Assembly: GCA_963717145.1 (NCBI GenBank)
Contig: OY970325.1
Span: 2,560,001 to 2,624,000, forward strand
Source: an uncultured Armatimonadetes bacterium
GTDB lineage: Bacteria; Armatimonadota; UBA5829; DTJY01
Length of the DNA: 64,000 nucleotides
Direction: 5' to 3'
Shown: positions 1-64,000 of the stretch, piece by piece
How positions within the stretch are numbered: the stretch's first letter is position 1
How the letters are laid out: every line of letters begins with the position of its first letter
Position numbers and translations under genes: made by a program
The notes under the pieces: generated by a model
Database searches by the model: none
The model's input: only the letters and a program-made list of their open reading frames with translations
Told to the model about the DNA's origin: nothing

Positions 1-2
1 CG

Positions 3-239
3 GCGCTGAGCCTGGCGTACGAGGCACTCGGCCGGGGCGGGACGATGCCTGCGGTGATGAATGCGGCAAACGAGAACGCAGTCGGCTTGTTTCTCGATGG
101 AAGGATAGATTTTCTCGACATTTGCGGTATAACGAAGAAAGTCATGAAGAACCACTCGCCCCTCACGGATCCGAACCTCGAGCAAATCCTCGAGGCGGAC
201 ACCTGGGGGCGCAGACAGGCTCTGGACTTTCGACTTTAG
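3..239 (+). CDS. dxr: 1-deoxy-D-xylulose-5-phosphate reductoisomerase, C-terminal part (5' truncated by window)
   Basis: GGTMPAVMNAANENAVGLFLDGRIDFLDI matches the DXR C-terminus; canonical dxr-rseP-ispG order. Confidence 0.9.
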   Translation, partial: ALSLAYEALGRGGTMPAVMNAANENAVGLFLDGRIDFLDICGITKKVMKNHSPLTDPNLEQILEADTWGRRQALDFRL

Positions 240-240
240 A

Positions 241-273
241 CGTTGGGGATGGAGTTGGACTCTATCCCCAACG
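241..273. repeat. palindromic element CGTTGGGGATGGAGTTGGACTCTATCCCCAACG
   Basis: imperfect hairpin; same family occurs as an inverted pair inside trmFO (16383-16472). Confidence 0.8.
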
Positions 274-304
274 GCGGACTTTTGACTCGTAGTGGAGGAA
301 GATA

Positions 305-1363
305 TTGCCTGACGCAGTAGTGACGGGGCTGGCGCTGATAGTGCTTCTTGGGACGCTGGTCCTGTTCCATGAGTTCGGACATTTTGCGGTAGCAAAGCTG
401 TTTCGGATCAGGGTGGACGAGTTCGCATTCGGCTTCGGCCCGAAGTGGATTCGCCTGTTCAAGCGCGGGGATACGGAGTATACGATCCATCCCGTCCCGC
501 TCGGTGGATTCGTCAAGCTGGCGGGCATGGAACCCGGCGAGGAGGAAGTCCCGAACGGCTTCAACACCAAACCGGTCTGGCAGCGCATGCTGGTGTACTT
601 CTCCGGGCCGTTCATGAGCTTTGTGCTCGCCGTATTCGTGTTTTCCATAATGGGATTCACGGTCGGGTTGCCGATCACCGGCGAAATCGTCAATCGGATA
701 GAGTTGGTGCAGCCCGGCAGCATAGCGGAGAAGGCCGGACTGCGCACGGCCGATGTTATCGTATCCATCAATGGCAAGCCCATCAGGACCGGCACTGAGA
801 TGGTGACCACCATCCATGGCAGCGCCGGCAAGGCGCTGACGTTGATGGTGCGGCGCAATAATGGAAAGCAGTTGGCCATCCACGCGACCCCGAAGGCCGA
901 GAAGCTTGGCAAGAAGACCGTGGGCCTGCTGGGGTTCATCCCAACTCCCAAGCTACAGCGGGTCGGTCTTCGAGAGTCGGTTCGCTACGGCGCAATTCAG
1001 ACCGAAGTGTTCGCGGTCGGCATGTTGCAGTCGATCTTCAGCCGGCACGTCAAGGACTCGGTCGGCGGGCCGATTGCTATCGCCGATGCGACTCAGACGA
1101 GCGTCAAGCGGGGGCTGTTCGGTTACCTGCAGTTGATGGCGATCCTCAGCCTGAGCCTGGGCGTGATCAACCTCATCCCGATACCGATCCTGGACGGCGG
1201 GGCGATCATGCTGCTCTTGGGCGAGAGGATCAAGGGCAGACGGCTTGCACCACGAACGATTGAGGTGGCTCAGAAGATCGGCCTGGCGTTGATCGCAGCA
1301 TTGTTCATAACCATCATGTACCTCGATCTGAGCCGACTCGCATCGAATCAGTTATTCAGGTAG
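305..1363 (+). CDS. rseP: RIP metalloprotease RseP (M50 with PDZ domain)
   Basis: HEFGH zinc motif, PDZ region, NLIPIPILDGG motif. Confidence 0.93.
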   Translation: MPDAVVTGLALIVLLGTLVLFHEFGHFAVAKLFRIRVDEFAFGFGPKWIRLFKRGDTEYTIHPVPLGGFVKLAGMEPGEEEVPNGFNTKPVWQRMLVYFSGPFMSFVLAVFVFSIMGFTVGLPITGEIVNRIELVQPGSIAEKAGLRTADVIVSINGKPIRTGTEMVTTIHGSAGKALTLMVRRNNGKQLAIHATPKAEKLGKKTVGLLGFIPTPKLQRVGLRESVRYGAIQTEVFAVGMLQSIFSRHVKDSVGGPIAIADATQTSVKRGLFGYLQLMAILSLSLGVINLIPIPILDGGAIMLLLGERIKGRRLAPRTIEVAQKIGLALIAALFITIMYLDLSRLASNQLFR

Positions 1364-1368
1364 AGCAG

Positions 1369-2433
1369 ATGCTTGAGCGGCGAAAGACAAGGCAGGTTCG
1401 GGTTGCGGACTTGCTCATCGGCGGGGATGCAGCGGTGTCGGTGCAGTCGATGACCAACACCGCGACTACGGATGTCGCCGCCACCGTGCAGCAGATACGC
1501 CAGCTCGAGGAAGCCGGCTGCGACTTGGTGCGCGTGGCAGTCCCCGACCAGGATGCCGCCGATTCGCTGGCCGAGATCAAGCAGCGCATTCATATCCCAC
1601 TCGCCGCGGACATCCACTTTGATTACCGGCTCGCGCTCACCGCGATCGAGCAGGGCGTCGACAAGCTTCGTCTCAATCCCGGCAACATCAAGGACCCGGA
1701 CAAGATCGCGCTGATCGCGGACCGCGCCAAGGAACGGGGAATCCCGATCCGGATCGGCGTCAACGCCGGCTCGATCGACCGGAAGCGCTACGACCTTACC
1801 CCCGAGGGCCTCGTACAGAGCGCGCTGGACGAGGTCGCGCTGCTCGAGTCCCGGGACTTCACCGACATCATCATCAGCCTCAAGGCGTTCGATGTACCAA
1901 TGACTATCGACGCATACCGACTGATGTCCGAGAAGGTCGATCACCCCCTGCATATCGGGGTCACGGAGGCCGGCCTCTTGAGACAGGGAACGATCCGCTC
2001 GTCGGTCGGGATCGGGGCGCTCCTGGCGATGGGCATCGGTGACACGCTGAGAGTGTCGTTGACCGCCGATCCGGTCGAGGAGGTCAAGGTCGGAATCGAG
2101 ATCCTGAAGTCGCTCGACCTCCGACGTCAGGGGTTCACACTGATCTCGTGCCCGACCTGCGCGCGGTGCGGGATCGACCTCGTCGGCATCGTCACCGAGG
2201 TCGAGCGCCGGCTTTTGGAAATGACGGACCGGGCGCCGTTGACTGTGGCGGTCATGGGCTGCGAGGTCAATGGGCCGGGCGAGGCGCGCGAGGCTGATGT
2301 CGGCGTCGCGGGATCGATGGACGGAGGAGTGATTTTCTCAGGCGGGCAGGCGCTCCGCAAGGTTTCCGCGGCGGACATGGTGAATGAACTCATGGCGGAA
2401 GTCCGGCGTGCGGCGGAGAAGAAAGGCGTCTGA
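1369..2433 (+). CDS. ispG: HMB-PP synthase (flavodoxin-dependent)
   Basis: VQSMTNT, ADIHFDY, RIGVNAGS, CPTCARC...MGCEVNGPGEA. Confidence 0.97.
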   Translation: MLERRKTRQVRVADLLIGGDAAVSVQSMTNTATTDVAATVQQIRQLEEAGCDLVRVAVPDQDAADSLAEIKQRIHIPLAADIHFDYRLALTAIEQGVDKLRLNPGNIKDPDKIALIADRAKERGIPIRIGVNAGSIDRKRYDLTPEGLVQSALDEVALLESRDFTDIIISLKAFDVPMTIDAYRLMSEKVDHPLHIGVTEAGLLRQGTIRSSVGIGALLAMGIGDTLRVSLTADPVEEVKVGIEILKSLDLRRQGFTLISCPTCARCGIDLVGIVTEVERRLLEMTDRAPLTVAVMGCEVNGPGEAREADVGVAGSMDGGVIFSGGQALRKVSAADMVNELMAEVRRAAEKKGV

Positions 2434-2460
2434 ACCGCCGATGAACGCAAATGAACGCGG

Positions 2461-2937
2461 ATGGGGAACATGGAACTTCGAAAGGCTCGAATCGCGGATA
2501 TACCAGAGATGCAGCGGCTGATCAACGGATTCGCCGACAAGGGCGATCTGCTCCATCGATCGCTGAGCCAACTATACGAGAACATCCGGGATTTCCATGT
2601 ATTCGAGGACCAGGGGCGTGTCGTCGGCACGTGCGCGCTGCACGTCAACTGGGACGACCTGGCGGAGATTATGGCACTCACAGTCGATGAATCCTGCCAG
2701 GGGAAGGGGCTCGGCCTCCAACTCGTCCAATCCTGCATCGAGGACTGCCGGGCCCTCGGGATACACCGGGTGTTTGCACTCACCTACAAGCCTGAGTTCT
2801 TCGTAAAGCATGGGTTCCGATACATCGAGAAGTCGGAGTTGCCTCAGAAAGTCTGGTCGGAGTGCATCAACTGCGTGAAGTTCCCCGACTGCGGCGAGGT
2901 CGCCGTCATCCGGGAATTGGAGGGCAATCATGTCTAA
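2461..2937 (+). CDS. GNAT N-acetyltransferase, short ArgA-like (N-acetylglutamate synthase)
   Basis: RSLSQLYENIRDF, QGKGLG acetyl-CoA motif, LPQKVWSECINCVKFPDCGE tail. Confidence 0.8.
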   Translation: MGNMELRKARIADIPEMQRLINGFADKGDLLHRSLSQLYENIRDFHVFEDQGRVVGTCALHVNWDDLAEIMALTVDESCQGKGLGLQLVQSCIEDCRALGIHRVFALTYKPEFFVKHGFRYIEKSELPQKVWSECINCVKFPDCGEVAVIRELEGNHV

Positions 2938-3106
2938 GATCAAGGAAGAAGTTATCGATATGATTCGCCGCATGCCTGAGGATGCGAGCGTGGAGGACAT
3001 CATGGCCGAGCTTTGCTTCCGGCAGAAAGTAGACACCGGCCTGCAGCAAGTTGAGGACGGCAAGACCTTGACCCACGAGCAAGTCAAGGCGAGACTCGGC
3101 TGGTAG
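2930..3106 (+). CDS. 58-aa antitoxin-like protein (not in ORF track)
   Basis: ATG 2930 to TAG 3106: MSKIKEEVIDMIRRMPEDASVEDIMAELCFRQKVDTGLQQVEDGKTLTHEQVKARLGW; GGAGGG RBS; resembles small antitoxins found before RelE/ParE toxins. Confidence 0.7.
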   Translation: MSKIKEEVIDMIRRMPEDASVEDIMAELCFRQKVDTGLQQVEDGKTLTHEQVKARLGW

Positions 3107-3112
3107 TTCATC

Positions 3113-3935
3113 TTGAAGTCACCACGAATCCTCAGCACGCGAATCTCTTTCGGACGAATCCTCATTCTCCTCAGCATACCGGCCCTGATCGCCGGAATCT
3201 GCGTCCTCGACGCACTGTTCATCGAACCGAACTTTCCGCGAGTGATCACTCAGGAGATCGTGATCAAGGACCTCCCCAACCCACTCGATGGGCTCAAGAT
3301 CGTGCACCTCACCGACCTTCATATTGTAACTGTCGGCAAGCGCGAGGACAGAGCGCTCGCGAAGATCAACCTCATCAAGCCGGACGTCATTTGCATGACC
3401 GGTGACTACGTCGAGGACGATGGGATCACGCCGGGCTACCCAACGAAGGCGGATTGCACTCGCAGCTTCCGGTACTTTTCGTATCGCCTCAGGGCGAAGC
3501 ACGGAGTATACGCCGTTTCCGGCAACTGGGATCCGCCCACGTTGGAGACGGATATCGCTGGAACCGGGGTGACGATGCTGGATGACAAGGCGGTTACTCT
3601 GAGGATCGGAGGTGCGGACCTGACGATCTCGGGCAGCAGACCGGTGGAACAGGGCCAGGTGAAGGCGCACCCGCTCATCGTGCTCGACCACTTCCCCGAG
3701 GTGGTCGACAACCTGGTGAGAACCGGAAGGCAGGTGGACCTGATGCTCGCCGGTCACTGGCATGGCGGCCAGGTGAACATCCCGGGCCAGACCCCGCAGG
3801 TGAAGTACCTCGCCGGATACTACAAGGTCGGCGACGCCCAACTCTACGTCGGTCGAGGGCTCGGGCATGCACACACATGCCGTTCGCTTCCGCTGTCCGT
3901 CCGAGATCACCCTGATCGTCCTCAGGCGCGGCTAG
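3113..3935 (+). CDS. metallophosphoesterase (YkuE-like), one frameshift near 3865
   Basis: TDLH, TGDY, GNWD, AGHWHGGQ; conserved end GMHTHAVRFRCPSEITLIVLRRG* is in another frame, stop 3935. Confidence 0.85.
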
Positions 3936-4019
3936 AACTCCTTGCCCCTCGCCGCCGTATCTGCTAGAATCACTTGGCCGAGGCTCGCATAGCGAATCAG
4001 TGGCCGGAGGAGGCAATCC

Positions 4020-5612
4020 TTGAGTATTCCGGGATGGACGAACGTCCCTGTCGAGTTCGATCTCACCGCCGGAGCGACCGACCCCGACATAGAGGTCGAT
4101 GTCGTCTTCAGCGGTCCGGCGGGGGAGTTCAGAGTGCCCGCGTTCCGGGCGGGAGGGAACGCGTTCCGAGTGCGTTTCGCCGCTCCTGAACGCGGCCGAT
4201 ACGCCTACCACACGATCTGTTCCGGCGACGACGACCTCAATGACCGGACGGGCGATCTGCACATCGAGCCGTATGACGGCGACAATCCACTCTACCAACA
4301 CGGACGCCTGAGAGTCGCACAGAATCACCGCACGCTGGAGCACTCCGACGGCACTCCGTTCTTCTGGCTCGGCGACACCTGGTGGATGGGCCTCACGAAG
4401 CGGCTCGACTGGCCGAACGGTTTCGCATCCCTCGCCGCCGACCGGGTTGCCAAGGGGTTCAACCTGATACAGATCGTCGCCGGTCCGCTGCCCGACTTCG
4501 ACGCCGAGTCCGCGACCTGGGATCCCCAGCAGGCGAACGAGGCGGGTTGGCCGTGGGAGCGCGACTGGGCGCGGATCAACCCCGAGTTCTACGATCTCGC
4601 CGATCAGCGGATCGCGCATCTCGTGGAGCAAGGGCTCGTCCCGTGCATCGTCGGCATGTGGGGCTTCTACCTGCCGTTCATGGGCATCGACAAGGTCAAG
4701 CAGCACTGGCGCAACCTCGTCGCCCGATACGGTGCGTACCCGGTCGTATGGTGCATCGCCGGCGAGGTGAAGATGCCGACCTACAGCCACCACGGCATCC
4801 CCGGCGCATGGCAGACCGAGGGCGCTGAGTTGGAGGCAGGCTGGACCGAAGTCGGGCACTACCTGAGGGAGATCGATCCCTACCACCATCCCGTGACTGT
4901 GCATCCCACGGGGGGCGCGAGCGGCCGTAACATGCTCCCCGAATCACTGATCGACGTCGACATGCTCCAGACCGGACACGGCGGCCACAATGTGCTTCCT
5001 CGGACGGTCGATATCACAGACACCGCCAATGCCAACACGCCGCGCATGCCGGTGGTCAACAGTGAGCCGTGCTACGAGGGCATCATGGGGACCGCCTGGC
5101 AGGAGATGCAGCGGTTCGTCTTCTGGACGAGCGTCATGTCCGGCTCAGCGGGCCACACATACGGCGCGCAAGGCATCTGGGCGATGAGTTCGCGCGACGA
5201 GCCGTTCCTCGGCTCCACCATGAACTGGGGCGACGGCTTTTGGCAGGATGTAATGCATTATCAGGGCTCGGCGCAGGTAGGATTAGGCCGACGCTTCCTC
5301 GAACGATACCCCTGGTGGCTTTTCGAGCCGGTCACCGTGGAAGGTCTCTCCCGCAGTTCGTTCGGGATGGGCATCCCTGGCAAGGTGGCAGTGTTCTACC
5401 TCGCGGGGCAGTGGGCGGATCCGAAGTTCGCCGGGGTGCAGGGCCAGCGGATCGATATCGAGCCGAACGCGCGGTATCGGGCGTACTTCTTCGACCCGAG
5501 GACGGGCAAGGATGTCGCCATTGGACCGGTTGAGCCCGATCCGGACGGCCTGTGGCCGGTCCCGCGCAAGCCGTCGATGGACGACTGGGTACTCGTTCTC
5601 GAGAGGACGTAA
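4020..5612 (+). CDS. DUF4038/apiosidase-like glycoside hydrolase (GH140-like)
   Basis: DGTPFFWLGDTWW, LVARYGAYPVVWCIAGE, EPCYEG, GHTYGAQGIW, DWVLVL end. Confidence 0.8.
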   Translation: MSIPGWTNVPVEFDLTAGATDPDIEVDVVFSGPAGEFRVPAFRAGGNAFRVRFAAPERGRYAYHTICSGDDDLNDRTGDLHIEPYDGDNPLYQHGRLRVAQNHRTLEHSDGTPFFWLGDTWWMGLTKRLDWPNGFASLAADRVAKGFNLIQIVAGPLPDFDAESATWDPQQANEAGWPWERDWARINPEFYDLADQRIAHLVEQGLVPCIVGMWGFYLPFMGIDKVKQHWRNLVARYGAYPVVWCIAGEVKMPTYSHHGIPGAWQTEGAELEAGWTEVGHYLREIDPYHHPVTVHPTGGASGRNMLPESLIDVDMLQTGHGGHNVLPRTVDITDTANANTPRMPVVNSEPCYEGIMGTAWQEMQRFVFWTSVMSGSAGHTYGAQGIWAMSSRDEPFLGSTMNWGDGFWQDVMHYQGSAQVGLGRRFLERYPWWLFEPVTVEGLSRSSFGMGIPGKVAVFYLAGQWADPKFAGVQGQRIDIEPNARYRAYFFDPRTGKDVAIGPVEPDPDGLWPVPRKPSMDDWVLVLERT

Positions 5613-5615
5613 CAT

Positions 5616-5717
5616 GTAGTGGCCGCGCCTCTGTGCCGGCTTCACCACCTCGCTGGCCGGCACAGAGGCGCGGCCACTCCAACACAGAGCTGGCCGGCAC
5701 AAAGGCACGGCCACTAC
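5616..5717. repeat. GTAG-type REP inverted pair plus third arm (family A)
   Basis: GTAGTGGCCGCGCCTCTGTGCCGGC...GCCGGCACAGAGGCGCGGCCACT...GCCGGCACAAAGGCACGGCCACTAC; 4 loci in window. Confidence 0.85.
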
Positions 5718-5740
5718 AATAACGGAAAGGAACATCAGCT

Positions 5741-7063
5741 TTGGCCAAGAAGATCGCATTCATCGGAGCAGGGAGTTTCGGATTCACCAGAGGGCTCGTC
5801 AGGGACATCCTGACGTTCCCCGAACTCGCCGACTGCACTCTCGCGCTCATGGACATCGACAAGGAGCGCCTCGACTTCATCACCGCCGCCGTCAAGAAGA
5901 TCATCAAGGCGGGGAAGTATCCGGCGAAGGTCATCTCGACCCTCGATCGCAAGAAAGCCCTGGAAGGCGCTGACGGAGTCGTCTGCACGATCCTCCAGGG
6001 CGGCGTCGATGTCTTCGCAAGCGACATCGAGATCCCGATGAAGTACGGCGTGGACACGAACATCGGCGACACCAGGAGCGTCTCCGGCATCTTCCGCGCG
6101 CTTCGGACGATCCCTGTGATGCTCGACATCGCGAAAGACATCGCCAGGTATGCGCCCAACGCCATCTTCCTGAACTACACGAACCCGATGGCGATGCTCT
6201 GCCGCGCCATGCAGGGCGAGTACCCGCAGCTAACGATCTCCGGCCTCTGCCACAGCGTTCAGGGCACGGCGATGATGCTCGCGAACTGGATCGGCGCTCC
6301 GTATTCGGAGGTCACCTATCACTGCGCGGGGATCAACCATCAGGCGTGGTACGTCGACTTCAAGTGGAACGGCGAGGATGCGTACCCGAAGATCCGCGAG
6401 GCGGTCACAACCCGCCCGGAGGTCTACAACGAGGAACTCGTGCGCAACGAGATGTTCCTGCACCTGGGCTACTACGTGACCGAGTCGAGCGGCCACAACT
6501 CCGAGTACTGTTCCTGGTTCCGCAAGCGCCCGGACCTCATCGAGAAGTACTGCACCCACGGCACCGGCTGGAATCCCGGCGTGCACAGATACATCCTCGA
6601 CGCATACCTGAACATCGCGAGCACCTGGCGCGACAACATCAAGGCCGAGCTTGAGAAGCCGGTCAACCTGAATCGAGGCCACGAGTACGCGGCCAGCATC
6701 TTCAACGCCACATTCGGCGACGGCGCGCTCTTCGAGTTCAACGGCAACGTCCGCAACACCGGGCTGATCGACAACCTGCCTCAGGGATGCTGCGTGGAGG
6801 TGCCGGTCCTGGCGTCGAAGCGCGGGCTCGATCCGATGCACGTCGGCATGCTGCCTCCGCAGTGCGCGATCATGACGGGCCTCAGCGCCGAGATCGAGGA
6901 ACTGGCGGTCGATGGCATCATCACCGGCGACAGGGACAAGATCCGGCACGCGGTCTACTTCGATCCGCTCACTTCGGCGGTCTGCAGCCTCGATGAGATC
7001 AAGTCGATGGTCGAGGAGATGTTCGAGGCGAACAAGGAGTACTGGCGACCGTGGAGTGGATAG
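5741..7063 (+). CDS. melA: alpha-galactosidase/alpha-glucosidase, GH4 family
   Basis: [12 protein letters not shown] fold, [33 protein letters not shown]. Confidence 0.88.
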
Positions 7064-7120
7064 GTGTTGGGTGCTAGGGAACCCCAACATCCACAAGCTT
7101 TGTAGGGCACGGGAGTGGAT

Positions 7121-7771
7121 ATGGCATCCGAGTACAGCTCCAGGGAAGTCCCGCCGCTGACTGAGGAGCAGATCGAGGAGTTGACCAGGATCGTCTTCCT
7201 GGATCCTGTCGAACCAGTTCGGTGCGACCTGATTCTTGTGTTCGGTGGGACGCACCCGGGCGCATGGGAGACCGCCGCGGACGCGTGGCACCAAGGCATG
7301 GGCAAGAGGGTGCTGGTCACAGGGGGCGTCGCTCGGAATCTGAAGATCCCGCACTCAACCTGGACACCGACCGAGATGCCGGGATGCTGTATCATAGCAG
7401 ATCATCTGAAGCGTCTGGGAATGCCCGAGGACAGGATTGTCTGCGATGAGAGGCCGACCAACTCGCTCGAGGAGGTTCTCTGCGCGAAGGAGATAGTGAA
7501 CTCTAACGGGATATCGAGCGTGCTGTTCGTAAGCAAGTGCTTTGCCGCAGGGCGGCAGTACCGCACGCTAAGGAAGCACTTCCCTGAACATGTCGAGCTT
7601 GTTCCATACCCTTTCGACACGAACCTCGGCGAGGGGCCGGTTGTGACTCGGGACAACTGGATGGATCGACCCGAGAGCCGCTCAGTCGTCTACTCGGAGT
7701 ATCTACGCATCCTTAGGTACGGGGCGCAGGGTGACCTCATATCACTCGACAAACCGATAGAAGGTTTGTAG
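7121..7771 (+). CDS. YdcF family (DUF218) protein
   Basis: DLILVFGG, VLVTGG, PEDRIVCDERPTNSLEE, EYLRILRY. Confidence 0.75.
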   Translation: MASEYSSREVPPLTEEQIEELTRIVFLDPVEPVRCDLILVFGGTHPGAWETAADAWHQGMGKRVLVTGGVARNLKIPHSTWTPTEMPGCCIIADHLKRLGMPEDRIVCDERPTNSLEEVLCAKEIVNSNGISSVLFVSKCFAAGRQYRTLRKHFPEHVELVPYPFDTNLGEGPVVTRDNWMDRPESRSVVYSEYLRILRYGAQGDLISLDKPIEGL

Positions 7772-7808
7772 TTTTCCTTGGCGCTCTTGGCGTCTTGGCG
7801 GTTCCACA

Positions 7809-8723
7809 ATGCATGGCGAGGTTGACCGGTTCATCGACTACATGCAGGCCGTGCGGAACGTGTCCCCGAACACGATCAAGGGATACGCGACCGACATCGC
7901 CAAGTTCATCGGCTTCCTGGAAGACGAGAGCCTGAGCACGTCGCCGAGGGACATCCACTCGCGGATCGTCAGGCGTTACCTCGCGCGACTCCAGCGCCAG
8001 GGGATGAGCAAGACGTCGATCGCCCGGAAGATGGCTTCCCTCCGGGCGTTCTTCAGGTATCTGGTGCACAAGAAGCTCATGGAGCTGGACCCGATGCTCG
8101 GCCTCAGCAGCCCGAAGCTCGACAAGCGGCTGCCCAAGTTCCTGCGCCCGGAGCAGGTCGAGGCCCTGATGCTTCGTCCAGACACCACCGAGCCGATCGG
8201 CGCGCGGGATGCCGCGATGCTGGAGGTCCTGTACGCGACCGGCTGCCGTGTGAGCGAGGTCGCCGGGATGAACGTCCGAGACATGGACCTGGGGGCAGGC
8301 GAGATCAGGGTGCTCGGCAAGGGATCGAAGGAGCGAATCACGCTCATCGGCCGTGCGGCACAGGAGGCGCTTTCGGGGTATCTACACAATGCGCGCCCGA
8401 AGCTGCTGGCCAGGCGCACGGATGGCACGAACGAGCAGGCGGCGTTCCTGAACAAGGACGGCGGACGACTGACGGTTCGCAGCATAAACCGGATGCTCGA
8501 CAAGCACTTCGGCCAGGTGAGCGACGAGCTGAAGATCAGCCCGCACGTCCTGCGGCACACATTTGCGACTCACATGCTCGAGAACGGCGCGGACCTGCGC
8601 TCGATCCAGGAGCTTCTCGGGCACACGAGTCTCTCGACGACGCAGATCTACGCGCATGTCACCCAGGAGCGGCTGAAACAAGTATACGAACAAGCACATC
8701 CGAGAGCGCTGGAGGAACGATGA
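7809..8723 (+). CDS. xerC: tyrosine recombinase XerC
   Basis: [41 protein letters not shown]...TTQIY; directly upstream of hslVU. Confidence 0.9.
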
Positions 8724-9250
8724 ACACACAAGCAACGACGATTGTGGCCGTCATGCACAACGGCAAGGTCGCCATGGCGGGCGACGGCCAGGTCACCATC
8801 GAGAACCAGATCATGAAGGCCGGCGCGAAGAAGGTCCGGCGCATGCACGACGGCAAGGTCCTCGCCGGGATCGCCGGATCGGTCGCCGACGCCTACACGC
8901 TCTCCGACAAGTTCGAGGCCAAGCTCGATGAGTCGCACGGCAACATCCTGCGCGCGGTCCGCGAGTTTGCGAAGGAGTGGCGCACGGATAGGATACTGAG
9001 GAGGCTCGAGGCGCTGATGATCGTTGCCGACGCCGAGCACGTGCTGGTCCTCTCCGGCAACGGTGAGGTCATCGAGCCGGACGACGGTGTCGTGGCGATC
9101 GGATCGGGCGGAGGATACGCCCTCGCGGCGGCCCGTGCCCTGATGCGTCACTCGGACCTGAGCGCCGAGCAGATCGTCGAGGAGGCTCTGCACGTCGCCG
9201 CCTCGATCTGCGTATTTACGAACGAAAACATCACAGTGGAAGCGCTTTAG
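8720..9250 (+). CDS. hslV: ATP-dependent protease subunit HslV
   Basis: [29 protein letters not shown]. Confidence 0.97.
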
Positions 9251-9252
9251 AA

Positions 9253-9385
9253 CACAGATGACACAGATGGGGAGGGATATGGGGAATGGTCTATGGTTGA
9301 TGGTTGATGAATTCCGTGAACCATCACTCATCACACATTTCCCATTCCATCCGTTTCATCCTCCGCCATCTGTGCAATCTGTGTT
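9253..9385. repeat. composite intergenic repeat (ACAGATG.../...CATCTGTG inverted arms enclosing ATGGTTG heptamers)
   Basis: ACACAGATGACACAGATGG ... ATGGTTGATGGTTGATG ... CCATCTGTGCAATCTGTGT. Confidence 0.65.
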
Positions 9386-9404
9386 CCGTTTCTAAGAGGT
9401 AACC

Positions 9405-10892
9405 ATGGAAGATCTTACTCCGAAGCAGATCGTCGAAGAACTCGACAAGTACATCATCGGCCAGGACAAGGCCAAGCGCGCGGTGGCGATCGCCCTCCGA
9501 AACCGGTACCGCAGGCGTCTGGTCAGCGAGGACATGCGCGAGGAGGTCATCCCGAAGAACATCCTCATGATCGGCCCGACCGGCGTCGGCAAGACCGAGA
9601 TCGCCCGCCGACTCGCACAGATCGCCCGCGCCCCGTTCGTCAAGGTCGAGGCCACCAAGTTCACCGAGGTCGGCTACGTCGGCCGCGATGTCGACTCGAT
9701 GGTCCGCGATCTCGTCCAGCTCGCGGTCCGAATGCTCGAGAACGAGAAGATCGACGAGGTCCGCGACCGCGCCCGTGAGTTGGCGGTCGAGCGGATCCTT
9801 GACATCCTCGAGCCGATGCCCTCGCACGAGGAGCATCAGCAGCCGCCCAAGGAGTTCGAGGCTGCGAGCCAGTTCCTCGGGCAGCTTTTCGGCGGACGGC
9901 TGCCCGGGCAGGTCGAGCCGCCGCCCGAGCCCGAGCCTGTCGTCGAGGACGAGCACGAGGCCGTTGACAGGGATGCCATCGAGCGCGAGCAGAGGATGCG
10001 CAAGGAGCGGATTCGCGCCAAGCTCCGAAAGCAGATCGAGGAGGGCCTGATCGACGACCAGCGGATCGAGATCGAGGTGGAGGAGGCCGGCGGCACTCCG
10101 TTCATGCAGGTGTTCAGCGGCCAGGGCATGGAGGAGATGGGCATGGACATGCCGGGCATGCTCGGCCCGATGATGCGCCGGCGGAAGACCAAATCGGTCA
10201 CCATCGGCGAGGCGAAGGAGGTCCTGGCGCAGGAAGAGGCCGGGAAGCTCATCGATCACGACCAGGTCATCCGCGAGGCGATCGATCGCGCCGAGCAGAC
10301 CGGCATCATCTTCGTCGACGAGCTGGACAAGATCGCCGGGCGCGAGAAGGGCGGCGACGGCGGCGGCCCTCAGGTCTCGCGCGAGGGCGTCCAGCGCGAC
10401 ATCCTGCCGATCATCGAGGGCTCGACCGTCGTCACCAAGTACGGCCCGGTCCGCACGAACCACATCCTGTTCATCGCGGCCGGCGCGTTCCACGTCAGCA
10501 AGCCGTCGGACCTCATCCCGGAGCTTCAGGGCCGCCTGCCGATCCGCGTCGAACTCGACAGCCTGAACGGAGCCGATTTCAAGCGCATCCTGACCGAGCC
10601 GAAGAACGCGCTCATCAAGCAGTACGTCGCGCTGCTGGCGACCGAAGGCGTGACGGTCGAGTTCACCGATGACGCGATCGACGAAATCGCGCGGATCGCC
10701 GAGGAGGTCAACTCGCAGATGGAGAACATCGGCGCGCGGCGGCTTCACACGGTCATGGAGCGCCTGCTCGAAGAACTCTCGTTCGAGGCCCCGGACCTCG
10801 CCGGCCAGGAGGTCACCATCGACGCCGCCTACGTCCGCGATAAGCTGGGGGACATCGTCAAGAACGAGGACCTGAGCAAGTATATCCTATAA
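9405..10892 (+). CDS. hslU: ATP-dependent protease ATPase HslU
   Basis: [51 protein letters not shown]. Confidence 0.97.
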
Positions 10893-10986
10893 CTCATACT
10901 CGTACTCATACTCGTGCTCTCTCGTCGTTTGCGGCCGATCACCGAAAAACCGGTATATTTACCAGTCCACTTCCCATCCGAAATGG

Positions 10987-11015
10987 TTGACGAGATAGCA
11001 TTTAGTTGTTATACT
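10987..11015 (+). promoter_or_regulatory. sigma70-type promoter for the fibre operon
   Basis: TTGACG-N17-TATACT about 95 nt before ATG 11111. Confidence 0.65.
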
Positions 11016-11110
11016 TTTCGAGGGTAGATCGCTTTGACAGCAACACACGCCCTCGATCTTCCTGCTTCATGCACCACCGCACCACCGATTGTACAAGGAG
11101 GATTCCCGCT

Positions 11111-12130
11111 ATGCGTAAGACCAGACTGCTGACTCTCGCCGTCATCGTCCTGCTCGCCCTGAGTGCTTTGGCGAGCGCGTCTGTCCCGCCGATGATCAAC
11201 TACCAGGGCAAGCTGATGAAACCCGATGGCACACCGGTGGCCGATGGCACGTACAGCATTACCTTCACAATCTACGACGCCGAAACGGGCGGGAACATCC
11301 GCTGGTCTGAACCCAATGTCTCGGTTCAGGCCAAGGGCGGCCTGTTTGCCGTGCTATTGGGTGGCAATGGCACCAATCTACCCGCGAACATTTTTGAAGG
11401 CCCGGATCGCTGGTTCGGAATACAGGTAAATGACGACCCCGAGATGATTCCGAGACAGAGAATAGCCAGTGTTGCATATGCTCAGGTGGCTGAAATCGTC
11501 CCTGATGGCTCGATCACTGCGGAGAAGCTAGCGAATCAAAGCATTACCGCGGAGAAGCTTGTTCCCGGTGCTGCCACCCCTACCGGCACGATCTCGATGT
11601 TTGCCGGGGCAACTCCTCCGGCCGGCTGGCTGATCTGCAATGGCGCGCCAGTGTCGAGAGCGGAATATGCCGGCCTGTTTGCTGTGATTGGCACGACCTA
11701 TGGTGCTGGTGATGGTTCTACAGCTTTCAACCTGCCGAATCTGCAGGGTAGGTTCCCGCTTGGCAAGAGCCCCACGCAGCCGCTTGGCACGCTGGGTGGC
11801 ACTGCTACCATCAGTCTTCAGCACACCCATGCGACACTGGATCACATGCTAACATGGAATGAGATGCCAGCTCACAATCACGGGGTGAATGATCCCGGGC
11901 ATGCACACCCGATTGGTGCCATGGGCAACAAGAATTTCACGGGTACTGGCTACAATCCTCTCGTTACTGACAATAAACAGGATTGGACCGGAGGGGCTGT
12001 GACCGGCATTAGCATTCAGAACGCTGGCGCGAACTGGGGACACAATCACGGCAGCACCGGCAACGGTCTGTCCACTTCTCAGGACATAACGAATCCCTAC
12101 GTTGCCGTCAACTACATCATAAGAATTTAG
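11111..12130 (+). CDS. secreted fibre-like protein 1: signal peptide + INYQG domain + phage tail collar domain
   Basis: AGGAGG RBS; hydrophobic leader ending ASA; VPPMINYQGKL; PTGTISMFAG...GWLICNG...VSRAEYAGLFAVIGTTYG.GDGSTAFNLPNLQGRF; His-x-His repeats; PYVAVNYIIR end. Confidence 0.85.
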   Translation: MRKTRLLTLAVIVLLALSALASASVPPMINYQGKLMKPDGTPVADGTYSITFTIYDAETGGNIRWSEPNVSVQAKGGLFAVLLGGNGTNLPANIFEGPDRWFGIQVNDDPEMIPRQRIASVAYAQVAEIVPDGSITAEKLANQSITAEKLVPGAATPTGTISMFAGATPPAGWLICNGAPVSRAEYAGLFAVIGTTYGAGDGSTAFNLPNLQGRFPLGKSPTQPLGTLGGTATISLQHTHATLDHMLTWNEMPAHNHGVNDPGHAHPIGAMGNKNFTGTGYNPLVTDNKQDWTGGAVTGISIQNAGANWGHNHGSTGNGLSTSQDITNPYVAVNYIIRI

Positions 12131-12148
12131 CTAGGCTGGAGGAGCGAT

Positions 12149-13000
12149 ATGCTGAACATGAAGATTACACTGGTTACTGTTTTGGCATTGCTTGCGAGCA
12201 TTGCTGTCACGACGGCCGCAGTGCCACCGATGATCAACTATCAGGGCAAGCTGATGCAGCCGTCCGGTGTTCCCGTACCGGACGGAGAGTACAAGATGAC
12301 GTTTGCCATCTACGGGCAACCGGCCGGCAGCACGGCGCTCTGGTCGGAGGTGAATGAGCATGTCCAGATCAAGGGCGGATTGTACAGTGTCCTGCTCGGC
12401 AGTGTGATCAACCTACCTGCGAACATCTTCGATTCCTCCGACCGCTTCTTCGGCGTCAAGATCGGAGACGATCCCGAGATGACTCCGAGGCAGCAAGTCG
12501 CCTCGACTGCCTTTGCATTCCGGGCTGCATCCAGCCAGACGGTGGACGATGGAGCAGTAACGACGGCCAAGATCGCCCCCGGAGCGGTGACTGCGGATAG
12601 GCTCGCCCTGGGAGTAGCGATTCCGCCAGGAACGATCCTAATGTGGTCCGGTGCCGTAGACCAGGTTCCGCACGGCTGGGCGCTGTGCAATGGGACAGGT
12701 GGTACTCCTGATCTCAGAGACAGGTTCATCGTCGGGGCAGGAAACGAATACCTGCTGGGTGCTATCGGTGGTGAGAAGTTCCATCAATTGACGGTGGCTG
12801 AGATGGCAAGACACGCTCATTGGGAGCTGGCTTCCACTGTGAGCGGCTATGGGGGGGGTGATGGCACAGTCTCTGGTGCAGGCTTTGATTCTGGTAGCCA
12901 TTGGGCTGGTTATTCCACTGATAGTACTGGGGGCGACCAACCGCACGAGAACCGTCCGCCATACTACGCGCTCTGCTTCATCATGAAGCTGGGCTATTGA
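12149..13000 (+). CDS. secreted fibre-like protein 2: signal peptide + INYQG domain + short collar-like domain
   Basis: paralogous N-terminus VPPMINYQGKL; IPPGTILMWSG...GWALCNG..GTPDLRDRFIVGAG; HENRPPYYALCFIMK end. Confidence 0.85.
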   Translation: MLNMKITLVTVLALLASIAVTTAAVPPMINYQGKLMQPSGVPVPDGEYKMTFAIYGQPAGSTALWSEVNEHVQIKGGLYSVLLGSVINLPANIFDSSDRFFGVKIGDDPEMTPRQQVASTAFAFRAASSQTVDDGAVTTAKIAPGAVTADRLALGVAIPPGTILMWSGAVDQVPHGWALCNGTGGTPDLRDRFIVGAGNEYLLGAIGGEKFHQLTVAEMARHAHWELASTVSGYGGGDGTVSGAGFDSGSHWAGYSTDSTGGDQPHENRPPYYALCFIMKLGY

Positions 13001-13012
13001 GGAGAAGAAGTC

Positions 13013-15689
13013 ATGCGATTCCGAGACCGTATCCCAACACTGATCTGCCTCGCACTGATGGCTTCGGTCGCACCGGGGTATGCGGATACCACGTTAGAAG
13101 GTCCGTACTCTGCCAGTGCTGGACTCACGGCCTACACAACTGACACGGGTGGCAGCGTTTACTGGAACCCGAACAACTCGCCAACAGGTCAGTGCGTTTG
13201 GTTCGTCTTGGCCGTCAGGTCGGATTCCAGCAGTTTCCCACACGGTCTCTCTTACGCGAAGCAGCTCTACCCAGACCTTTGTAAGTGCTGGGTGGCACGT
13301 CGGTGGGACTCCAAAAGTCGGCGCAGTAATGTGCTATGGTTCCGCATACTCCAGTTCGGGCCATGTGGCCATTGTCACGGGCATCAATGGAGACGGCACC
13401 ATAAACGTTTGGGATTCAAACGTCATGGGCGACCTCAAAGTCCGTAAGCGTCGAGTAACAAATTTCACTGCTTGCAGGGGTACGTATACGCAAAGAACTC
13501 AGATACACCTCCAATATTGCAGGATCAGGATACCCAGTGCCCCTCCATATCTTTGACGCCAGACCGACACTGGTGGCTGGTATACGTCGCCCCAGTCCGT
13601 CTGCTGGAGCGCATCCGATCCGTGCGGTATCGCGCACACGAAAGTGTGGTGGGACGGCAATGCGGCCTCGGATGTTGGATCGAGCGGTTGCTGGTCGATG
13701 CCGGAGGGAATCCACGTTTTCAACGCACACGCGGCAGACAATTGCGGAAATGACTCAGGGTGCAGTGTGGCCAGGACATACCGGCTCGATACCCGTGATC
13801 CATCGATTGATCGCACTGGACCCAATACGGACCAGTGGTACGTCAGCCCTCAGAATGTATGCTGGCAGATCACCGATGCTGTGTCCGGTCTATCTGCCGC
13901 TCACGTGTGGTGGGAGGGCGGCTCCGATGTCTCAACCTCAGCACAGGGATGCACACCGCTACTGGAGGGCAGACGTCTACTGCACATCTGGGGACAGGAT
14001 GCCGCCGGGCGGACGAAGGAGATAACAGGCTGGTTCCAACTGGATGCAACACGTCCATCCATCACTGTCTCTGGTCCTGTTGTCTCAGCTTGGCTCAACA
14101 CCCCGCAGTCCGTCAGCTGGAACGCGACGGACGTAACATCCGGCATCGCCACGAAGACCCTGACTTGGGATAACGGTGCTTCTACCGGAACATCGCCCGT
14201 CCAGATACCCGAGGGCAGGCACACGGCGACGGTATCAGCGACTGACGCCGCAGGGAACTCCGCTTCCCAGAGCTTCGGTCCCTGGTGGATCGATACCGTC
14301 GCTCCATCGGTTGCCGTCACGATGAACCCGGCGGGACCGAACGGGGACAACGGATGGTACACCGTCGAGCCGATGATGTCTGTCTCGGCGACCGATCCGA
14401 ACGGCGCGGACGGCTCGGGGGTCGATGACCTCTTCTATATCATCAATGGCAGGGAGTATCCATACACCGGCCCCGTGACGATCATCGGTGACGGAGTCCA
14501 TCCGTGCGCAGGCAGAGCGACCGATGTTGCCGGGAATTCCGACCAGTCGGGCATCGAGGTCAATATCGACACCACCGCCCCGATGTTCGGCTCCATAGCA
14601 ACCGACACGGTATCCATGAGCCTGACCACGCTCTCTGCCTCGTGGGTGTGCAGTGAACCCACGTCCGGAATCGCCGCGTATGAGTACTCGCTCTACCACG
14701 TTGTTGGGAATTCCCATGAACTCGTGCGCGGTCTGTGTATCACCGATCAGGCCTGGGCACATGAGACGAACCTTGGACTCACGAGCGGTCAGTTCTACTT
14801 CTTCCGCGTCCGTGCGGTGAACAACGCCGGGTTATGGAGCGATTACATGGACTCCGATCCAATCCTCGCGCTCGAAGGCACGAGAGATGTCTCGCCTTCG
14901 TTCAACTCGGGTGGAGTGAGCGTTCCTGAGGAGGCCCGGAGCTCCACCAACTACAAGCTGGTCGATTCCATCGGCCTGTTCGTGGTGAACTCCTCATCGA
15001 GCCCGAACTACATGATAGAACACGGCTACTGGCACTCGGATGTGGCAGTGATAGATGCTACCTCAGTCCATGATGCCAAGTGCATGAACAACGGCATCGA
15101 CGTCACCCTGGGTCTGTCCGGGAGTCCGGTCGTCGTGACCTATCCCCTCGTCTTTGGGAACAGGTTCTACGTGCAGCAGCCGGATAGATCGAGCGGGATT
15201 GCTGTGGAGATTGCGTCGAACCCATCTACGATTCCGATGGGTGGTGACCGAGTACGCATCAGTGGCAGGCTCGGAGTCAGTGACGGCGAGCGCGTGATAC
15301 GCAATGCCGCAGTGACCTTGATCTCGCACGGGGACCTGCCCGGTGCGCTCTTCGTCAGCAACCGCTGGCTCGGCGGGCGTGACCTGAATGAGTGGACTCC
15401 CGGCGTGAGCGGGGTGTTCGGCCTGCACAACATCGGGCTGCTCATCAAGACCAGCGGCAAGATCGGCCAGGTCGATCCCGGCGGAGCATACTTCTATATC
15501 GACGACGGCTCGAACTTGCAGGATCGCACGATGACCGGTAGCCTAACCAACATCGGCGTGAGAGTCCTCGGCGACGGAAGGGGATACGGACCCGACACGT
15601 TCGTGACGGTCACCGGGATCAGTTCGTGCTTCAGCGATGGCGGTTCGGTCAAGAGGCTGATCCGGCCCGTGACTATCGAAGAGCTATAG
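13013..15689 (+). CDS. large secreted protein: CHAP domain + Ig-like repeats + FN3-like + C-terminal domain; three frameshifts (~13280, ~13470, ~13560)
   Basis: signal peptide; GQCVWF (frame 1) joins PKVGAVM...[21 protein letters not shown] (frame 2), LQGYVY (frame 3), then [14 protein letters not shown] in frame with ORF 13644-15689; repeated ATD.AGN...IDT.AP units. Confidence 0.72.
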
Positions 15690-17246
15690 ACCGGCATGCA
15701 GCGATTGCCTCGAGAGCCGTTCGGACCTGGGCGGCCTGGCGGTCGCGCTTGCTTCGGATGCGCTGCTCGGGCTTCGGGAGGATGCCGAAGTTCGCGTTCA
15801 TCGGCTGGAAGTCGGTGGTCTGCGGGGACGAAATGTAGTCCGCGAGCGCGCCGATCATCGTCTCGCGCGGGAAGACGACCGGCTCCTCGCCGCTGACTAG
15901 ACGCGCCGCATTGATCCCGGCGACGATCCCCATCGCCGCCGATTCCACGTATCCCTCAACGCCCGTGATCTGGCCGGCGAAAAAGAGGGTGTTGGGTGTG
16001 GGGTGTTGGGTGTTGGGGGAACCGAACCCTCACCCCGACCCTCTCCCTCAGAGGGAGAGGGGGCTCTCATCCGCATCGTCGGCAGGAGGAGCTTCGGCGA
16101 CTCGATGTAGGTGTTACGATGCATGACCCCGTACCGCACGAACTCCGCGCGCTCGAGGCCGGGGATCATGCGGAAAACGCGCTCCTGCTCGCCCCACTTA
16201 AGCCGTGTCTGGAATCCGACGAGCCCCCACAGAGTGCCCTCCCGGTTCTCCTGTCGAAGCTGGACGACGGCGTATGGGCGCTTCGCCGTATGACCCTCAC
16301 CCCAACCCTCTCCCTCAGAGGGCGAGGGGGTACGTTGGTTGGCTGCAGAGGGAGAGGCAGCATGTGCCCGATCCTCCCCTTGCCCCCTCAAGCGTTGGGG
16401 ATGGAGTTGGACTCCATCGCCCGCCGAACATGAGGGGATGGAGTCCAACTCCATCCCCAACGCTTGAGGGGGACTCTCCGGCAGATCGAGACCCACAGGT
16501 TTCAGCGGACCGAATGCGAGCGTCTGGCGTCCCCTCGATGCGATCTCCTCGACCGGCATGCATCCCTCGAAGAGCTGGAGCGGCTCGACGGCGCTCGTCG
16601 GCATTCGTTCGGCTGCCATCAAGGCATCGTAGAACGCGTTGTACTGGTCCTCCGTCATCGGGCAGTTGAGGTAGTCGGCGTCACCCTTTCCATACCGCGA
16701 GGCGCGGAATGCGATGCCGCAGTCGATCGAGTCCGCGGTGATGGTCGGCGCGACGGCATCGTAGAAATAGAGGTAGTCCCGCCCGGTGAGCCGAGCGATC
16801 TCCCGGGCAAGAGCATCGGAGGTCAGCGGCCCGGATGCGATGATGACGACCCCTTCGGACGGAAGCTCAGTCACCTCCCCGCGGATGATCTCCACGTTCG
16901 GCAGCGATGAGAGCCGCTCGGTCACGCATTCGGCGTATCGCTCCCCATCGACCGCCAGCGCCTGACCCGCTGGTAGCCGGTGTTCCTCGGCACACTCGAT
17001 CACGAGCGAGCCGAGGATGCGCATCTCCGCCTTGAGGAGTCCGGAAGCGCTGGTGAGGAGATCGGACTTCAGCGAGTTGCTGCACACGAGTTCGGCGAGG
17101 AGGCCCGTGCGGTGCACGGGCGTCTGCTTCGTCGGGCGCATCTCATAGAGTCGCACGGACATGCCGGATCGGGCCGCATGCCAGGCAGCCTCGACTCCTG
17201 CCAATCCGCATCCGATGATCGAGATGGCCGATGGACGATGGTTCAT
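15673..17246 (-). CDS. trmFO: tRNA (uracil-54)-methyltransferase TrmFO with repeat insertions and a frameshift near 16000
   Basis: [85 protein letters not shown] continues in another frame to stop 15673. Confidence 0.9.
15988..16062. repeat. tandem TGTTGGG-type heptamers plus CCCTCACCCCGACCCTCTCCC...GGGAGAGGG element inside trmFO
   Basis: four heptamer units followed by the hairpin element; related element at ~16295-16330. Confidence 0.8.
16383..16472. repeat. 36-bp perfect inverted repeat inside trmFO
   Basis: CCCCCTCAAGCGTTGGGGATGGAGTTGGACTCCATC (16383-16418) and its reverse complement (16437-16472). Confidence 0.9.
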
Positions 17247-17281
17247 GATGCAGCATTGTACCGCAATCAGGTACATGCACA

Positions 17282-17313
17282 CAAAGGGCCCCGGGGTAGC
17301 CCGGGGCCCTTTG
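17282..17313 (-). terminator. intrinsic terminator-like hairpin after the PEP-CTERM genes
   Basis: CAAAGGGCCCCGGG-gtag-CCCGGGGCCCTTTG. Confidence 0.7.
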
Positions 17314-17335
17314 CGCGAAGATGCCCGATCGGGGA

Positions 17336-17947
17336 CTATGCAGAGCGCCTCAACCGGCGGGCGGCGCCGGCGAGGGGGAAGATCCCCAGCGCCAAGCCCA
17401 GGAGGCTGGACGGCTCAGGGACAGGCGGAGTGGGAATACTCTGAGTAGTAATGGTGAACTTGACGCCGCAGTTGTAGTAGTGGCAGTCCGGGTCGAAGCC
17501 GAGTCCGACCACACCGTTGTTCCCGATGTACGAGGTCAGGGTGTCGAGCATACCGGGCTTGTTGCTCAGGTTGAAAGTCAGGTCCTCTTCCCAGGTATTG
17601 GTGTCAGACCAATCAGCGATGAGCGGATTGCCTGCCCAATTGTCTCCACCGTGCTCATTGTCGCTCCAGCGCTTGACGCCGGTCTGTGGGCTGTCGAGCA
17701 GATGGATGTACAGATGATCGTTCGACTCCTTGGTCCAATCGTCGATATTGTCGATGAACAGGGTGGCTTCCGTGATGCACTCACCGGCCGGGATGCTCCA
17801 GCGGATCCCCCAGGAGTAGTAGTACCCGTGATCCAGGTCCCAAAGGTCAGCATCGCTCGGCACGAACTGATACTGGGCGGCGGATGCCGGAAGTACCAGC
17901 GTGAGAAGCGCAAGGGCGGCCAAGACTGTGATGATTGCTTTCGACAT
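17336..17947 (-). CDS. PEP-CTERM sorting domain protein 1
   Basis: signal peptide; DLWDLDH...GLGFDPDCHYYNCG core; VPEPSSLLGLALG + TM + RRLRR. Confidence 0.9.
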   Translation of the reverse strand: MSKAIITVLAALALLTLVLPASAAQYQFVPSDADLWDLDHGYYYSWGIRWSIPAGECITEATLFIDNIDDWTKESNDHLYIHLLDSPQTGVKRWSDNEHGGDNWAGNPLIADWSDTNTWEEDLTFNLSNKPGMLDTLTSYIGNNGVVGLGFDPDCHYYNCGVKFTITTQSIPTPPVPEPSSLLGLALGIFPLAGAARRLRRSA

Positions 17948-18028
17948 TTCCTTCTCCTTTTGCATGTATGGATGCCGGCGCTCGCCCTGTTGCCGGGTCG
18001 AGCGTCCGATCTCGTCTGTGTGCGGTCG

Positions 18029-18679
18029 CTAGGCCCTGCGCCTTCTCACGGCCAGGGTTGTCAGCGAGGTCAGGCCGAAGGCCAGTGTGAGGAGGCTGGC
18101 CGGCTCCGGGACAGGCGGGTACTCAGGGTCGTCATCGACGGCGCACCTGTCGTGCCATGTCTGGCCATAGACCGGGTTGGTAACAGCAGTCCACTTCTTC
18201 GAACCGTCGAGCGATCCACTCCCCGGCTCGACTTGCGCCACGTGTGACAGGAAGCCGAGAGCGTCGGACCCGTCGTCGCGCTGATTGGCTATCGGAGCGA
18301 CCGGGTTGAAGGTGTACGTGAAGACTACAGACTGCCCCGGAGCAATCGCAGGGGGTGTGTAGTACTTCTGGTTGCTCGCCTCGATCTCGAAGGTCTCCCA
18401 GCCGTGGGATGTCCATTCCCAGCCCACCGGCGCCGTCCAGGAGATCGGCGCAGGCACGTTGAACGGTTGAAGCGTCCAAATGATGGCAAGTGGCGTGCCC
18501 GGGCTGTCGCTCCCATTGGTCAACGTCCAGGTGTATGTGTTCGTATCGGTATCCAGCATCGACTCCACGATCGTGATGCCGCTGGTCTTGGCGGACGACC
18601 AGGACTGGGCGACTGCGGGCAGTGCGAGAACCGCCATCAGCAAAACAACTACGGTGAGGACGGTTGCATTCCTAAGCAT
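18029..18679 (-). CDS. PEP-CTERM sorting domain protein 2
   Basis: signal peptide; VPEPASLLTLAFGL + TM + RRRRA. Confidence 0.9.
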   Translation of the reverse strand: MLRNATVLTVVVLLMAVLALPAVAQSWSSAKTSGITIVESMLDTDTNTYTWTLTNGSDSPGTPLAIIWTLQPFNVPAPISWTAPVGWEWTSHGWETFEIEASNQKYYTPPAIAPGQSVVFTYTFNPVAPIANQRDDGSDALGFLSHVAQVEPGSGSLDGSKKWTAVTNPVYGQTWHDRCAVDDDPEYPPVPEPASLLTLAFGLTSLTTLAVRRRRA

Positions 18680-19254
18680 TTCAATTCCCCTTTCCAATAT
18701 GGCCCTCCGTGGCCATGCAGATCATTGTCGACGCGGAGATACTTGCGGCGAATGGAGGATACCATTCTGGAGACCGCCTGCCTCGATATGCACAGGAGCG
18801 CAGGCAGATCGCGCTGTTCGTAGCCCTGTCTCATCAGCTCGTAGCATCTGTGCTCGCCCGGGCTGAGCATCGATTCCATGCGCTCGATATTGTCCCGAAG
18901 GATCAGGTGCTCGCATGGGTCACAGTGCTGATCGAGCTGATCAGCGCGGAGATCTCCGAGTGAGGTCTCCCACTCATAGCCGGTAAGCTCTCGCATACCG
19001 ATCGAACGGGAGCGGTCTATCCAAAGGTTGCGGATGGTATGGCGAAGGAACTGTTTCGGGAACTGGATGTCGTTCTCGTAACGGAGTACGGCGAGCAAGG
19101 CCTCTGATGCGAGGTCTTGCTGATCGTTATAGTCCGCCGAAAACTCCCGTGCACAGACGACAGCCAACATGAACAGTTCCTTAGCACGGAGGGAATCGTC
19201 GGGCCACTCGAGTCTGGGTGACACAGGAAGTCCTGTGGAGGTGTGGACCAACAT
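18649..19254 (-). CDS. small sigma70-family (ECF/group-5-like) sigma factor A
   Basis: sigma2-like QDLASEALLAVL...FLRHTIRNLWID; sigma4-like LSPGEHRCYELMRQGYEQRDLPALLCISRQAVSRMVSSIRRKY. Confidence 0.72.
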   Translation of the reverse strand: MLVHTSTGLPVSPRLEWPDDSLRAKELFMLAVVCAREFSADYNDQQDLASEALLAVLRYENDIQFPKQFLRHTIRNLWIDRSRSIGMRELTGYEWETSLGDLRADQLDQHCDPCEHLILRDNIERMESMLSPGEHRCYELMRQGYEQRDLPALLCISRQAVSRMVSSIRRKYLRVDNDLHGHGGPYWKGELKCLGMQPSSP

Positions 19255-19342
19255 TTTTCATCTTTCCTTCGATAGACGCCCCCGCCTTATGGCGAGTGAC
19301 TTTAGCTGCTGGGGCAAATCTTTGTCTGCCCCTTCAGGTGGA

Positions 19343-19453
19343 TAGACAAGCGAGGGGACCAAATGTCAACCAAAAAAGTTCAGAAATCGCGCCGGAGGGC
19401 AATCTTTCGGTTTTCGACATTTCTGGTTGACATTCCGGGAGTTCAAACGTCTA
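19343..19453. promoter_or_regulatory. back-to-back putative alternative-sigma promoters GGTTGACATT-N13-YGTCTA
   Basis: minus: 19371-19362 then TGTCTA 19348-19343; plus: 19425-19434 then CGTCTA 19448-19453; identical spacing. Confidence 0.7.
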
Positions 19454-19497
19454 CACAGTGGTAGCCGATTCGGCTGCGATGAAGTTGTCCATGGTAG

Positions 19498-19680
19498 ATG
19501 AAAATGTGGGTAGTTCTGTGGAAAGATAGCAGATCCGGAAGATCCGGCGCGCTCAAGTGTCCGGGCAAGCAGACTTGGAAGGACGCCGAAGGTCATGCCA
19601 GAGCGCTCAAAGCTCTGTTCCCTGAGCGCAGATTCCAGGTCGGTTGGGTGCAACTCGCGTCTCGGAGCACACTACAGTAG
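19498..19680 (+). CDS. 60-aa basic, Trp-rich hypothetical protein
   Basis: ORF starts 45 nt after the plus-strand promoter-like motif and fills the gap between the two sigma genes; weak RBS. Confidence 0.45.
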   Translation: MKMWVVLWKDSRSGRSGALKCPGKQTWKDAEGHARALKALFPERRFQVGWVQLASRSTLQ

Positions 19681-20184
19681 GTCTTCCGACTCCAGTTCCT
19701 CGTACTTGCGGCGTATCGAGGTGAGCAGCTTCGAGACAGCTTGCCTCGATACGCCCATGATCCCCGGCAAGTCCTTCTGCTCGTGGCCTTCCTTGAGCAT
19801 CTGATAGCACGCAAGCTCGGTCGGTGTCAGTCGCACGAGCAGCCGCTCCAGTGTGTCGCGGAGGATGACCGTCTCCGACAGTGCCTGCCGAGACTCCGCG
19901 ATATCGTCCTCGAACGCCGTGTCCGAGTTGCTGAACTCCCTGGCCCCGGCGCCTACACAGCCGCGATTGATCGCCAGCCTCCGAACTGTAGTCCAGATGA
20001 AGCTCTTTGGATGCTCTATCGGCTTCTCGTATTCCAGCAACGCGCGCACCGCATCGGAAACCAGGTCCTGGCGCTCGTCGTAGTTGCCCGAATACTGCTC
20101 GGCACAATCGGCGATGTACCTGCGCCACTGATCATCCACGCGGGACTCACGGGTTGCCTGCTCTATGTTTTCTTGAATGCTCAT
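19672..20184 (-). CDS. small sigma70-family (ECF/group-5-like) sigma factor B, paralog of A (start uncertain)
   Basis: QDLVSDAVRALL...FIWTTVRRLAIN; LTPTELACYQMLKEGHEQKDLPGIMGVSRQAVSKLLTSIRRKY. Confidence 0.72.
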   Translation of the reverse strand: MSIQENIEQATRESRVDDQWRRYIADCAEQYSGNYDERQDLVSDAVRALLEYEKPIEHPKSFIWTTVRRLAINRGCVGAGAREFSNSDTAFEDDIAESRQALSETVILRDTLERLLVRLTPTELACYQMLKEGHEQKDLPGIMGVSRQAVSKLLTSIRRKYEELESEDLL

Positions 20185-20379
20185 CTGCGACCACCCAGCC
20201 AGCATATGTGTCAGATGGCCCCGCATACTGCCTGCGGTGGTATGTCTGACTGCTGTCTCAGTGGTAGCTACTGCACGTTCCGTGCCAAAACGGACAACTC
20301 GGGGCATTTATATGCAATACTGGTATAATTGCTGGCCGGCTGCGATGGGGGTTGCAGGCGGAAGGGGCGGAAAGCAGAA

Positions 20380-20401
20380 CGGGCAGCGTTTCCGCTGCCC
20401 G
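20380..20401 (-). terminator. hairpin downstream of the PQQ-repeat gene
   Basis: CGGGCAGCG-tttc-CGCTGCCCG followed by TTCTGCTTT on the minus strand. Confidence 0.55.
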
Positions 20402-20429
20402 CACATCGTCAATCATATGTATCGATGGC

Positions 20430-22274
20430 CTAGCGATAGCCCGGGGGAGGGGCCTCGTTTGGTGTCTGGTTGCCGGATGAGGATGAGGACGAAGAGCTGT
20501 TCGCGGGTTTCGTCTGGGGAGCCGTCCTCAAGGTATTGTCGACCATGAAGGTCCATTCCTCGTAGGTCTTGTTCCCGGCCCAGTCCTCGACCGTGAGGCT
20601 GGCGACATGCCGCCCGTTGGACAGTGGGATCAGGCGAGCGTCACGGGGCGTCTTATACCAGATGACCCCGCGTTCCGGGATAACCTCGTGATCGAGCGTC
20701 TCTCCGTCGAGGGTGAGCTTGATCGTATCCTCCTTGATTCCGCTGCCGAGGTCCTTCACCAGCGCCGAGATTTCCACGGGCGGGCTTCCCGGCATCAGGA
20801 AGTTTCTCAGCGGGCGCACGGTCTCCACTCTCGGCGGAGTCGAGTCCGGGCTGTCCATCGAAAACGCAAGAAGCGCGCCATCGTCGGCCAGGACATAAAG
20901 CGTCCCATCCGCAACAATCGGAGCAGCCGCAAGGTTCACGTACCGGTACTTATACCTCTGGCTGCCGTACTCCAGGATCGACGGCATGACCGTGTATTTC
21001 CACTTGATCGCCCCGGTTTCAACGTCCAGGGCCAGGATGATCCCCTTGTTCGCGGTCACGATCACCGTGTCATCAACGACAATCGGCGAGGAGTAAGTCG
21101 GCGCGCCGATCTCGACCGGCTCCTTCCACTTGAGTTTGCCAGCATTCGTGAGGGCGCAGAACTTACTCGATTTCCCATCCTTGTAGGCAAAGTAAACGAT
21201 ACCTTTGGCCACAGCCGGGGTAGTAGTGATCTCACCAGGCACGGGGGCGCTCCACTTCACTCTCGAGCTTTTCGACTGCATGGCAAAAAGCGTGTTGCCC
21301 GCCGCCAGGTAGATAGTGTTGTCAGCCACAACCGGAGTGGCGTGCCGCGAGCCTGACCCTATCCGGGTCGCCCAGCTCAATCGGCCGGATACCGTGTTGG
21401 CGGCATAGAGAATCGTATCGGTGGACAGGAAGTATGCCAGCCCGTCGACAACCGCCGGCGACGAGGCGATCCCGTCGGCGGTACGAAAGCCGCCCTTCCA
21501 CTCCATCTCGCCCGTCTGGGCGTTAAGAGCATACAGCTTGCGATCATCGGAGCCGAAATAGAGGATATCGCCCACCAGGACCGGCGAGGACGTAATGTTG
21601 CTGCGGGTCACGAAGCTCCAGACGAGCGACCCATCCTCGGTCGACACGGCGTAGAGCCGCCCATCACCGGCCCCGAAATAGACCATCTTGTCGCCTACTG
21701 CGGGGGACGTCCTGATATTGGCGGTCAGGGTCTCCGTAGCAGGGTAACACCATCGGAATGTGCCCGTGTCAGCGTTCACAGCATACAGCCGCGATCCTGC
21801 GCCGAAGTAGATGACGCCGTCCTTGATTGCGGGAGAAGACGGGTTATCCGGCGAGACATCCGAGAGATACTTCCACGAGAGCTTGAGCGGAAACTCGAGA
21901 TGCTCGTCCGTGTAGCCGGTGTGAGCAGAATCGCCCTTGTACATCGTGTAATCGCGCCGACCAACAATCGGCTCGATCGGCGTGATCTCAGCGGCAGGGG
22001 TGTCGAGCAACGGAGCGGGCTGCTCTTCCGTCGGATTGGTCGGGCCAATCAACGGCGGTTGCGGGTAGTCGCGTCTGGAAGAGTCTCCCCTCGGCGGAGT
22101 CGGAGGCATGCCCGGAGGCGCGGGCGGACCCTCGTCGTCACCATCCGCCAGTCCGGGCGGCATGGGGGGAGGCGGACCCGCCGGCGGCCCTTCCTGCGAG
22201 AGTACAGCAATGGAGACGGACAGGATAAGAATTAGTGCTATCAGACAGGCGATCAGCCTCGTGGGCATTACCAT
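20430..22274 (-). CDS. secreted PQQ-like beta-propeller repeat protein (BamB-like) with Pro-rich N-terminus and C-terminal Ig-like domain
   Basis: repeated SSPAV.DG.VYFG..D.RLYA...G...W units; signal peptide. Confidence 0.85.
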   Translation of the reverse strand: MVMPTRLIACLIALILILSVSIAVLSQEGPPAGPPPPMPPGLADGDDEGPPAPPGMPPTPPRGDSSRRDYPQPPLIGPTNPTEEQPAPLLDTPAAEITPIEPIVGRRDYTMYKGDSAHTGYTDEHLEFPLKLSWKYLSDVSPDNPSSPAIKDGVIYFGAGSRLYAVNADTGTFRWCYPATETLTANIRTSPAVGDKMVYFGAGDGRLYAVSTEDGSLVWSFVTRSNITSSPVLVGDILYFGSDDRKLYALNAQTGEMEWKGGFRTADGIASSPAVVDGLAYFLSTDTILYAANTVSGRLSWATRIGSGSRHATPVVADNTIYLAAGNTLFAMQSKSSRVKWSAPVPGEITTTPAVAKGIVYFAYKDGKSSKFCALTNAGKLKWKEPVEIGAPTYSSPIVVDDTVIVTANKGIILALDVETGAIKWKYTVMPSILEYGSQRYKYRYVNLAAAPIVADGTLYVLADDGALLAFSMDSPDSTPPRVETVRPLRNFLMPGSPPVEISALVKDLGSGIKEDTIKLTLDGETLDHEVIPERGVIWYKTPRDARLIPLSNGRHVASLTVEDWAGNKTYEEWTFMVDNTLRTAPQTKPANSSSSSSSSGNQTPNEAPPPGYR

Positions 22275-22579
22275 CCTCCTTCATGAGGGGCTCAACTGAA
22301 GTATACAGCATTTGTCGCCGCAGCGTCAATCACGACGTGTTCCGCTGAGGCGACGCATTGGCCTCCGACACTCGACAAGCCGTCGGACTCGGCAGACAAT
22401 GCTTCGCCCCGTACAATTGACAGACGAGTTTGGGGTACCGGGTGTTCCGCTGGACAAAAAAACAAGGCCGAGCACGATGCCCGACCTTGAACTCTGCACT
22501 TTGGCCTGCTGATCGACGATTTGTGTCGGAAACAACTGCGCTCGCGGCGCAGTAACTTGCTCAGGATGACAGAGATCTG

Positions 22580-22786
22580 CTACGAAACGTGATCCTCCAT
22601 GACCGGTTTGTCCCGGCGGAGGCACTTCGCGCAGCGCCAGTCTATTTCCATTGCCTCATACATCGACGGAATATTCCGCACAGGGGCTCCACAGATGCCG
22701 CACCGGATCTTGCCGCTGTAGCTGGTTGAGGTAAACAGCTCGTGCTCCGGTTCGATTCCCCCGCTTTCGTATTCCGAATCTGCCAT
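22580..22786 (-). CDS. small zinc-ribbon-like protein
   Basis: CGIC...CAKC; GGAGG RBS. Confidence 0.55.
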   Translation of the reverse strand: MADSEYESGGIEPEHELFTSTSYSGKIRCGICGAPVRNIPSMYEAMEIDWRCAKCLRRDKPVMEDHVS

Positions 22787-22818
22787 GCGTTACCCTCCAC
22801 TATGATACTGTGACGACA

Positions 22819-23607
22819 TTATACCACGTTTGCCCGATCCGCAACATATGTTTGCTGATATAAAGGGTGATCGAGGCCTTTGAGGAGTTCGGAGCAGCCG
22901 TGGCGGAGGAGCGCCTCCATGTTCATCACGTCCTCCTTGTTGTATAGGAGCAGTAGTTCGAGCGCCTCCTGACTGCCGCGCCGGTACTCATGCCAGAGCC
23001 GGACCGCATCGAACCCGCTGAGCCCCTCGCACTCGGGGACGCGCCTGATGCCGAGCTTCGTCTCGATGTTCTTCAGCCCGCCGGAGAGCCCGATCCGCCT
23101 GAGCAGGTGGCAGAGGTCGACGTGGAGTTGATCGATCCGCAGGTCGGGGAAGGTGCGCTGGATGAACGGGATGTCGAACCCGCTGCCGAAGAACGTGACA
23201 AGCGTCTTGTACCGCGAGATCTCCGCGGGGAACTCGTCCATGTTGATCCCCTGGATGAACGTCTTCATCTCGACACCATCATACAGACCGATGACGGTAA
23301 TGCAGTCGCCCCAGTTGCAGCCGGTGGTCTCGATATCGAGGTAGCCGATCGAGTCGCCGAACTCGCTGAGCGCGCGCCAGTGATCCTTCTTCGGAAGCAC
23401 CTCGGAGAAGTAGGCGTGGTCGCGGTCCTCGAGCCGGACTATCGATTCCTCAACTCGCGGGAGAAGGAGCGCCTTCTTCGCAGGGGAGAGCTTCATCTCG
23501 GCATGCTGGGCGATGAACTGCTCCCACGTGAGCGCGCCGGCATCCCAAATCTTCCGCTCGGTGGTGTATCCGATCCCCTGTGCATGGATGAACGTCGAGG
23601 TAAGCAT
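22819..23607 (-). CDS. RNase H-like 3'-5' exonuclease domain protein (YprB-like)
   Basis: YLDIETTG, VTFFGSGFDIPF, HVDL, GGLKNIE, YNKEDV. Confidence 0.82.
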   Translation of the reverse strand: MLTSTFIHAQGIGYTTERKIWDAGALTWEQFIAQHAEMKLSPAKKALLLPRVEESIVRLEDRDHAYFSEVLPKKDHWRALSEFGDSIGYLDIETTGCNWGDCITVIGLYDGVEMKTFIQGINMDEFPAEISRYKTLVTFFGSGFDIPFIQRTFPDLRIDQLHVDLCHLLRRIGLSGGLKNIETKLGIRRVPECEGLSGFDAVRLWHEYRRGSQEALELLLLYNKEDVMNMEALLRHGCSELLKGLDHPLYQQTYVADRANVV

Positions 23608-23637
23608 GACGAGGTCAGTATACCACAAGGAAACGCC

Positions 23638-23690
23638 GATCTCCAGGCGACTCCGTCGCCGGCGGCCGGCGACGGAGTCGCCTGGAGATC
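23638..23690. repeat. ~25-bp perfect inverted repeat
   Basis: GATCTCCAGGCGACTCCGTCGCCGGC-g-GCCGGCGACGGAGTCGCCTGGAGATC. Confidence 0.85.
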
Positions 23691-23726
23691 AGTCTGGGCA
23701 AACTCCCACAGTCCCATACTCCTACA

Positions 23727-24800
23727 CTACCGATAGCTCCCCACTTCCTTCGCCAGGTCCGTGATCCGGCGGAAGTCCTCGAGGCTCACGGAATCCGGGA
23801 CCGAGTGGTCGGACGCGAAGATGTACCCGCCGTTCTGCTTCATCACCGGCACCACGCGCCTGATCTCGGCCTCGATCGCCTCCGGGTTGTCCCAGAGCAT
23901 GGCGTTGATCCCACCATGGAAGACCAGTTTGTCGCCAAACTTCCGCTTCAGATCGATGGGGTCCATCCCCGCCTTGACCTCCAGCGGATTGAGCGCATCC
24001 AGCCCGATCTCGACGAACTCCGGCACGAACGGGGTGACGTTGCCGCACGAGTGGAGGCCCGCCTTCGCACCCTTGGAGTGGATCCAGTCGATCGCGCGCT
24101 TCTGGACTGGCTTGAGCAACTCGCGGTACGTCTTGAGTGAGAAGAACGTGTGGTGCTTGTAGCCCATGTCATCGGGCCAGCGGACGGAGTCGAAGGTGTA
24201 TCCCGCGTCCCAGACTCTGTCGAGCAGGGCGATCTGAACGTCTAGGTAGTGGTTGAACATGTCCGAGCACCACTCCGGGTCCTCGATCATCGCCATCAGG
24301 AGGCGCTCCGTACCGACGGTCCACGAGTGAGTGACGTCGAACCCGAACCAGAGGCCGGTCTCGACCCATCGGCCGTTCTCGCGCCATGTGGCATAGTTGG
24401 CCTTGAGGTGCTCCCAGGGGATGCGGTCGTCGGACGGGGTCATCCGCGCCTTGGCGACCTCCCAGGACTCGCGGTCCTTGACGGTGAAGTCGAGGAACTC
24501 GGGCGTCGAGGTGGCGTGCTTCCAGTTCCTGAGGGTCGCGCCCCACCCTGTTGTCCGGATGATGTACTCGTCGGTCTCCTCGACCACCTTCGACTCGTAG
24601 CGCGGGCTGTTGTCGATTCCGAAACCGGCGACGTGGTCGAGGTCGAAGAAGTCGACGAAGCTGACGTCCTTCGGCATGCCTTCGGAGTGCCACCGCTCGA
24701 CGGTCGTGCCCCAGGGGCTGTCGATGATCGGCACGCGGTCGGCATCTCTGTGTTCGAACATGCGCTTGAAGCGCTCGTGTGATGTCATGGCTTGTGGCAT
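23727..24800 (-). CDS. uroporphyrinogen decarboxylase/MtaA-CmuA family protein
   Basis: MTSHERF...DRVP, DDMG, LHSCG, LNPLE, GGYIFASDHSVP. Confidence 0.85.
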   Translation of the reverse strand: MPQAMTSHERFKRMFEHRDADRVPIIDSPWGTTVERWHSEGMPKDVSFVDFFDLDHVAGFGIDNSPRYESKVVEETDEYIIRTTGWGATLRNWKHATSTPEFLDFTVKDRESWEVAKARMTPSDDRIPWEHLKANYATWRENGRWVETGLWFGFDVTHSWTVGTERLLMAMIEDPEWCSDMFNHYLDVQIALLDRVWDAGYTFDSVRWPDDMGYKHHTFFSLKTYRELLKPVQKRAIDWIHSKGAKAGLHSCGNVTPFVPEFVEIGLDALNPLEVKAGMDPIDLKRKFGDKLVFHGGINAMLWDNPEAIEAEIRRVVPVMKQNGGYIFASDHSVPDSVSLEDFRRITDLAKEVGSYR

Positions 24801-24822
24801 GGGCTCTCCCTCGTGGCTCGAT

Positions 24823-24887
24823 GTAGTGGCCGCGCCTCAGTGCCGGCCTCCCGCGTCGTCTGGCCGGCACAGAGGCACGGCCACTAC
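24823..24887. repeat. GTAG-type REP inverted pair (family A)
   Basis: GTAGTGGCCGCGCCTCAGTGCCGGCC...GGCCGGCACAGAGGCACGGCCACTAC. Confidence 0.85.
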
Positions 24888-24889
24888 GG

Positions 24890-25891
24890 CTACGGCGCGG
24901 GGCCGGTGGACTCGCGAATCTCCAGGTGGCAGGGCAGGATGTTCTCCGAAGGACACTCCTCCGGTTCGCCCTTGATCCGGGCAATCAGCATCCTCGATGC
25001 CAGCGATCCGATCTCATAGAGCGGCTGATGCACGGTCGTCAACTGCGGGATCGCGAGTTCCGCGCTCGTGTCATCGAAGCCGATGAACGACATGTCCCTG
25101 GGCGCTTCGAGACCCGCGTGTCTCGCCGCCTGCATCGCACCGATCGCCATCGCGTCATTCGTGGCGAAGATCGCCGTGGGTCGGGAGTCGAGCTTCAACA
25201 GCCTCTGCATCGCGTCGTAGCCGGACTGTCTGCTGTAGTCCCCGTCGGCGATCAGGTCGGGATCGACCGGGAGTCCCGAGTCTCGCAGCGCATCCTCATA
25301 CCCGCGCAGTCTTTGTTCGGTCAGCATCGCATTCTTCAGGCCGAGGATCAGAGCGATCCTGCGGTGACCGAGGCCGATCAGATACTTCACCGCGTCGTAC
25401 GCTGCCTCCTGGTTGTTCGGCTCGACGAACGGAAAGCCCGTGATCTCGATCCTGCGCTCGACGATAACAAGTGGCACATCTCGATCGCGGACCATATCGA
25501 GGTGCTCGGGGAGCATCGGAGACGTGAAGATGATTCCGTCCACCCGACGCTCGAGCAGGATGTCGATGTTCGCGAGTTCCTTCTCGGCGCTGTCATAGGA
25601 GTTGCAGAGGATCACGTTGTAGTCGAACTGCCGGGCCTCGTCCTCGACCGCGCGAGCCAGTATCGGGGCGACCGGGCCTGCGATGCTCGGGAGGATATGA
25701 CCAAGGAGACCGGTCGCCTGCGTCTTGAGGCTTCGCGCGAGGGCATTGTACCTGTAGCCCAGTTCTGCGATCGCCTGCTCGACCCTGACGCGGGTGTCCT
25801 CCGAGACAACCTCGACCGAGTTGAGCACCCTCGAGACTGTGGCGGTGGATACACCTGCGCGGCGGGCAACATCTTTGATCGTGGGCAGCAT
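24890..25891 (-). CDS. LacI family transcriptional regulator
   Basis: PTIKDVARRAGVSTATVSRVLN; sugar-binding domain with GFDD, LTTVHQP. Confidence 0.95.
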   Translation of the reverse strand: MLPTIKDVARRAGVSTATVSRVLNSVEVVSEDTRVRVEQAIAELGYRYNALARSLKTQATGLLGHILPSIAGPVAPILARAVEDEARQFDYNVILCNSYDSAEKELANIDILLERRVDGIIFTSPMLPEHLDMVRDRDVPLVIVERRIEITGFPFVEPNNQEAAYDAVKYLIGLGHRRIALILGLKNAMLTEQRLRGYEDALRDSGLPVDPDLIADGDYSRQSGYDAMQRLLKLDSRPTAIFATNDAMAIGAMQAARHAGLEAPRDMSFIGFDDTSAELAIPQLTTVHQPLYEIGSLASRMLIARIKGEPEECPSENILPCHLEIRESTGPAP

Positions 25892-25934
25892 TGGGATTCA
25901 CCTTGGCGAACGGCATTGAAGCTCGTGTCGCCTC

Positions 25935-25963
25935 ATATTAACCGCCGGCCATGCTCTTGTCAA
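25935..25963 (-). promoter_or_regulatory. sigma70-type promoter of lacI
   Basis: TTGACA-N17-TAATAT on the minus strand. Confidence 0.6.
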
Positions 25964-25965
25964 GA

Positions 25966-25993
25966 AGTCAGGAGTCAGGAGTCAGGAGTCAGA
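25966..25993. repeat. AGTCAGG heptamer tandem repeat (~4 units)
   Basis: AGTCAGGAGTCAGGAGTCAGGAGTCAGA. Confidence 0.8.
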
Positions 25994-26008
25994 ATGCGGA
26001 ATCCGGCA

Positions 26009-27095
26009 TCACACGGCTCGCACGTACGAATTCCCGGGGACACGGCGGACGAGCGAGAGCATCTCGAGGAGAGTGAGCGTGCTGTTGGCAACCGACGCGC
26101 TGAGTCCGCACTCGGCGATAATGTCGTCCACGTGCTTCGGATGGAGACTGAGCGCCGTCAGCACTGTCTTCTGCTCGGGCGTGATGTTGTCGGGAATCTT
26201 CGGACGCTCACGGCGGTTCGGACGTATACTCGACGGTCACGCCGATCTCCTCCAGGATGTCCTCCGCGCGCTCGACGAGCTTCGCGCCGTCGCGGATCAA
26301 TCGGTGGGGGCCCTCGCTCCGTTCGTTGTCGATGCCGCCGGGGATCGCCCATACGTCGCGGTTCTGCTCGGCGGCGATCCCTGCGGTGATCATCGCGCCG
26401 CCCGTGACGAGGCTCTCGACGACCAGCACCCCGAGCGACATCCCGCTGATGAGCCGGTTCCGCGCCGGGAATCGGTATCCATCGGGCTGAGTGCCGGGGA
26501 CGTATTCGGACATGATCGCGCCCGCATCTGTAATGCGCTTGAAGAGCCCTCGGTTCTCATAGGGATATGGGACATCGAGCCCGCTGCCGAGGATGGCGAT
26601 CGTTCGTCCGGTGGTGACGGCCGCGGTATGGACGGTCGTATCGATTCCCCGCGCGCCGCCACTGACTACAGTGAGCCCTCGAGCGGCCAGGTCGCGGCTG
26701 ATCTTCATCGCCATCGAGCGCCCGTACTCCGAGGGCCTCCGCGTGCCGACGATTCCGACGGCGAATCGGTCCTCCTCGTGCAGTTCCCCCTTGACGAAGA
26801 GCACCGGCGGCGGATCGTAGATCTGGCGGAGGTTCGTGGGGTATTCGCCGTCGCGTATGGTGACGGCTCGCGCGCCCATCTTGTCCAGAGCCTTCATCTC
26901 CTCGTCCACTGAAGTTGCAGCCCCGTCACGGATGCGCTCGGCGGTCTTGTCGCCGAGCGCACCTGCCAGCTTGAGTTCGTTCACCGGCGCGCGGAAGACC
27001 TCCGCCGGATCGCCGAAGTAGTCGACGAGCGACACAGCCTTCTTGGCGGAGAGTTCGAGCCTGGCAAGGCGCACCCACTGTTCGATGTCCGACAA
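26009..27095 (-). CDS. dprA: DNA-processing protein DprA, frameshift near 26212
   Basis: YPTNLRQIYDPPPVLFVKG, IVGTR, VSGGARGID, FPARNRLISG; winged-helix tail ...HVDDIIAECGLS...LLEMLSLVRRVPGNSYVRAV* in another frame. Confidence 0.92.
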
Positions 27096-27258
27096 CACGA
27101 GCCTCCTGACGGCAGGAGTGTAGCAAGCCGACCGCCGTGGTGTCAAGCATAGGAAACTCAGGCGACGGCATCCCAACTCCCAGTGACGGCCAGTAGATGC
27201 AAGAGGCGCAAAGGTGTATACTGTACCCCAGACTTGCTCGAAGGTGAGGAGATAAGCC

Positions 27259-29508
27259 ATGAATCCGCTGTTCAGACCAAGACTGTGCGAATTCCACGGC
27301 AGGGAACTGCCGCTTTTCAAGTCGGGGAAACCCGCATATCAGATCGTGATCGCCGACAACGCTGATCTGCTCATCAAGGAAGCGGCGTCGATCGTCTGCA
27401 AGGGGCTCGGCTACCCGAAGAAGTCGGTGGTCGCCGAGAGCAAGTCCGAGAGCCGCGCGCCCGGCATCTTTTTGTGCACGCCGGAGGGCCCGGGCCGATT
27501 CTCGAAGATCATCGAGGGAAGCCGTCTCCCCGAAGCGCCGAAGAACAGGGACCAGGCGTTCGAGATCATCGTCATGGGCAAGGACATCGTCATGCTTGGG
27601 TACACCTCCAAGGCGATGCTCCAGGCCGCCCGCACCCTCGGCGACCTGGTGTATGTCCCACCTCTGGCCCGTAGGGGAGGCCTTCAACGGCCTCCCCTAC
27701 GGGAGGCCGTTGAAGGCCTCCCCTACGGGCCAGAGGCGTCGCCGGGGAAGAAGGCCGTGCTGCCGGAGATGTCGGTGTTCGACTACCCCGACATCGAGTA
27801 CCGGGGCATCTACGCCGAATGCCGCTGGGGGCCGGACAACATGACCCTTCAGGAATGGAAACAGGCGATCGACTCCCTGGCCGACCTGCGCATGAACGTC
27901 CTGAGCATCGGCATCCACAACAACTGGCCGATCCAGTACGATGGACAGATCTCCGAGTGGCTGCTCGTCCCGATCAAGAAGTATCCCAAGCTCAAGACGC
28001 CGAAGCTGGTCAACTACTACTCCCCCGAGACCAAGCAGGATGTCCGCCTGGAGTACGTGCCCCGCATGTACGAGGAGGACCTCTTCGGCGAGATCATCAA
28101 GTACGGGAAGTCGAAGGGGGTGCTCGTCCGCCCGCACTTCAACACGCCGGGCCACAACACGCAGATTCCGCGCCACTATCCCGAGACCTCATCTAAGTAC
28201 CCGGATGGCACGCCGAAGAAGTACGGCTTCTGCATGAGCAGCCCGAAGACCTTCGAGGTGATGTTCGACATCCTGGACGAGATCTGCGACCGATATCTCC
28301 TACCGAACGGCGTCGACTGGTTCCATATCGGCCTCGACGAGGTCTACCCCTCCGTCGGCATGAACGAGGACACGCCGCTCCTGCGCATCGATCCCTGGTG
28401 CGAGTGCCCGGATTGCGCGAAACGGTCGAAGGATGACCATTTCGTCGACTATGCGGTCCGCCTTGCGAAGCACCTCAAGGAGAAGGGGATCAACAACATC
28501 GGCATGTGGCACGATCACTTCGCGCGCGGCGGGAAGATGAACATCGAGCTTGCCAAGCGCTTCGAGGACGAGGGCCTGAAGGAGAACGTCATCCTCCACT
28601 GGTGGCGATATGCCGACTTCTTCGAGACCACGATGCCCGAACTCGGGCTCAGGCGCTGGGTCACGCCGATGACCGGCTACTTCTACTGGATGAACTACCA
28701 GAACCACCTCGATAACTGCTTCCTCGGGGCAAAAAAGGGCGTCGAGGAGGCGGCCGAGGGCACGGAGGCATACGGGCTCTGGCATCCGTCGTACCATCAG
28801 CACTTCGCGATCCTCGGGGCGAAGGCGTGGAACTCCGATCAGTGGCCGGACGTCGCCTCGTTCCGCCAGGCGTACTCGAAGGTGATGTTCGGCGACCGCT
28901 GGCGGGAGGGCCTCCAGGGGTTCAAATACTTCGACGACATGACCGCCGGGGTCGCGATGATGAACTTCGCGTCGAAGCTCTTCTCGTACCCGTATCTCTA
29001 CGCCAACTGGAAAGAGGATGCGTTCCTCAGGCAGAACTACCCGCGCCCGCTCATCGAGCAGATGGTCCCGAACCCGCTGAACCTGATGGGATTCTTCAAC
29101 CAGATCTCCGCGTACATCCAGAAGGCGATGGACATCTTCTCCAGGGAGGGCCTTTGGCTCCCATCAGCCATCAACCATCAACCATTGTACATGATCGAGT
29201 GCATGAGGATCAGGTCGGTGCTCGATCTCTTCGCGCGGATGGTGGTGGGAGTCCGGCTGCATCGGAACGGCGCGGACGAGGAGGCGCTCTCGAAGGCCGC
29301 GGACGACATCGACGCCGCGACCCTCAAGCTGGAGGAGACGATGCTGGCGATCGAGAAGACGTGGGACCCGCCGTTCGTGCCTCAGACGCTCCGGGAGTTG
29401 ACCCTGATGCGCGACTTCGCCAAGTGCCTCGCCGGCGAACTCCACCTCGGCCCGTCGCCCGAGCTGAAATCCATGGTCACCCAGCCGATCGACTGGCCGA
29501 ATGATTAG
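27259..29508 (+). CDS. GH20-like glycoside hydrolase
   Basis: DYPDIEYRG, PHFNTPGH, FHIGLDEV catalytic-type motif, MWHD. Confidence 0.7.
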   Translation: MNPLFRPRLCEFHGRELPLFKSGKPAYQIVIADNADLLIKEAASIVCKGLGYPKKSVVAESKSESRAPGIFLCTPEGPGRFSKIIEGSRLPEAPKNRDQAFEIIVMGKDIVMLGYTSKAMLQAARTLGDLVYVPPLARRGGLQRPPLREAVEGLPYGPEASPGKKAVLPEMSVFDYPDIEYRGIYAECRWGPDNMTLQEWKQAIDSLADLRMNVLSIGIHNNWPIQYDGQISEWLLVPIKKYPKLKTPKLVNYYSPETKQDVRLEYVPRMYEEDLFGEIIKYGKSKGVLVRPHFNTPGHNTQIPRHYPETSSKYPDGTPKKYGFCMSSPKTFEVMFDILDEICDRYLLPNGVDWFHIGLDEVYPSVGMNEDTPLLRIDPWCECPDCAKRSKDDHFVDYAVRLAKHLKEKGINNIGMWHDHFARGGKMNIELAKRFEDEGLKENVILHWWRYADFFETTMPELGLRRWVTPMTGYFYWMNYQNHLDNCFLGAKKGVEEAAEGTEAYGLWHPSYHQHFAILGAKAWNSDQWPDVASFRQAYSKVMFGDRWREGLQGFKYFDDMTAGVAMMNFASKLFSYPYLYANWKEDAFLRQNYPRPLIEQMVPNPLNLMGFFNQISAYIQKAMDIFSREGLWLPSAINHQPLYMIECMRIRSVLDLFARMVVGVRLHRNGADEEALSKAADDIDAATLKLEETMLAIEKTWDPPFVPQTLRELTLMRDFAKCLAGELHLGPSPELKSMVTQPIDWPND
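27661..27736. repeat. 36-bp perfect inverted repeat (GTAG-type REP doublet) inside the GH20-like CDS
   Basis: CCTCTGGCCCGTAGGGGAGGCCTTCAACGGCCTCCC-ctac-reverse complement. Confidence 0.9.
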
Positions 29509-29518
29509 GCGGCGCTAC

Positions 29519-29547
29519 TTGACTTCTGCCTGCTATTGGGGGATAAT
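29519..29547 (+). promoter_or_regulatory. sigma70-type promoter
   Basis: TTGACT-N17-GATAAT. Confidence 0.7.
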
Positions 29548-29553
29548 CCTCGT

Positions 29554-29690
29554 GGAGTGTGAAGCCAAATGAGACGTTACAAACTCTCTGAAATGCAAGA
29601 GGAACTCCGAGCCAGGGGTATCCCGGAACTCTCCGAGAGGCTCAAGAGGGAAACGGGATACGACCCGGTAGCACGCAAGCTTCGGCGCAA
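29554..29690 (+). ncRNA. candidate structured non-coding RNA or leader, family not identified
   Basis: starts ~7 nt after promoter; GTGTGAAGC/GCTTCGGCGC and CGTTAC/GTAGCACG closing stems; GTATCCCG/CGGGATAC apical stem; CTCT/AGAG hairpins. Confidence 0.5.
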
Positions 29691-29895
29691 CCCTCGTGAG
29701 GCAAAGGCGGCATATCGTGTGCGCCAACCAGAATGACGAACTCTCAGCCCTCCTTTCTGCCCACAGGGAGCGGCTGCTCAACCTTTCTCAGGGCAAGGAC
29801 ACCCTCCGATACCTCACGGCTGTCGCATCGGTGATCACCGATGCTTGTCTCTCTCTAGGCAATAGACCCCCCAACCATAGTCGGCGGGAGATCGT

Positions 29896-31876
29896 ATGAC
29901 TACCATTGACAAAGCCATACAAGCGTTTCGCGAAGTCGCCGCCAGCAACGGCGAGGTTTGGGGAGAAGAACTCGGACAGTTGGGCACGTTCGGCTGCCAG
30001 GCTGTAGACCCCCTCCTTGGCCTCCTCAGAGACGAGAGTCCCCAGGTACGTCGTGCGGCCTCTGATGTGATCGACCTCTGGCACACCGATGAGCGGATCG
30101 TGCAGCCACTGATAGCAACATTGGATGATCCCGACGATTGGGTGCGTCGGCAGGCCGCGTTCAGGCTTGGAGCCACGAGACATCTCCACGCCGTAGAGCC
30201 TCTGATCAGAGTCCTGGCTGACACTGACTCGTGCCTCAGAGAGCGGGCCGTCAAGTCGCTGTGCAAGATCGGAGGCGAACATGCGCTAGAGGCCGTCGTC
30301 CGTGTTCTTCATGAAGACTCTGACCCAAAGGTACGGGATACTGCAGCATGCGAGCTTGCGGACGCAAAGGTGTACAAGCCGCTGATAGAGGCGTGGACGA
30401 CTGGCACGGCTCTCCCGCCTCAGATAATGCCGGACGTACTTCGGGAGATCGGCGATGGTGAATCCAGGCTGCAGATCACCGCTCTGTTGGAACATGGTGA
30501 GAAACCTGGTGTGCGTAGGATGGCGGCGAGGGCTCTTGGGGAACTCGGTGATATAGAAGCGGTTGAGCCGTTGAGATCCGGACTCACGGATTCGGACTGG
30601 CGTGTGCAGTTGGAAGCTGCGGTGGCACTTCACAAGCTGGGCGATGACAGCGGAACTGATGTACTCGTCCGTTTGGCGCGGAGCAAGGAGTTGAGCAAGT
30701 CTCTCTCTGCAGCAAACTGGATCGGCGGTGTGCCCATACCGAAGGCGATCGAGGCTCTTGTCAACATGCCGGGGAAGAAGTACCAGAAACGCAACACAGC
30801 GCGTATACTGGCAGACATCGGCGATCCCAGAGGGATCGAGCCACTTCTCAAGGCCTTGGAGGAGGCTGACGGCAGTGCGGCACTCAACCTCAGCCACTAC
30901 AAGGACCCTCGCGTAGTAGACGCACTCGTTGCAGCTCTTGAAAACGAGGACTGGACGTTCAGGATAAGGGCGATCGAGGCACTCGGTATGATTGGCGATC
31001 CCCGTGCGGTCGACAGAATCGCCCCTCTTCTCAAGAGCGGCGCCAGGCTTGAACGACTCGAACGCGGCTGAAGCCCTTGATAGGATTGGCGATCCGAGTG
31101 CCACGGACGCGCTCATAGGAGCGCTCGATCCCAATGATGCGCATTTGCGAAGCAAAGCTGCTCAGGCTCTGGCCCGGATGCACACTCCTGAGGCAGAGAA
31201 GGCTCTGCTCGACCTGCTGCCCAATAACGACATCGATGCCATCAGCGGCACTTTCGCCTTCTTCGTAGAGAACCGGATTCCCGGCAGCGAGGGTCCGCTG
31301 ATCGAGGCGCTGAGATGCTACGGCACTGGGCCGATGGCCAATCATTATGTCGGATCCGAACACAAGAGGCTTGCTCGGGTCGGCAAACAGTGGCTCGCAA
31401 ATCATCCCAGTGCACGCAGGCGACCCGGTGGGAGTCTGCGCCTGTATGCCCCGTTTACGATAGCTGCGCATTTCCGTGATTGGAACATGGCCGTCATCTA
31501 CTGGGTAAGAACAGACCGCTCGGCATCATTGATGCCCTATCCGAAGATGATAGCTGATTACCGGATACTCTCCAGGGATGAGCGGTCGGCCGCAGAGGTG
31601 ATGATGAATGGACTTCTTAGCCGCGAGGAGTTCGGTATGCTGACTGCATACCTGAAGGATGCACACCACCTAGAGGTGCGTGAAGGCGTTGTGCCTTTGC
31701 CTTTTCCAGGTTACCGCATATGGGAGGGCAAGCGGGTTCCGTGGCGTCCACTCGCTCTCCATGGTGAGACCGATGGTTTCGTCCATTGGCAGCTTGACAT
31801 AGACGAAGGCTATTCCTTGCCGTTCAAGGTGTCCGGATACTTCCGGGTCCTTTCCCCTTGCCCTAGAATCCCTTGA
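29896..31876 (+). CDS. HEAT/PBS-lyase repeat protein with uncharacterised C-terminal domain, frameshift near 31040-31060
   Basis: many VR..AA.ALG.IGD.RAV.PL repeats; repeats continue (AAEALDRIGDPSATDALI) in ORF 30992-31876. Confidence 0.75.
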
Positions 31877-32999
31877 TCGCCTCGGAGACATCCGGGAGGA
31901 ACTTGCGGAGGGATTCCCAGGTGAAGAAGATCACCCCGTCCGCGCCGGCCTGCTTCGACATCGAGATGTGGCGCTTCACGTCGTCCGCCGTCGCCAGCGA
32001 GCCGTGGCTCGTGAGGACGCCGATCGTGATGTACATCGGGACGTTCTTCGTCACGGCGGCGCGGTTACCGTTCGCCGCCTCGATGAACGACTCGTCGGTG
32101 TATCGGTAGCCTGACGGGTTGATCCAGGTCAGCAGCCCCTCTTTGATCCACGTCTTCCAGTCCTGGCAGCTCTCGAAGTTGCCGACGTAGGTGTGCGCGC
32201 CCCAGCAGTAGCTCGATATCGGCAGCCCCGGTTTCGCCTTATGGACCGCCGCCTCGATCTCGCGCATGAAGAGGTTGATCTTGTCGGTCCGCCAGCGCTT
32301 CCATTCGGGCCAGATCGGGTGCGACCGGGCGGACGTGCTCACATCCGAGAGCGCCTTCTTGCCGCCTTCGGTATCGAGCGCCACATCCGGGCTGATCGAC
32401 ACGATCTCCGCCAGATCGACCTTGTGCTTCTCGAGGAAGTGCTCGCGGCCCGTGTCACTATAGGCCACTCGGTTCGGGCAGCGCATGTAGTCGAGGCTCA
32501 GGCCGTCGACGTCATAATTCGAGACCAGTTCGGCGATCAGTGCCGCCTCGTACGCGCGGGCATCCGCGTTCCCAGGGTCGATGTAGCCCCTTCGACCGCC
32601 TTCGAAGTAGCACGCCCAGGACGGGTTCTTCTGAAGCAGCGAATTCATCACCTTGTCGCCGCCTTCCGTGGAGACGCAGACGACCGGATAGACCTTCAGG
32701 CCGACCGCGTGGGCATACTCGACGACCATCTCCATGTACTGGCGGTTCGCGACCAGGTCCGGCGGCGCGACCTTGCTGTCCCAGTTGACCGCACCGCTGG
32801 TATGCTTGCCGGCCGGCAGGATGAAGTCGATCCCGGCGGCCTTGATCGCCTTCATCTCCTTGAGGAGCAGGCGCGGCGACTTGATCTCCTCCGAGAACCT
32901 GACGTAGACGCCGGCTTTCCCAGGCATGTCCGAGGCCTGGAGTATTCCCGAAACCAACAGCACGGCGATCATAGCAGGCATCATTCGGCACATGGGCAC
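31863..32999 (-). CDS. secreted GHL10-like (family 10 glycosylhydrolase-like) protein
   Basis: signal peptide; AHAVGLKV, YIDPG, ELVSNYDVDGLSLDYMR, QDWKTW. Confidence 0.75.
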   Translation of the reverse strand: MPMCRMMPAMIAVLLVSGILQASDMPGKAGVYVRFSEEIKSPRLLLKEMKAIKAAGIDFILPAGKHTSGAVNWDSKVAPPDLVANRQYMEMVVEYAHAVGLKVYPVVCVSTEGGDKVMNSLLQKNPSWACYFEGGRRGYIDPGNADARAYEAALIAELVSNYDVDGLSLDYMRCPNRVAYSDTGREHFLEKHKVDLAEIVSISPDVALDTEGGKKALSDVSTSARSHPIWPEWKRWRTDKINLFMREIEAAVHKAKPGLPISSYCWGAHTYVGNFESCQDWKTWIKEGLLTWINPSGYRYTDESFIEAANGNRAAVTKNVPMYITIGVLTSHGSLATADDVKRHISMSKQAGADGVIFFTWESLRKFLPDVSEAIKGF

Positions 33000-33139
33000 A
33001 TTCCTTTCGATTCAGAGCTACTCATCCGTTCGGTACACCTTCCTCTGTGTCCTCCGTCCCTCCGCGGTTTGGTTGGGGCATTTGACTCCTCGCGGGCGGG
33101 AATGGTAGTGTTGGCATGATTGCACATGGAGGGTCAGAG

Positions 33140-34891
33140 ATGAAGCGAAGGGATGTGTTGAAGGGCATGGTTGCCGGAGTAGGTGCATTGGGACTCGGGG
33201 GGCTGAATGGTGTCGAGGCCGCGACGGAGAAGGCGGGGAAGCCGATCGAGCAGAATGAGATGAAGTTCTGGTCGGAGTCCTCGCTCAAGCGGGTATTCCC
33301 CAACTCCCCCGTGGGTGACGCCGCTCCGCTCAAGCTGTTGGCGGCACGGAACGAGCAGATCTCGTTCCAGGGGTGTCTGCGAGTCCTGAAGACGACGGCG
33401 GTTCGTGTCCGGGCGGCGATCAACGGCGCGGACGGTCTTTCGCCGATATTCCGAAGAGTCGGCTACGTCCCGCTCCAGGGGCTCGATATCGACGTCCCCA
33501 AGGATGAGATCGACGGGATCGGCCAGATCCCCGGGCTCGCACCCGATCCGCTCTATCCCGAGGACTGGGCGCACGTCGGACCGGAGGCGAATTGCGCCTT
33601 CTGGTTCACGTTGACCATCCCCAAGGACACTCAGCCCGGAACCCGCAATCTCACGGTCCGGCTCACCATCGAGGACGAAACGGGTCACACGGGCTGGCTC
33701 GGCGTCAAGCCGTGGAGCGTTGAGCTTCCGGTCGAGTTGACCATCCATCCGCTGGTCGTGCAGCGTCGGAAAGACTTCCCGGTCACTCACTGGATATTCG
33801 TAGAGTCGATCTGGGACTGGTACAAGATCGAGCCGTACAGCGACCGGTTCTGGGAGCTGGCGGAGGCATACGTCGCGGATATGACCGCTCACGGCGTGGA
33901 CTGCATCTACTCGCCGATATTCAACAACCGCCATGAGATCATCCCACGGCCGGCCCAGCTCCTGAAGGTCAGGCGAACGGGACCGGATGCCTACGAGTTC
34001 GACTTCAGCGATGTGCGGCGCTGGATACGGATGGCCGTGAAGTGTGGGGCGAACTACGTGGAGTTCACACATTTCTTCACCCCCGCGCCGACGAGCGGCC
34101 GGTATCCTCAGCACATCTGGGAACGATGGGACAAGATGGGCGAGATGCTCTGGCCGACGGAGATCAGCGCGACGTCGGATACCTATCGGAAGTTCCTGGC
34201 GCAGTTCCTGCCCGAGTTCAAGCGCGTGCTCGAAGAGGAAGGCGCGCTCGATAGATCGCTCTTCCACTGCGCGGACGAGCCCGATGGGGACGAGCAGATG
34301 GCTGATTACCGCAAGGCACGGGGGCTGCTGAAGGAACTCGCGCCGTGGATGAAGGTCATGGACGCCATGAGCGATCCCCGGTTTGCGACCGATCGCCTCA
34401 CCGACATGCCCGTGCCGAGCATCGTGACGGCCCCTCAGTTCACGGCGGCGGGATGCCCTGCATGGACATACTTCTGCTGCGGTCCGAGAGGGCGTTTCCT
34501 TCAGCGGCTGCTCGATACTCCGCTGCCGAAGCTTCGCATGGCGGGATGGCTCTTCTACAAGCTCGGCGCCAAGGGATTCCTGCACTGGGGGCACAACTAC
34601 TGGCACGTGTTCTGCACGGGGACGATGGGCAACCCGTTCCACGATCCGGCGAATGGCTCGTGGCCGTGGCTTCCATACGGCGACCCGTTTGTCGTCTATC
34701 CCGGCGCGGACGGACCGATGAGTTCGGTACGGTGGGAGGTCTTGTGCGAGAGCCTGCAGGACTATGCGCTCCTCCAGTCGGCAGGAATCAAGCCGGACGA
34801 CCCGATGCTGGCGGAGTTGAAGGACTACGAGACGTTCCCCAAGTCCGAGAACTGGCTGAAGGCGGCGCGGAAGCGGATCCTGACGGGCTAG
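33140..34891 (+). CDS. DUF4091 domain glycoside hydrolase-like protein with Tat signal
   Basis: MKRRDVLK twin-arginine leader; ARNE, DEP, WTYFCCGP, GFLHWG.N.W, GDPFVVYP, SSVRWEVL.ESLQDY. Confidence 0.8.
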   Translation: MKRRDVLKGMVAGVGALGLGGLNGVEAATEKAGKPIEQNEMKFWSESSLKRVFPNSPVGDAAPLKLLAARNEQISFQGCLRVLKTTAVRVRAAINGADGLSPIFRRVGYVPLQGLDIDVPKDEIDGIGQIPGLAPDPLYPEDWAHVGPEANCAFWFTLTIPKDTQPGTRNLTVRLTIEDETGHTGWLGVKPWSVELPVELTIHPLVVQRRKDFPVTHWIFVESIWDWYKIEPYSDRFWELAEAYVADMTAHGVDCIYSPIFNNRHEIIPRPAQLLKVRRTGPDAYEFDFSDVRRWIRMAVKCGANYVEFTHFFTPAPTSGRYPQHIWERWDKMGEMLWPTEISATSDTYRKFLAQFLPEFKRVLEEEGALDRSLFHCADEPDGDEQMADYRKARGLLKELAPWMKVMDAMSDPRFATDRLTDMPVPSIVTAPQFTAAGCPAWTYFCCGPRGRFLQRLLDTPLPKLRMAGWLFYKLGAKGFLHWGHNYWHVFCTGTMGNPFHDPANGSWPWLPYGDPFVVYPGADGPMSSVRWEVLCESLQDYALLQSAGIKPDDPMLAELKDYETFPKSENWLKAARKRILTG

Positions 34892-35024
34892 CAGTCTTGC
34901 CGGTTCTGCTCAAGAAACATGTGATCGCCCTGAGGAGACAGTTGCTGGAGGCCGATAATATGTGTGGGTGATTTCAGGAGCTAGCGCACTTTGTTACCAT
35001 CCAAGATGGGTCTTCTTTTCGTTT

Positions 35025-35055
35025 CAGCCTGTCCTTCGGGGCAGGCTGTTTTTTT
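35025..35055 (+). terminator. intrinsic terminator
   Basis: CAGCCTGTCC-ttcg-GGGCAGGCTG followed by a T run. Confidence 0.8.
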
Positions 35056-35851
35056 ATGTCTCCTCGGAGATCGGCATCACCTCGGCCCAGGTGTCGCGGT
35101 CGAGGAAGCTTCCCTCGGCATTGGCCTCCATCTCGGCGAACATGGTATATGGCACCGTGAATGACAGAATGTCCTTGCCGACCACACGGTTCGTGATCTT
35201 CCGTGCGGAGAGATCGGTCAGCCCGATGACCGCCCTGGGGGTATCGGATTCGGCCTCTCGATAAGCCAGGATGCCTATCTGCTGGCAGCCGGCCCCCATC
35301 GGAGCGATCACGTTGTCGGACGTCTCGCGTCCGTAGTTCGCGAGCACAATCAGCGCCGAAAGCTGGTCGGGATTCACCAGGAACACGACGTTCTTCGGGA
35401 TCTCGTCGTCCGCGACCGACTCCAGCGGCTTGAACACAACATACTTCGCGGGGATGTCGCAGATCGGCAGCGCCTCGATAAACTTGCGGGCGAGTTCCGG
35501 GGTCTTGATGTACCGCTCGCCCTTGTCCATGTCGGGCATGGACTCGGCCATCCTTAAGCCGGCCTCGGTCTTGCAGAACTCCGGGTTGCCGTTCGACAGG
35601 AAATACTCGATCCCGCCCGGGAAATCGTCATAGGCGCTTCCGAATCCCATGCCGCTGGTACCGCCCTTGCAGCCGACCGTCTCCCGGCTGCAGACAGCGG
35701 TCTTCCCCCTGGCGGCACTGGTCACGAGTGACATAACGCATCCCCATCGTCCGTCTTTGAACTCGAGGGCGCCCTCCGGCTTCTCGTCGCTCCACAACAG
35801 GGCGACCGGGGAGTGTTTGATCCTGATGGCCTTTGCGATCTTGCTCTGCAT
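35054..35851 (-). CDS. DUF169 family protein
   Basis: HSPVA, WGCV, GCKGG, VFLVNPDQLSAL, GAGCQ, IGLTDLSAR. Confidence 0.75.
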   Translation of the reverse strand: MQSKIAKAIRIKHSPVALLWSDEKPEGALEFKDGRWGCVMSLVTSAARGKTAVCSRETVGCKGGTSGMGFGSAYDDFPGGIEYFLSNGNPEFCKTEAGLRMAESMPDMDKGERYIKTPELARKFIEALPICDIPAKYVVFKPLESVADDEIPKNVVFLVNPDQLSALIVLANYGRETSDNVIAPMGAGCQQIGILAYREAESDTPRAVIGLTDLSARKITNRVVGKDILSFTVPYTMFAEMEANAEGSFLDRDTWAEVMPISEET

Positions 35852-35879
35852 GATGTGATCTCCTTGACTCCCGCTGTAC

Positions 35880-36025
35880 GAATGCACCCGGATTATTCGT
35901 GATAGGCTCAAGACGCGTACACTCTGTCATTCTGAGCGAAGTGAAGAATCTGGCGAGCGGCGTATTGCTCAAGGAGCCAGATTCTTCACTTCGCTCAGAA
36001 TGACACGAATAATCCGGGTGCATTC
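35880..36025. repeat. nested inverted repeats: outer 22-bp pair around inner TGTCATTCTGAGCGAAGTGAAGAATCT pair (family B)
   Basis: outer GAATGCACCCGGATTATTCGTG (35880-35901)/36004-36025; inner 35925-36005. Confidence 0.88.
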
Positions 36026-37773
36026 ACTCCATCTTGAGTTGGCCGGACCGGAGCCCGTCCGCCACTTCCTGAGGTACCCCGATCGGGGCGAGGCTGAACC
36101 TCGGGCCGGTCGGCGTGCGATTCGCCACGATCTGCCTGATCCAGCACTCGTCAAGCCTCTGCGGGAAGTCCGAGCGGTAATGAGTGCCCCGGCTCTCCTC
36201 GCGCACCTTCGCCGCACCGGTGATCACGGACGCGAGTTCGACCAGATTCCGCAGTTCGAGGCACGACCGCAGGTTCCACGGGCGCGATCTCTTCAGCCTG
36301 GTCGCCATCTTCGCGATAATGCGGTTCGCCTCCGTGAGCCCCTGCGCGTGCCTGACGACCGACACGTAGTTCCACATCGTGGCCTTCAGTCCCTCAGTCA
36401 CACCACTCCAGGTGCCGCCCGTCTCAGGCGGCACGGCGGAGATGTTCCGAAACTGTCGATCGGCCCACGCGCGCACGAGGTCCGCCTCGCCGATGAACTT
36501 GTGCTCGCCGGCATACTTAGCGGCCTCACCCCCGGCGATCGCCCCGAAGACTTGGGTGTCCGCGAGCGCGTTCCCACCCGGCCTGTCCGCCCCGTGTTGA
36601 CCGCCCGCGGCCTCTCCACATGCGAACAGACCCGCGATATCTGTGGCGGCGCGCTCGTCGATCAGGATGCCGCCGTTGAAATGCTGGACGCACGGTGCGA
36701 ACTCGACCGGCTCCTTGCGGATATCGATCCCACGCGCGAGCAGATGCTCGAACGGCACGCGAGCCCTGGACTCGATCTCGGCGGCGGAGTTGTGCGATAT
36801 GTCGAGGAAGACACCGCCGTGCGGACCGGGAGCGCCATGCTTCATCTCGTCGTATATCGCGATGTCGACGAACATGGACTCATTCCGGACACTGAACGGG
36901 AATGAAACGCCCTTGAGTTCCAGCGCCTTCGCCAAGTCGATATCCGACGGCACGCGTTCGGGCAGGAATTCCCCGCCCTGGCCGTTCAAGAGCCTCGGAT
37001 TCATCCGCCAGAAGACCCCGGAGAGCGCGAACTTCACGGGGTGGATGATGCACGGACCGATCTGGATGAACTCCATGTTCACGAGCCGCGCGCCGGCCCG
37101 GTAAGCCATCGCCATTCCGTCTCCGGTCATGCCCTCGGGGAAGACGTTGAACCAGTACAACTCGCCGGGACCGCCGGTCGAGATCACCACCGCGGGCGCG
37201 GTGAATGTGACCATATTGCCCTGAGCGCTGATGCCCCAGCAGCCGACGAGGCGTTTCGCCCCCGATTCGCTGACGACCAGATCGACCGCCTGAACGCCTT
37301 CGACGAAGCGAACACCGACCTCCTGAGCCTTCGACATGAGCACGCGCATGATCTCGGGCCCGGTCTCAGTTCCCTTGCCGCACGCTCGGGGAAATCGCGC
37401 CCCGTCCGACAGTATCTGCACGAACTTGCCGTCCTGCTTGTCGAAGCACGCGCCGTAGCTCTCCAGGTCCAGGAGCCGATCCGGCGCGTCGAAGGCGATC
37501 TTGCGGGCGAGGTCCGGACGCGCGACGAGGCCGCCCTTGATCATGATGTCGAGCCAGTGCTCGGTCGGCGAGTCCGCGGGGTCGGCGTGACCGAACGCCG
37601 CGCCGTAAGCCATCCAGTCGGAGGCAGAGTTGACCGTGCAGCCGCTCTTGCCGGCTGCCCCCCGCTCGAACGACGATGACGTCCGCGTCGGCCTCACGAG
37701 CGGCGATGGCCGCGCGGAGTCCGGCGCTCCCGGCCCCGACGATCAGGACATCGGATTGGTACTCAGTTTGCAT
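36024..37773 (-). CDS. FAD-dependent oxidoreductase, SdhA/FrdA/NadB flavoprotein family, frameshift near 37665
   Basis: DVLIVGAGSAGLRAA (ORF 37366-37773) joins TGDGMAMAYRAGARLVNMEFIQ, QHFNGG, HGADRPGGNAL, REESRGTHYRSDFP. Confidence 0.82.
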
Positions 37774-37790
37774 GGATTCCTCAATTCAAC

Positions 37791-37898
37791 GGTTGATGGT
37801 TGATGGTTCATGGTTGATGTGGGGCCATTCGCCCATAAACCATCAGCCATTCCCCCATTAACCATCAGCCATTCCCCCATTAACCATCGACCATCAAC
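37791..37898. repeat. GGTTGAT/CCATCAA heptamer arrays in inverted arrangement
   Basis: GGTTGATGGTTGATGGTTCATGGTTGAT ... two copies of AACCATCAGCCATTCCCCCATT ... CCATCGACCATCAAC. Confidence 0.8.
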
Positions 37899-38971
37899 TG
37901 TCCAGTCTCATGACATTATGAACACCGTGGGTTGAAAAGAAGGAGGTGCATGCGGTAGTCTCTTTGATGATCGCCAAACCAAAAAAGGAGACCACTTCGC
38001 ATGCAGATCCATTCTAACGCAACCAGCAATATGAAGCAACGGCGGTTTTTCAGGCAGAGTCCCAAGAGCTGCAGAAAGCTCGCAGATATCTGCCATGTAT
38101 CGCCGGCAACAGTCTGCAAATGGAAGGCCCGGGGTGACCAGCAAGACCGCAGCAGTCGGCCCAGGAAGATCCATTATGCATTCAGCCCCGAAGAGGAGGA
38201 GATCATCCTCTCGCTCCGGGACAAAGGTCTAGCACTCGATGCACTGGTGCGTGCAGTAGTCACAGTTCTGCCGAATGCAGAACGCGCCAGTATACATCGC
38301 TTACTGAGCAGAAAAGGGGTGAGCAGACTCCCCCAGTACCAAAAAGAAAAGAGAGAAAGTCCAGGCAAGTTCAAAGAGTATCTGCCTGGATACCTTCACA
38401 TAGACTGTTTCTACCTGCCCAAGATCGGGGGCAAGAGGAAGTATTGCTTCGTTGCGGTAGACAGAGCAACAAGGCTAGCCTTCCTCCAGGTGTACGACAA
38501 CCTAACCAAGGAATCCGCAGTGGGCTTCCTTGGACTGTGCATGTGGTTCTATCCGTTCATGATCCACAAGATCCTGACAGACAACGGTAGAGAGTTCACT
38601 CTGGCCAATTGGAGCCGTTGGGGCAGTCCGGCGAAGAGACCTCACTTCTTTGATGAAGTATGCTCAGCCTGTGGTATTGAACACAGGCTCACCCGGCCGT
38701 ATACACCAAAGACCAACGGTCTGGTGGAACGCATGAACGGACTGATCCAGGAGGGCACGTACAAGATGCACAGATATCCTGGATATCCGGAGTTGATAGA
38801 TGGACTCCACCAGTGGCTGACCATCTACAATCTAAGGAGACAGCACAGCGCGATCGGTGGCAAGACACCCTATGAGAAGGTCTGCGATTGGTACGCGCAA
38901 AGACCAGATCTGTTTATCAAAGAGCCTACCGACTTACTGAACTACCGTTCACAACGTGGTGGGACTTGACA
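37899..38971 (+). mobile_element. IS481-family insertion sequence, complete, 6-bp target duplication ATCAAC
   Basis: ends TGTCCAGTCTCATGACATTATGAAC / GTTCACAACGTGGTGGGACTTGACA (imperfect 25-bp IR, TGT...ACA); ATCAAC at 37893-37898 and 38972-38977; lower GC. Confidence 0.92.
38001..38969 (+). CDS. IS481-family DDE transposase
   Basis: HSNA...HTH...DRSSRP; HID, VDRATR, TDNGREF, TRPYTPKTNGLVERMN, YN.RRQHSAIGGKTP. Confidence 0.93.
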   Translation: MQIHSNATSNMKQRRFFRQSPKSCRKLADICHVSPATVCKWKARGDQQDRSSRPRKIHYAFSPEEEEIILSLRDKGLALDALVRAVVTVLPNAERASIHRLLSRKGVSRLPQYQKEKRESPGKFKEYLPGYLHIDCFYLPKIGGKRKYCFVAVDRATRLAFLQVYDNLTKESAVGFLGLCMWFYPFMIHKILTDNGREFTLANWSRWGSPAKRPHFFDEVCSACGIEHRLTRPYTPKTNGLVERMNGLIQEGTYKMHRYPGYPELIDGLHQWLTIYNLRRQHSAIGGKTPYEKVCDWYAQRPDLFIKEPTDLLNYRSQRGGT

Positions 38972-38979
38972 ATCAACCA

Positions 38980-40083
38980 TCAACCATTCCCCAGAACGAT
39001 TGCCGACTTGATGACCTCCCGCGATTCCATCGCACGGAGGGCGTCGGTCGCGTGATCGAGATCGAATGTGCGTGAGATCAGGCCCTCGAACGCATCCGCC
39101 TTCCTTGCCACAAGCGACAGCGCCTGGTGGAGATGACGCGCATGGCTCGTCCAGACGCCCTGCAGGCGGAGGTTCTTGCGCACCAACTCCGAGTAGGCAT
39201 CGAGCGATACGGTGCTCCCAGGCACTGCGAATCCGGCTGAGATGTACGCCCCGCCGGTCCGCAGGAGTGTTATTCCCTCATTCACCGATTCCGGCTTCCC
39301 CGACGTCTCGATGATCACGTCGATGCCGTGCGGGATGGCGGTACGGACGACTTCGAGCCGGTCTTCCAGCGATGTGTCCCGGTAGCTCAGGGTCAGACTC
39401 GCGCCCAGACCGCGCGCCAGTTCGAGGCTCTCGGTCGATCCACCGACGGCGACCACATCCGATGCGCCGACTTCACGGGCGAACGCCGCGGCGAAGAGTC
39501 CAAGCGGACCCGAACCCTGCACGAGCACCGAGTCGCCCGGATGGATGTCGGCAAGCTCGATCGAGTTGGCGGCGGTCGCGCCCGAACACGATGCGCTTGC
39601 GAGGATCGGATAGCTCGGACCCTCGTAGTCATCCAGGTGGAAGATGACCGTGTTCGCCATTAATACCATATGGTCGGCATAGCAGCCAACCAGATGCGGC
39701 GGTTTTGCCGACGAGCGATGGATTCCGTATGCCCAGCGGTTCGGGCAGAGGTTCGGCTCGTGCTTCACCGCGCAGTAATAGCAGTGCCCGCAGGTGACGC
39801 CGCGCTCCCAGATGATCCGGTCGCCGGGTTTGATCTCCCGGCCCATCACAGATCGGAGTCCGTGCGTGCCTATGGCGACCTCGACGACTTCGCCGACTCC
39901 CTCGTGACCCAGGATCATCGGCAGAGGGATGCGCGGATCTTCCCCGTGCCACATGTGGATGTCCGATCCGCAGACTCCCGCCGCGAGCATGCGCACGAGT
40001 ATCTGCCTCGGACCGAGCAGAGGCTTGTCGAAGTCGCGGATCACCAGCGGTTCGTTGAATCGTTCGAGTACGGCGGCTCTCAT
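38980..40083 (-). CDS. zinc-binding alcohol dehydrogenase family protein
   Basis: GVCGSD, LGHEG, CGHCYYC...C, GSGPLG. Confidence 0.9.
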   Translation of the reverse strand: MRAAVLERFNEPLVIRDFDKPLLGPRQILVRMLAAGVCGSDIHMWHGEDPRIPLPMILGHEGVGEVVEVAIGTHGLRSVMGREIKPGDRIIWERGVTCGHCYYCAVKHEPNLCPNRWAYGIHRSSAKPPHLVGCYADHMVLMANTVIFHLDDYEGPSYPILASASCSGATAANSIELADIHPGDSVLVQGSGPLGLFAAAFAREVGASDVVAVGGSTESLELARGLGASLTLSYRDTSLEDRLEVVRTAIPHGIDVIIETSGKPESVNEGITLLRTGGAYISAGFAVPGSTVSLDAYSELVRKNLRLQGVWTSHARHLHQALSLVARKADAFEGLISRTFDLDHATDALRAMESREVIKSAIVLGNG

Positions 40084-40107
40084 GATGATCTCCTCTCAGG
40101 CAGTCAC

Positions 40108-40136
40108 ATGATAGCCGCGCAGTCGATGAGTGTCAA
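40108..40136 (-). promoter_or_regulatory. sigma70-type promoter of the dehydrogenase gene
   Basis: TTGACA-N17-TATCAT on the minus strand. Confidence 0.65.
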
Positions 40137-40157
40137 GGAAATGCGGAACGCGCCATC

Positions 40158-41369
40158 CTATTGGTTGCCCAGGAGCACCCTCTTCGCCGACTTGGGGAGC
40201 TTGTCGTCGATCTGGGCGAACTTGTCGCTCTCGAAGATGCAGGATGAGACCGTGACCTTGTCCGCCTTGCCGCCGAGGTAGACCCCGGGGCCGAATGCGT
40301 CGAACGTGCAGCCGGTGACGATGATGTTCCTCCCGCCGGTGATGTAGACATCGTAGGCCTTCGCGTTCTCGAACGCCTTCTGGAAATGGCAGGCGCTGAA
40401 GATCACGTTCCCGCAGTCGGTGATCTGCACGATGTGATCGCCGTTCGACTGGATGATCGCGCCGTGGACGATCACGCATGCGGTGGGATTCAAGACCTTG
40501 AACGCCGCGGCGTGGTTCAGGTAGCTGCCGTTCGTAACCCTCAGCCGCGCGCCGGACTCCACGACGTAGCCGTAGCCGCAGAAGTCGGTCGAGCAGTTGG
40601 AGAGCCCGCCGTAGGTGTTTCCCCCACCCTCGGTCTTGTCCTCGACGAAGAGGAAGCCGGTCTGCGCGCCGATGACGAAGCAGTTGGCGGCGTGGAACTC
40701 ATCGAGGCGGCCGAGCTTGAAGCCGACGCCTTGCTCGAGGAAATACTTGTTCGTGCAGAAGCACTCGACGTTGCGCATCGTGGGGATGTCATACGCCTTG
40801 GTCAGATAGACGCCCGTGTGTACAACCTCCGGCAGGAAGATGTTCTCCAGATTCACGCGCCCGATGTTCGACTTCCCATCGGCGGCGATGGCATCATAAG
40901 CGCCCCAGATCTTCACGTTGCTCACCGAGATGCCGTTCCCCGCGAGGAGGATCGTCGGCGGGTACTTGACGGGCTTCTCCCAGTTGACGTTGAGGTATTG
41001 AAGGGCGAGTCCGTGGACGCTCGAGAAGTTGCCGCACTTGATCGCGGGGCCGTCGGTGTGCGTGACGACGAGCATCGGCATCACGGTCGCGTCGGAGGGG
41101 AATCCGCCGGAGATGTTGCCGAGGAGATGGACGGACTCGAGGTTGAGCGTGCCGGAGAGCTTGTACGTCCCCATCGGGAATCGGACGGTCCCGCCGAAAC
41201 CCGCGGCCTCGATGGCCTTTCGGATGGCGGCGGTGTCGTCGGCCTTCCCATCGCCGACCGCACCGAACTCCTTGACGCCGACTTCGATGCCCGGCTTTGG
41301 GGCATCGGCCGCCCAGGCGCATGATATTGCGAAAATGACGCACAGAATCAGTAACAGTCTTGCTGGCAT
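40158..41369 (-). CDS. secreted pectate-lyase-superfamily beta-helix protein
   Basis: signal peptide; VKEFGAVGDGKADDTAAIRKAI, VRFPMGTY; beta-helix repeats. Confidence 0.8.
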   Translation of the reverse strand: MPARLLLILCVIFAISCAWAADAPKPGIEVGVKEFGAVGDGKADDTAAIRKAIEAAGFGGTVRFPMGTYKLSGTLNLESVHLLGNISGGFPSDATVMPMLVVTHTDGPAIKCGNFSSVHGLALQYLNVNWEKPVKYPPTILLAGNGISVSNVKIWGAYDAIAADGKSNIGRVNLENIFLPEVVHTGVYLTKAYDIPTMRNVECFCTNKYFLEQGVGFKLGRLDEFHAANCFVIGAQTGFLFVEDKTEGGGNTYGGLSNCSTDFCGYGYVVESGARLRVTNGSYLNHAAAFKVLNPTACVIVHGAIIQSNGDHIVQITDCGNVIFSACHFQKAFENAKAYDVYITGGRNIIVTGCTFDAFGPGVYLGGKADKVTVSSCIFESDKFAQIDDKLPKSAKRVLLGNQ

Positions 41370-41395
41370 TTGTCTCTCCTTAAGATTCGATTCCC

Positions 41396-43760
41396 TTACA
41401 CTTCGCAGGCGAGATGCTCGGCCTTGTCGATCTGTTCCGCCGAGCCCATGACGACCAGTTCGTCGCCCTCGCGGATCTCAAAGTCCGCCTCAGGATTCAG
41501 GAACCCGTCACTTCCACGGCGCTTGACCCCGAGGATGAGGACTCCCGTACTCTGCCGGATGCCGCTGTCCTTGATCGTCGTGCCAATCAGACAGGATTCC
41601 GGCGACACCGTCAGATCACCGATATCCATCTCCCCATGCTCGCTTCTGACCAGAAAGTCGAGAAAGTCCATAGCTCGAGGCTTGAGCGCCGCTGCGGCCA
41701 TGCGGCGGCCTCCAAGGATATACGGAGACATCACGCGGTCCGCGCCGGCCCTCCTCAGCTTGTCCTCGTTCTCTTCGAGTATCGAGCGGGCAACGATGAA
41801 CAGGTCGGGGTTCAGGCCTCGGGCCGTGAGCACGATGAAGACGTTCTCTTCGTCGGATGCGGCAACGGCGATCAGCCCCTTCGCCCGCTCGATTCCCGCG
41901 GCGATGAGCACCCCATCTTCACTCGCCTTGCCCTCGACGTAAGGCACGTTCTGCTCGATGAGCCTCGGCAACTGCACGGGATTCGATTCTACGACGACGT
42001 GCGGCATGCCTCTGTGTCTGAAGTCCTTCACGATCTGCTGGCCCATCCGGCCATACCCGCAGACTATGTAGTGATTCGAGATCTCAGCAATGGTCCTCTC
42101 CATTTTGCGCCTCCTCTGGAGTTCATCCGCCTCTGCGATACGCTCGACAGCATGCACGGCGGCATCGATGAATGGTACGAAAACGATCTCAGCATCCGGG
42201 TAAGCATCACACTCGTCCTGCGAATGTGTGGTCACGGCTATACTTCCCTTGTAGCCATGGTTTCTAAGTGCGTGCATCAGGGCTCGGTTCACGGCGCGAT
42301 CAGGAATCGTGCTTATCACCCATCGCGCGTCGGCAAGCGGAAGGGAGGAGGGAAACTCAAGGTCCTCAGCGTCGCCGAACCATGCGGGCCAACCTCTCTC
42401 GTTCCAGTGCCTGACAGCCTCCGGATCGAAGTCGATTCCGAGCAATGTCCGTCCACGGTCAACCAGCGGTCCGCCAATCGCTGATCCATAGCGTCCAAGG
42501 CCGAACACGACCACGTCAGCGGGACGGCGCAGGCCGTGTTCCTCGACGAATCCCTGCTCATCTGTGGGGATCTTTCGCTGGAAGATATTCAGATAGGGCG
42601 AAAGCTTCTCGAACAGCACCTCCGAATAGAGGATCATGTAGGTCGAAAGGCCGATGGTGATCAGGCCGACCAGGGTTATCAGACCCACTACCTCGGGCCC
42701 GATATGACCGAGCTGCAGTCCCAACGCGGCAAGAATCAGTGAGAACTCGCTGATCTGCGCGATAAGGACACCGGACAGGAACCCCGTCCGCTTCCGATAA
42801 CCCATGAAGCCCATGATGACCATCATGATCAGCGGATTGCCGATCAGCACGAACAGGGAAAGCGGAATGGCAGCCCACATCTGCGTTCCGAGCGCCAACA
42901 GATCGAGGCGTATACCGAGGTCGATGAAGAAGAAGAGAAGCAGGAAATCGCGGAGGCTGACGAGCCTCGCCCCCAGGATCTCACGGTACTCGGTTGATGC
43001 GAGCGACACCCCGGCAAGGAACGCACCGACCTCCCTGCTGAAACCGAGCGCGTCACTGAGACTCGCCAGTCCGACCGCCCATGCGATCGCGAACAAGACT
43101 AGGAGTTCGGCGGACCGAGCGAGCGCGCCGAGAAGCCTCGGCAGCACGAAGATCATCAGCAGACCGAGACCGGCAAACAAGGCAGTCCCACGAGCGATCA
43201 CTATCAAGAGCTTCAGTCCAAGGCCGCCATTGTTCCCACCGAACGCGGTCAAGCCTATCATGATAAGCACGACCACCAGGTCCTGTACGATGAGCAGACC
43301 GATGGCTATGCGCCCGTGCAGGGAATCGGTCTCACGCTTGTCCGACAGCAGCTTGATGATGATGATGGTGCTCGAGAAGGTGAGCGCGATAGCCACGTAG
43401 AGCGCGGGCACAGGCGACAGACCGAGCGCCCGGCCCAGCACATAACCCAGTGCGGTCGTGAAGACCACCTGTTCCAGGCCGGTTGCCAGTGCAACCTTTC
43501 CCATTCTGCGGATCAGCCCCACGTCCAGCCTGAGTCCCACGACAAACAGGAGCAACGCAAGTCCCAGCTCTGCAAGGAGGTGGATCTGCTCGGTCTCCCT
43601 CACCCACCCCAAGACCCGATGGGCCGACCAGGATACCCAGCGCGATGAACCCCGCCAGAAGAGGCTGACGCAGGCGCAGAGCAACAGCTCCCAAAGCTGC
43701 GGCCAGCAGAAGCAGGGCAACGAATTCATTGAAGGGATTGGACAGGAAACCTTCAGACAT
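41396..43760 (-). CDS. CPA2 cation:proton antiporter (Kef-like) with two TrkA-N domains and a TrkA-C domain, frameshift near 43610
   Basis: LRQPLLAGFIALGILVGP (ORF 43332-43760) joins AELGLALLLFVVGL, SSTIIIIKLL, QISEFS; VFGLGRYG and VCGYGRMG RCK motifs. Confidence 0.85.
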
Positions 43761-43907
43761 ATCGGTGACTCATCTCGCGCAAGGCGGTCTCTGCATCGGG
43801 ATTATACCCTGGTGAAGCGCCCACGGTCAAAACGCTGAAGAGGAAAGCGCATCGGTCGCACACCCCTCGCATGCACGAATGCATTGGGAGTGCGAGGAGG
43901 AGTCGCC

Positions 43908-43936
43908 TTGACTGGAAAGAGGCCCGGGCCTATACT
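43908..43936 (+). promoter_or_regulatory. sigma70-type promoter
   Basis: TTGACT-N17-TATACT, 44 nt before ATG 43980. Confidence 0.7.
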
Positions 43937-43979
43937 GATGACTGCTCCCGTTCGAGCGCAGCACACACGGAGGAAACGC

Positions 43980-44843
43980 ATGTACCCGTCCGCACGCGAT
44001 CATATCGTTCTGGCCGGCTGGCCCACCATCAAAGAGGGACTCGACGCGCTCGGCTTCGATGCCGTCGAAATGGAGTTCACGGGCGAGCGCTCGGTCTTCA
44101 CCGTCGACGGCCCGAGAGAGCGGATCACTCTCGATGAGGCGGGGATCAAGCGCTTCAGCAAACAGCTCGATGACTGTGGGATCAGAGTCTCGGCGCTGAT
44201 GATGTCGAACAACTTCGCCAATCCAGACCTGGATTTCGAGGTAAACTGGACCGTCGACGCGATCAAGGCCGCCGATGCGCTCGGAATACCGGCGGTCCGG
44301 ATCGACGCCATGATGCACGGTGAGGAGGAGACGCCGCCCGAGACGAACATCAGGGTCTTCTCGCAAGCCATGCGCCGCGTGCTCGATGCGACATCCGACT
44401 CGAAAGTCGATCTCGGCATCGAGAATCATGGCTACCAGGGCAACCGCCCGGACTTCCTCGAAGCGGTCTTCGCGGCGGTCGGCTCTCCCCGGCTCGGGCT
44501 CACCATCGACACGGGAAACTTCTACTGGTACGGGTGGCCGCTCTCCCGCGTCTACGAGATCATCGAGCAGTTCGCGCCCCACTGCAAGCACACGCATGCC
44601 AAGAATATCAGCTATCCGGTGGAGATGCGCGAGACCCAGCGCGAGGTCGGTCTCGAGTATGGCAAGTACGTTGCGACCATGGCCGAGGGCGATATCGACC
44701 ACAAGCGGGTCGTGGGGATACTCAAGGCCGCGGGGTATGACCGCGACCTCTGCCTCGAGGATGAGTCGCTCGGGAAGTTTGCGCGCGAGGAATGGCAGAA
44801 GGTCCTGAAGGCCGACGCGGCGTACTTCCGGTCGGTGTTGTAG
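43980..44843 (+). CDS. sugar phosphate isomerase/epimerase (xylose-isomerase-like TIM barrel)
   Basis: GFDAVE, GIENHG, TIDTGNF, HTHAK, CLEDE. Confidence 0.85.
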   Translation: MYPSARDHIVLAGWPTIKEGLDALGFDAVEMEFTGERSVFTVDGPRERITLDEAGIKRFSKQLDDCGIRVSALMMSNNFANPDLDFEVNWTVDAIKAADALGIPAVRIDAMMHGEEETPPETNIRVFSQAMRRVLDATSDSKVDLGIENHGYQGNRPDFLEAVFAAVGSPRLGLTIDTGNFYWYGWPLSRVYEIIEQFAPHCKHTHAKNISYPVEMRETQREVGLEYGKYVATMAEGDIDHKRVVGILKAAGYDRDLCLEDESLGKFAREEWQKVLKADAAYFRSVL

Positions 44844-44880
44844 CCAGGAACGAGAGCGAGGCGTGCCGGAGGACGACAAG

Positions 44881-45597
44881 ATGCCAGTTGAGCACACTAT
44901 CGACCAAGCTAAGGAGACCACTCGAAGATATGCGGCCGAACGTTTTCCGAAAGCCTCGGTCGTGCTACTCGCCGGCAGTTGGGCGGGAGGGACCGCTCAT
45001 GCTGATTCCGATCTGGACATTGTGATCATCGACGAAACCGTCGACCGGGTCTTCTTTGAGGGCACGGAGTACGGAGATTGGATTATCGAGGTGTGTGCCG
45101 TCCATCCGTCTCACGCGGAGTCCTTCTTCAGTGATTCGTCCAGGCACCGCAGTGCTCCCATTCCACACCAGGTTTCCGATTCGACGCTCGTTGCAGGTGA
45201 TCCGACGCTTGCAGATCGGGTACGCAAGCTCGCAACTGATGCTCTGACCCGTGGACCGGAACCCATCTCTGATGCAGACCGGCTGGAAGCAAGGTACAAC
45301 CTTACTCTGCTGCGTCAAAACCTTGTGCATTCATCAGCAGATGCCTTGCCCGCACTCGCCGCCTATGCACATGTTCAGCTATCAAGAGCTGCTCTCGACG
45401 CCGCAAGACGTTGGAGGGCAGAGCGCAAGGCTCTCCGCAGCGCGGTGATGGAACTCGATCCGTATCTCGCCAGACATCTTGATGATGCTCTTGCTGATGC
45501 AATCCACGGAGAGCCAACCCACATGATAGAAGCGTGCAGCAGGGTGCTGTGTGTGCTCGGTGGACCTCTGAGAACCTACGAGCGTTTTGCGGCATGA
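44881..45597 (+). CDS. nucleotidyltransferase domain protein
   Basis: LAGSWAGG...SDLDIV pol-beta-type motif. Confidence 0.75.
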   Translation: MPVEHTIDQAKETTRRYAAERFPKASVVLLAGSWAGGTAHADSDLDIVIIDETVDRVFFEGTEYGDWIIEVCAVHPSHAESFFSDSSRHRSAPIPHQVSDSTLVAGDPTLADRVRKLATDALTRGPEPISDADRLEARYNLTLLRQNLVHSSADALPALAAYAHVQLSRAALDAARRWRAERKALRSAVMELDPYLARHLDDALADAIHGEPTHMIEACSRVLCVLGGPLRTYERFAA

Positions 45598-45602
45598 CGG
45601 CG

Positions 45603-47795
45603 TCATCTGCCTTGCAGCGAGGTGATGAGTGTCAAACGCGCATGGTCGGCCGCAACGGGATCGGCCGGCGACTTGAGGACGGATTCAACGGCGCGAGAGA
45701 TGACCGACTTGTCCACCCCGGACGACTCGCAGAGCTTGAGGAACGCGAAATCCTCGAGCCCGCGACGCCATGCCTCCCAGCGCCTGCTTGTGATCACACT
45801 GCCGTTTCCAGGATAGAACAGAGACGGATCGTAGGATGCCTGCGCCTGATGACGGTTCCACGGATCGCCGTAGTGCTGGGTCGCGGTCCAGTACCCGAAT
45901 AGGCCGTCGAGTCCCTCCGAATAGGCATACCAGAAGTCCCAGAGATAGTGGCCATAGGAATCCTGCGCCTTCTCGTTCGATCCCTCGCTGTAGAAGTAGA
46001 ACCCGAGCGGCTTCCCGTTGGACTTTAAGTAAGCAATGCTTTCCTTATTACCCTCCGACCTGAACGCCTTGAAATGCGGCACCCAGTGGTCGGTCACGGC
46101 ATCCGCCGCTTTCACCTCATCGAGGCTCGATCCGATGGTATCGGCGATGATCTTGATCTTCGGGTCCACAGCCTTGATGAGCCGGGCGATGGCGAGGTAG
46201 CGCGCGTCGATGCTCTCGTCCACGGGATTGATGCAGTAGTCATCGTACGAGAGGCCCATGTCTCGGAGCACGCCGGCCATCTCTGTCACGACCTTCTTGA
46301 ACGCGATCCGCCAGCCGGGACTGTCGAACTTGCCGTTGTAGATAGGACGCTCGGCGGCCTTCTCCCAGACGTCCACGGAGATGTACAGCTTGCGTCCCGG
46401 CTTCCACTTGAGGGCAACTTGCTCGCGAAACTTGCTCCAGTCCGTCGGCTCGAGCAGATTGCCCTCATCATCAGCCCTCGGACGAGGCATGTAGCGCAGA
46501 CCCATGATCCAGAACACGGTGATCCCATGGTCGAGCATGGTCTGCATGTACCCATCCAACAGCCCGCGCTCCTCGGCATCGCCGAGAAAGTCCCACGTGA
46601 ACGAGAGGGGTTTCTCCAATGTCTTGGGCGGCGAGATGACCTCGACCGACAGCTTGACCTGGGTATCCTTCTTCGACGCAGTCAGCGGACTGATCGTGAG
46701 CGTTCCTTCATACTTGCCGGCCTTGTCGCCACGGAAGTTGAGCCATATCTGTCTCGTCTCATGTGCCGGGATGGTGATCTGGCCGATCGGGTCGGGCGGC
46801 ACGAGCGCATCGGGATAGGCCCTGCCATCAGCGGTACGAACGAACGTCGGGAGCAGGATCTCCACCGCGCCCTCGGGCATTCCATCGAGCAGTATACGCG
46901 CCGAAAGCGTCTCATCGGTGAGGTTCGATACCATCAGCGCCCTCGATTCAGTCTGCCCGACGAGAACCAGCGCATCGAGTCGCTCCACCTGCTTATCGAC
47001 CGACGACGTATCCATCCGCGCCTGATAATGCTTCCAGGGCGAGGTCTCCCAGACGAGGCAGTCCGCGTCGCCCCCGAGGCGAGTCTGAGCGGTGACCGCG
47101 ACTTCCGCGTCCCTGCGCGCTTTGTCCGCGGGGCTGCCGAAGACGATCTCCCCGAAAGCGCCCGGTGCATCGAAACTGCCCATCGTCGCGTTCCAGCACG
47201 ATAACTCGTTCGACGGCTGCTCCTCACGACAGAAGTTCCCGAGCCAGTGATCGCCGGGCTTCGGGCGATCGGCTCCGAGTTCGCTGAACGGAATGCGGAT
47301 CTCGAGGGTCCATCCCGTCTTTGTGGTCTGCGCCTTCGCGTCCCACTTGGGGTTGAAGCCATAGGAATCGCTCCCCAGACCATCGTATTTCGTCCCGATG
47401 GTGTTGGCGAGGAACTGGTGGTAACTCGCGGCGTCGGCTTTGGGATCGAGGAAGATATCAGCAGCGTCGTCGTCCCATACGTTCGAATCGTGCCCGGTCA
47501 CTGCGGCTTTGAGGGCCGGCATATCGCTCTCACGGCACTTGTAGGCGATGTAGAGCGCGGACTGGTCGTAGAGCAGCAGCACCTCGGTCTGGTTGCGGAT
47601 CTCGCGCGCCTTCATCTGGTGCTCGAACGAGGGAATTCGTGCGGCGGTCCGCCAGGCGGCGTCGGTGAGACGGCCGTCTATCCGAATCGAGACCGCGGTG
47701 AGTGGGACAAACACGACCTTGGTCGGGGCGCTGTGGACGATGGTGGCAAGGGAAAGCATCAGGGCGAGGGAGGCGATCAGCAGGGATCTGCGCAT
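45603..47795 (-). CDS. secreted CBM9/DOMON-like + DUF4091-like glycoside hydrolase domain protein
   Basis: IDGRLTDAAW, LLYDQSALYIAYKC, WTLEIRIPFSEL; DES, SRRWEAWRRGLEDF. Confidence 0.72.
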   Translation of the reverse strand: MRRSLLIASLALMLSLATIVHSAPTKVVFVPLTAVSIRIDGRLTDAAWRTAARIPSFEHQMKAREIRNQTEVLLLYDQSALYIAYKCRESDMPALKAAVTGHDSNVWDDDAADIFLDPKADAASYHQFLANTIGTKYDGLGSDSYGFNPKWDAKAQTTKTGWTLEIRIPFSELGADRPKPGDHWLGNFCREEQPSNELSCWNATMGSFDAPGAFGEIVFGSPADKARRDAEVAVTAQTRLGGDADCLVWETSPWKHYQARMDTSSVDKQVERLDALVLVGQTESRALMVSNLTDETLSARILLDGMPEGAVEILLPTFVRTADGRAYPDALVPPDPIGQITIPAHETRQIWLNFRGDKAGKYEGTLTISPLTASKKDTQVKLSVEVISPPKTLEKPLSFTWDFLGDAEERGLLDGYMQTMLDHGITVFWIMGLRYMPRPRADDEGNLLEPTDWSKFREQVALKWKPGRKLYISVDVWEKAAERPIYNGKFDSPGWRIAFKKVVTEMAGVLRDMGLSYDDYCINPVDESIDARYLAIARLIKAVDPKIKIIADTIGSSLDEVKAADAVTDHWVPHFKAFRSEGNKESIAYLKSNGKPLGFYFYSEGSNEKAQDSYGHYLWDFWYAYSEGLDGLFGYWTATQHYGDPWNRHQAQASYDPSLFYPGNGSVITSRRWEAWRRGLEDFAFLKLCESSGVDKSVISRAVESVLKSPADPVAADHARLTLITSLQGR

Positions 47796-47802
47796 GTTGG
47801 GG

Positions 47803-48018
47803 CTACTCACGATAGCGGGCCATGAAGCCCAGGAAGGAGATGAGGACCACCAATATCGACGCGCCGACGACCGCGCGGACCCACACGGGGTGGTCCAGGT
47901 TCCCAATCCGGTCCACCACCAGTGCAGCACCGCCGACCAGTATGCCAATGAACAGAAGCACAACCCATCCGGCGCTCGGTGAACCATCGCGTTTCATCGT
48001 CAGCCTCGATCTAACCAT
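47803..48018 (-). CDS. small two-helix membrane protein
   Basis: two hydrophobic segments; operon position. Confidence 0.55.
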   Translation of the reverse strand: MVRSRLTMKRDGSPSAGWVVLLFIGILVGGAALVVDRIGNLDHPVWVRAVVGASILVVLISFLGFMARYRE

Positions 48019-48069
48019 CGCTCGTTCGTCGTCCTCACTTGCCTTGGGAAACAGGATACCACAGACCGC

Positions 48070-49629
48070 TCACCGGTGCAATACAGTGTTTTGATAGACA
48101 GCGATATTTTCCACTCGAAACACTGGAATCATCGCTGAACGCAGATCGGCACTGCTGAGCTGGCCGTAATCGACTGTATATGCTATACCATGTTTGCGCA
48201 GGAAAACAGCACGTTGTTCCGCATCATCCGCCTCGCTGAAGAACGCCATGACTTCCCGAAGCTTGTCCGCAAATCGAGCGGTTTCGCCCCAGTGGCCGCA
48301 GTAGACACGTCTGCCTGTGTATGCGGGCACGAGCGACGAGAACCACGGCTGAGCGAGGATGACATCGTTCTGCGCGGCATGGGTCCGCAGGTATTCCAGT
48401 GCCGCGAGTTCATTCGCCGAGATGAACGGCGCATGAGCGGTCGTGTGCGCCTCGTCCGCGATTATCCGGGCCATGTCCCTCGCCATGAACACGGCATTCG
48501 ACGGCATCAGCAAGATAACCAGGAGTGCCGCCATCCCGATCGATGCCGAGCCCCGCACGTTTGAGGCAATGATGGCCAGCCCGACTCCCGCCAGGATGCT
48601 CAGCGGGATGTGGATGCCCATGATGAGCTTCCGCTGGAACGACACGGGCAGATACGCCGCCCCGATCGAGGCAACAATCCAGCAGATCAGGAGCGCCCAG
48701 TCGGCTTTCTCGGCCCGGAGACGCTTTACCCCAAGCGCCGCCAGTGGGATCAAGAGCCCGAATCCCAACAGGTAGAATACGATCGACGGTGAGAGCGTCG
48801 GCACGTCTGCACGAATGCGAAAGACCGGCTCGTGGAGATATGTGTACACCTGATACGCGGCGGACGGCGCGCCGATCACCGCCGCGATCAACCCGCCAAA
48901 CGCCGGCCGCGGGTTCCTTCGCAGGAGTGAGACACATGCATACAGCACCCACGCGATGCCGAGCGGTATCAGGTCGTAAGTGTGAACGTTGCCAAGGATA
49001 AGCAGCAGCCCGCCTGCCATCAGGGCGTAGCGCATCCGGCCTGTCAGGCCGTGCAGATAGAGCAGGTACAGGCTACCGAGCATCAGAATCAGAGAAAAAC
49101 TGAACAGCGGGCTCAGATAGATGCTCAGGAACGTGAGCGCCTCCGGTTGCCACAGATCGACAGAGCGGTGGAATCCCTCACCTACCGGGACCAGCCATCC
49201 GATCCCCGACGAAAGCCCAGCCACAAGCAGGACCAGTCGCCTGGTCCGGATGTCCGAGATCCAGAGACGGGAGAAAGCATAGATCAGGAGCAACAGCCCG
49301 ACGCCGAACACGACCCGTGCCAGATGGAACACCGCTATCAACGGCAGGTGCGTCACTCCCGCGAACCGTCCGAGCGCATAGAACAGCAGGTTGAAGTTGT
49401 GCCCGAGCTGTGGCTCAGTTGTGAACAGGTTGCGCGCGAAGAATTGACCGTCGGCCGCCTGACGCATCCACGACTGGTACACCAGGGCGTCATCGACGTT
49501 ATACGTCAACCCGATGAAGCTGTACCCCGGCGGCGCCACCGCATACCCGAACAGATACGGTATGCTCGCGAGGAAGACGATCCCCGTCGAGACGAGCAGC
49601 GCCCATTTCCACTCGCGAGCAGCGGTCAT
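48070..49629 (-). CDS. polytopic membrane protein, probable GT-C glycosyltransferase
   Basis: DDALVYQSWMRQ..G luminal motif, many TM helices, PAYTGRRVYCGHWGET C-terminus. Confidence 0.65.
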   Translation of the reverse strand: MTAAREWKWALLVSTGIVFLASIPYLFGYAVAPPGYSFIGLTYNVDDALVYQSWMRQAADGQFFARNLFTTEPQLGHNFNLLFYALGRFAGVTHLPLIAVFHLARVVFGVGLLLLIYAFSRLWISDIRTRRLVLLVAGLSSGIGWLVPVGEGFHRSVDLWQPEALTFLSIYLSPLFSFSLILMLGSLYLLYLHGLTGRMRYALMAGGLLLILGNVHTYDLIPLGIAWVLYACVSLLRRNPRPAFGGLIAAVIGAPSAAYQVYTYLHEPVFRIRADVPTLSPSIVFYLLGFGLLIPLAALGVKRLRAEKADWALLICWIVASIGAAYLPVSFQRKLIMGIHIPLSILAGVGLAIIASNVRGSASIGMAALLVILLMPSNAVFMARDMARIIADEAHTTAHAPFISANELAALEYLRTHAAQNDVILAQPWFSSLVPAYTGRRVYCGHWGETARFADKLREVMAFFSEADDAEQRAVFLRKHGIAYTVDYGQLSSADLRSAMIPVFRVENIAVYQNTVLHR

Positions 49630-52054
49630 GGCCTGCCTCCTCGCAAGCGCAATCCATACGCCACGCCGGTCACCAGCACGAGGAAGAACCCCACGGAGGC
49701 CAGACGCAGACCGTTCTTGAACGACTGCGGCTCGAAGGAGAATGTGACCAGGTGTCGGCCCTTGGGGACGGCGACGCCTCGGAAGCAGTAGTCCACACGC
49801 ATGACAGGGAGTTGTTTGCCATCGATGCGGGCGACCCAGCCGGGGTAATACTGGTCTGTCAGCACCAGGAGGCCGGGCGCATCCGGAGTGATAGCGTAGA
49901 TGGCAACCGTGTTGCAGGTGTAGGCGCGCACCAAGGCTACGCCGGACGATACAGGGTCTTGACCCAGGGCGATTGGTGTGCTCTCATCCACCAATGCCAC
50001 AGACCGCAGATTCGTTCCCCCGCGAGCAATGAGCTCGAGCGATTCCGGGTCCGTCGTCCGACGCGCCTGGTACACCAGGAAAGCCCTTGGGAGGGTGCTC
50101 CTGTTCTCATATGCGTAAAATCCGGACGAGAGTTCCAGGGCATCGGCACTTTTCCTTGTGCAAATCACATAACGCACGCCGAGCAGGTCGCGCACGGAGG
50201 GTGACATCTCCCTCGCGAAGACCATGTTCCCATTCTCAGGAGGACTGGAATCGCGGCCGGCGCCGGCATCCAGGAGGCGCTTGAACCGCATGGGATACAG
50301 CGAATCGTATCCCTGAACGTCGAGCAGCCCATAGGCCGTGGCGGCATTCGGCGGTAGGACACCCTTGGGGAAGCTGCGAAGGCGCCACCGATCGTTCATC
50401 GGCATGATGCGGTGATCGCCTGCCAGTTGCCGGAGTCTCGTAATCGCCTGCGACTCGGGATATACCTCGCTCCTGGCGCTGAACAGATTGTACCCCAAGC
50501 CGAACACGAGCAGATCCACGGCCAGGAGTCCGATTGCCATACCCCCCGCGATATGCGGTTTCAGTCGCCCGGACGCCGCGACGAGTGCGATCACCACTCC
50601 AAGCACGAGGAACACCAGCGCCGTCATGACCGGTGTGTATGCCGACGCTAGGAATCCGTCCCCGATATCGGCGCAATGCCTTGCACTGAGCTTACGTTGA
50701 CGAAAAACAGGATCAGGCCGACGATCAGCAATCCAGCGGCTGACCCGAGGCAGATGCGACCGGACACTTTATCCCTGAGCGCGATGAGGCGATCGAGACC
50801 GATCGCGCCGAGCACAGTGACGGCGAAGGTGTAGAGGTAAAGTGCGCGTGCCGGCGAGCCGGAACGAGAGAATCCGGGCACAAGGAAGTAGAACAGACGA
50901 TTGATGCCTGTTCCCGTGACCATCAGCAGTGAAAGCGCGAGTATCGATGCGAAGAACAGGGCGTTGCGCCGTCCGTTGCCCTTGAATGCGAACGGCAGAA
51001 GGAGCAGCGGGAGCATGCCCAGGTAGCCACAGAACTCCGCGTACTCACCCGTCCCCCAGTAGTTGCCCTGCGTCGGATTGCCGTAGAAGTCCGGGACGAG
51101 CAGCCTGATCAGGTTTCCAGCCGGCACGGAGAGCGCGCTGTACGCATGGTACCCCTCGGCGGTCGGAGCGCCGTTCCCCCTGTGAGACAGGGACGCCAAC
51201 TCCATGGTCGGGAGAAGTTGAGGAGCGGCAAGGAGAAATCCGACGGCGAACACCAAGAGTGCCAATCCCAAGGCAAGGGAGGGCGAGGCTCCGTCCGAGC
51301 CGCGCGGCAGGTCCTCGTTCAAATCATGATGCGCGGCTCGGACGGAGCCTCGCCCTCCCTTGCGCGCGGTGGTGGCAAGGTAGACCCAGTACAGACACGT
51401 AGCCATCAGCCCGTAGAGCCATATCTGCGGGTGCCCGCCGAGCAGCGACAGCGCGATCGTTCCTCCGGCAAGTGAGGCGTGCAGGGCGGATCGTCGCTCC
51501 CAGGCCAAAGTGCTGAGGTAGAGAGTCAACGGAAGCCATACGCCGCTTGCCAACAGGACCGGAAGCTCCAGCCAGGTGACGGTCCACCCGCTGAGCATGA
51601 ATGCAACGCCGCCGAACGTTGCGGCGATCGCGCCAAGGCCGATCTTGCGAAGAAAAAGGTAAGTGAATGATCCGGCAGCGAAGAGGTGCAGAAACGCGAG
51701 CAGCCCAAACGTGATGTCCACGGGCAGGAGAGCAAACAACCAGTTTGGGGGATAGAGGACCGCCGATTGCGGGCTTGCCAGGAACGGCACGCCGCACATC
51801 TGGTACGGATTCCACAAGGGCAATTCGCCCAGTCCCCTGCTGAGGAGGGCTCTTGCCGGATAGAAGTAGGCGATTCCGTCCCAGGTCAGCGCGTCCCAGT
51901 GTACGTTGCGCACTGCAAAGTCGCCGGAAGCATTCCATGGGAGCATTCTTCCGAGCATGGAGGCGGGCAGAAGGACCTTGCCGGTCGCGAGCGGCCAGAG
52001 CAGGATCGCGGCCAGTATGACGAACACGACGAACGGTACCGACCGTCGGGCCAT
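49626..52054 (-). CDS. YfhO family GT-C membrane protein, frameshift near 50645
   Basis: LPLWNPYQMCGVPFLA, GHPQ, QLLPT.EL; continues GYDSL, LPRAF, YYPGWVARIDG, FRGVAVPKGRH. Confidence 0.85.
51273..51363. repeat. 33-bp perfect inverted repeat inside the YfhO CDS
   Basis: GCAAGGGAGGGCGAGGCTCCGTCCGAGCCGCGC (51273-51305) and reverse complement (51331-51363). Confidence 0.9.
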
Positions 52055-52056
52055 GG

Positions 52057-52458
52057 TTACCTACCTTGGCCGTACCCGACTCCTATCAGGCTCACTCCGA
52101 CACAGATCAACAGGAGTCCGGCGACCGTCACAGAGCTGACCCTCTCTTTGAGAAGCACCGACGACAGGATGACCACCACGACATAGCTGAGGCTGATCAT
52201 GGGATATGCGATGCTCAGACGCACCTGGCTGAGGATGTTCAGCCATATGATGGCACTGAGCCCATAGAGGGCGAATCCCAGGAAAACATATGGAGTGCAG
52301 ATAGCCCTCAGTGAACCGGTCAGGATGCCGGCCAGCCCCGGCCCCGCGCTCAGACCGCCGATGCAGTTCACCCCGTGCTTCAGGGACAACTGACCCGCCG
52401 ATCCAAGCACCACGTTGACCAGAATCAGCAGTATCGGAACGATTGATGGTTTCTCCAC
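52057..52458 (-). CDS. EamA/SMR (ArnE/F-like) small transporter or flippase subunit
   Basis: GQLSLKHG, LSIAYPMISLSYV, LKERVS; four TM helices. Confidence 0.8.
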   Translation of the reverse strand: MEKPSIVPILLILVNVVLGSAGQLSLKHGVNCIGGLSAGPGLAGILTGSLRAICTPYVFLGFALYGLSAIIWLNILSQVRLSIAYPMISLSYVVVVILSSVLLKERVSSVTVAGLLLICVGVSLIGVGYGQGR

Positions 52459-52563
52459 GATACCCCTCCATAAAAGATAAGCCCCGAGACCACTGGCGTG
52501 CATCCGGACTCCGGATGCACGCCCGGTCCCCAGGGCTGAAGGTTCATGTGATTGTGGCGGCGA

Positions 52564-53199
52564 TCAAGCTACGTTGAGCAGCGTCTTCGCCGAATCCACC
52601 GCGCTGGCAGCGTCGGGAGCATAACCGTCCGCGCCGATCTCGTCGGCATAGTTCTGCGTGACGGGAGCGCCGCCGATCATAACCTTGCATGCGCCGCGAG
52701 CGCCCGCGTCCTTCAGGGCTTTGATCGTCTCGCCCATCGCCGGCATGGTGGTGGTAAGCAGTGCGGAAAGACATACGAGGCCTGCGCCGCCCTTGACGGC
52801 TTCCACATACTGCTCGGGTTTCACGTCGACGCCGAGATCCATGATCTCAAAGCCGGCCCCTTCCATCATCATGGCGACCAGGTTCTTGCCGATGTCATGC
52901 AGGTCGCCCCGGACGGTTCCGATCGCGACTGTGGCCACGGGCTTGACGCCGGCCTTGACCAACTGCGGGCGGAGCACTTCCATCCCGTTCTTCATGGCTC
53001 GAGCGGCAATAAGGACCTCGGGCACGTAGAACTCGTTGTCCTTGAAACGCTGACCCACGACGGCCATTCCTGCAACGAGGCCCTTGGTGAGAACGTTCTG
53101 TGGGCTCTCACCACCAGCCAGCGCCTTCTCGGTCAGTTCCTTGACGACGGGAGCCTTCCCGCTGATCAAAGCACTGGTCAACTCGTCATAGTTGAACAT
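52564..53199 (-). CDS. corrinoid (cobalamin-binding) protein, MtaC/MttC-like
   Basis: YVPEVLIAARAMK, GTVRGDLHDIGKNLV, SALLTTT, GGAPVT, IGADGY. Confidence 0.93.
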   Translation of the reverse strand: MFNYDELTSALISGKAPVVKELTEKALAGGESPQNVLTKGLVAGMAVVGQRFKDNEFYVPEVLIAARAMKNGMEVLRPQLVKAGVKPVATVAIGTVRGDLHDIGKNLVAMMMEGAGFEIMDLGVDVKPEQYVEAVKGGAGLVCLSALLTTTMPAMGETIKALKDAGARGACKVMIGGAPVTQNYADEIGADGYAPDAASAVDSAKTLLNVA

Positions 53200-53291
53200 C
53201 CAACTACCCCCTGTGTTTGTCTTCCTTGCGCATTCAGGTCTCACGCATCGGCTGTTCCGCCCTCTGTTAGTGCCGGAGTTGAACTCCGGCA

Positions 53292-55154
53292 CTAACCGTC
53301 CAGGGCACAGCCGAACATGAGTTCCTCTGAAAACCTATCCTGGAACCCCGGATGAGTCGTCAGCTCGATGTATTCCACCGAGCGAGCGATATCATCCGCT
53401 TCCGAACGCATATCCATCGAGATCAGCGCCAACTTCGCGCCTTCTCCCGCGGCGTTTCCGACCGAACGAATCTTTTCGAGCGGCATTCCCGGCACCAGTC
53501 CGACGGCGACTGCGCTTTCCTTGCGCATGTAGTTGCCGAATGCGCCGGCGAGGACTATGCTCTCCAGGTCATCTTCCGTAACCCCCGCATACTCCATCAG
53601 AGTCCGGATGCCGGTCGCAATCGCGCCCTTCGCCAACTGGACTTCCCGCACATCGCGCTGAGTCACCAGGATCGGCTCTCCATTGGCCGATTCCTCAGAG
53701 GGGACGAGCACGAAGTCGTTGCCCCGCTCGCCCGCCGCGACCCTGTCGCGAAGATGCCCGCAGTCAGCCGGCACCTCGTCCGCGTCTACTATTCGCCCAT
53801 TGGATTCGACAATTCCTGCCTGGCACATGCAAACAATCGCATCGAGCAGCCCGGAACCGCAGATTCCTATCGCTTTGGCATCGCCGACCGTGCTGTACTC
53901 GAGCCGCCCGTCCTCGAACCATACGGCATCGATGGCCCCCGGAGCGGCCCTCATCCCGTAACGAATGTGAGCGCCCTCGAACGCCGGACCCGCAGCGGTC
54001 GAGCATGCCAGCATACGGTCTTTCCATCCTAGCACGATTTCACCATTGGTGCCAATATCCACCGCAAGAATCGGTTTCTCGGAATGATGCAGCCCGGTCG
54101 CAAGAACAACGCCCACCGTATCCGCGCCAACAAATCCAGCGATGTTCGGCAGGACATGTACTTTCCCGAAACGGCTGATTCGCAATCCGGGGTCGCGCGC
54201 ATCGAAGTGCAGGCTGCGGCTGACGGTCGGCACATAGGGCGACACGGCCAGATGCCTGGGATCGATCCCGAGGAAGAGATGACTCATGCACGTGTTGCCG
54301 ACTACGGTCACCTCGTAGAGCGAGTGTCTTCTGACGCCCGCGCTCCGGAGCATCGCGTTGAGCATTCGGTTCAACTCGGCGATGACGTCCTTCTGAAGGC
54401 GGGCGAGCCCCTTCCGCTCCTGCATAGTGTAGTTGATACGGCTGATCACGTCATCGCCGACCTGCGCCTGCGGATTCATCGCGGAGGCAACCGACATCTG
54501 GCGGCCGGTGTTCAGGTCGATCAGATAGCCGGCAATGGTCGTCGTGCCGATATCGAATGCAACGCCGTAAGACTCGCTTGTGGTGTCGCCCGGCTCGATC
54601 CCGAGCAGTCGCCCGGATGAGAAGACACCTGTGACATCGAAGCCCGCGTGGCGGACGTCTCGCCCGATCGTGCGCAGCAGGTTCAAAGGCAGTTGGACGT
54701 CATGCCCGTTGCAGCCGAGGGTGTCCAGTATCCTGCTCGTATCGGACCGGAGGTCGGTTATCGAAGGCTCGGGCACGATTACGTGACACTTCGAGACCCC
54801 CGCTGACAAGGGCACTTTCCGGCTTGCGCCGGTCATGAGCACCTTGGCATCGAGCACGCTGTTATCCTGGAGCAGATGCACGACTGAATCGTGGGCCAGA
54901 ACCGTCTGGCAGCCGAGTCGATATCCGTGAGCGAGTTCCGCTTCCGTGAGCTTGGCGGTCTCAGCCGGTGTGGCGGCGGGCGTTCCCTTCTCAAAGTGCA
55001 CCTTGCACTTCCCGCAGCGGCCCTTGGAGCCGCACGGAAACGCCAGGCGAAGATCGATCATCTCGATCGCCTGGCGGAGAGGTGTGCCCCTGTCGACTGA
55101 TGCCGTCTTGCCGGAGGGGTAGACCGTAATGCTGACGCTGCTATTGGGGTTCAA
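53292..55154 (-). CDS. ASKHA/RACE reductive activator of corrinoid proteins (2Fe-2S + DUF4445)
   Basis: CGSKGRCGKC, RLGCQ, DIGTTT, GDDVISRI, DIGTNGE, AAGPAFEG, GICGSG, QLAKGAI, AGAFG. Confidence 0.9.
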   Translation of the reverse strand: MNPNSSVSITVYPSGKTASVDRGTPLRQAIEMIDLRLAFPCGSKGRCGKCKVHFEKGTPAATPAETAKLTEAELAHGYRLGCQTVLAHDSVVHLLQDNSVLDAKVLMTGASRKVPLSAGVSKCHVIVPEPSITDLRSDTSRILDTLGCNGHDVQLPLNLLRTIGRDVRHAGFDVTGVFSSGRLLGIEPGDTTSESYGVAFDIGTTTIAGYLIDLNTGRQMSVASAMNPQAQVGDDVISRINYTMQERKGLARLQKDVIAELNRMLNAMLRSAGVRRHSLYEVTVVGNTCMSHLFLGIDPRHLAVSPYVPTVSRSLHFDARDPGLRISRFGKVHVLPNIAGFVGADTVGVVLATGLHHSEKPILAVDIGTNGEIVLGWKDRMLACSTAAGPAFEGAHIRYGMRAAPGAIDAVWFEDGRLEYSTVGDAKAIGICGSGLLDAIVCMCQAGIVESNGRIVDADEVPADCGHLRDRVAAGERGNDFVLVPSEESANGEPILVTQRDVREVQLAKGAIATGIRTLMEYAGVTEDDLESIVLAGAFGNYMRKESAVAVGLVPGMPLEKIRSVGNAAGEGAKLALISMDMRSEADDIARSVEYIELTTHPGFQDRFSEELMFGCALDG

Positions 55155-55189
55155 GAGCCTGTAAACTCCGGTTCTGGATAAGCGACGAT

Positions 55190-55254
55190 GTAGTGGCCGT
55201 GCCTCCGTGCCGGCCATTGCATGATGCAGGCCGGCACGGAGGCACGGCCACTAC
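55190..55254. repeat. GTAG-type REP inverted pair (family A)
   Basis: GTAGTGGCCGTGCCTCCGTGCCGGCC...GGCCGGCACGGAGGCACGGCCACTAC. Confidence 0.88.
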
Positions 55255-55256
55255 GC

Positions 55257-55604
55257 CTAGAAGTAGCACATATTCTTGGTGGCCGTCTCATTGCCCGGGT
55301 CGCGGCTGAGGACGGCCTCGAACTCCGACTTGGCTTCTTCCATCATGCCAAGCATGCAGTAGGTAAGCGCCAAGTCGTTTCGCGCATCGAGGTTCTCGGG
55401 CTCCAGCTCGACTGCCTTCCGTAACTCGTCGAGCGATTCGTCGAACAGGCCCGAGAAGCCGTAGACGAGCCCCAGTTGCCTGTGAGCCTCGACATGCGCG
55501 CAGTTCTCACAGACGACCGAGAGAAGCTCAGCCGTTGCCTCATCGTAACGGCCTTCGGCCTTTAGCGTTATGCCTCGCTGGAGGTGATCCTCGATCAGGC
55601 CCAT
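55257..55604 (-). CDS. tetratricopeptide repeat protein
   Basis: GRYDEA, AHRQLGLVY, KAVELEPEN..ARNDLA. Confidence 0.8.
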   Translation of the reverse strand: MGLIEDHLQRGITLKAEGRYDEATAELLSVVCENCAHVEAHRQLGLVYGFSGLFDESLDELRKAVELEPENLDARNDLALTYCMLGMMEEAKSEFEAVLSRDPGNETATKNMCYF

Positions 55605-55669
55605 CCCCTTGTCCTCGAAACCGGTTGCGCTCTGAGAGATCATTGAATAAGAGTATTGCTCGGAACATA

Positions 55670-55751
55670 GGTATTTCGGGATTTCAAATCCCGAAATACC
55701 GGCACGCATTGGGTATTTCAAGATCTGAAATCCCGAAATACCGGGCGCATT
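55670..55751. repeat. two tandem 42-bp units each containing a GGTATTTC...GAAATACC palindrome
   Basis: GGTATTTCGGGATTTCAAATCCCGAAATACC and GGTATTTCAAGATCTGAAATCCCGAAATACC. Confidence 0.8.
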
Positions 55752-55843
55752 TCGCACTGGAAAAGGGAGGCCTTCTCCCACGGAGGGCTTGCTTCAAGTA
55801 TAGCACTTTTCGGGCTGAATATCAACCCAATCAGGTGCACCGG

Positions 55844-55911
55844 TGTCATTCTGAGCGCAGCAAAGAATCTGTTTTCCCGGGGCCAGATTCTTCGCTGCGC
55901 TCAGAATGACA
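55844..55911. repeat. family B inverted pair overlapping the fmt 3' end
   Basis: TGTCATTCTGAGCGCAGCAAAGAATCTG...CAGATTCTTCGCTGCGCTCAGAATGACA. Confidence 0.88.
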
Positions 55912-56838
55912 TCCGGCGCTGAATCTTGCTCCCTGGGCAACCTTGTAGCCACGCGCGAAGTCCCCCGCTCCCATCCTCTTGCGGTTCTCCGGCTGCAGCT
56001 CCGAGATCAGCACGACACCCTCGCCCGCACCTACTACGATCTCCCGACTGTCCACACCGAGGACTTCCCCCGGACTGCCCTCACCCGGTTCGGCCTTACA
56101 CGACCAAAGCTTGATAGCCACGCCTTCCAGGAACGTAATCGCGCCCGGTCTCGGAGCGCATCCTCGCACGCGGTTCACTATATCAGCAGCGGGCATATTC
56201 CAGTCAAGCGCGCAGTCATCTTTTTTGATCGATGGAGCATACGAAGCAAGGAATTCGTCCTGCTGCGTCGGAGTAATAGCCCCATCGCCCAAGCCATCGA
56301 GCGTCCGGAGGAGCAGAGGCGCTCCGATCTCGGAGAGGCGCTCCTCGAGAGTTCCCGTGTTGTCCTCCGGCCGGACGTCCAACTCCTCCTGAAGCAGGAT
56401 CGGACCGGTGTCGAGGCCTGGATCCATCAACATCGTCGTAACGCCGGCCTTCGTCTCTCCGTTGAAGAGCGCATAGTGTATCGGCGCGGCCCCACGGTAC
56501 TTCGGCAGGAGTGACGCATGGACATTGATGCTGCCATATCTGGGAATGTCGAGAAGGGTCTTCGGGATGATCTGTCCGAACGCCACCACAACAAATGCAT
56601 CCGGCGACATCGCCCGAACCTGCTCTATGAAATCGTCCGAGCGAACCTTCTCGGGCTGGTAGACCGATATGCCGGCGTCGAGGGCGATCTGCTTGATCGG
56701 CGAGACGTGCATCTCGCGCCCACGACCCTTCGGGCGGTCGGGCTGTGTGACGACTCCGATCACCTCGTGCTGTGATCTGAGCAGCAAATCAAGCGTCGGC
56801 ACGCCGAACCGTCCTGTTCCCACAAACAGGATGCGCAT
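55846..56838 (-). CDS. fmt: methionyl-tRNA formyltransferase
   Basis: VVTQPDRPKGRG, VAFGQI, INVHASLLPKYRGAAPI, GLDTGP. Confidence 0.96.
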   Translation of the reverse strand: MRILFVGTGRFGVPTLDLLLRSQHEVIGVVTQPDRPKGRGREMHVSPIKQIALDAGISVYQPEKVRSDDFIEQVRAMSPDAFVVVAFGQIIPKTLLDIPRYGSINVHASLLPKYRGAAPIHYALFNGETKAGVTTMLMDPGLDTGPILLQEELDVRPEDNTGTLEERLSEIGAPLLLRTLDGLGDGAITPTQQDEFLASYAPSIKKDDCALDWNMPAADIVNRVRGCAPRPGAITFLEGVAIKLWSCKAEPGEGSPGEVLGVDSREIVVGAGEGVVLISELQPENRKRMGAGDFARGYKVAQGARFSAGCHSERSEESGPGKTDSLLRSE

Positions 56839-56841
56839 CGG

Positions 56842-57321
56842 CTACTCCTCGGGTTCCTCGTCGGTGATGTATTCGAGGGTATCGGGTTCTACCCGGTCGA
56901 TGAAGAGCTTGCCCTCGAGGTGATCGATCTCATGCTGAAATATGCGCGCGAGGAGTCCTTCGGCCTTGATCTTCACAGTCTTGCCGGTCGCATCCATGCC
57001 CTTGACAACGATCTGCTGCGCGCGCCTGACCTTGCCCTGGAGACCCGGAACGCTCAGGCATCCCTCGGTGCCGACCTGCTCTCCCTCGGCGCTGACGATC
57101 TTGGGGTTGATGAGGATGCCGAGCCCACTGCCGTCATCGTAGACGAGAATCTTTTGGAGAACGCCGACCTGGTTAGCGGCGAGACCGAGACCGTGCTCGG
57201 CTCGCAGGGTGCTGACCATGTCGTCGATCAGCGTCTTGAGCCCACCATCCACCTTTGGGATGGTCTTCGCCTGTTGTCTCAGTATGGGACTTGGATACTT
57301 GACTACGTCACGAGCGGCCAT
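56842..57321 (-). CDS. def: peptide deformylase
   Basis: GLGLAANQVG, EGCLSVPG, QHEIDHLEG. Confidence 0.97.
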   Translation of the reverse strand: MAARDVVKYPSPILRQQAKTIPKVDGGLKTLIDDMVSTLRAEHGLGLAANQVGVLQKILVYDDGSGLGILINPKIVSAEGEQVGTEGCLSVPGLQGKVRRAQQIVVKGMDATGKTVKIKAEGLLARIFQHEIDHLEGKLFIDRVEPDTLEYITDEEPEE

Positions 57322-57337
57322 TCTATTCCCTCACACC

Positions 57338-57403
57338 GTAGTGGCCGTGCCTCAGTGCCGGCCTCGCCGCGGTAGCAGGCCGGCACGGAGGCACGGCCAC
57401 TAC
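57338..57403. repeat. GTAG-type REP inverted pair (family A)
   Basis: GTAGTGGCCGTGCCTCAGTGCCGGCCT...AGGCCGGCACGGAGGCACGGCCACTAC. Confidence 0.88.
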
Positions 57404-57423
57404 TACAGCGGAATTCCGGCGCA

Positions 57424-59848
57424 TTATAGCATGCTCATTGGGTCAACGTCGAGGGACAAGCCTGCTCCACCAAGGCCGTTCTCCTCGATCACTTTGCTGA
57501 CAATGGACTGTATTCTGGCCACTCCCCGGCTCCGGACCACGAGGTGCCACCGAAAGAGTCCTCTGAGACGCGCCAATGGAGCGGGCGCAGGCCCGATCAC
57601 ATCCACACCGGCCGGCGCCGCGTCCCTGAGCAGTTCCGCAAGCCGCTCGACGCGCTCCCTCGCGCTGTCATCGATCGGGTCGCTGGCAGTGATGTTCAGC
57701 AGCCGGGAGAACGGCGGATACCCCAGCTCGCGGCGGTAGACGATCTCCTGGCCGTAGAAGCCGAGGTAGTCCTGCCTGACTGCCGCGCGGACGGCATAGT
57801 GCTCGGGCGAGAACGATTGCACGACCACTTCGCCGGGCAGGTCACCGCGTCCGGCCCGACCGCTCACCTGCGTGAGAAGTTGGAAGGTGCGCTCCGACGA
57901 CCGAAAATCCGGTATGTGGAGCATGGTATCGGCGCTCACGACGCCGACGAGCGTCACATTGTGGAAGTCCAACCCCTTGGCGATCATCTGCGTTCCGACG
58001 AGGATATCCGCCTTGCCATCGCGAAACGCGCCGAGCATCTGACGGAAGGCGTTCTTGCGAGTGGTCGTATCGCTGTCCATGCGAATCACATTCGCCTCGG
58101 GAAAGACTTTGCGCACCTCTTCCTCGACACGTTCCGTGCCGAGCCCGAACTGCTGGATATGGACGCCCTCGCACTCCGGGCAGACGGTCGGAGCGCGTTC
58201 CTCTTCGCCGCAATGATGGCACTTGAGCATCCGGCTCGCCTGGTGGTAGGTAAGGGAGACGTCGCAGTGAGGACATCGAGGAGTGTGTCCGCACGAACGG
58301 CACAGGATGAAAGACGCATAGCCCCGCCGGTTCACAAAGAGTATGGTCTGTTCTTTGCGACCGAGCCGCTCCGCGATCTTCTCGCGCAACTGGCCGCTGA
58401 AGATGCTCCGGCGCCCGGCCTCGAACTCATCCCGCTGATCGAACGAGTGTGACCACCGGCATCGGCCGGTCGTCGATGCGATGGCTGAGGACCGCGAAGT
58501 TGATCTCGCCGGAGGATCCCCGCTGGAAGGTCTCGATCGATGGAGTCGCGCTCCCCAGAATGACACATGCCTCGGCCTTCCTCGCGCGTTCCTCGGCCGC
58601 CGCACGGGCGCTGTACCGGGGGGAGTGATCCTGCTTGTAGGACGACTCGTGCTCCTCGTCCACGACGACCAGCCCGAGTCGGCTCACGGGGGCGAAAACC
58701 GCCGACCGCGCGCCGAGGACTATCCGCGCCTCGCCACTCTCGATCCTGCGCCACTCGTCATGCCGCTCGCCGATGGATAGCCGGCTGTGCAGGACCGCCA
58801 CCTGGTCGCCGAACCTCGACTTGTAGGCCTCCAGGAGATGCGTCGTGAGCGATATCTCCGGCACGAGATTGATGCAGCTTCGTCCCTGCTCCAGCACGGT
58901 GGCGATCGACTGGAGGTAGACCTCCGTCTTCCCGCTGCCAGTGACGCCGTAGAGAAGCGTCGTCTGCGGGGATTCGGCTTCGAGGCCATCGCGGATCATG
59001 GTGATCGCATCGGCCTGCTCCCTGGTTGGATTCCGCGGCTCCGAGCGGACGAGTCCCTCGACCTTGAATGGGTCGCGGCGGACCTGCACTCTCGTCTTCT
59101 CCGCGAGGCCCTTGTCCACCAACCCCTTGACCGGACTCGATGAACTGCCCGTCTTCCGCAGAACCACCGACTGCCGGACCGCATCGCCCGCCTCACGCAG
59201 CTCCTTCAGGATTGCGGCCTGCTTCGGAGCGCGCATGTCCAGCGCCTCGAGCGGTATCTCGTCGAGGTCCTCGGATATCTGCAGCGCCTGGGCCATCAGC
59301 GGTTTGGCTTTCGGAAGCTCGAGGATGCGGGACACCTCGACGACTCCGCGCTCACGGAGCTGCCGAAGGACCGCGCCGAAGCCCCGCATGCGGGTCTTCG
59401 CCCGGAGGATGTCGGGATCGGTCTCACCGCCAAGCGAGATCAGCGCCTCCACCACTTTGCGCTGGTTCGGGGATGCGGATGAGACCTTGTCGGCGTCGAC
59501 CAGCTTGACGATGGTGACGACCGAAGCGCTCATCACCTCCGGAACGATCGCCCGGATGGAGTGACCGAGCGAGGCGACGTACTCCGATGACATCCACTTG
59601 GCAAGGTCGATGAGCGGGCGACTGAGCGTGACGGAATCGGGGATGACCGCGAGGATGCTCTTGATCTCAGCGAGAGGAGGCGCGGTCTGCGTAAGCCCTA
59701 TGACGTAGCCTGTCAACTCGCGGCCGGCGAAGGGGACGGCGACGCACGTCCCCTCGCCTACCGAATCCGCGAGTTCATCCGGGACGCGATAAGTGTAGGG
59801 CTGATCGAGGCCCGGCGCTTCCGCGTCTACGACTACATTAGCATACAA
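57424..59848 (-). CDS. priA: primosomal protein N', frameshift near 58435
   Basis: GVTGSGKTEVY, LVPEISLT, DEEH, GSATPS in ORF 58427-59848; NRRGY, CxxC pairs, GTQMIAKGLDF, QVSGRAGR, YPPF in ORF 57424-58605. Confidence 0.95.
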
Positions 59849-60993
<1,145 letters not shown>

Positions 60994-60997
<4 letters not shown>

Positions 60998-62217
60998 CTT
61001 CTATCCTCCAAGATTCCTTTGATCGCATCGAGAATCCGACTGGCCGTCTCGGCCTTCGAAAGCTTCGGCAGCTCGATCGCGGTACCATCACTGCCTATGA
61101 TTGTCACCTGGTTCTCGTCAGTGCCGAATCCTATGTCCGCCCTCGAGACGTCATTCGCGACAATCAGGTCCGCGTTCTTCGACCTAAGCTTCTTCCGCGC
61201 ACTCTCGACTACATTATCGGTCTCTGCGGCAAAGGTTACAAGTACTTTATCGTCCTTGCGCTTGCCTAATTCCCCTACGATATCGACCGTCGGCACGAGC
61301 GCCACGGCCATCTCAGCCGCGCTTTTCTTCATCTTGCCGGCCGAAGGTGACTTTGGGGTGTAATCCGCCACAGCCGCCGCCCCTATCACAACTTCCGCGT
61401 CCGGCACACGCGCCATGACCGCGTTCAGCATCTCAGCCGCGGTCTTCACGGGCACGAACTCGACGCCCGCTGGTGCGGGAAGCGACGTCGGCCCCGACAC
61501 GAGGATCACATTCGCGCCTCGATCCCTGGCGGCCTGTGCAATCGCGTATCCCATCTTGCCCGACGAACGATTTCCGATGAACCGCACCGGGTCGATCGGC
61601 TCCTGCGTCGGTCCGGCTGTGACGAGGATCGAGATTCCCTCGAGGTCCTGCGCCCGTCCGAGGCAGCGGACAACCTCCGCGATGATCTCGTGCGCCGATG
61701 CAAGGCGTCCGACGCCGACCTCGCCGCATGCGAGACGCCCCTGTTCCGGGCCGACAAACCGATATCCGAGCGACTCCAGCTTCGTTACGTTCTCCTGGAC
61801 GACGGGGTTCCCCCACATCCGGCAGTTCATCGCCGGAGCGAGGATGACAGGGCACTCCGTCATCGCCATCACGGTCGTCGAAAGCATATCGTCGGCGATC
61901 CCGGAAGCGATCTTGCCGATTATATTGGCAGTCGCGGGTGCGATCAGCATCACGTCGGCACACTCGGCGAGTGCGACGTGCCGGATGTCGATGTGCTCGG
62001 GCTCCTCGAAGAGATCGGTGATCACCTGGTTGTTCGTCAGCGCCCTGAACGTGCCCGGGCCGACGAACCACTTGGCGTGCTCGGTCATGACCACTTGCAC
62101 ATCTGCACCTCGCTTCACGAGCGCACTGCAGATGTCCGCCGCCTTGTAGACGGCGATCCCGCCTGTGACTCCAAGGATGATCTTCTTGCCCGCCAGGACG
62201 TCATCACTCATCGGCAT
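60994..62217 (-). CDS. coaBC: bifunctional phosphopantothenoylcysteine decarboxylase/ligase
   Basis: [50 protein letters not shown]. Confidence 0.96.
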
Positions 62218-62226
62218 GCACATTCC

Positions 62227-62255
62227 TGTCATTCTTCGCTGCGCGCAGAATGACA
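62227..62255. repeat. internally deleted family B element at the gmk/coaBC junction
   Basis: TGTCATTCTTCGCTGCGCGCAGAATGACA. Confidence 0.7.
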
Positions 62256-62260
62256 ATCGC

Positions 62261-62872
62261 TCAAGACGGCACGAATATTCTCGCTCGTTCCGCGATGATA
62301 ATCGCATGGAGCGTCCTCACCGCCAACTCGATCTCGTCGTTCACCACCAGGTAATCATACTTCGGAATCTGCTCGATCTCCTTCCGCGCATCGAGAAGCC
62401 GCTTTGTGATTGCCTCCTCGGAATCGGTGTATCGAGCGCGAAGCCGATGCTCCAGCTCCTCGACCGAAGGCGGCGCGATGAATATCATCACGGCCTCCGG
62501 GACTTCCTGCTTGACCAACAGGCCGCCCTGGACGTCGATCTTCAGCACGACATCCTTGTTGACGTGGCGCATCTCCTGCACCCGGCAGAGGGATGAGCCG
62601 TAGAGGTGTCCGTGGACCTGGGCGTATTCCAGGAAGTCGCCACGCTCGGCCATCTGCCGGAACTCGTCCACGGTGACGAAATTGTAGTCGACCCCCGGCT
62701 GCTCGCCGGGACGCGGCTCACGCGTGGTGAATGTAACGGAGCGATGAATATCGTTACAGGATTCGGTGAGGTTCTCGAGGAGCGTATCCTTCCCGACCCC
62801 GGATGGCCCGGACAGGACGATCAGCAGGCTCGGGCGATGCTCCAGCAGGTTCAGATTCTTCGACAGGCTCAC
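62261..62872 (-). CDS. gmk: guanylate kinase
   Basis: LSGPSGVGKDT, TTREPRPGE..GVDY, FLEYA.VHGHLYG, FIAPPS. Confidence 0.96.
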   Translation of the reverse strand: MSLSKNLNLLEHRPSLLIVLSGPSGVGKDTLLENLTESCNDIHRSVTFTTREPRPGEQPGVDYNFVTVDEFRQMAERGDFLEYAQVHGHLYGSSLCRVQEMRHVNKDVVLKIDVQGGLLVKQEVPEAVMIFIAPPSVEELEHRLRARYTDSEEAITKRLLDARKEIEQIPKYDYLVVNDEIELAVRTLHAIIIAERARIFVPS

Positions 62873-62908
62873 CTTTCGGCCCTCAATCGGATGCTTGATT
62901 GATGTGGG

Positions 62909-62938
62909 ATTATAGCATTCCGAACTCGGGAGTGTCAA
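62909..62938 (-). promoter_or_regulatory. consensus sigma70 promoter of the gmk operon
   Basis: TTGACA-N18-TATAAT with extended -10 TG on the minus strand. Confidence 0.75.
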
Positions 62939-63022
62939 ACGACCGATTAGATATGGCGGCTCATGGGTAATCTGGTTGGGCCAGGGGCTGCCTTGGTAAA
63001 TCAGGACAACGAGGGTACCGCC

Positions 63023-63826
63023 ATGATACACGTCGTCAGCACGCTGAGCGGGGACAGCAGCCACGCTCATATCGGCCAGCGCCATGCTATCCGGATTGCG
63101 CAGTTGTTTCATGCGAGGCTTCGCGTCGCTCTGATCTGGGAGCCGGAGGTCACCGAGCAGGCTGACACGGGTGGCAGAACCTGGGAAGTCCTCGCAGCCG
63201 ATGAGATGAAGCGGATCTCGCGGGAGTCCGGTGACCCGAGTCTCCGGGTGGAGAGCAGCCTGCGGGGCGAAGGGTTGCACAATGGACTGCTCGCGGAGGC
63301 GCGAGAGACGGACCTCCTCGTGATCGGCATGCCCCGGTGTGCGACGGACGATGACCCTCTATGCAAGGCGATCCGTCAGGACGAGCTGCCGTTGCTCCAG
63401 AAGGCGGAGTGTCTGACCCTGGTCGTGTATGCGGAACCGGCGCCCATCCGGAGCGTGCTGGTGGGCTACCAGGGAGGAACAGCCGGCAAAATGGCCCTTC
63501 GCGCGGCCGGTGAGATCGCACTACTCACCTCAGCGGCGGTGACAGTGCTCAGCGTCGATCGCGCCCCCGACATTGCCGGGCTGCTTACGGCCTCCGCCCA
63601 CCATTACCTCGATGGATATGGAATCCCCGGCATCACCACGATCGAGCGACTGGGAGAGCCTGGCTCCGAGGAGGAGTTGCTCGAAGTCGCCGAGTCCATC
63701 GGAGCGGACTTCGTGGTCGTTGGGGGAGAGCAATACGGCATGCTGACGTGGCTCCGCGCCCGAACCGCTCCCCATCCGGAGGAGATCTCCGCGGCCCTCC
63801 ACAGGCCGGTCTTGATCGCCCGGTAG
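63023..63826 (+). CDS. tandem universal stress protein
   Basis: DLLVIG, VLVGYQG...ALRAA, ADFVVVGG, PVLIAR end. Confidence 0.75.
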   Translation: MIHVVSTLSGDSSHAHIGQRHAIRIAQLFHARLRVALIWEPEVTEQADTGGRTWEVLAADEMKRISRESGDPSLRVESSLRGEGLHNGLLAEARETDLLVIGMPRCATDDDPLCKAIRQDELPLLQKAECLTLVVYAEPAPIRSVLVGYQGGTAGKMALRAAGEIALLTSAAVTVLSVDRAPDIAGLLTASAHHYLDGYGIPGITTIERLGEPGSEEELLEVAESIGADFVVVGGEQYGMLTWLRARTAPHPEEISAALHRPVLIAR

Positions 63827-63881
63827 TAGAACAAAGAAGGATCCGCCGCGCGTCGCTCGATGCCTCTGGCCAGGGTGGGCT

Positions 63882-63996
63882 AGCCTCTCGTTATGCCGCC
63901 AGAGCGGCTACTCGAGGAGAACGGGGGGGTTCTATCCCGGGCAGACCACCCAACCGATCTCCTCGAGTAGCCGCTCTGGCGGCATAACGAGAGGCT
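63882..63996. repeat. 39-bp perfect inverted repeat
   Basis: AGCCTCTCGTTATGCCGCCAGAGCGGCTACTCGAGGAGA (63882-63920) and reverse complement (63958-63996). Confidence 0.88.
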
Positions 63997-64000
63997 GACC

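Follow-up and report, generated by a model that had tools for sequence, protein, structure and literature searches.

A secreted, non-phage fibre operon of an armatimonadote in which a short module probably anchors fibre trimers and adds a wall hydrolase

What would a bacterium do with two secreted proteins tipped like trimeric phage fibres, encoded directly ahead of a cell wall hydrolase? The question is raised by an operon in the window (the whole 64,000-nucleotide stretch analysed here, from an uncultured Armatimonadetes bacterium), and we consider it fairly likely that the answer is a non-phage surface device in which an adaptor, the GxW module, holds the fibre trimers in place and, in this operon, couples them to a wall hydrolase. 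The first-pass annotation of the operon was largely confirmed. The three genes (Table 1) are indeed close-set and equipped for secretion: the intergenic gaps are 18 nt (genes 1 and 2) and 12 nt (genes 2 and 3), a GGAG-type ribosome-binding site precedes each gene, and a crude hydropathy check finds a basic n-region and a hydrophobic h-region at each N terminus. The sigma70 promoter is well placed, but three promoter-type sites were found versus 2.8 expected from shuffles, a number equal to chance, so that it is position that supports the site. The lower GC content also stands, although the difference is mild (0.582 versus 0.606; 11th percentile among same-sized bins); GC3 is 0.63-0.73 in the operon versus 0.75-0.91 in four flanking genes. 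The operon is flanked by hslVU and trmFO. The claim that no integrase gene lies nearby did not survive, as a tyrosine recombinase (7809-8723; PHROG integrase match, E 3e-58) is located 2.4 kb upstream. Because this gene precedes hslV-hslU, we take it to be the housekeeping xerC rather than a mobile integrase.

Table 1. Features of the fibre operon (window positions, or residues where marked aa)
Feature	Position	Strand	Remark
Sigma70-like promoter	10987..11015	+	TTGACG-17-TATACT, extended -10 (TG); consensus match at 10/12 positions
Gene 1 (fibre 1)	11111..12130	+	339 aa
Fibre 1, signal peptide	aa 1-23
Fibre 1, YQG base domain	aa 25-126		followed by short stalk
Fibre 1, collar	aa 159-216		followed by tip with four HxH motifs
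Gene 2 (fibre 2)	12149..13000	+	283 aa
Fibre 2, signal peptide	aa 1-24
Fibre 2, YQG base domain	aa 25-125		followed by stalk and shorter collar-type tip with one HxH
Gene 3	13013..15689	+	not a single ORF as assembled
Gene 3, signal peptide and CHAP	13013..13470	+	interrupted by frame changes near 13280 and 13470; Cys 13193, His 13362
Gene 3, stalk	13560..14865	+	downstream of the third frame change; about four Ig-like repeats (Big_13, OmpL47-type; counted by eye) and an fn3-like domain
Gene 3, GxW module	14874..15053	+	two S.S.NY.L repeats, EHGYW at end; predicted to wrap fibre base trimer
Gene 3, tandem OB-fold tail	15045..15689	+	candidate surface anchor

The two fibres share an N-terminal module and differ in their tips, as had been noted: 61/101 residues are identical in the base domains versus 47/120 in the tips. 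The tips resemble trimeric phage fibres, and both match phage tail-fibre PHROGs (21 families for gene 1, 8 for gene 2). Their assignment to the collar type is firm for gene 1 (PF07484, E 1e-25), but gene 2 reaches only E 2e-4, under the cut-off. The base domain, directly after the signal peptide, is modelled as all-beta (pLDDT 86.5) and occurs in 83,500 clusters at 50% identity. Against solved structures it gave no sequence match and no clear fold match (best Z 7.0, to generic Ig-like sandwiches). The genome encodes eight fibre paralogues at four loci, with collar, S74 or collagen tips.

These features recall the mosaic adhesive trimer (MAT) fibres of Bdellovibrio bacteriovorus (Caulton et al. 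2024, PMC10769870; NCBIfam NF053851), a likeness suspected in the first-pass annotation. Both have a signal peptide, a conserved beta-rich base (about 100-130 aa) and variable phage-like tips. All eight fibres of this genome, the S74, collagen and collar paralogues included, match NF053851 at 24-39 bits (gene 1, 38 bits, E 1.4e-9; gene 2, 35.2 bits, E 1e-8; first half of the profile), but none exceeds the curated cut-off of 60 bits. The string "YQG" is absent from the text and readable supplement of the MAT paper, so the link rests on NF053851. Unlike MAT fibres (626-1959 aa), those studied here have only 283-339 aa, carry collar tips, which are absent from the list of 21 HD100 tips, and share their operon with a hydrolase-bearing GxW partner.

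Gene 3 had been described as a CHAP domain on an Ig-repeat stalk, and both parts were found; it is the sole CHAP gene of the genome. As assembled, gene 3 changes frame three times (near 13280, 13470 and 13560, within 280 nt). The description also leaves out the last 270 aa, comprising the GxW module (~55 aa) and a tandem-OB tail, the region through which the protein is linked to the fibres. The GQCVWF and GHVAI motifs, with Pfam and NCBIfam matches, are those of CHAP hydrolases (PF05257; PcsB-type), from which gene 3 differs in its Ig stalk, GxW module and OB tail, in being frameshifted, and in that relatives replace the head with M23, NlpC/P60 or C39_2. Because of the frame change near 13280, the CHAP Cys and His, both present, lie in separate frames as assembled; in the intact orthologue P0253 they share one chain. 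With breaks read as X, the N-terminal part is identical to P0253 at 80/143 positions (56%), and no in-frame stops have arisen from substitutions. The orthologous operon is intact at locus L031, and the L099 orthologue of gene 3 is also fragmented. CCAGACC occurs at two of the three breaks and at only 1/14 other breaks examined, which does not indicate a systematic error motif. The breaks reflect either an assembly error or a pseudogene; with its frame interrupted in this assembly, gene 3 may be non-functional here.

The conserved partner of the fibres is the GxW module, not CHAP. The module has no family in Pfam, NCBIfam or PHROG (one NCBIfam row at E 0.06 was disregarded), and the Atlas gave a lead only (0.76). 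A link between INYQG fibres and GYW/GFW-motif genes, which the first-pass annotation named as something to check, was found: this genome has exactly four GxW copies, one per fibre locus (4/4). With profiles partly built from these loci, and with related genomes that are not independent, the base domain was counted in 43 of 301 phylum genomes, GxW in 32 and both in 30, which is 30/32 GxW genomes and leaves 13/43 fibre genomes with no GxW match; in a set of 41 genomes, all 18 with GxW are among the 19 with the base domain. GxW matches lie <5 kb from a fibre in 26/34 cases, and 45/77 fibre matches have GxW at most 10 kb away; GxW is nearby at only 12/37 fibre loci of relatives and at 16/39 well-flanked loci of a further set. 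When loci were retrieved with the base domain, GxW was present in 26 of 89 (reversed-ORF control, 0 matches), fused to tails that are dockerin-like (by eye) in 12, OB in 7 and FlgD/T9SS-type in 2, to RHS proteins in 3, to one tail that is presumably Chloroflexota-type, and to one other. A single GxW gene can face 16 fibres in one genome. A DY.P-type gene near 3/4 fibre loci was rejected as a part of the system, having 20 matches genome-wide and none in relatives' loci.

In a complex model, the GxW module appears to clip onto the fibre base trimer, and the contact proposed between fibre trimer and gene 3 would run via GxW. The module on three fibre bases scored 0.83 (best of three controls, 0.00), passing a mark that was reached by 116/157 solved and 2/215 mismatched pairs, calibration pairs unlike this job, which had three copies and its own alignments. 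At least 84% of contacts were common to the runs, with a partner pLDDT of at least 67; the three copies of fibre residues 25-158 were modelled at pLDDT 89-92, the score being that of the GxW partner and not of the trimer. Modelled alone, GxW is poor (pLDDT mostly <50).

Coupling of fibre to hydrolase, the central proposal of the first-pass annotation, is supported in this subfamily by linkage, head swaps and the complex model. At ten long-GxW loci with DNA, 4/10 of them found by the GxW region alone, a fibre gene lies at most 700 nt away in 10/10, and the heads are CHAP (6), M23 (1), NlpC/P60 (1), C39_2 (1) and NlpC-like by eye (1). Nine long homologues of gene 3 carry CHAP (3), M23 (4) or no head recognised by Pfam (2), and two relatives additionally bear LGFP or ChW repeats, which occur in surface proteins of monoderms. 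In this genome, none of the M23 or NlpC/P60 matches falls within an OB-tail ORF. The coupling runs via GxW, however, and the majority of GxW partners carry no enzyme. Long GxW proteins with no wall hydrolase exist (L197, P0298, P0299 and the RHS proteins), and the enzyme-bearing form is rare (2/301 genomes with a narrow profile). The operon studied here has the same linkage but a broken gene 3.

Building on the observed domains, linkage, co-occurrence and domain swaps, we propose that both fibres would be exported by Sec and trimerise, with collar tips facing outward as adhesins, and that the fibre assembly would cross the outer membrane. Each trimer is predicted to be gripped at its shared YQG base by a single GxW module, whose two NY.L strands pair with YQGKL strands of adjacent subunits. 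Just after this module, the tandem-OB tail would keep the complex attached to the cell surface or matrix, and in this subfamily the gene 3 chain would continue along its Ig stalk to an exchangeable peptidoglycan hydrolase, here CHAP. As the fibre would grip the target surface with the enzyme on the same chain, the wall would be cut beside the fibre. The hydrolase probably works on foreign wall material, most likely debris or wall that other bacteria leave exposed.

Phage tail tips place receptor binding next to a virion-associated wall hydrolase, an arrangement that the operon resembles, and its collar and HxH tip recall phage collar fibres (T4 gp12, PDB 1pdi/1ocy; long tail fibre 8kec). Nevertheless, a prophage, tailocin or injection-system remnant is extremely improbable. 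The tips are phage-like and ten IMG/VR loci match the base domain, nine of them weakly (L178-L186; profiled for base and GxW), but that domain is unmatched in 50,697 phage records, in PHROGs and in BFVD (E<=0.001). The operon, unlike phage tail-fibre loci, encodes signal peptides and no tube, sheath or capsid, and its neighbours are the flanking genes named above. A profile search for virion genes that covered the sheath family found none in the genome, whereas it was positive in 3/14 controls. The earlier view of a secreted, modular, MAT-related system of non-phage character is thus upheld. It is also very unlikely that gene 3 and the fibres are merely co-regulated, non-contacting neighbours in a mobile cassette, with gene 3 a decaying pseudogene. 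The clustered breaks, low GC3, patchy spread and recombinase genes on one relative's contig would suit such a cassette; against it stand the passing complex model, the one-to-one GxW/fibre pattern, the lack of substitution-made stops, the identity retained across the breaks, and similar frame changes at 6/110 matched places elsewhere in the assembly.

Two further readings retain the adaptor and alter the use of the enzyme. The hydrolase might act on the producer's own peptidoglycan, letting the fibre complex through or seating it, by analogy with the wall hydrolases that serve pili and secretion machines. Operon linkage and signal peptides fit this equally, every head is a wall-type or papain-like peptidase, and the loci inspected showed no recognisable immunity gene. 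We nonetheless regard it as unlikely: most GxW partners are enzyme-free yet stand beside similar fibres, so the enzyme seems dispensable for display, and the unrelated head families, long stalk and LGFP/ChW repeats better fit varied outside targets. Alternatively, the complex could be released as a soluble targeted lysin or wall scavenger, aimed by the fibre trimer, with the OB tail, so widely used in this genome, binding matrix or substrate. This, too, is improbable, given that GxW is joined to T9SS-type tails in other phyla and that one GxW gene facing 16 fibres suits a general mount.

Returning to the anchored device aimed outward, we tentatively suggest, as a possibility somewhat short of an even chance, that GxW is a general mount for MAT-type fibres in many phyla and also a cargo handle, yielding a fibre-aimed, tube-less contact weapon. 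If so, one fibre base would be plugged by GxW into whichever surface tag each lineage uses, and the cargo would be swappable wall hydrolases in Armatimonadota and RHS proteins in Omnitrophota. The surface element to which the MAT fibre base binds still awaits identification (PMC10769870); a module of 55 residues, modelled down to single residues, would offer a testable answer. Literature searches, which returned mostly listings, gave no account of a GxW adaptor, hydrolase fusion or OB tail, and the literature covered does not describe Armatimonadota as predators; the hydrolase-bearing form suggests that some of them may aim wall-cutting enzymes with phage-derived tips.

In this genome 69 ORFs share the OB tail, usually as their C-terminal part, versus only four with GxW. 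Por_Secre_tail did not match gene 3; a search of the genome gave no match either, but its control also matched nowhere. T9SS C-terminal domains and dockerin tails stand after GxW in other phyla, as the OB tail does here, but the latter has no Pfam or NCBIfam family and no known export machine; it is modelled as a tandem OB fold, with Z about 10 and 80-90 residues superposed at an rmsd of 2-3 A. This unnamed domain would thereby take the place of known sorting tags.

We conclude that genes 1 and 2 encode short, distant relatives of the mosaic adhesive trimer (MAT) fibres of Bdellovibrio bacteriovorus, and that the conserved partner of these fibres is GxW, a module of gene 3 proposed as an adaptor gripping the fibre base. 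The two fibres (339 and 283 amino acids) have signal-peptide-like starts and a common base of about 100 residues (61/101 identical), followed by a short DG.IT..KL stalk; their tips are of the collar type and identical at 47/120 positions, in keeping with the shared N-terminal module and differing tips described in the first-pass annotation. The MAT resemblance that it suggested is supported by a match of the base to NCBIfam Bdello_MAT_N at E 1e-9, though this is under the family cut-off; all eight fibres of the genome, grouped into four loci, likewise match below it. Among records with titles, those closest to the fibres are Armatimonadota, and a profile search with the base domain returned 83,500 clusters. 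At two loci from relatives, L042 and L044, the YQG domain lies about 300 residues into the fibre genes, C-terminal in some, and these genes alternate with genes joining GxW to the tandem-OB tail. Two small genomes of 1.4 Mb (G311 and G312, the genomes of loci L164 and L128) encode fibres of up to 3700 amino acids, with GxW genes close to the fibre arrays.

Coordinates of features in the window, in its genome (G000) and at other fibre loci (L)
Sequence	Position	Strand	Feature
Window	11111-12130	+	Gene 1, fibre
Window	12149-13000	+	Gene 2, fibre
Window	13013-15689	+	Gene 3, CHAP protein
Window	near 13280, 13470, 13560		Frame changes in gene 3
Window	15673-17282	-	trmFO-like gene; frame change near gene end
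Window	16026, 16293		38-nt palindromic repeat pair within trmFO-like coding sequence
Window	16383-16472		39-nt hairpin within trmFO-like coding sequence
Window	17336-20307	-	Presumed tandem of two PEP-CTERM-like proteins and two ECF sigma-like genes
G000:C1	1436737, 4541305, 5282019		DY.P..D..L..W proteins near fibre loci
G000:C1	4534676-4542021		Divergent GxW-OB gene and three fibres of S74 type, one with a frameshift, followed by a separate secreted M23 peptidase gene
L154	6774-12329		Large RHS protein
L167	7289-12298		Large RHS protein
L174	6746-10357		Large RHS protein
L177	1-7438		Hydrolase-fibre cassette

Each of the four fibre loci in this genome has one GxW gene, and GxW is absent outside them, though 69 ORFs bear the OB tail. 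Among 41 related genomes the base occurs in 19 and GxW in 18, all of them within the 19, the association of fibres with GYW/GFW-motif genes that the annotation had proposed to look for. In the related genomes, a fibre lies no more than 5 kb from 26/34 GxW matches, and 45/77 fibre matches have a GxW no more than 10 kb away. The counts in this paragraph come from profiles seeded from the same loci, in kin that are not independent of one another. Across 301 genomes of the phylum, 43 have the base, 32 GxW and 30 both, and 13 fibre genomes have no GxW match. One set of five genomes includes two with no GxW and one with 16 fibres and a single, unlinked GxW gene. When the base domain was the sole query, 26 of the 89 loci retrieved had GxW (16/39 where 1.5 kb is present on both sides; 0 matches in a reversed-ORF control). 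The module is fused to the OB tail in 7 and to a dockerin-like domain, recognized by eye, in 12 (records titled Zixibacteria or Ignavibacteria, one unclassified). The others have FlgD/T9SS-type tails (2), what we take to be a Chloroflexota-type tail (1), large RHS proteins (3) or another fusion (1). The RHS proteins, in records titled Omnitrophota or Planctomycetia, open with a GxW-like module beside a fibre gene. A DY.P..D..L..W family was rejected as part of the system, having 20 matches in the genome, three of these near fibre loci, and none in relatives' loci.

Structure prediction supports binding of GxW to the fibre base trimer. Residues 25-158 of fibre 2, taken in three copies and modelled with a GxW 60-mer, scored 0.83 (best control, 0.00), above a mark reached by 116/157 solved and 2/215 mismatched pairs, a calibration that this complex job is unlike. 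At least 84% of contacts were common to the runs, with partner pLDDT of at least 67; GxW modelled alone had low confidence. In the predicted complex, the two NY.L repeats (27-29, 46-49) would pair with the YQGKL strand (residues 33-37) in two of the subunits; the remaining subunit makes fewer contacts, and the contact residues Y31, Q32, G33, L35, P113 and R114 are nearly invariant in the alignment. No solved structure matches the base by sequence, and none is a clear fold match (best Z, 7.0), which makes a score arising from memorized structures less likely. We consider it likely that GxW mounts fibre trimers on the surface tag of the lineage. According to PMC10769870, the MAT base "would presumably tightly bind" a surface element that has yet to be identified; that paper places MATs also in other, predator-associated groups. 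The passages covered from a 2026 review (PMC13689555) name no anchor, and those from PMC12034629 and PMC12750041 add nothing further; searches of the open literature returned no description of the adaptor or of the hydrolase fusion.

The operon had been annotated as non-phage, a reading that homologues lying mainly in prophages would have countered. The base domain matches none of 50,697 phage records, nothing in PHROGs, and nothing in BFVD at E<=0.001, and a profile search detected no sheath gene in the genome (the same search gave matches in 3/14 controls), results that agree with the annotation and argue against a phage remnant. Ten IMG/VR loci do match the base domain, nine of them weakly; L177, the sole strong match, has no evident virion gene across its 14.6 kb of sequence covered here. 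Its cassette adjoins what we take to be serine and tyrosine recombinase, ParB-like and amidoligase-like genes, which suggests carriage on an integrative element.

Read across its three frame changes, gene 3 opens with a signal peptide and a CHAP domain, followed by roughly four Ig repeats, an fn3 domain, a 55-residue GxW ending EHGYW, and a 200-residue tail that models as two OB folds. Its CHAP region, with X placed at the frame breaks, is identical at 80/143 positions to the intact orthologue P0253, whose locus (L031) has the same order of fibre, fibre, gene 3. Frame changes at 6/110 other places in the assembly matched by relatives' ORFs, many of the 110 being antisense shadows, point to assembly error; presumably RNase J-like and GlmS-like genes are among the six. 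Pseudogenization is allowed, as the three breaks fall within 280 nt and the orthologue at L099 is likewise in pieces.

Of nine long fn3-GxW homologues, three start with CHAP and four with M23. The remaining two lack a Pfam hydrolase: one is cut at its start and has a cluster mate with M23, and the other has CHAP-like motifs. A fibre gene lies within 700 nt in all ten loci with DNA (the window, L031, L099, L177, L195 and L196, reached via the fibre, and L187-L190, reached via the GxW region alone), where the heads are CHAP (6), M23 (1), NlpC/P60 (1), C39_2 (1) and, by eye, NlpC-like (1). L191, the fifth match of the GxW-region search, was discarded as an 18-residue match with neither module. 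The coupling of fibre to wall hydrolase inferred in the first-pass annotation is supported at these loci but does not extend to the long GxW proteins of L197, P0298, P0299 and the RHS group, which have no wall hydrolase, and a narrow profile found the hydrolase-bearing form in 2/301 genomes. In this subfamily, the GxW protein would also bring an interchangeable hydrolase to the fibre. On balance we lean towards the whole reading, a GxW mount with a swappable hydrolase added here and foreign walls a better candidate than the cell's own, because display does not depend on a hydrolase and LGFP or ChW repeats are found in two relatives; we infer the target, the export route and the activity. Gene 3 holds the only CHAP in the genome, whose OB-tail ORFs contain no M23 or NlpC/P60. 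The genome has two M23 genes, one of which lies just after the array of S74 fibres and may represent an unfused version of the fibre-hydrolase pairing.

The whole window lies in one 5.37-Mb contig. The three genes are separated by 18 and 12 nt and flanked by what we take, from motifs, to be xerC-hslV-hslU and a convergent trmFO.

Follow-up and report, generated by a model that had tools for sequence, protein, structure and literature searches.

What controls PEP-CTERM genes in an Armatimonadota genome in which two of them are headed by a pair of sigma-like genes? PEP-CTERM proteins are sorted to the surface by exosortases and make up a class that is large but poorly understood. To our knowledge, little is known of their control beyond the sigma-54 and PrsK/PrsR link proposed for Proteobacteria. 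The window, a stretch of 64,000 nucleotides, contains a minus-strand cassette (17336-20184) with the order sigB, sigA and two PEP-CTERM genes, according to its open reading frames (Table 1). A preliminary description saw here a cascade from SigB via SigA to surface proteins; as a whole, it is partly supported. The reading preferred here, with a probability of about 0.55, is a self-contained module, in which sigma-54 would act on the twins and the twins on a special promoter class, together with a 58-aa sigma4 binder. The host of these very divergent twin sigma-factor paralogues is a soil Armatimonadota genome.

Both paralogues (170 and 201 aa) contain the sigma2-like and the sigma4-like motif quoted in the preliminary description. 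As it stated, they lie upstream of and co-directional with two genes whose products end in PEP-CTERM tails above the model cut-offs (PF07589, 21.4 and 21.8 bits, cut-off 20.7; TIGR02595, 17.2 and 22.4 bits, cut-off 16). The sigB frame is open up to 20307, and the conserved start is ATG 20184. The frames of PEP-CTERM 1 and 2 cover 18029-18697 and 17336-17965, with probable starts at ATG 18679 and ATG 17947, respectively. The overlap of sigA with the first PEP-CTERM start, also described before, amounts to 31 nt (ATG 18679) or 49 nt (TTG 18697), counted from the sigA end at 18649. The genome-wide PEP-CTERM set comprises 71 candidate ORFs, and one exosortase match is present in the same genome (PF09721, 187 bits, genome position 4788648).

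Table 1. Features of the sigB-sigA cassette and its borders (positions in the window).
Feature	Position	Strand	Remarks
Terminator-like hairpin	20379..20402	-	After upstream PQQ/BamB-like propeller gene; 5' limit of cassette
Sigma-54-type -24/-12 promoter TGGCACGGAACGTGCA	20272..20287	-	Upstream of sigB
sigB, 170-aa divergent ECF-like sigma factor	19672..20184	-	Sub-cut-off sigma profile matches
Small gene, 58 aa	19504..19680	+	Between the twins; candidate sigma4-binding partner/anti-sigma
Promoter-like motif TTGACATT-N14-GTCTA	19427..19453	+	Facing small gene; -10 flavour AAACGTCTACA
Promoter-like motif TTGACATT-N14-GTCTA	19343..19369	-	Facing sigA; -10 flavour CTTGTCTAT
sigA, 201-aa divergent ECF-like sigma factor	18649..19254	-	Sub-cut-off profile matches and AF2 model
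PEP-CTERM protein 1	18029..18679	-	Signal peptide and PEP-CTERM tail; start overlaps sigA 3' end
PEP-CTERM protein 2	17336..17947	-	PEP-CTERM tail
Terminator-like hairpin	17286..17302	-	Closes cassette, directly before trmFO

The upstream hairpin has 10 pairs, 8 of them G-C, and is followed by a T-rich tail. Its sequence is kept in four of six aligned loci (window, G020, G363, L019). Neighbouring genes encode a PQQ/BamB-like propeller, an RNase_H_2 superfamily protein, a URO-D family protein, a LacI regulator, TrmFO and Ig-like proteins. Within about 5 kb of the cassette, neither a two-component gene nor a recognisable membrane anti-sigma gene was found, in agreement with the earlier account. 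The upstream propeller was considered as an anti-sigma and rejected; it has an N-terminal signal-anchor only and no cytoplasmic domain, and a conserved terminator follows its gene.

The twins share 40% identity over 146 residues (E 9e-36). Neither reaches any of the curated sigma-70/ECF cut-offs: sigB scores 27.9 bits with TIGR02937 (cut-off 42.9) and 18.8 bits with Sigma70_r2 (cut-off 24), while sigA obtains 26.0 and 20.2 with the same models and 20.2 with Sigma70_ECF (cut-off 21.1). The remaining 34 sigma genes of the genome score at least 51 bits. In the profile search, the whole-length sub-threshold matches of the twins are to sigma70-ECF models only, and the TIGR02937 match extends to profile position 160 of 165. 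A profile of the twin family aligns with region 2 of SigL, covering DL..E..L and F/WL..RN..ID..R. Remote sequence relatives are ordinary ECF sigmas; among 1.84 billion representatives, 153 were found at E 1e-3 and 12 at 1e-10.

The AF2 model of sigA consists of three sigma2 helices within residues 20-88 (20-36, 42-58, 66-88), a disordered linker and four helices within 113-181 (113-128, 132-142, 147-154, 158-181), which form the HTH-bearing sigma4 domain. The sigma fold expected in the preliminary description is present in this model. Regions 1.1 and 3 are absent from the twins, and the disordered linker 87-111 is the sole stretch between the bundles. In Foldseek, helices 20-88 superpose on sigma2 of SigL, SigH and RpoE. 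Almost all PDB matches listed are sigma factors, the top ones being ECF sigmas with 160-184 alignment columns; the best match (6dv9_F) has an E-value of 3.6e-5, and the fold matches span sigma2 and sigma4. Profiles and model support the assignment of the twins to sigma-70-family proteins of ECF architecture, with binding of core RNA polymerase and initiation as their predicted role. That they are ordinary helix-turn-helix regulators retaining a sigma-like fold is very improbable. The scores under all curated sigma cut-offs and weak GerE/LuxR-type matches on the C-terminal domain would fit such regulators, but the region 2 signature is there, as is a complete sigma2 domain, and the DNA motif described below is directional, bipartite and promoter-spaced.

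PADLOC gave no match for sigA or the small protein and one weak match for sigB (E 0.0024), which is taken as chance. PEP-CTERM, exosortase and Armatimonadetes are not mentioned in the main text of the ECF classification by Casas-Pastor et al. (2021). In the accessible part of its supplement, PEP-CTERM and exosortase were not found, and Armatimonadetes occur only under ECF14 and ECF41. A literature search for PEP-CTERM joined to an ECF sigma found none, nor was a link found in the accessible portions of the literature on PEP-CTERM and extracytoplasmic function.

Upstream of sigB, the sole fully conserved block is TTTGGCACG-N5-TGCA, kept in six of six aligned loci. The box reads TGGCACG-N5-TGCA and is of the sigma-54 -24/-12 type. 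Genome-wide, TGGCACG-N5-TGC[AT] occurs at 27 sites, compared to 1-11 at six control spacings. Sigma-54-type sites lie at most 450 nt upstream of 14 of the 71 candidate PEP-CTERM ORFs. An own site was found in front of neither cassette PEP-CTERM gene, and no candidate ORF was found to bear both a sigma-54 site and a GTCTA motif (see below). The genome carries two rpoN genes and three strong enhancer-binding-protein genes. As a possible shared enhancer site, the sequence [AT]TACC[AG]G precedes 7 of 29 sigma-54 sites, and also sigB, at a distance of up to 100 nt (background 1.9%), which is a lead only, as the sequence was chosen post hoc. The preliminary description had set the cassette against sigma-54 control. 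This contrast does not hold: with a conserved sigma-54-type promoter at its head, the cassette appears as a tier under sigma-54, not as an alternative to it.

The enhancer-binding protein scanned, one of the three strong ones and encoded at 3.048 Mb, is an NtrC-type response regulator adjoining a histidine kinase. It scores 401.2 bits with the PrsR model TIGR02915, below the cut-off of 502.6, and the AtoC and NtrC models outscore PrsR. The best models for the kinase are AtoS and ZraS; PrsK is not among the matches listed. In Proteobacteria, sigma-54 sites were located upstream of 99 of 167 PEP-CTERM genes, according to the accessible text of Haft et al. (2006, PMC1569441). As far as that text describes the PrsK/PrsR system, the likeness consists in -24/-12 sites before many single PEP-CTERM genes and in a response regulator of NtrC type beside a histidine kinase. 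The present case differs in the phylum, in the low PrsR score and in a sigma-54 site that fronts a sigma factor gene, adding a second tier; such a tier for PEP-CTERM genes was not found in the same accessible text. A literature search for an ECF sigma factor paired with a sigma-54-dependent promoter also found none. The Borrelia RpoN-RpoS pathway is a sigma cascade headed by sigma-54. It is similar in that a further sigma factor is under an enhancer-dependent promoter and in turn expresses surface proteins. In the present case, a duplicated ECF-like pair with its own small partner makes up the second tier, and its targets are substrates of an exosortase.

Two divergent copies of TTGACATT-N14-GTCTA are located between the twins. 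The distance from the motif end to the start codon is 88 nt for sigA and 50 nt for the small gene (ATG 19504). The copy facing sigA is kept in five of five aligned loci, with a variant in G373. A long hairpin formed by this inverted repeat was rejected, as the arms are complementary in the two boxes only and not in the 14-nt middles; single directional copies elsewhere also counter it. The motif is directional and bipartite, resembles -35 and -10 boxes at promoter distance from start codons, and is no palindromic operator.

In the host genome (G000), TTGACAT-N15-GTCTA has six matches, versus 0.2 expected from base composition and none for the reversed control. Of the six, two lie at the locus, three at 43-112 nt upstream of PEP-CTERM genes, and one is chance-like. 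A paralogue of PEP-CTERM 2 (60% identity, genome position 639 kb) bears its own TTGACATT-N14-GTCTA motif. G020 has five matches, two at the locus and three upstream of PEP-CTERM genes. The strict motif occurs at the locus only in G363 and is absent from G373, which has one-mismatch or CT-insertion variants there. Seven twin-less genomes of the same family yielded one match in total, within an efflux-pump gene, and four for the reversed controls. A wider search gave 10 sites for TTGACA-N17-TCTA, compared to none for TGTA and one for TTTA. A PEP-CTERM ORF is next after 4 of these 10 sites, versus 2 of 84 for TTGACA-N17-TATA (Fisher p = 9e-4); the counts are small, and the -10 flavours CTTGTCTAT and AAACGTCTACA were defined post hoc.

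The GTCTA promoter class is best read as a housekeeping -35 box, TTGACA, with a 17-nt spacer and GTCTA in place of the -10 box. Housekeeping sigma factors depend most on the second-position A of their -10 box, TATAAT. The motif carries C at this position. It is one -10 base away from a housekeeping promoter, so a weak, activator-helped housekeeping promoter is conceivable. Between sigB and sigA, a conserved terminator was not found; the sole candidate (19530-19546) lacks conservation and contains three G-C pairs. The whole cassette could therefore be expressed by read-through from the sigma-54 promoter alone. Both points fit a single sigma-54-driven operon, with the TTGACA-N17-TCTA sites as weak housekeeping promoters, possibly aided by an activator, and with twins whose targets are unrelated genes. 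The one-mismatch scans of G363 and G373, which mostly gave GTATA sites, fit it as well. This alternative is unlikely, if still to be reckoned with. Against it stand the enrichment of the TCTA class at the 17-nt spacer, its extra conserved flanks, its linkage to PEP-CTERM genes, the near absence of the motif from the twin-less relatives and the C at the critical -10 base.

Since the motif in front of sigA recurs before distal PEP-CTERM genes, a dedicated link to PEP-CTERM expression is plausible. This part of the earlier claim can be kept, but not a replacement of sigma-54 control. Promoter placement likewise makes the order from SigB to SigA plausible. A linear cascade of this order, ending at the PEP-CTERM genes, replacing sigma-54 and operating without an anti-sigma, is hardly credible: gene order, co-direction and a sigA-facing motif unlike the sigB promoter would agree with it, but the conserved sigma-54 box heads the cassette and a conserved partner gene sits between the twins.

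This small gene converges on sigB and overlaps its 3' end by 9 nt. An alternative start, ATG 19498, would extend the product to 60 aa. The gene was found in seven of seven loci examined, and strong matches are confined to the four genomes bearing the twins. Differences by codon position are 115/97/250, without stops, and synonymous codon differences number 144-145 in this frame versus 27-95 in the other five. By this substitution pattern, the small gene is protein-coding. Together with the two promoter motifs, it accounts for the conservation of the sigB-sigA spacer.

The AF2 model of the 58-aa protein has a beta-beta-alpha-beta fold (pLDDT 89.9). No Pfam family was found for it, Foldseek gave nothing at E 1e-3, and ESM Atlas matches were below 0.9 and without family. 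The best VIA match was PurS (Z 5.3, rmsd 2.3, 48 aligned), an unrelated small fold like the others; small inhibitors such as T7 Gp2 (Z 4.4) and Dmd (Z 4.9) have the same simple topology, at a level common for the tool. With one invariant Cys and one invariant His, the protein lacks an HxxxCxxC zinc motif.

A complex model, with sigA as the sigma partner, reached an ipSAE of 0.67 (runs 0.60, 0.68 and 0.67), a measure of model confidence, versus 0.00 for the best of three controls. Of 157 solved complexes, 116 reach the mark for this score, as do 2 of 215 mismatched pairs; these counts are only rough because own alignments were used. Agreement between the runs is 44% of contacts or more, and the partner has a pLDDT of 67 or higher. 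In this model, the small protein is placed on sigma4 only. Its interface of 17 residues includes 8 of its 15 invariant residues (p = 0.025). Contacts on the sigma side that are invariant in both twins include Y138, G144, E146, R169 and Y172. Predicted contacts lie in helix 117-127 and, within the recognition helix, in its C-terminal half (165, 168, 169, 172); sigma4 would need these surfaces to bind DNA or the polymerase flap. This model makes the 58-aa protein a candidate anti-sigma. The statement of the preliminary description that no membrane anti-sigma gene is adjacent holds for recognisable ones; that an anti-sigma is absent altogether is doubtful, given the sigma4 binder predicted between the twins.

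Classical ECF anti-sigma domains wrap sigma2 as well as sigma4. The modelled placement on sigma4 only is unlike these, and an anti-sigma family match is lacking by Pfam or fold. The module might accordingly exist as described with a 58-aa protein that is no inhibitor, acting as a positive cofactor or stabiliser of sigma4, like a co-sigma or appropriator, or sharing no more than its regulation with the twins. We consider this improbable, though a real option. Anti-sigma genes are usually co-expressed from the promoter type of their own regulon, and the small gene appears to be fronted by such a promoter; the contacts predicted on the DNA and flap surfaces of sigma4 also argue for inhibition.

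The preferred module, as we infer it in every transcriptional step and in the sign of the 58-aa protein's effect, would operate as follows. The sigma-54 promoter would drive sigB and depend on an enhancer-binding protein whose gene lies elsewhere in the genome. SigB and/or SigA would then direct RNA polymerase to the GTCTA promoter class. These promoters would serve the sigA-PEP1-PEP2 operon, the divergently oriented gene of the 58-aa protein and, at distal positions, a few PEP-CTERM genes. The small protein would bind region 4 of the sigma factor(s) and most likely exert negative feedback as a soluble anti-sigma.

Group 4 ECF sigma factors with co-expressed anti-sigmas (SigL, SigH, sigmaE-RseA, AlgU-MucA, EcfG-NepR) are comparable in their sigma2-linker-sigma4 build, and the best structural matches of the sigA model belong here. 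An apparent self-type promoter before sigA and a small co-regulated predicted sigma binder are further similarities. Unlike these systems, the twins are under every curated cut-off, have few sequence relatives and appear to use a -35 box equal to the housekeeping TTGACA. Their recognition helix, SRQAVS..SIRRKY, departs from the usual ECF pattern. The preliminary description noted an SRQAV helix in TcdR/BotR/UviA-type sigma factors (group 5), of which none is among the profile and structure matches listed for the twins. The partner differs as well, being a divergently encoded beta-beta-alpha-beta protein of no known family with predicted sigma4-only contact. Known small sigma4-binding proteins include phage T4 AsiA and Rsd. 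The 58-aa protein resembles them as a small soluble protein predicted on region 4 helices, but it has no sequence or fold likeness to them and is encoded by a chromosomal, not a phage gene.

A further-reaching reading is offered tentatively and has a rather low probability. It regards the locus as a three-protein device of a new family, which sigma-54 would arm. The twins would keep the housekeeping -35 box and spacer, read the C-containing -10 box GTCTA and divide the targets by two -10 flavours. The sigA operon and the majority of PEP-CTERM targets would carry CTTGTCTAT, the small gene and further targets AAACGTCTACA. Both twins would be checked by the sigma4-binding anti-sigma, whose fold class is unused by known anti-sigmas. 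Its invariant Cys19 and His31, near the near-invariant Cys137 of the sigma, could form a redox- or metal-sensitive lock. Armatimonadota would gain a two-tier programme for exosortase-sorted surface proteins.

The locus combines, outside Proteobacteria, an enhancer-dependent trigger, a duplicated sigma factor divergent enough for curated models to miss, a candidate small sigma binder and a promoter class in a compact circuit. Upon confirmation, the ECF catalogue would gain a sigma/partner family. The locus would moreover represent a natural -10 specificity switch, from A to C at the key position of a promoter frame that is otherwise of the housekeeping type, and offer access to regulation in Armatimonadota, a phylum with almost no genetics.

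The adjacent twin pair is present in the host genome and in 3 of 10 other genomes of the same family (G020, G363, G373). Among 401 genomes of the phylum, twins of comparable strength were found in none beyond these four. As the module is confined to one family, gene-order conservation alone is weak evidence. In a tree with remote ECF outgroups, sigA and sigB form separate clades of four genomes each (support 90/93), while the base of the twin tree and the placement of the G373 pair are not settled because the outgroup branches are long. Orthologues of sigB occur in G020, G363, G373, L019 and L024. The neighbourhood conservation expected by the preliminary description was observed: the pair is kept as a pair, and PEP-CTERM genes follow sigA in four of five loci with readable downstream DNA. 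In G363, the module is intact, yet a PEP-CTERM gene after sigA is absent. PEP-CTERM 1 orthologues follow sigA in G020, L019 and L020.

The window belongs to a 5.37-Mb genome assembled as a single contig, in which sigA and sigB are the sole copies of their family (genome search). The two encoded proteins share 40% identity (E 9e-36). The preliminary description had placed twin sigma-like paralogues ahead of two co-directional PEP-CTERM genes, and the gene order on the minus strand confirms it. The sigma2-like and sigma4-like motifs quoted there were each found in both twins, and the reported overlap of sigA with the first PEP-CTERM gene amounts to 31 nt. Also as described, neither two-component genes nor recognisable membrane anti-sigma genes occur within ~5 kb of the cassette.

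Features of the sigB-sigA locus (window coordinates)
Feature	Position	Strand	Remark
PQQ/BamB-like propeller gene	20430-22274	minus	
Terminator-like hairpin	20379-20402	minus	after propeller gene
Putative sigma-54 promoter block	20272-20287		ahead of sigB
sigB	19672-20184	minus	
Small gene	19504-19680	plus	58 codons; present in 7/7 loci
TTGACATT-N14-GTCTA toward small gene	19427-19453	plus	50 nt before ATG
TTGACATT-N14-GTCTA toward sigA	19343-19369	minus	88 nt before ATG
sigA	18649-19254	minus	
PEP-CTERM gene 1	18029-18679	minus	
PEP-CTERM gene 2	17336-17947	minus	
Second terminator-like hairpin	17286-17302	minus	followed by trmFO
trmFO	15897-17282	minus	

Curated models do not assign the twins to the sigma factors. 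The proteins reach 27.9 and 26.0 bits with TIGR02937 (cut-off 42.9) and 18.8 and 20.2 bits with Sigma70_r2 (cut-off 24), while the other 34 sigma-70/ECF genes of the host genome score at least 51 bits each. The sub-threshold ECF-model matches extend along the full model length. In a family profile, region 2 aligns to SigL of M. tuberculosis and carries the customary signature, DL..E and RN..ID..R. AlphaFold models SigA (mean pLDDT 75; 101 residues at 90 or above) as a bundle of three helices and one of four, joined by a disordered linker. Among the Foldseek matches listed from the PDB, nearly all are sigma factors. The best are ECF sigmas spanning both domains, including SigL (6dv9_F, E 3.6e-5), SigH, RpoE-NepR, AlgU-MucA and sigmaE-RseA. 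TM scores are low, about 0.3, because the two domains are freely oriented. By their predicted architecture, though not by curated models, the twins are sigma factors.

A word-indexed search of 5.8 billion proteins yielded 19 clusters of the twin family. HMMER scanning of 1.84 billion representatives gave 153 matches at E 1e-3, 12 at 1e-10 and 6 at 1e-30. Judged by these similarity searches, the family is tiny and sharply delimited. Twenty of the HMMER matches were checked against Pfam, 16 remote (E 1.9e-10 or weaker) and four close. In most remote sequences Pfam recognised region 2, region 4 or both as ordinary sigma domains, and three of the 16 matched mainly GerE or other HTH models. Two close family members had no match at all and two a borderline Sigma70_r2 match alone.

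In a phylum sample of 401 genomes, the pair occurs in the host genome and in G020, G363 and G373, which represent three further genera within the host's family (3 of its 10 other members); every module carrier is kin. The twins are adjacent and co-directional in every carrier genome, and additional copies lie on metagenome contigs. Three weak single matches in other genomes (E 5e-8 to 9e-6), two of them with internal stops, do not represent this pair. Orthologues from different genomes resemble each other more than the twins of one genome do, and support is 90/93 for both the sigA and the sigB clade. On this tree the duplication therefore predates the carrier genera, although its deepest nodes lack resolution. 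PEP-CTERM genes follow sigA in four of the five loci with readable DNA there: two each in the window and in G020, at least three in the contig stretches L019/L020 and one in G373. An epimerase-like gene takes this place in G363 (L021 has the same sequence). In this genome the module is retained, yet no PEP-CTERM gene adjoins it or is linked to it by the motif, which counts against the PEP-CTERM link. Its locus (G363:C59 4306-5454) holds sigB, small gene and sigA intact, still after the propeller gene. On a metagenome contig of 2534 nt (L025, 619-2023), each sigma gene matches in two pieces only, owing to frameshifts or misassembly; the small gene there is whole but has a longer tail.

The spacer between sigB and sigA, roughly 400 nt, is strikingly conserved, in part because it encodes the small gene. 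Substitutions at codon positions 1/2/3 number 115/97/250. Synonymous codon differences amount to 144-145 in its own frame versus 27-95 in the other five, with zero stops. On account of these counts, the ORF is regarded as a genuine gene. Its product forms 8 clusters in a large protein database, one of them labelled just 'hypothetical protein'. No Pfam family was found for it, and a structure search of the PDB gave no meaningful fold relative. The model is confident (pLDDT 89.9) and has a beta-beta-alpha-beta order. Strong matches (E 1e-27 or better) come from exactly the four twin-carrying genomes; three weak partial ones in other genomes have E values between 2.8e-5 and 5.5e-4.

In a controlled complex prediction with residues 18-185 of SigA, the small protein scored 0.67 (runs 0.60, 0.68 and 0.67), the best of three controls 0.00. 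Of 157 solved complexes, 116 attain this value, as do 2 of 215 mismatched pairs; these counts are only rough for this pair because its alignments were self-made. At least 44% of contacts agree between runs, and the pLDDT of the partner does not fall below 67. The predicted SigA contacts lie exclusively in sigma4 (117-124, 127, 138, 141-144, 146-147, 165, 168-169, 172), and some of these residues are invariant across both twins. The 17-residue interface takes in 8 of the 15 invariant residues of the small protein (p = 0.025). The prediction supports binding of the small protein to sigma4 of SigA. The small gene and sigB are convergent and overlap by 9 nt (19672-19680). Neither gene shows a conserved terminator, so their transcripts may interfere with each other as antisense RNAs.

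DNA upstream of sigB is poorly conserved but for TTTGGCACG-N5-TGCA, which is invariant in 6/6 aligned loci, of which G373 and L024 are mutually close. The block shows the GG-N10-GC spacing of -24/-12 promoters. Two sigma-54 paralogues are present in the host genome, along with three strong enhancer-binding proteins. The pattern TGGCACG-N5-TGC[AT] has 27 sites genome-wide versus 3, 2, 7, 1, 11 and 6 at six control spacings, and the sigma-54-type sites share the tight consensus TGGCACGAWTCTTGCA. Such a site lies within 450 nt upstream of 14 of 71 candidate PEP-CTERM ORFs, a set of which about ten seem false by eye. Sigma-54 -24/-12 sites ahead of PEP-CTERM genes in Proteobacteria are described by Haft et al. 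(2006; PMC1569441), and the sites found here match that link. From the conserved block and the PEP-CTERM-linked sites, sigB appears to belong to the sigma-54/PEP-CTERM regulon of this genome. With a conserved -24/-12 block heading sigB, the cassette would be a tier under sigma-54 rather than a replacement for sigma-54 control.

Two divergent copies of TTGACATT-N14-GTCTA occupy the sigB-sigA spacer. The pattern TTGACAT-N15-GTCTA has six matches in the host genome, versus 0.2 by base composition and 0 for the reversed pattern. The locus accounts for two of them. Three more precede PEP-CTERM genes by 43-112 nt, one of these genes being a paralogue (60% identity) of cassette gene 2, and the sixth match is probably chance. 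G020 has five matches, two at the locus and three upstream of PEP-CTERM genes. G363 has two matches, both at the locus, which agrees with no PEP-CTERM gene lying next to its module. In G373 the exact pattern is missing, but variants occur at the locus. Seven twin-less genomes of the family have one match in total, within an efflux-pump gene; reversed controls gave four.

The host's housekeeping promoter appears to be of the textbook TTGACA-N17-TATAAT type, as TTGACA-N17-TATA has 84 sites at spacer 17 versus 7, 18, 32 and 2 at other spacers. With TTGACA-N17, TCTA occurs at 10 sites genome-wide, TGTA at 0 and TTTA at 1. By its letters, the TCTA motif is the housekeeping frame with a single change, and sites of this type might act as weak promoters of the housekeeping class. 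A PEP-CTERM ORF lies downstream of 4/10 TCTA sites versus 2/84 TATA sites (Fisher p = 9e-4), motif counts being small throughout. None of the 71 candidate PEP-CTERM ORFs has both a sigma-54 site and a TCTA motif ahead of it. The motif has two -10 flavours, CTTGTCTAT and AAACGTCTACA, a division made post hoc from the data. The sigma4 recognition helix is invariant between the twins and region 2.4 differs (TIRNLxIDRSRS versus TVRRLAINRGCVG), which would fit a common -35 box with separate -10 flavours.

The most economical account is a four-step circuit. Sigma-54 holoenzyme with an enhancer-binding protein would activate the sigB promoter. SigB and/or SigA would recognise TCTA-type promoters, and the sigA-PEP1-PEP2 operon, the distal PEP-CTERM genes and the small gene would be switched on. 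Binding of the small protein to sigma4 would provide feedback. Read-through from the sigma-54 promoter could also express the whole cassette. The kinds of component are already known, namely ECF-type sigma factors with a partner, sigma-54 control of PEP-CTERM genes and sigma cascades. Literature searches found neither an ECF-like family overlooked by curated models, such as that of the twins, nor a duplicated sigma pair retained with a new small putative sigma4-binding protein, nor a -10 switch on a housekeeping promoter frame, nor a sigma-54-to-ECF tier for PEP-CTERM genes. PEP-CTERM and exosortase are absent from the main text and part of one supplement of the ECF reclassification (Casas-Pastor et al., 2021).

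The single enhancer-binding protein scanned, an NtrC/AtoC-like response regulator adjoining a kinase, scores 401 bits with the PrsR model, below the cut-off of 502.6. A sigma-54-type site at G000:C1 3047813 (minus) precedes this regulator by 124 nt, which would mean auto-activation. A PEP-CTERM gene 7 kb away has two sigma-54 sites (3055138 and 3055269). The rpoN paralogues are located at 245951 and 2168979, and the -12 box exists in two flavours (G000:C1 244080-269485 and elsewhere). TTGCT stands ahead of flagellar-looking genes, close to one of the rpoN copies and to one enhancer-binding protein, and TTGCA ahead of PEP-CTERM genes, which suggests two distinct sigma-54 regulons. Long tandem CTCCCACA-like units (G000:C1 about 249400-249530) directly precede the sigma-54 site of a FlgB-like gene. 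Within the 100 nt upstream of sigma-54 sites, the motif [AT]TACC[AG]G, picked post hoc from the data, occurs 21-75 nt ahead of 7/29 sites (background 1.9%). One copy lies 39 nt upstream of the sigB site (window about 20320-20326). It could be a common site for an activator or bending protein. Downstream of the cassette, trmFO contains in-frame palindromic repeats (16026-16063, 16293-16330 and 16383-16472) that look like a REP-type insertion, and its TrmFO NCBIfam match is broken into two stretches.
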